From an uncultured Bacteriovoracaceae bacterium (GTDB taxonomy: Bacteria > Bdellovibrionota > Bacteriovoracia > Bacteriovoracales > Bacteriovoracaceae), in contig CAXGUD010000061.1 in NCBI GenBank assembly GCA_964012805.1, positions 1 to 18,304 on the forward strand: a stretch of DNA of 18,304 nt. The letters are read 5' to 3'. Positions within the stretch are counted from its first letter, which is position 1. Each line of letters opens with the position of its first letter. A model generated the notes under the pieces. The model searched no databases. It was not told the origin of the DNA and saw only the letters and a program-made list of their open reading frames with translations. Positions 1 to 18,304 of the stretch are shown in pieces. Both the position numbers and the translations under genes were made by a program.

Positions 1-238
1 CTCCAAGCTACATAAACAAAAATTTATGGATTTTTTTTAATAGGAATTCTATTAATCTAGGAACTAGCTATATGAAAACATAGTTGCTAGCATCTGACTT
101 AGCATACTCTCAGCTGGTTGAACTTCAACATAAACAACTGTAGCTACCTAGTCACGTCAGACTTCTTCCATCAAAAACAGTCTTTTCTCGTCTTTCTCCT
201 CTAAACTAGTCGCTCAGAAGAGTTATTCACTATTTAAT

Positions 239-250
239 TTTTAAAGAACA
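239..250 (-). promoter_or_regulatory. boxA antitermination element (rrn-type)
   Basis: Minus strand reads TGTTCTTTAAAA versus the E. coli rrn boxA TGCTCTTTAACA, about 75 nt downstream of the predicted start site and immediately after a hairpin. Confidence 0.75.
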
Positions 251-321
251 ACCAAGAGATTCCGCAGACAAAAACTTTTGCCCTTAGGGCCCAATGTTTT
301 TTGTTTGTTTCGTGTCTTGGT
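251..321 (-). promoter_or_regulatory. boxB-like hairpin of the rrn leader
   Basis: Minus strand ACCAAGA...TCTTGGT closes the stem, with inner ACAAAAA/TTTTTGT and apical GCCC-TAA-GGGC, directly 5' of boxA. Confidence 0.5.
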
Positions 322-329
322 GAGATCGG

Positions 330-388
330 ATAATAGAGATTTCATGGTTATCGGTCAAGCCTTTTTTTTTTTTTTTTATTTTTTTTTA
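330..388 (-). promoter_or_regulatory. Strong sigma70 promoter with A-tract UP element (rrn P1-like)
   Basis: -35 TTGACC (353-358), 17-nt spacer, -10 TATTAT (330-335), discriminator CCGATCTC, and upstream A16 and A9 tracts (362-387 on the minus strand). Confidence 0.8.
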
Positions 389-418
389 CTCTCACCTAAC
401 ACTTTGAAATTAATGAAG

Positions 419-2842
419 TTAATTTTTTAATGGAAAACCTTTATTTCCTAAAGCCTCTACTATTTGTTTACTTGCATCTGAAATAAAGTCCCCTGAAAGA
501 GTCTTTTCCGGATTAAGGAATAAGCTTCTTAAGGTAACGGTTTTTTGCCTTTCATTTAACTCAAAAACATCTACAACTTTTGTTGATACAAGCTCTTTTA
601 TTTTCAGCTTTGAAAGGGCTCCTAGAACTGCTGAAATGTTTTGCTTCTTCTCAGCAACAATAGTGCAATCAAAAGTGGATGAAGGGAATTTTGGCAAAGG
701 AGAATATTTAATCTTTTCCTTTAATTCTTTATCCTCAAAGCTAGAAGTGTCAATCAAAGCTAATGAAAGGTGTCCTTTTATCTTAAAGCTTTTCAAAACA
801 GTAGGATGAATGCTTAAAACCACACCATTCATCTTACCCATGATTCTTATGTTCAAAAACTCAAATGGGTGACAACCTTCCCAATCTTCAGGAATAAGGG
901 AATTTTTAAATTTTGGATGTCTTTCTACAAACTGTCCTGAAATGTTCGTCCACTCTAAAAGTTTTTCCGTTAAATTTATTAACTCCATAAAAGGGGATTC
1001 ATCTTTATTATAAAACATGATGGCCAACTGATTATGATCTTTCGAAAATGTTTTTGAATTACCAATATAAGACCTTCCAAGTTCAAATGCCCTAAACTCG
1101 GAGTAGCTTTTTTGGTTTTTGGATGCCGCCTCTAAAAGACTTGGAACAAGGGAAGCCCTCATCCTATCATGCTCATTAGATATAGAGTTAAGAATGGGAA
1201 TTTCTTTCCCATAATCCCAAGAAGCTTGTTTTAAAAGGTTTCTTCCAACCATTGGGTAGGTCATTATTTCATAAGAACATCCATTTAAAGCAAGAAATTC
1301 TCTAATTTTTCTTTGAAGTTTTTGAACTTCAGATAGTCGAACTGGAGTGACAGAAACCTTTGGTGATTCAGGAGTTATATTATCATAACCAACAATCCTT
1401 CCTACTTCCTCAACGATATCAGACTCATTTTCAATATCTTTCGTAGCTCTATAAGTTGGTACAGTTACTAAAAGATTGTCTCCCTCAACTTCTACTTTAA
1501 AATCCAAGTCTTCTAAGATTGAAAGGATCTTTTCATCAGGCGTAGGATGACCCAAAACCTTCCTAATTTTAGAAAAGCAAGTATCAATACGGACAGGCTT
1601 CTTTTGCCAAAAACTTTCTCCATCATACTCAACTTTACCAACGATTTTAGCATTAGGGCAAAGTTGTAAAACAAGCTCAAGAGTCCTAAATAAAGTTCTC
1701 TCCATGAGAAAACTATCCAAGCTTTTTTCGTACCTTTGAGAAGATTCGGTTCTGAGACCCAATCGAGTTGATGTTCTTCTAACCTTCGCAGGTTTCCAGT
1801 TAGCAACTTCGATAAAGATTTTTTTTGTTTTGTCCTCCACACCACTTGAAAGACCGCCCATAATTCCTGCAACAACCAAAGGGCCAGTCTCGTCAGAAAT
1901 AACAGTATCTCCAGGAATCAAAGTCCTTTCAACTTCATCCAAAGTCAAGAAGCTTTCCTCCTTCTCTAAAGCATGAATTATTACTTTATTTCCTTTTATT
2001 TTTTCTCGGTCAAAAATGTGAAGCGGATGCCCCAATTCAAGCATCACATAATTACTGATATCGACAATATTATTTATTGGCCTTAAACCAACGCTTGTAA
2101 GCCGTCTTTTCATCCAATCTGGACTTTCTTTGACCTCAATATTATCGACACTTAAACCATAATAACCTAAACAAGCATTTTCTCCTTTTACCTCAACACT
2201 CATAGGAGAATCACTTTTGTCACATTGTTTTCTATAAGACTCTGCCCACTTCTCATCATAGGGAACATCGAGTTTACTTCCAAAAACAGCAGCAAACTCT
2301 CTAGAAATTCCATAATGGCCCCAAAGATCTGGCCTATGTGTTAAAGACTTATTATCTACGTCAATAAGGATGTCTTTTTTTTCATTGAAATAAATTAGCA
2401 GAGTTTCTCCCAAAGGAGCATCATTAGGCAAATTCATAATTCCAGATGACTCTTCTGAAATTCCTAATTCAGATTCAGAGCAAAGCATTCCTTCGGATAC
2501 AATCCCCCTAATTTTTTTCGGTTCCAATAAAAGCCCATTTGGAAGAAGTGTCCCTAAAGGAGCATATGGAGTCTTCATACCGACCTTAACATTAGGAGCT
2601 CCACAAACAACCTGCTTAGTCTCTCCATCACTAATTTTAAAAGTTACAAGCCTAAGTTTATCAGCGTTTGGGTGAGGCTCAATACTTACCACTTCACTTA
2701 CTCTAATTTTTTCTAAATGGTCTCCAACAACCTTAACTTCTTCAACTTCTGCAGTACTCATTGTAAACTTATCGCCCAGCTCTTTAGGATTCATTTCTGG
2801 TAAAGTTACAAATTCTTTTACCCAATCTACTGAAATTAACAT
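419..2842 (-). CDS. pheT: Phenylalanine--tRNA ligase beta subunit
   Basis: 807 aa; HPNADKL and VCGAPNV OB-fold motifs, RGIVSEGMLCS, NKSLTHRPD, RPINNIVDISNYVMLELGHPLHIFD, EEVGRIVGY; directly downstream of pheS. Confidence 0.97.
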   Translation of the reverse strand: MLISVDWVKEFVTLPEMNPKELGDKFTMSTAEVEEVKVVGDHLEKIRVSEVVSIEPHPNADKLRLVTFKISDGETKQVVCGAPNVKVGMKTPYAPLGTLLPNGLLLEPKKIRGIVSEGMLCSESELGISEESSGIMNLPNDAPLGETLLIYFNEKKDILIDVDNKSLTHRPDLWGHYGISREFAAVFGSKLDVPYDEKWAESYRKQCDKSDSPMSVEVKGENACLGYYGLSVDNIEVKESPDWMKRRLTSVGLRPINNIVDISNYVMLELGHPLHIFDREKIKGNKVIIHALEKEESFLTLDEVERTLIPGDTVISDETGPLVVAGIMGGLSSGVEDKTKKIFIEVANWKPAKVRRTSTRLGLRTESSQRYEKSLDSFLMERTLFRTLELVLQLCPNAKIVGKVEYDGESFWQKKPVRIDTCFSKIRKVLGHPTPDEKILSILEDLDFKVEVEGDNLLVTVPTYRATKDIENESDIVEEVGRIVGYDNITPESPKVSVTPVRLSEVQKLQRKIREFLALNGCSYEIMTYPMVGRNLLKQASWDYGKEIPILNSISNEHDRMRASLVPSLLEAASKNQKSYSEFRAFELGRSYIGNSKTFSKDHNQLAIMFYNKDESPFMELINLTEKLLEWTNISGQFVERHPKFKNSLIPEDWEGCHPFEFLNIRIMGKMNGVVLSIHPTVLKSFKIKGHLSLALIDTSSFEDKELKEKIKYSPLPKFPSSTFDCTIVAEKKQNISAVLGALSKLKIKELVSTKVVDVFELNERQKTVTLRSLFLNPEKTLSGDFISDASKQIVEALGNKGFPLKN

Positions 2843-2915
2843 TGCTTTTAATCCTTTTCCTCAAAAATATGAAATAACTTAAACTTTTAGATTTATAATT
2901 TGAATCACACTATTC

Positions 2916-3977
2916 TTAAAACCCTCTGAATTGAGAGACGAACCTTAAATCTCCTGAATGAAGATGCCTTATATCCTCAATTCCATATTTCATCATAACT
3001 AATCTATCCAGTCCCAGACCAAAAGCGAAGCCATTATACTCATCTGGATCAATTTTCCCTGCCTTTAAAACATTTGGATGAATCATACCGCAGGGTAATA
3101 CCTCGACCCATCCGGTCTGCTTACATACAGAACATCCCTTCCCTCCACAAATTAGGCATTTCATATCTAGCTCGAATCCAGGCTCTACAAAAGGAAAGAA
3201 ACCTGGCCTCAACCTAACTTCAACTTCCTTTTTAAAAATCTCTCTCAAAAGAGTCTTCATAAAATAGATAAGATTTGAAACTGAAATATCTTTTCCTACC
3301 ATCATCCCTTCTAATTGATGGAAAACCATCTCATGAGAGGCATCGGTTCTTTCACAACGAAAAGCCTTTCCCGGAGCGATGAACCGAAAAGGAGGCTTCC
3401 TTGAAGTCATTCCTCTTACCTGAATGCTTGAGGTATGTGTCCTAAGAAGGTGCCGTTTTCCATCTGGAGTTTTATCATCATGAAACCAAAAGGTATCTTG
3501 CATATCTCTCGCTGGATGATCCGAAGGTATATTCAGGGCCTCGAAATTGTGAAATTCATCCTCAATATGAGGACCATCCAAAACATCAAAGCCCATTGAA
3601 ATAAAGATATCTTCAATTTCTTGTTGAATAATAGTGACGGGATGAAGGCCTCCATGGAAATGACCTTTATCCTTCATAGAATCCCTGAAAGATATATCTA
3701 TTTTGCTTTTTTCTAGTTTTTGATTTATTTCTTTCTTTTCAATTTCTGCTAATTTTTGAGACACCTGCTTTTGAACTTTATCTTTTATGTCATTAGCCAG
3801 TGGGCCTATTACTTTTTTTTCTTCAACAGTTGCTTGTTTGAGTGATTTTAGAGTTTCTGTTAAAGCCCCTTTTTTTCCAAGATACTCTGCTTTAAGATTC
3901 AAAACTTCAGCTTGGTTTTTCATTAATGCCACTTGTGATTCGAACTTTTTATAGAGTTCTTCCAGTTTTTCCTTCAT
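2916..3977 (-). CDS. pheS: Phenylalanine--tRNA ligase alpha subunit
   Basis: 353 aa; HNFEALNIPSDHPARDMQDTF, LRTHTS, FHQLEG, FFPFVEP, GFAFGLGLDRLVM, plus the CxxCxxxxCxxC insertion. Confidence 0.98.
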   Translation of the reverse strand: MKEKLEELYKKFESQVALMKNQAEVLNLKAEYLGKKGALTETLKSLKQATVEEKKVIGPLANDIKDKVQKQVSQKLAEIEKKEINQKLEKSKIDISFRDSMKDKGHFHGGLHPVTIIQQEIEDIFISMGFDVLDGPHIEDEFHNFEALNIPSDHPARDMQDTFWFHDDKTPDGKRHLLRTHTSSIQVRGMTSRKPPFRFIAPGKAFRCERTDASHEMVFHQLEGMMVGKDISVSNLIYFMKTLLREIFKKEVEVRLRPGFFPFVEPGFELDMKCLICGGKGCSVCKQTGWVEVLPCGMIHPNVLKAGKIDPDEYNGFAFGLGLDRLVMMKYGIEDIRHLHSGDLRFVSQFRGF

Positions 3978-4013
3978 CTTTTATCCCACTTTATTGCTAC
4001 TAGTTGTCGGCCC

Positions 4014-4042
4014 ATATTTTCACGCTCAACACCTAAAATCAA
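4014..4042 (-). promoter_or_regulatory. Possible pheST promoter
   Basis: TTGATT-17-AAATAT with an extended TG, between the terminator and pheS. The -10 is weak. Confidence 0.3.
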
Positions 4043-4056
4043 TGGCAAAATTGATG

Positions 4057-4090
4057 AAAAAAACCAGAGGGGCCAAGGCAACCCCTCCGG
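4057..4090 (-). terminator. Intrinsic (Rho-independent) terminator
   Basis: CCGGAGGGGUU-GCCUU-GGCCCCUCUGG: 11-bp stem with three G.U pairs that form only on the minus strand, followed by U7. Confidence 0.85.
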
Positions 4091-4146
4091 CAGGAAATTT
4101 TATAGGAATTAATCTGACTAAAATATCAGTTCCAAAATTATACCAG

Positions 4147-4221
4147 TTACCAAATAAGTGTTGATAAAATCAACAGGGCCAAAAAAATAAAGCCCAAAAC
4201 ATCCCCAAAAAGCGAGAACAT
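4147..4221 (-). CDS. Possible 24-aa hydrophobic micropeptide MFSLFGDVLGFIFLALLILSTLIW
   Basis: ATG at 4221, TAA at 4147-4149, AGGAG 11 nt upstream, single transmembrane-like stretch. U-rich sequence can give such peptides by chance. Confidence 0.3.
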   Translation of the reverse strand: MFSLFGDVLGFIFLALLILSTLIW

Positions 4222-4499
4222 GCATAAAGACGCTCCTAAAGAAAGGTCACGCCCCGCCCAAACCCCAATTTATAGAATAATCCTCCAAAAAAAAATTAAA
4301 CCAATGGGTTCGATCTCTAACTATCCTTGGGGAAGGATAAAAAAAATTTTAAAAAGAAAAATGGGTTGATTAAATCCCCAAAGGTCCTCCTAAAAAACTG
4401 AACACCTCACGAGGATGAAGCTCTCCACAACACCCCGACCCGTTTTGTCACCGGCCCCCACCATAAGCACAGACCGCTGAGGAGTCAATTTTTCTCCGC

Positions 4500-4582
4500 T
4501 TCGGCAAACCCAAAACTCTTATGGAAAACCACTTAGAGCGGGCCTTTGTTCCCAGCACTTTCATAACTGGTCACCTTTGTCC
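4500..4582 (-). promoter_or_regulatory. c-di-GMP-I (GEMM-I)-like riboswitch aptamer, variant
   Basis: Minus strand GGACAAAGGUGA-CCAGUUAU-GAAA-GUGCUGG-GA-ACAAAGGCCCG-CUCUAAG-UGG-UUUU-CCA-UAAGAG-UUUU-GGGUUUGCCGAA. It has a GAAA-capped P2, a CAAAG junction, a P3 with a CUAAG/UAAG tetraloop-receptor-like loop and a UUGCCGAA end. Equivalents of Vc2 G20, A47 and C92 are present. Confidence 0.65.
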
Positions 4583-4685
4583 ACGGGCTTACCTACTTAT
4601 CAAAGCGCAAACCTTGCTCATAGATCAACGAAAAAATATCGTAGACCCTAGAGGTAGCTTTGGTTTCCCAAGTAGGCTTAGCCTC

Positions 4686-4714
4686 ATATTAACGCATAGA
4701 GAAACAAAAATCAA
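4686..4714 (-). promoter_or_regulatory. sigma70-type promoter for the intergenic RNA
   Basis: -35 TTGATT (4709-4714), 17-nt spacer, -10 TAATAT (4686-4691); predicted start near A4679, just before the first RNA helix. Confidence 0.55.
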
Positions 4715-4716
4715 CA

Positions 4717-5265
4717 TCACTTTAAATCAAGAATTTTTTTATGAAGGACTTTTCGAACTGAGTTAAAAAATTTAATTATTTCTTCCTCCCTATAATCAGG
4801 GTAAGTCCATAAAAGAGGCTTATAGCTTTTGTTTTGGAACACGTAAGTCAAATCACTATAAACACCTTTTCCTAAATAAATTCTATGTGAATAAGGTTTT
4901 CCAGTTGCTAACTGCATATTTTCTAAAGAGAGGCACCCCAAATCAATATTAACTGTTCTAAACTTCACTCCCATCTTATCCTGGCTCATTTCAATTTCTT
5001 TTCCAGTAGACCAGACCTTTCCTTGAACAAAGCTTTCACGGTTTTGAAGGTTAAGACTGACTCCAAATAATCTTTGTAGAAGATTTGAGTCTCCCATTTC
5101 CTTTGAGTAGTATTTTTTCATGGGGAAAAATGGATGATCAAAGTAAAATGACTCCCCCCATTTTTTTTCCCACATAGTTTTTATTGAATCTTCACTAACA
5201 AGGTCCCTTCTAAAAAGAAAGCTCGCAAAGAAAAAAGTTTTTGTTGGTGCTTGAAGAAGACTCAT
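4717..5265 (-). CDS. DUF4416 family protein
   Basis: 182 aa; YYSKEMG, RTVNIDLG, LATGKPYSHRIYLGKGVY and WTYPDY motifs typical of DUF4416. Confidence 0.85.
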   Translation of the reverse strand: MSLLQAPTKTFFFASFLFRRDLVSEDSIKTMWEKKWGESFYFDHPFFPMKKYYSKEMGDSNLLQRLFGVSLNLQNRESFVQGKVWSTGKEIEMSQDKMGVKFRTVNIDLGCLSLENMQLATGKPYSHRIYLGKGVYSDLTYVFQNKSYKPLLWTYPDYREEEIIKFFNSVRKVLHKKILDLK

Positions 5266-5268
5266 AAA

Positions 5269-6285
5269 TTAGGAAAATTGTGTAAGAAGTCTTCCATGAA
5301 AATTGAAAAGCTCGTCAACATTAACAGTTGCAGTGCCTTTTTTAGCCACAACAACACCAGATCCGCAGTTGGCTAACCAAGCAGCTTCCTCTAAAGAAGC
5401 TCCTCCTAATATACCTGCAACGAGTAAGCTAATTGCTGTGTCGCCGGCTCCTGAAACATCATAAACACTAGTTGCTGCTGTAGGTAATATTTTTAGTGGC
5501 TGATTCATTTTTCTATCTATTAAAGCCATCCCTTGTGCTCCTAATGTAATCACAAGTTTTTCAAGGTCTAGCTTTTCTAAAAGTATATCTCCGACAGTTT
5601 CAAGCTTTTTATCCCTATAACCTATCGCCTCAACCAGCGCTTGAGCTTCCAACCAATTTGGCTTCAATAATGAAGCACCCTTATACCAGTCAGGATTGGT
5701 TTTCCTGCTCGGGTCTATAGCCACAAAAATATCCTTATCTTGACAATAATTGATTAACCTATTTAAAGCATTCTTGCTAAGAAGCCCTTTCCCATAATCT
5801 TCAATAATAATACCAGAATGCTGAGGCGTAAGGTCTAATGCTCTATCAATAAAGTGCTCTTCAATTTCTCGATCAAGGCCCTTACTCGTCTCATAATCAA
5901 CTCTGCAAATTTGCTGGGTGTCCGTCGTTATTCTTTCTTTAAAGGTCGTTCTTCTGTCTTTGCAACGTATAATGCCCCAAGTAGATAGTTCATTATCTTC
6001 CAAAAGTCCCTCAATCACATTTGCATTTCTATCTTCACCTACCAAGCCGCATAAAGTGGAAGATACTCCAAGAGTTTTTAAGTTATGAGAGATATTAGCT
6101 GCTAACCCTAACTTTTCCCATTCCTTCGTAACCCTTAATACTGGGACAGGTGCCTCTGGGGATATCCTTGATACCTCACCAAATGTATATTTATCCAACC
6201 CAATATCGCCAATGACTAAAAGAGGTTTCAGCTCTTTAAATGTTTGTACCAATTCTTTAAAACGAGATTCCGATATCAAATTCAT
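5269..6285 (-). CDS. rfaE1: D-glycero-beta-D-manno-heptose-7-phosphate kinase (RfaE/HldE domain I, PfkB family)
   Basis: 338 aa; VIGDIGLDKY..GEVSRISPEAPVPV, EDYGKG, KPN, DVSGAGDT. No fused adenylyltransferase domain. Confidence 0.92.
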   Translation of the reverse strand: MNLISESRFKELVQTFKELKPLLVIGDIGLDKYTFGEVSRISPEAPVPVLRVTKEWEKLGLAANISHNLKTLGVSSTLCGLVGEDRNANVIEGLLEDNELSTWGIIRCKDRRTTFKERITTDTQQICRVDYETSKGLDREIEEHFIDRALDLTPQHSGIIIEDYGKGLLSKNALNRLINYCQDKDIFVAIDPSRKTNPDWYKGASLLKPNWLEAQALVEAIGYRDKKLETVGDILLEKLDLEKLVITLGAQGMALIDRKMNQPLKILPTAATSVYDVSGAGDTAISLLVAGILGGASLEEAAWLANCGSGVVVAKKGTATVNVDELFNFHGRLLTQFS

Positions 6286-6391
6286 TCTTTTTACCTTTAG
6301 AGTCTTTTTCTATTCTTAAATAAGTCGGTTTCAAAAGTTGGATACAAGGTATTGAATACCAACTTAAATTAAAAATCGCTCTGATGGGAAG

Positions 6392-7495
6392 TTAAAACTT
6401 CTTATTATTAAGCAATTCTTGAATAGATTCAAAGACCTCATCTACCTCAATCTTTCCCATACATTCATAGTAAAGACAAGACGATCCTGCACACTGAAAC
6501 TTCTCACCACAGACAACATCAGGCACAACAACACGAACTTTTTTAGAGTCGCGAAAAAATGGCCCCCAACGTAAAGAAGTTTGAACCTTAATTGGCGAAT
6601 ATATTGTAGCGATTTTAACACCTAAAATGTTTGCTAAATGCGTTGTTCCAGTACTAGGTCCAACAAACAAAACTGCTCTGGACAAAACAGCCATATAGTT
6701 CCTTAAACCTTTTATTCCTCCGTTAAAGTAATAAACCTTATTCTTTAGGCCAGAAAAGCCTTTTTGACCGAGCTGTTCACTAACTCCATCAACATAATCC
6801 TTATCACTCTGAGTAAAAGAAAGAACAAAAAGAAAGCGGTCAGGAAAACTATTCTCAAGTTTAAGAATAATTCTTGCATAGTTTTTTGATGACCAGTTGA
6901 GTGTATGCCCTGTCATGCCTGGATGGATAAAAATCATTTCATTTTTGAAAGATACTTTTTCTTTCTCTACCTCTTCTTTAAAGTCTTTTATAGCTTTTTC
7001 TTTTTCCTCCTCTCGAATTAAAATCTCAGGTGCACAACTCTCCTTTTCGGAATGATGGTAATTAATACCCAACGGATGAAGAAGGTTTATATTATATTCT
7101 GACTCATGCATCTCAACCAAAGACCGTCTTTGCCTAACGCCATTGTTAAGTAAAAAAAATGTCTGCCACTTGTTAAGCAATCCACCTCTATACTTAATTC
7201 CGGCAATTAAAGCGGAAAGACTTGGAATATGGCTTCCACCAACATGCAAATATGTATCGATGTTCTCTTTTATGAATTTATCTTTTAAGCTAATAAAGTT
7301 TTTTAAAGGTGAAATACTCTTATCATAGACCCAGTAATTATCTACAATTGGATTCGCTTCTAAGATAGGTACCGTTTTTGGGGAAATAATAAAAGTGATA
7401 TGACAATTTGGGAAACTCTTCTTCAACTTTTTTGCCATTGGAAGAGTAAGCAATGTATCTCCAATAGCATCACTTCTATTTATAACAACCTTCAT
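6392..7495 (-). CDS. Glycosyltransferase family 9 (LPS heptosyltransferase-like)
   Basis: 367 aa; N-terminal RSDAIGDTLLTLP, IHPG, FVGPSTGTTHLA, RWGP; next to the heptose kinase. Confidence 0.9.
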   Translation of the reverse strand: MKVVINRSDAIGDTLLTLPMAKKLKKSFPNCHITFIISPKTVPILEANPIVDNYWVYDKSISPLKNFISLKDKFIKENIDTYLHVGGSHIPSLSALIAGIKYRGGLLNKWQTFFLLNNGVRQRRSLVEMHESEYNINLLHPLGINYHHSEKESCAPEILIREEEKEKAIKDFKEEVEKEKVSFKNEMIFIHPGMTGHTLNWSSKNYARIILKLENSFPDRFLFVLSFTQSDKDYVDGVSEQLGQKGFSGLKNKVYYFNGGIKGLRNYMAVLSRAVLFVGPSTGTTHLANILGVKIATIYSPIKVQTSLRWGPFFRDSKKVRVVVPDVVCGEKFQCAGSSCLYYECMGKIEVDEVFESIQELLNNKKF

Positions 7496-7501
7496 AAGCT
7501 T

Positions 7502-8194
7502 TTAAAGCTCCACATTTTTCTCTCTAGCACTTTTTAAAACAATCGCTTTTAACTCATCAAGTACTTCTTTATATTCTAGGTCTGTTGTATCAAGTTTTTT
7601 TGCATCTTCAGCTTGCTTCAAAGGTGCAAGAGCCCTTTTTGAATCGTTTTCATCTCTTTCTTTAACATCTCTCAAAATATCTTCAAACTTATAAGTTACT
7701 TGTCCTTTTTCTCTAAGTTGTTTTAACCTTCTTTCGGCCCTAGTTTTATCACTCGCCGTTAGGTATATTTTACAAAAAGCCTTTGGAAAAACAACAGTAC
7801 CAATATCCCTACCTTCCATTACGCAGATCTTTTTCCTGACTAGATTTCTTTGGAAATCAGCTAAGAACTCTCTTACCGCGGTAAACCCAGATATTTTAGA
7901 AGCTAGTGATGATATATGGTGCTCTCTAATAGACTCTGTAAGATTTTTTCCATCGATTTTAATTAGTTCTTTATCAGAAGTCCCATATTCCAATGCAAGA
8001 GAGTCAAGAAAGGGTTTATTTATATCATCTTCAGTAAGTTTTAACCCTCTTTCTAAAGCGACAACAGCTAGGGCCCTGAACATAGACCCAGTATCGACAT
8101 ACAATAACCCCATATCTGAAGCTAGATCTCTTGCAATAGACGACTTTCCACTTCCACTTGGTCCATCTATTGCGACCACTGTTTCGTATAGCAT
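7502..8194 (-). CDS. cmk: Cytidylate kinase
   Basis: AIDGPSGSGKS P-loop, DTGSMFRA, MEGRDIGTVVFP, RDENDSKR..APL. Start moved to ATG 8194, which has AAAGGA upstream; the ORF track starts at 8224. Confidence 0.95.
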   Translation of the reverse strand: MLYETVVAIDGPSGSGKSSIARDLASDMGLLYVDTGSMFRALAVVALERGLKLTEDDINKPFLDSLALEYGTSDKELIKIDGKNLTESIREHHISSLASKISGFTAVREFLADFQRNLVRKKICVMEGRDIGTVVFPKAFCKIYLTASDKTRAERRLKQLREKGQVTYKFEDILRDVKERDENDSKRALAPLKQAEDAKKLDTTDLEYKEVLDELKAIVLKSAREKNVEL

Positions 8195-8339
8195 ATAAAT
8201 TCCTTTATCTAGGCAATCAGACACATGGCAAAAAAGATGCGTCTTTTTGGCAAAAGATCAGCAATCCAAAAAAAGTCTTAGAATACTAGGGGATGAAGGA
8301 GAAGTTGTGAATAAAAAAAACTCGGGTAATACGAAGATT

Positions 8340-9377
8340 TTAAAGGAAAATAGCTTCTTTTTTGCTGCTTAATAAAAATGCAAGAAAAACCTTTCTATTA
8401 AGATCTCTTTTATAAGGCATAGATGTTACACGCCAAAAGCTCCTGTCCCACAGAAAACTTCTTTCCAAACTCTTGAAATCTTTATTTTTGAAAACAAAAG
8501 TTTCTACGTAATCGCGCGGTAAAAAGAGAAAACTTTTTCTATAACCTTTGATTAGCTCTTTATAAGCTCTTTTAACCTTATTTACATATTTATTTCTATT
8601 TCCTACACGAAGACCTTTTCTAAGCCTTTTTTTAACACCACCTGGACCCATGTTGTAAGCAGCTGTAGCATGGATATAATGACCATTAAAATCTCTGAGT
8701 ATTTTTTTAAGGTAAAAAGCCCCCATTTCTATATTTGGCTCTGGCTTTTTAGTTATTTGAATAGCAGACCTCAAACTCTTCACGGGCTTCTCAAGCAGCC
8801 CTGCTAAAAAGTAACCTGTTCGAGGCATTATTTGCATCAATCCCCTTGCGTTAACATAACTTCTTGCTTTCGGGTTAAAATGACTCTCTGTCCACATTAC
8901 TGCAAGAACCCAAAAAGGATCTACTTGGAACTTTTCTGAATAAAATAGCGTTGTTTTCAGAAAGGGTTTAAGTTTTCCTTTAAGACCAGCTGGAACAGAA
9001 GACAAGATAAGGTCTTCAAACTCTACCTTCGAAAGTTCACTTATTCTTGAAATATCCACTTCTTGAAAAGTTTTTCCAACTGAATCAAAGTTATATGTAG
9101 GCTCCTTAAATGGATAGACTTCTTCTAAAGGTGTACTTTCAAGACCTTTATTTTTAATTTCAGCCTTCGTGAGAATAGTTGCAGGCTTTTTTGAAATAAA
9201 AAGATGAGAAAGGGAGTTAAATAAGTGAGGCTTCTCTAATAATAGATTCGAAACAAGGCCCAAATACAAAATAAATGCGACAGTAGAAGATAATATAGTT
9301 ACAGCAAGGTATTTAATGCTAAGGAAAAATCTCGAAACAATATAATCAGTGCTTGAAATTACTTTTTCTTTGGACAA
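8340..9377 (-). CDS. Lytic transglycosylase (SLT domain) with N-terminal membrane anchor
   Basis: 345 aa from a TTG start; hydrophobic N-terminal segment, catalytic ES (WTESHFNP), GLMQIMP and AAYNMG motifs. Confidence 0.88.
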   Translation of the reverse strand: MSKEKVISSTDYIVSRFFLSIKYLAVTILSSTVAFILYLGLVSNLLLEKPHLFNSLSHLFISKKPATILTKAEIKNKGLESTPLEEVYPFKEPTYNFDSVGKTFQEVDISRISELSKVEFEDLILSSVPAGLKGKLKPFLKTTLFYSEKFQVDPFWVLAVMWTESHFNPKARSYVNARGLMQIMPRTGYFLAGLLEKPVKSLRSAIQITKKPEPNIEMGAFYLKKILRDFNGHYIHATAAYNMGPGGVKKRLRKGLRVGNRNKYVNKVKRAYKELIKGYRKSFLFLPRDYVETFVFKNKDFKSLERSFLWDRSFWRVTSMPYKRDLNRKVFLAFLLSSKKEAIFL

Positions 9378-9679
9378 CCTGCATCCCCATTTGAAAGTTA
9401 GTTCTTTTAACCAAGCTCTTTATAAACGACACAGTGCACTTGTAAATCTAAAGTCCCTCAAGGTGTAATTTTTTCTAAGTTTGGTTACCAAATTCCAATG
9501 GTTTAAAGATATGCTTCTCTTTACTAATCCATCTAAATTTATTTAGTATGATCCGGATTACTCTTAGTTTAGACGAGAAATGTCTCGCTTTAATATGAAC
9601 TAAAAAACTTTAAGAAATAAAAAAATTTTTAATTAAACAACTGCCAAACTCTGAGTTGTTCAGTTTTAAGGAGATAATA

Positions 9680-11791
9680 ATGGCCGGCGAAGGATCTTTT
9701 AACAGACTCAAGAGCGAGAAGTCGATGTACCTTAAACAACATCAAGATAACCCCATCCATTGGTACTCTTATTGCCCAGAGGCAATTCAAAAAGCAAAGG
9801 ACGAAAATAAACCAATCTTCCTTTCGGTTGGCTACTCTTCATGTCATTGGTGCCATGTTATGTCACAAGAATCATTCTCAAATAATGATGTTGCAGATTT
9901 CCTAAACAAGAACTTTATTTCTATAAAAGTTGATAAAGAGGAGTTTCCTGACATAGACTCCTATTATCAGCAAGCCTGCCAACTCTTCTCACAATCAGGA
10001 GGTTGGCCTCTTTCTGCTTTTCTACTTCCTGACATGAAACCTTTTTTTGTTGGAACTTATTATCCATTAGTCTCCCAAAATAAAAATGAAACGACATTTC
10101 CTGAACTCATTGGAGAGCTAAACCGAGCCTATAGTGAAGAAAGAGACAAAGTTGAGGAAAATGCAAACAAAGTCACAGAAGCTCTAAAAGAAGGCTTCAT
10201 ATCTAAAGAAAAAGTGGAGTTTCAAGGACACTTTCCACAGCCGATGAGTATCCTAGAAGCAATCTCAGAATTCAAAGATAAAGAAAATGGAGGTTACGGA
10301 GAGGCACCAAAGTTTCCAAATTTTAGTTTTTATGAATGGGCCATTGAGCAAATGATTGAAGGGATGGTATCCCAAGAAGAAGGCGAGCATATAATAAAAA
10401 GTATCGAAACAATGATGATGGGTGGTATTTATGACCAAGTAAGAGGTGGTATACATAGATATAGCGTAGATAAAGAATGGAAGGTCCCTCACTTTGAAAA
10501 AATGCTCTATGACCAAGCTGGCTTATTAAAAATGCTTACAAAATTAAGCCTTATTTTTCCTTCTCCTCTTATTTTTGACGGAATTATGGATACACTCGAT
10601 TACCTTGAAAAAGAAATGCTGAGTGAAGAGAAGTACTTCTTTAGTGCACAAGATGCTGATAGTGAAGGTATGGAAGGTGCTTACTTCACATTCTCGAAAG
10701 AAGAATTCGAAGACTCATTAAATAGAGGTGATGACAAAGAAGAAGTACTTGGAAAACATTTAGATCAATTAAAAAAGTGGTTCAATATTACAGACGAGGG
10801 TAACTTTCATTCAGGTCTTAATGTCATTTCACTAAATTTAGAAGAGAAAGAAAATCTATTTAGTCAAAAAGGATGGAACCTCATTAGAAAAGCAAAGGAA
10901 AGTCTCTTGTCTGAGAGGAGAGAGCGAATTCCACCACAAACAGATAGGAAGGGAGTCGCGAGCTGGAACTTTATGATTATGAGCGCACTCGTTGATACTC
11001 TTCAGTACACTCAAATTCCTGCAATTCGCCACAAAGCAAGCCTGCTTTTTAATAAAGCTCTTGAGGGGATCTATAAAAACTTTTTAAATGAAAATAATAA
11101 GACTCCAAATGGAATTAACCTTGTTGACGGCGAAACGATACAAGAAAATACAACTAGTATCCGCCATACAAATACACTAGAGGAAGGCTTCTCTTTTATC
11201 GAAGACTATGTATTCTTTGCTGAGGCACAGGTAAGAATATATGAAGTTACAGGAAACCCCGTCTTTAAAGAAAACTTCAAAGACACTCTTACCTTTATAG
11301 AAAAGGAATTCATTGATGAAGGTTCAATATTAACAAGGCCAAAATCTCTTGAAGACCTCCACCTGTACCCAAATCAAAAGGTTAATGCATTCGACAATTC
11401 ATACAGGTCACCTACATCAACCTTAATAGGCCTTTTCAGAAGGGCGGCTATTTTATTTTTAGATAAAGATTATCTAGAAATAATTGAAAAAATTAAAGAA
11501 ATTTCTATTCATGAATCCTTAAAAAATCCAATCGGTAGCGGCGAAGCCTTAAGGTCTTTAACCTATCCTGATGATGTATACAGAGTCGTTAAAGTTCCTG
11601 TTAAATGGCTGAATGAAGCCGACTTCGCATCCTTTATAAACTTTTTTCAGCATAGGTTTGTTTTAGACTTTCACAATGAAAATAATGAAGAATGGCAAAT
11701 TTGCAATATGGAAGCCTGCGAACTACAGGGAGAAGGTCTTAAAAACTTCCTTGGCACTTTAAGTCCTAAAGAAGAAAAGGAAGAAGAATGA
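9680..11791 (+). CDS. Thioredoxin-domain protein, YyaL/DUF255 (SSP411/SPATA20-like)
   Basis: NRL..EKSMYLKQH, GYSSCHWCHVM, GGWPL, APKFP, PHFEKMLYDQA, SAQDADSEGMEG. Start set at ATG 9680, which follows AAGGAG; the ORF track starts at 9656. Confidence 0.92.
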   Translation: MAGEGSFNRLKSEKSMYLKQHQDNPIHWYSYCPEAIQKAKDENKPIFLSVGYSSCHWCHVMSQESFSNNDVADFLNKNFISIKVDKEEFPDIDSYYQQACQLFSQSGGWPLSAFLLPDMKPFFVGTYYPLVSQNKNETTFPELIGELNRAYSEERDKVEENANKVTEALKEGFISKEKVEFQGHFPQPMSILEAISEFKDKENGGYGEAPKFPNFSFYEWAIEQMIEGMVSQEEGEHIIKSIETMMMGGIYDQVRGGIHRYSVDKEWKVPHFEKMLYDQAGLLKMLTKLSLIFPSPLIFDGIMDTLDYLEKEMLSEEKYFFSAQDADSEGMEGAYFTFSKEEFEDSLNRGDDKEEVLGKHLDQLKKWFNITDEGNFHSGLNVISLNLEEKENLFSQKGWNLIRKAKESLLSERRERIPPQTDRKGVASWNFMIMSALVDTLQYTQIPAIRHKASLLFNKALEGIYKNFLNENNKTPNGINLVDGETIQENTTSIRHTNTLEEGFSFIEDYVFFAEAQVRIYEVTGNPVFKENFKDTLTFIEKEFIDEGSILTRPKSLEDLHLYPNQKVNAFDNSYRSPTSTLIGLFRRAAILFLDKDYLEIIEKIKEISIHESLKNPIGSGEALRSLTYPDDVYRVVKVPVKWLNEADFASFINFFQHRFVLDFHNENNEEWQICNMEACELQGEGLKNFLGTLSPKEEKEEE

Positions 11792-12711
11792 TCCAAGAGC
11801 CTCTTAAAGGTTTTACATTTATCGATCTAAGTACACGGCTACCAGGACCTTTGGCCGGCAATCTTATTGGAGGGCTCGGTGCAAAGGTCATAAAAATTGA
11901 AGATATAATGATCCAAGATCCATTCAGTAAAGGTCTTTTTTCAGAGATGGATGAGTGTTTTCCTGAGTGGTATAATACTCTAAATAACAAAAAAGAGATC
12001 TTGAGGTTTGATTTTAAAAGTAAACAAGATACACAAAAAATACGTAATCTAATCAAAAAATCTGATGGAGTCATAATGGGACTCCCCCCCAATGTCAAGA
12101 AAGCGTTGAAATTAACAAACTCTGATCTTGAATTACATAATAAGCCTCTCTGTGTTATTGACCTTAAAGCCTCTAAAAATCAAGTAGGATCAATGCATGA
12201 ACTCAATGCCTTGGCACTTTCAGGAATGCTAAAACTATATGTCGACGGTAGAAAAGAAAAAACACTGAGGCCTCCTTTTCTTCCTTTTGCAGGAATCTCT
12301 TTTGGACAAAAAGTGGGAATGGACCTTTTAGCTGGAACACTTCAAGCTCAAAAAGAAAAGAAAGTTGTCTTTATATCAACATACCTTTTTGAAACCAATA
12401 AAGAAGTTTTCCAGCCTTTTTGGACTGAAAATTTACAAAAAAGAGGACGTACAAAGTTCCTTCATAGCGGTCTTTATCCTTGCTATTGTCTTTATAGGAC
12501 GAAAGATGATGGATATGTTGCTCTTGCGGCAGTTGAAAAGAAATTTTGGTTAAAGTTTTGTGACATCTTTGACCTAAATATCCCCTTGGAACAAAGGTTT
12601 GAAAAAGGAGAAAAGGTTTTTAAGGCTGTTTCTGATCTTTTCTTAGGTCTTTCTAAAAAAGAAGTTTCAGATATTTTAAAAGATAATGATATTTGTTTGA
12701 GCTTAGTCTGA
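11788..12711 (+). CDS. CaiB/BaiF (family III CoA-transferase / AMACR-like) protein, degenerate
   Basis: PLKG..FIDLS..LPGP, LGAKVIKIE, LNNKK, HELNALALSG, YRTKDDGYVALAAVEKKFW. ATGA overlap with the upstream gene. Confidence 0.85.
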   Translation: MIQEPLKGFTFIDLSTRLPGPLAGNLIGGLGAKVIKIEDIMIQDPFSKGLFSEMDECFPEWYNTLNNKKEILRFDFKSKQDTQKIRNLIKKSDGVIMGLPPNVKKALKLTNSDLELHNKPLCVIDLKASKNQVGSMHELNALALSGMLKLYVDGRKEKTLRPPFLPFAGISFGQKVGMDLLAGTLQAQKEKKVVFISTYLFETNKEVFQPFWTENLQKRGRTKFLHSGLYPCYCLYRTKDDGYVALAAVEKKFWLKFCDIFDLNIPLEQRFEKGEKVFKAVSDLFLGLSKKEVSDILKDNDICLSLV

Positions 12712-12712
12712 G

Positions 12713-14116
12713 TTAAATATGTATGGCCCTTTCTTCAGTTGCTGCAAGACATGCTTCTTTGAACACTTCTGTATAGGTTGGATGTGCATGACAAGTTCTT
12801 GCGATATCCTCAGCACTTGCTCTAAACTCCATTGCTAAGACCGCTTCAGCAATCATATCCGCGCACCTAGGACCAATCATATGGACACCAAGAACTTCGT
12901 CAGTTTCCTTATGGGCCAAAACCTTAATCATTCCATCTGATTCGTTACTCGCACGAGCCCTTCCAGAAGCTTTAAATGGAAAAGATCCTTTTTTGTATGG
13001 CACCTTCTTATCTTTAAGCTCCTTTTCAGTTCTTCCTACGGAAGCGACTTCAGGCCATGTGTAAACTACACCTGGTATGAGATTGTGATTGATATGAGGT
13101 TTCTGTCCAGCAATATATTCCGCTACATAAACTCCTTCTTCTTCAGCTTTGTGAGCAAGCATAACCCCCCTAATAACATCACCTATTGCGTAAATTTTTG
13201 GGTTGGATGTCTGGCAATTTTCATTAACAGGAATCCTTCCCCTATCATCTAGAGACAGACCTGCTGCTTCAAGACCAAGCCCTTTTGTAAAGGGCGACCT
13301 ACCTACACTCAAAAGGCAATAATCACCCTCAAAAGTGACTTCTTTTCCCTTCTTTTGATCTTTTGCCTTAAGAATGATTTTTTCTCCATTTCTCTCAACA
13401 GAACTTACGGCGTGTGAAAGATAAAACTCCATTCCCTCTTTTTTCAAAGACTTTTGGAGTAATTTCCCCATATCTGAATCCATCGTCGGAATAATTGAAG
13501 GGAGGTATTCTACAACAGATACTTTAGAGCCTAGGCGGGCGTAAACCGACCCCAGCTCAAGACCTATGACACCTCCTCCAATAACAAGAAGGTTCTTTGG
13601 AACCTCTTTTAGATAAAGAGCTTCAGTCGATGTAATAACTCTTTCTTTATCAATTTCAACGCCTTTTAAAGGAGATGGTTTAGAACCTGTGGCTATAACA
13701 AATTTTTTTCCTTTAACTTCATGAGTTTCTTTTTCTCCGCGAACCGTCAAGGTATCAGGGTCTTTGAAAGTTCCTAAACCATTGAGAACAGTTACTTTAT
13801 TTTTTTTCATAAGGAAATCAATGCCAACGGTAGTATCTTTTACAACATCTCTCACTCTTTGAACCATTTTGGAAAAGTCAAAACCTACATTTTCTACTTT
13901 AATACCATGATTTTTAAAATGATGAACACAATCAAAATAACGCTCACTCGAGTCCAAAAGAGTTTTAGAAGGAATACAACCAACATTAAGACAAGTTCCA
14001 CCCAAAGTGGAATACTTTTCTACCAGAGCTGTTTTAAGTCCTAATTGAGCAGCTCTAATAGCACATACATAACCTCCAGGACCAGCTCCAATAACAACAA
14101 TATCAAACTCCTGCAT
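12713..14116 (-). CDS. lpdA: Dihydrolipoamide dehydrogenase (E3)
   Basis: GAGPGG FAD motif, GGTCLNVGCIPSK redox disulfide, GGGVIGLE, HAHPTYTE. Confidence 0.97.
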   Translation of the reverse strand: MQEFDIVVIGAGPGGYVCAIRAAQLGLKTALVEKYSTLGGTCLNVGCIPSKTLLDSSERYFDCVHHFKNHGIKVENVGFDFSKMVQRVRDVVKDTTVGIDFLMKKNKVTVLNGLGTFKDPDTLTVRGEKETHEVKGKKFVIATGSKPSPLKGVEIDKERVITSTEALYLKEVPKNLLVIGGGVIGLELGSVYARLGSKVSVVEYLPSIIPTMDSDMGKLLQKSLKKEGMEFYLSHAVSSVERNGEKIILKAKDQKKGKEVTFEGDYCLLSVGRSPFTKGLGLEAAGLSLDDRGRIPVNENCQTSNPKIYAIGDVIRGVMLAHKAEEEGVYVAEYIAGQKPHINHNLIPGVVYTWPEVASVGRTEKELKDKKVPYKKGSFPFKASGRARASNESDGMIKVLAHKETDEVLGVHMIGPRCADMIAEAVLAMEFRASAEDIARTCHAHPTYTEVFKEACLAATEERAIHI

Positions 14117-14146
14117 AAAATTTCTCCAAAAAAATAAAATTCCTAT

Positions 14147-15370
14147 TTAAACATCTAAGAGCATTCGGTGAGGATCTTCAATTAGTTCTTTTACTGTTTT
14201 TAAAAATCCAACAGATTCACGGCCATCAACGATTCTATGATCGTAAGAAAGAGCTATATACATAATTGGCCTTATTACAACTTGGCCATTGATAGCAACA
14301 GGTCTTTGGACAATATTATGCATTCCTAAAATGGCAGATTGAGGTAAATTGATTATTGGAGTAGAAAGCATAGACCCAAATATTCCGCCATTTGTGATTG
14401 TAAAAGTTCCCCCTCTCATTTCCTCAAGGGTTATTTTTCCATCTCTTGCTTTTAGGGCCAACTCCATAATTTTCTTTTCTATAAATGCAAAACTCAATGA
14501 TTCTGCATTTCTAACTACTGGTACAACTAATCCTTTAGGCGTTGAAACAGCAATTCCGACATCTGCATAATCGTGATAAATCAAATTATCACCTTCGATC
14601 TGACCATTGACACCTGGATACATTTTTAAGGCCATAGTCGAAGCTTTAGTAAAAAAGGACATAAAGCCTAAACCTATGTTGTGCTTATCTTTAAAAGGCT
14701 CTTTGTACTTTTTACGAAGCTCCATAACCGGATGCATATCCACTTCATTAAAAGTAGTTAACATAGCGGTCGTATTTTTTGCATCAACCAAAACTTTTGC
14801 TATCGTTTTTCTAAGCCTAGTCATTTTTTCTTTCTTGACACCTCGACTAGGACCAAAGCTTTGACTATTTACAGTTTGTTCTTCTGCCTTATCTTCTTTT
14901 TGAGCTTCTTTACTTGAAGCAGGAGTTGATAATGCATCTCCCTTAGTAATCCTTCCATCTTTACCACTACCATTTACTTCAGATGGATCAAGCCCTTTCT
15001 CTCTCATAATTTTTGAAGCGGCAGGAGAGGGATAAGGTTTATCTTTTGGAGAGCTTTCTTCTGCTCTAGGGCCTGAAAAGGATTCCGAATCTTCAGACTC
15101 TTTTTTAGATTCTTCCTTAGGTTTATCTACTGGTTTAGCATGAATATCGATTTCACCAATTTTAACACCAATTTCCAACTCGCTCCCTTCTTCAGCCATA
15201 ATTTTTATGACACCAGAGTTCTCGCTTGGCATTTCAAGAGTTGCTTTGTCAGACTCTATTTCACAAAGAAGGTCTCCTTCATTGACATAACTTCCATCTT
15301 CTACAAGCCATTGAGTTAGCGTTACCTCTGTAATGGATTCTCCAATTTGTGGAATTACAATGTCTGCCAT
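14147..15370 (-). CDS. sucB: 2-oxoglutarate dehydrogenase E2 (dihydrolipoamide succinyltransferase)
   Basis: Lipoyl domain ESDKATLE, E3-binding [20 protein letters not shown], catalytic YDHRIVDG. Confidence 0.97.
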
Positions 15371-15405
15371 AAAATTTCCTTTTTAAACTTTTCACAGATT
15401 AAATT

Positions 15406-18174
15406 TCAAGAGAAAGCCTTATCTACAATATCTTTTTGCTCCTTCACATGCATCGAAGCATGCCCAGTTGCCGGAGCGGCACTTTCGGGCCTTCCTACAT
15501 ATTCAAAAGATCTAAACTCCTCAAATCTTTGTAAATAAAAGTAAGCTCCCATATTCCTAGGCTCTTCTTGAACCCAAACTTTTTTAGAAACTTCATATTT
15601 TTTTAAAAGATTTGCTAATTGATTTTTTGCTATAGGATAAAGCTGTTCCATTCTAACAATAGCAACATCTTTATGTTCTTCTTTTTCTTGTCTTTCTAAT
15701 AAATCATAATAAATTTTCCCAGTACAAAAAAGAACCTTCCTGGCAGACGATGATTCATCATCATTTTCGTCGATAAACTCCCTGAAAGACTTTTCACAAA
15801 AATCCTCTATAGGAGAAACACACTTCGGATGTCTTAATAAAGATTTGGGTGAAAAATGGATAAGGGGTTTTCTAAAGTTCCAATAAAGCTGTCTTCTTAA
15901 AAGATGAAAAAAATTACCAGGAGTCGTTGTATTCGCTATAACCATGTTATCTTCGGCAGATAATTGAAGATACCTTTCCAGTCTTGCGCTGGAGTGCTCC
16001 GGACCTGCCCCTTCATGTCCATGAGGCAACAATAGGACAAGACCTGTCATTCTCCTCCATTTTTGTTCGGCAGCTGAAATAAATTGATCAATAACAATTT
16101 GAGCACCATTAGAAAAGTCACCAAACTGGGCTTCCCAAATTGTTAATCCATGAGGTGTGCCCTGAGAGTAGCCATATTCGTAAGCAAGAACAGCATACTC
16201 TGATAAAAGAGAATTAAATATTTGAATCATTCCTTGATTTTCATGAATATTTTCTAACCCGCAATAAGCTGTATTCGTATATTCATCAAAGACTTTAGCA
16301 TGGCGATGGGAGAAAGTTCCTCTAATAACATCTTGACCTGTAAAGCGGATATGTTTCCCTTCATTTAGAAGAGTCCCGTAAGCAAAATTTTCTGCCAAAG
16401 CCCAGTCGATAGCATTATTTTTGAACTTCTTTTCTCTATCTTTTAAAATCCTTTCAGCTTTCTTTAAAAGTTTAAAATCTTCTGGAACAGAAGTAACCGC
16501 GTTTAATATATTCTCTAATACATCTTTCGATACGGAAGTATTTGGAGATTGTTCAAAGTCGTTTTTTTTAGACCAAGTTAGATTTAACCATTCTTTATGT
16601 GGTCCCTGTTTTGGAGCCGGTATTTCGTCCTGTTTAATATTGTTAAATCTATCTGAAAGTAACTTTTTAAATTCTACTTCCATCCCCTTCACAAGTTCTT
16701 CCTCAATTTTCCCATAACGCAGGAGTTTTTTTACATAAACTTCCCTAGGGTTTTCAGCTTTTGCAATAAGTCCATACAGATGTGGTTGAGTAAACTTAGG
16801 TTCATCACCTTCATTGTGTCCATACTTCCTATAACAGACCATATCGATAAAAACATCCTGTTTGAATTTTTGTCTGTATTCTACGGCTAACTCACACGCA
16901 AAAACCACAGCATCAGCATCATCGCCATTCACATGAATAATAGGACAATCAACTGTTTTAGCGACACTCGTACAATAATCAGAGCTTCTTCCATCAGTAA
17001 AATCGGTTGTAAAACCTATTTGGTTATTAATAACAAAATGAATTGTTCCTCCAACACCATAAGCTTTCAATTTCGACATTTGAAGGCTCTCATAAACAAT
17101 ACCTTGGCCAGCAACAGCAGCATCCCCGTGAATTACCACAGGAAGGATTTTCGCCATATTACCAAAATAGACAAGATCACCTTGTGCCCTATTATATCCT
17201 TGAACAACAGACCCAACGGTTTCTAAATGTGAGGGATTGGCCATTATTTTTAAATATATTTTTTGGCCATTCGTAGTTTCTGTTACAGCTGTGTAACCTT
17301 TGTGGTACTTAACATCTCCTGACCCAGCTAACTCGTCAGTCGATTCAATTCCCTCAAATTCACTAAAGATATATTCATAGGTTTTTCCCAGAATATTGGC
17401 CAAGACATTAAGTCTTCCTCTATGGGCCATACCAATAACAACTTCTTTTCCCCCTAATTCAGAAAACCTGTTAATTATTGAATCAAGAGCAGGTATCGTA
17501 TTTTCACCTCCCTCAAGAGAAAAGCGTTTTTGACCTACATATTTTGTTTGAAGGAAGTTTTCAAAAACAGTTGCTTCATTTAGTTTTTGAAGAATTCTTT
17601 TTCTTTTTTCAGGTGCATGATCGAAAGTTGTTGAACCTTCTTCAAATTTCTTTCTTATCCATCTTCTAACTTCTGTATCATTTATATGCCAAAATTCAAT
17701 TCCAATCTTTTTACAGTAGGAATCGGTCATAAAACGTAGGATGTCCTTTAATGGAGAAGGTCCTCCCATTCCAACAAAGTCACCACATAAAAATTCTTTA
17801 TTTAAATCTTCATCCGTTAAATCATACTCCGATAAAGATATATGAGCATGCCTATCCTTCCTTTTTCTAATTGGGTTTGTGTCACTTAAAAGATGCCCTC
17901 TCATTCTATAAGACTGAATAATACGAAAAACATTAAACTCCTTTCGGAGCTCATTTTCTGTAAAATCCATCTTTCCATTTGAGCTAGAAGCAATGACAGG
18001 TTCACCATTTTTATTTGTGGTACCACCAGACTTTAACCCAAACTCAAAACCATCAAAAAACTGCTTCCATGAATCATCGATAGATTGTGGATCGTCTTTA
18101 AATTTTTGGTATAGCTCATCTACAAAATTATTGTCTGAAGAAGAAAGATGTGAAATATCCTCTCTCGATGCCAT
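15406..18174 (-). CDS. sucA: 2-oxoglutarate dehydrogenase E1
   Basis: KRFSLEG, GMAHRGRLN, GDVKYH, NPSHLE, ThDP motif HGDAA..GQG...NN, WEAQFGDF, EHSSARLER. Confidence 0.98.
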   Translation of the reverse strand: MASREDISHLSSSDNNFVDELYQKFKDDPQSIDDSWKQFFDGFEFGLKSGGTTNKNGEPVIASSSNGKMDFTENELRKEFNVFRIIQSYRMRGHLLSDTNPIRKRKDRHAHISLSEYDLTDEDLNKEFLCGDFVGMGGPSPLKDILRFMTDSYCKKIGIEFWHINDTEVRRWIRKKFEEGSTTFDHAPEKRKRILQKLNEATVFENFLQTKYVGQKRFSLEGGENTIPALDSIINRFSELGGKEVVIGMAHRGRLNVLANILGKTYEYIFSEFEGIESTDELAGSGDVKYHKGYTAVTETTNGQKIYLKIMANPSHLETVGSVVQGYNRAQGDLVYFGNMAKILPVVIHGDAAVAGQGIVYESLQMSKLKAYGVGGTIHFVINNQIGFTTDFTDGRSSDYCTSVAKTVDCPIIHVNGDDADAVVFACELAVEYRQKFKQDVFIDMVCYRKYGHNEGDEPKFTQPHLYGLIAKAENPREVYVKKLLRYGKIEEELVKGMEVEFKKLLSDRFNNIKQDEIPAPKQGPHKEWLNLTWSKKNDFEQSPNTSVSKDVLENILNAVTSVPEDFKLLKKAERILKDREKKFKNNAIDWALAENFAYGTLLNEGKHIRFTGQDVIRGTFSHRHAKVFDEYTNTAYCGLENIHENQGMIQIFNSLLSEYAVLAYEYGYSQGTPHGLTIWEAQFGDFSNGAQIVIDQFISAAEQKWRRMTGLVLLLPHGHEGAGPEHSSARLERYLQLSAEDNMVIANTTTPGNFFHLLRRQLYWNFRKPLIHFSPKSLLRHPKCVSPIEDFCEKSFREFIDENDDESSSARKVLFCTGKIYYDLLERQEKEEHKDVAIVRMEQLYPIAKNQLANLLKKYEVSKKVWVQEEPRNMGAYFYLQRFEEFRSFEYVGRPESAAPATGHASMHVKEQKDIVDKAFS

Positions 18175-18239
18175 ATTTATATACCTTATCTTTTAAATGC
18201 TATCTCTTATAAAAAAATATCCGTATTATTTTATCATGA

Positions 18240-18268
18240 AAGATAATTCTATCTGTTGATGTGGTCAA
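18240..18268 (-). promoter_or_regulatory. Putative sigma70 promoter of the sucA-sucB-lpdA operon
   Basis: TTGACC (18263-18268), 17-nt spacer, TATCTT (18240-18245), about 65 nt upstream of sucA. Confidence 0.5.
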
Positions 18269-18304
18269 GTTTTCCGACAAATAATCCTTAAACACTGAGG
18301 ATCT

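Follow-up and report, generated by a model that had tools for sequence, protein, structure and literature searches.

A separately transcribed RNA with a variant c-di-GMP-I aptamer and a candidate mini-ORF between a DUF4416 gene and pheS

The window, by which we mean the whole 18,304-nt stretch of DNA that was analysed, carries on its minus strand a DUF4416 gene (4717..5265; PF14385, E 2e-37) with pheS downstream of it (2916..3977; PF01409 and PF02912), and the 737-nt spacer between the two contains an entire RNA gene. All features of this RNA lie on the minus strand. Its sigma70-type promoter (4686..4714) consists of a -35 element TTGATT (4714-4709) and a -10 element TAATAT (4691-4686) separated by 17 nt; the match extends to 8 of 12 consensus positions and falls below the threshold of a generic promoter scan. 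The promoter had been proposed in a first-pass annotation of this DNA, and the family bears it out, with TTG-16/18-TAnnnT located no more than 140 nt before the aptamer described below in 48 of 61 copies, compared with a mean of 13.9 and a maximum of 21 in shuffled sequences. The +1 predicted from the promoter is A4679, and a contig from one RNA run (X1) reaches this same position, a contig end that gives a weak hint. From the predicted +1 the RNA folds as a single long irregular hairpin (4591..4679, z -3.75), in agreement with the helices that the first-pass annotation had placed there. This hairpin is found in this genus only, and comparison of three sequences revealed a double change in 3 of its 34 pairs. 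We considered and rejected a second aptamer within it: the comparative model R1 had no match here even at E<=10, and the apparent tetraloop hairpin was not conserved in two same-genus genomes.

The 3' portion of the RNA (4092..4369) is rich in U and G, forms short hairpins and contains the Shine-Dalgarno-like sequences GGAGG (4286-4282) and AGGAG (4237-4233). It leads into an intrinsic terminator (4056..4091, z -3.51), whose 13-bp stem (4091-4063) and U run agree with the strong terminator noted earlier and are conserved in both same-genus genomes. The folding energy of the 636-nt region was better than that of 20 of 20 shuffles (z -4.48), and no minus-strand ORF inside the RNA exceeded 38 aa, consistent with the earlier view that no conventional protein gene lies within it. 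Downstream of the terminator is a possible separate pheS promoter (TTGATT-17-AAATAT, 4014..4042, minus strand), a motif present in both same-genus genomes. Thus, the spacer holds a separately transcribed RNA of ~620 nt that runs from 4679 to ~4057 on the minus strand and has its own promoter and terminator. Elsewhere, a promoter-like site with an extended -10 lies in the 3' end of the RNA upstream of the terminator (4137-4164, minus strand) and is incompletely conserved in the same-genus genomes. ARAGORN returned nothing relevant on the window, the tmRNA of the genome being located elsewhere. An SLT-domain transglycosylase gene (8340-9377, minus strand) adjoins cmk, and the remaining window genes look housekeeping (pheST, an rfaE-like kinase, a heptosyltransferase and sucAB-lpd).

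Among the 24 RNA runs listed, 21, from 15 marine studies, contained 27-47% of the words of window positions 3900-4900. Contigs were mapped onto the whole window for four of these 21 matching runs, from four marine metatranscriptome studies, and each run yielded one near-identical contig over the RNA: 4177-4679 (depth 106), 4144-4662 (depth 123), 4144-4631 (depth 5.4) and 4131-4634 (depth 12). These contigs reach down to 4131-4177, with the last 70-120 nt of the RNA outside their coverage; at 4131-4177 and 4631-4662 they stop close to strain differences or adapter sequence, and these positions were not counted as RNA ends. A further near-identical contig in run X2 (3803-4064, depth 3.4) extends from the terminator into pheS. 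Apart from this one, the four runs contained no near-identical long pieces on DUF4416 or other genes, and, as the runs were selected for carrying this stretch, absent coverage elsewhere proves nothing. The RNA is thus present in RNA libraries, and the contigs fit a discrete RNA, no more, carrying as they do no information on RNA start, end, strand, level or phase. The discrete transcript that the first-pass annotation had called for is supported to the extent that near-identical contigs cover most of it, its ends, strand and level being beyond what contigs can tell.

Directly downstream of the 5' hairpin, positions 4590 to 4493 match a comparative model of a variant c-di-GMP-I aptamer, with G14, G20, A47, C92 and C93 (Vc2 numbering) at 4581, 4575, 4547, 4504 and 4503, respectively. 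In the window, the aptamer has a GAAA tetraloop with a receptor-like motif and a GA/GA loop in P2, and C44 is missing. A DNA search of 60 relatives gave four matches, of which the two in same-genus genomes covered the whole spacer and the other two just 4590-4490, and spacers behind DUF4416 (best 30 loci) contained a recurring element; the sole named DUF4416 relative high in the match list was from a Bacteriovorax sp. (45% identity). The aptamer model was made from 18 aligned copies with a structure set by hand. It returned one strong match (E<=2e-9) in 61 of 150 genomes, representing 33 genera, of the family to which the window belongs, most likely Bacteriovoracaceae; 43 of the 61 matches lie outside the training sequences, and four weak matches (E>=0.004) were left out. 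No paralogue of the RNA was found in the window's own genome. Beyond the family, the model matched in 5 of 127 genomes of the phylum, and all three of those tested pass RF01051. A pattern search of metagenomes identified 21 stretches, 16 with the full aptamer and 5 that looked chance-like by eye, and viral contigs gave 0 matches to the pattern.

Comparison of these copies indicates that the fold is conserved. Across 66 aligned matches, 90% of cells were paired and 21 of 27 pairs exhibited double changes, a level reached by 0 of 500 shuffles; covariation was 0.63 versus 0.22 in shuffled alignments and <=0.12 with slid partners, in an alignment that was fitted to the model and among relatives that are not independent. 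The conservation and covariation asked of relatives by the first-pass annotation are therefore present. The three-helix junction with tetraloop and receptor is that of the c-di-GMP-I class, and G14, G20, G21, C46, A47, A48, C92 and C93 were invariant in 61 of 61 copies; these are recognised c-di-GMP pocket positions in the available text of PMC3764141, including the G20, A47, A48 and C92 pocket and the G14-C93 pair that typify the class. The C44-G83 tertiary pair of the class is lost, with C44 missing in 61 of 61 copies. Rfam returned no relevant match on the window at gathering score or at E<=10, and RF01051 alone had no match at the aptamer site in the window's genome even at E<=10, so the Rfam search proposed earlier came back empty, while the c-di-GMP-I-like aptamer claimed at the same time stands as a c-di-GMP-I-type fold recovered by comparative modelling. 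At the orthologous site, RF01051 matched in five relatives among the 101 family genomes searched, two of them narrowly over the cut-off (36.5 and 36.9 bits). Taken together, sequence comparison shows 4590-4493 to be a variant of c-di-GMP-I with covarying pairs, one that Rfam overlooks in the window.

Two other aptamers came to light during these searches. L163 (G077:C29:2320-2391) is a distinct riboswitch of the c-di-GMP-I type in which position 20 is C; it is located upstream of a gene for a secreted-looking protein and is the only RF01051 match in the family sample away from the studied site. L125, from a genome in another family of the phylum (G244), combines a near-canonical c-di-GMP-I aptamer with a domain-2-like element, a Shine-Dalgarno sequence and a 20-codon ORF starting Met-Gly, an arrangement that is possibly the ancestral form.

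The aptamer is followed by a second structured element, domain 2 (4392..4494, z -2.51), in which a long helix closes a predicted three-way junction. When tested per sequence, the closing helix scored above shuffled sequences in 45 of 55 copies, and RNAalifold on a sequence-only alignment did not recover it; a domain 2 hairpin with a GGNGA loop covaries. The 5' strand of P1 (CCCGU) is complementary to RCGGG within domain 2, which in the window is the ACGGG at 4443-4439, and in 33 of 55 copies all five bases of this rival complement can pair. P1 is preceded by C in 55 of 61 copies, even though a G that could partner it in P1 is present in just 10. The P1 fold and the rival fold were within 6 kcal/mol of each other in 38 of 42 copies; on the same scale, the rival fold wins by 6.5 in the window. 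Folding gives no direction, since the P1 state left the Shine-Dalgarno sequence more accessible in 15 of 42 copies and the rival state did so in 16.

Directly 3' of domain 2 lies a Shine-Dalgarno sequence (AGGAGG, 4386..4391) and behind it a putative mini-ORF, TTG-Gly-Ile-stop (4370..4381). Together with domain 2, the Shine-Dalgarno sequence and this three-codon ORF (4381-4370) go beyond the first-pass annotation. Automatic detection found a strong Shine-Dalgarno sequence behind domain 2 in 55 of 60 copies (one truncated locus was excluded), and in 39 of these 55 a start codon 3-9 nt after it was followed by a stop within three codons, compared with 3.8 (maximum 10) in shuffles and 4.4% of the genome's 6753 GGAGG sites. 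With four Shine-Dalgarno positions set by hand, which also enter the 3'-motif, rival-pairing, promoter, fold-energy, Shine-Dalgarno-openness and neighbour counts, the mini-ORF is present in 43 of 58 copies from 20 genera and absent from 15; it thus occurs in 20 of 31 Shine-Dalgarno-bearing genera, with Pro-stop in 16. The family majority is start-Gly-Pro-stop: the residues after the start are Gly-Pro in 30 copies, Gly-Ile in 3, Asp-Pro in 2, Phe in 2 and others in six, and the window's genus has Ile instead of Pro before the stop. Starts are TTG (31), ATG (9) and GTG (3), all three stops are used, as are four Gly and three Pro codons, and the Gly codon varies among same-clade metagenome copies. 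The Gly-Pro codons can pair with GGGUC of domain 2 in 33 of 55 copies (null 17.7, maximum 27), and part of the Gly-Pro conservation may therefore be structural, although the mini-ORF also persists in L020, a locus that lacks the aptamer. Behind the second GGAGG, there was no consistent ORF across copies.

These observations lead us to consider it somewhat probable that the RNA responds to c-di-GMP as a riboswitch and thereby controls how ribosomes load onto a mini-ORF within the same transcript. In the ligand-free state, CCCGU on the 5' side of P1 would pair with ACGGG of domain 2; with c-di-GMP bound, P1 would close and domain 2 could fold, and this refolding would alter how ribosomes reach the Shine-Dalgarno sequence and the frame start-Gly-Pro(Ile)-stop. 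Because the mini-ORF peptide is too short to be a product, the output would be ribosome occupancy. A C-terminal proline is a known and frequent cause of stalled termination according to the available text of 10.64898/2026.10.08.757592, and slow termination at Pro-stop could hold a ribosome on the RNA, where it might set RNA lifetime, completion or the exposure of 3' motifs. Several observations weigh against this reading: C44 is lost throughout the family, folding favours neither direction, 15 of 58 copies with a Shine-Dalgarno sequence lack the mini-ORF, and the window's genus has Ile in place of Pro. The comparison shows the family, its fold, the invariant pocket, the promoter, the Shine-Dalgarno sequence, the mini-ORF and the rival helix as sequence features, while the identity and binding of the ligand, translation, stalling, the direction of the switch and its final effect are inferred from them.

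An RNA in this position could instead serve pheST, as a leader or attenuator (T-box-like or through c-di-GMP-controlled read-through), or be a mere spacer of the rfaE-DUF4416-pheST mRNA. pheS is the next gene in 41 of 61 copies, and the X2 contig bridges the terminator and pheS; however, a terminator-like hairpin lies between aptamer and pheS in 36 of these 41, the terminator in the window is >400 nt from the aptamer, and in 20 of 61 copies another gene or none is next, 10 of these 20 with a gene on the opposite strand. The lack of an Rfam match to a T-box and a position before the synthetase gene that is not fixed (41/61) argue against this reading too, as does the <200-nt distance between DUF4416 and pheS in 13 of 21 aptamer-less loci. 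We judge it very improbable: pheS is the neighbour of the RNA and not its target, and the stand-alone RNA of the first-pass annotation is upheld over a pheST spacer by its own promoter (48/61), by the hairpin before pheS and by the 20 copies with other neighbours. A separate question is whether the ligand of the variant aptamer might be 3'3'-cGAMP or some other nucleotide, or whether the aptamer has turned into a ligand-free scaffold. cGAMP riboswitches carry A20, and the invariant G20 of this family speaks against cGAMP, as does a set of pocket bases that all belong to the c-di-GMP class (available text of PMC3764141). In favour of a different ligand, the P2 loop and C44-G83 are remodelled. 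In Vc2, breaking C44-G83 nearly abolishes aptamer folding, with <10% folded (PMC11705072, in the part available), and since C44 is absent in 61 of 61 copies, the aptamer may bind weakly or recognise another ligand. Furthermore, one of three GGDEF domains in the window's genome (G000:C62:2109-2582) differs, in a comparison by eye, from the other two in carrying Thr instead of Asp at the specificity position; Thr there marks hybrid cGAMP makers (available text of PMC9140294), making this protein a candidate hybrid cGAMP synthase and suggesting that cGAMP may be present too. On balance, a ligand other than c-di-GMP, or none, seems to us distinctly improbable.

Two further readings concern what the RNA does. 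As a passive c-di-GMP store or sponge, it would bind the messenger in bulk and free it on decay, its Shine-Dalgarno sequence merely stabilising the RNA. Such a role was proposed for merRNA (available text of PMC3627812) and would suit a single-copy gene with its own promoter that is represented in part in 21 RNA runs from 15 studies; for a store, however, the rival helix and the three-codon start-stop spacing are superfluous, and the missing C44-G83 speaks against maximal affinity. Moreover, the 3' module survives without the aptamer in four relatives: between their DUF4416 and pheS genes, L020, L024, L026 and L031 retain a Shine-Dalgarno sequence, ACAUU and CANGGA motifs and a terminator-like hairpin, and L020 the mini-ORF as well. 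We regard this role as unlikely for the RNA as a whole, though c-di-GMP storage may be a competing or secondary function. The earlier picture of a riboswitch that lacks a target and only stores its ligand is not supported as it stood, given the conserved candidate expression platform, Shine-Dalgarno sequence and mini-ORF behind the aptamer, and merRNA has an ORF too (see below). Alternatively, the RNA could be a riboswitch-gated sRNA with a trans-acting 3' part that either sequesters CsrA at CANGGA and GGAGG sites or pairs its GACAUUC motif with start-codon regions. In 44 dereplicated 3' regions, GACAUU was present in 22 (null 2.7, maximum 7), CANGGA, which we take to be the CsrA consensus, in 15 (5.4, maximum 13) and a second GGAGG in 18 (6.2, maximum 14), and CANGGA also occurred in 19 of 30 merRNA-type 3' regions versus 2.5. 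Of the 150 family genomes, 142 carry csrA, as do 4 of 4 from Bdellovibrio; the gene being near universal, its co-occurrence is uninformative, and in the window's genome it lies behind flagellar hook genes in what we read by eye as flgL-csrA-fliW. Against action in trans, the 3' part in the window lacks GACAUU and has a single CANGGA inside a stem, and the many GGA motifs in loops typical of CsrB/Rsm sRNAs were not seen in the 44 regions, where GGA in total was not enriched (127 versus 112.5, maximum 134). We hold this alternative to be rather doubtful as a rival, and a trans-acting 3' part would be compatible with ribosome gating as its final output.

The first-pass annotation had likened the RNA to merRNA of Bdellovibrio, which the available text of PMC3627812 describes as without conservation outside Bdellovibrio and without a conserved ORF behind the riboswitch. 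The motif from that paper retrieved the nine named Bdellovibrio loci among 15 matches, and RF01051 scored over its cut-off in 96 of 101 genomes of the merRNA family, nearly always in one copy. The window RNA had no sequence homology to merRNA (best blastn E 1.4), and merRNA loci adjoin an mrp/apbC-like ATPase gene (named by eye) instead of lying between DUF4416 and pheS; we therefore rejected homology, and the proposed alignment failed, while the idea of an analogous stand-alone riboswitch RNA with a different architecture in a predator family was supported (aptamer in 61/150). We surveyed 39 merRNA loci (the best 30 plus the nine named, which are closely related) for ORFs. An AUUCCCC motif precedes the terminator in 37 of 39, a stop directly after Ser-Pro is read through it in 33 of 37, and a Shine-Dalgarno sequence with an in-frame ATG is present in 27 of 37, compared with 2 and 2 for the other two frames. 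These merRNA loci (L040, L041, L043-L049, L133-L162) thus appear from their sequences to carry a frame-preserved short ORF of 7-18 codons behind the aptamer, ending in (W/R)F(H/Y/N)SP-stop, typically F-H-S-P-stop, directly before the terminator, which adds to the original merRNA paper, where none was found. Since the Ser-Pro codons are invariant, an RNA-level role of AUUCCCC is also likely, and a ribosome stalled on this ORF would cover the 5' arm of the terminator. Separately, AGGAGG is present <=120 nt upstream of the merRNA aptamer in 30 of 30 loci, and L040-L049 and several of L133-L162 have a second Shine-Dalgarno sequence with a ~12-14-codon ORF 5' of the aptamer, often His/Asp-rich and ending P-K-stop.

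Both families, as predicted from their sequences, share the layout of aptamer, Shine-Dalgarno sequence, short Pro-stop ORF and terminator. We tentatively raise the possibility, itself doubtful, that both main families of Bdellovibrio-like predators use second-messenger-gated ribosome docks, each a single riboswitch RNA with a Pro-stop mini-ORF as its only 'gene'. Such docks would be abundant RNAs which, as the predator switches between hunting and growing, park or release ribosomes or else set the timing of their own decay. If this were true, merRNA would be a translated riboswitch RNA and not a passive store. A second, non-alignable RNA family in sister predators bears on the function of merRNA, which has been unsettled since 2013, and the shared layout is open to codon-by-codon mutation in the tractable B. 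bacteriovorus. Literature searches that included merRNA/Bdellovibrio, Bacteriovorax riboswitches and Halobacteriovorax non-coding RNA, covering few subscription journals and no supplementary motif lists, gave no description of the window RNA.

Compared with known systems, the aptamer has the P1-P2-P3 junction, the GNRA-type tetraloop and receptor, the G20/A47/C92 pocket and the G14-C93 and G21-C46 pairs of RF01051, whereas it differs in having a GA/GA loop for AAA/GAC, no C44, a 22-45 pair that is often U-A and no protein gene under its control. As a natural c-di-GMP-I aptamer without C44-G83, it offers a direct test of the rules of that fold, and it exposes a blind spot of RF01051. CsrB/Rsm-type sRNAs are CsrA sponges, and the RNA resembles them in having some CANGGA and GGAGG sites in a host that carries csrA; in contrast with them, its sites are few, GGA is unenriched and an aptamer and mini-ORF stand in front. 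TnaC is a leader-peptide system with a short ORF ending Pro-stop; here, too, translation rather than the product would be the likely signal, and Pro is the last residue before the stop in most copies with the mini-ORF. The mini-ORF has only two or three codons, however, so no tunnel-sensing peptide is expected, and it has a riboswitch upstream and no operon downstream. From merRNA, the window RNA differs in that its variant aptamer lies near the 5' end, whereas the canonical aptamer of merRNA lies in the middle or 3' half; its ORF has 2-3 codons and ends >100 nt before the terminator, whereas that of merRNA has 7-18 codons and touches it; domain 2 is present in this family and absent from merRNA; and attack-phase expression is known for merRNA alone. 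Like merRNA, it is a stand-alone aptamer transcript of predators with no controlled protein gene downstream, combining one c-di-GMP-I aptamer with its own promoter and terminator, a Shine-Dalgarno sequence and putative short Pro-stop ORF behind the aptamer, and CANGGA motifs.
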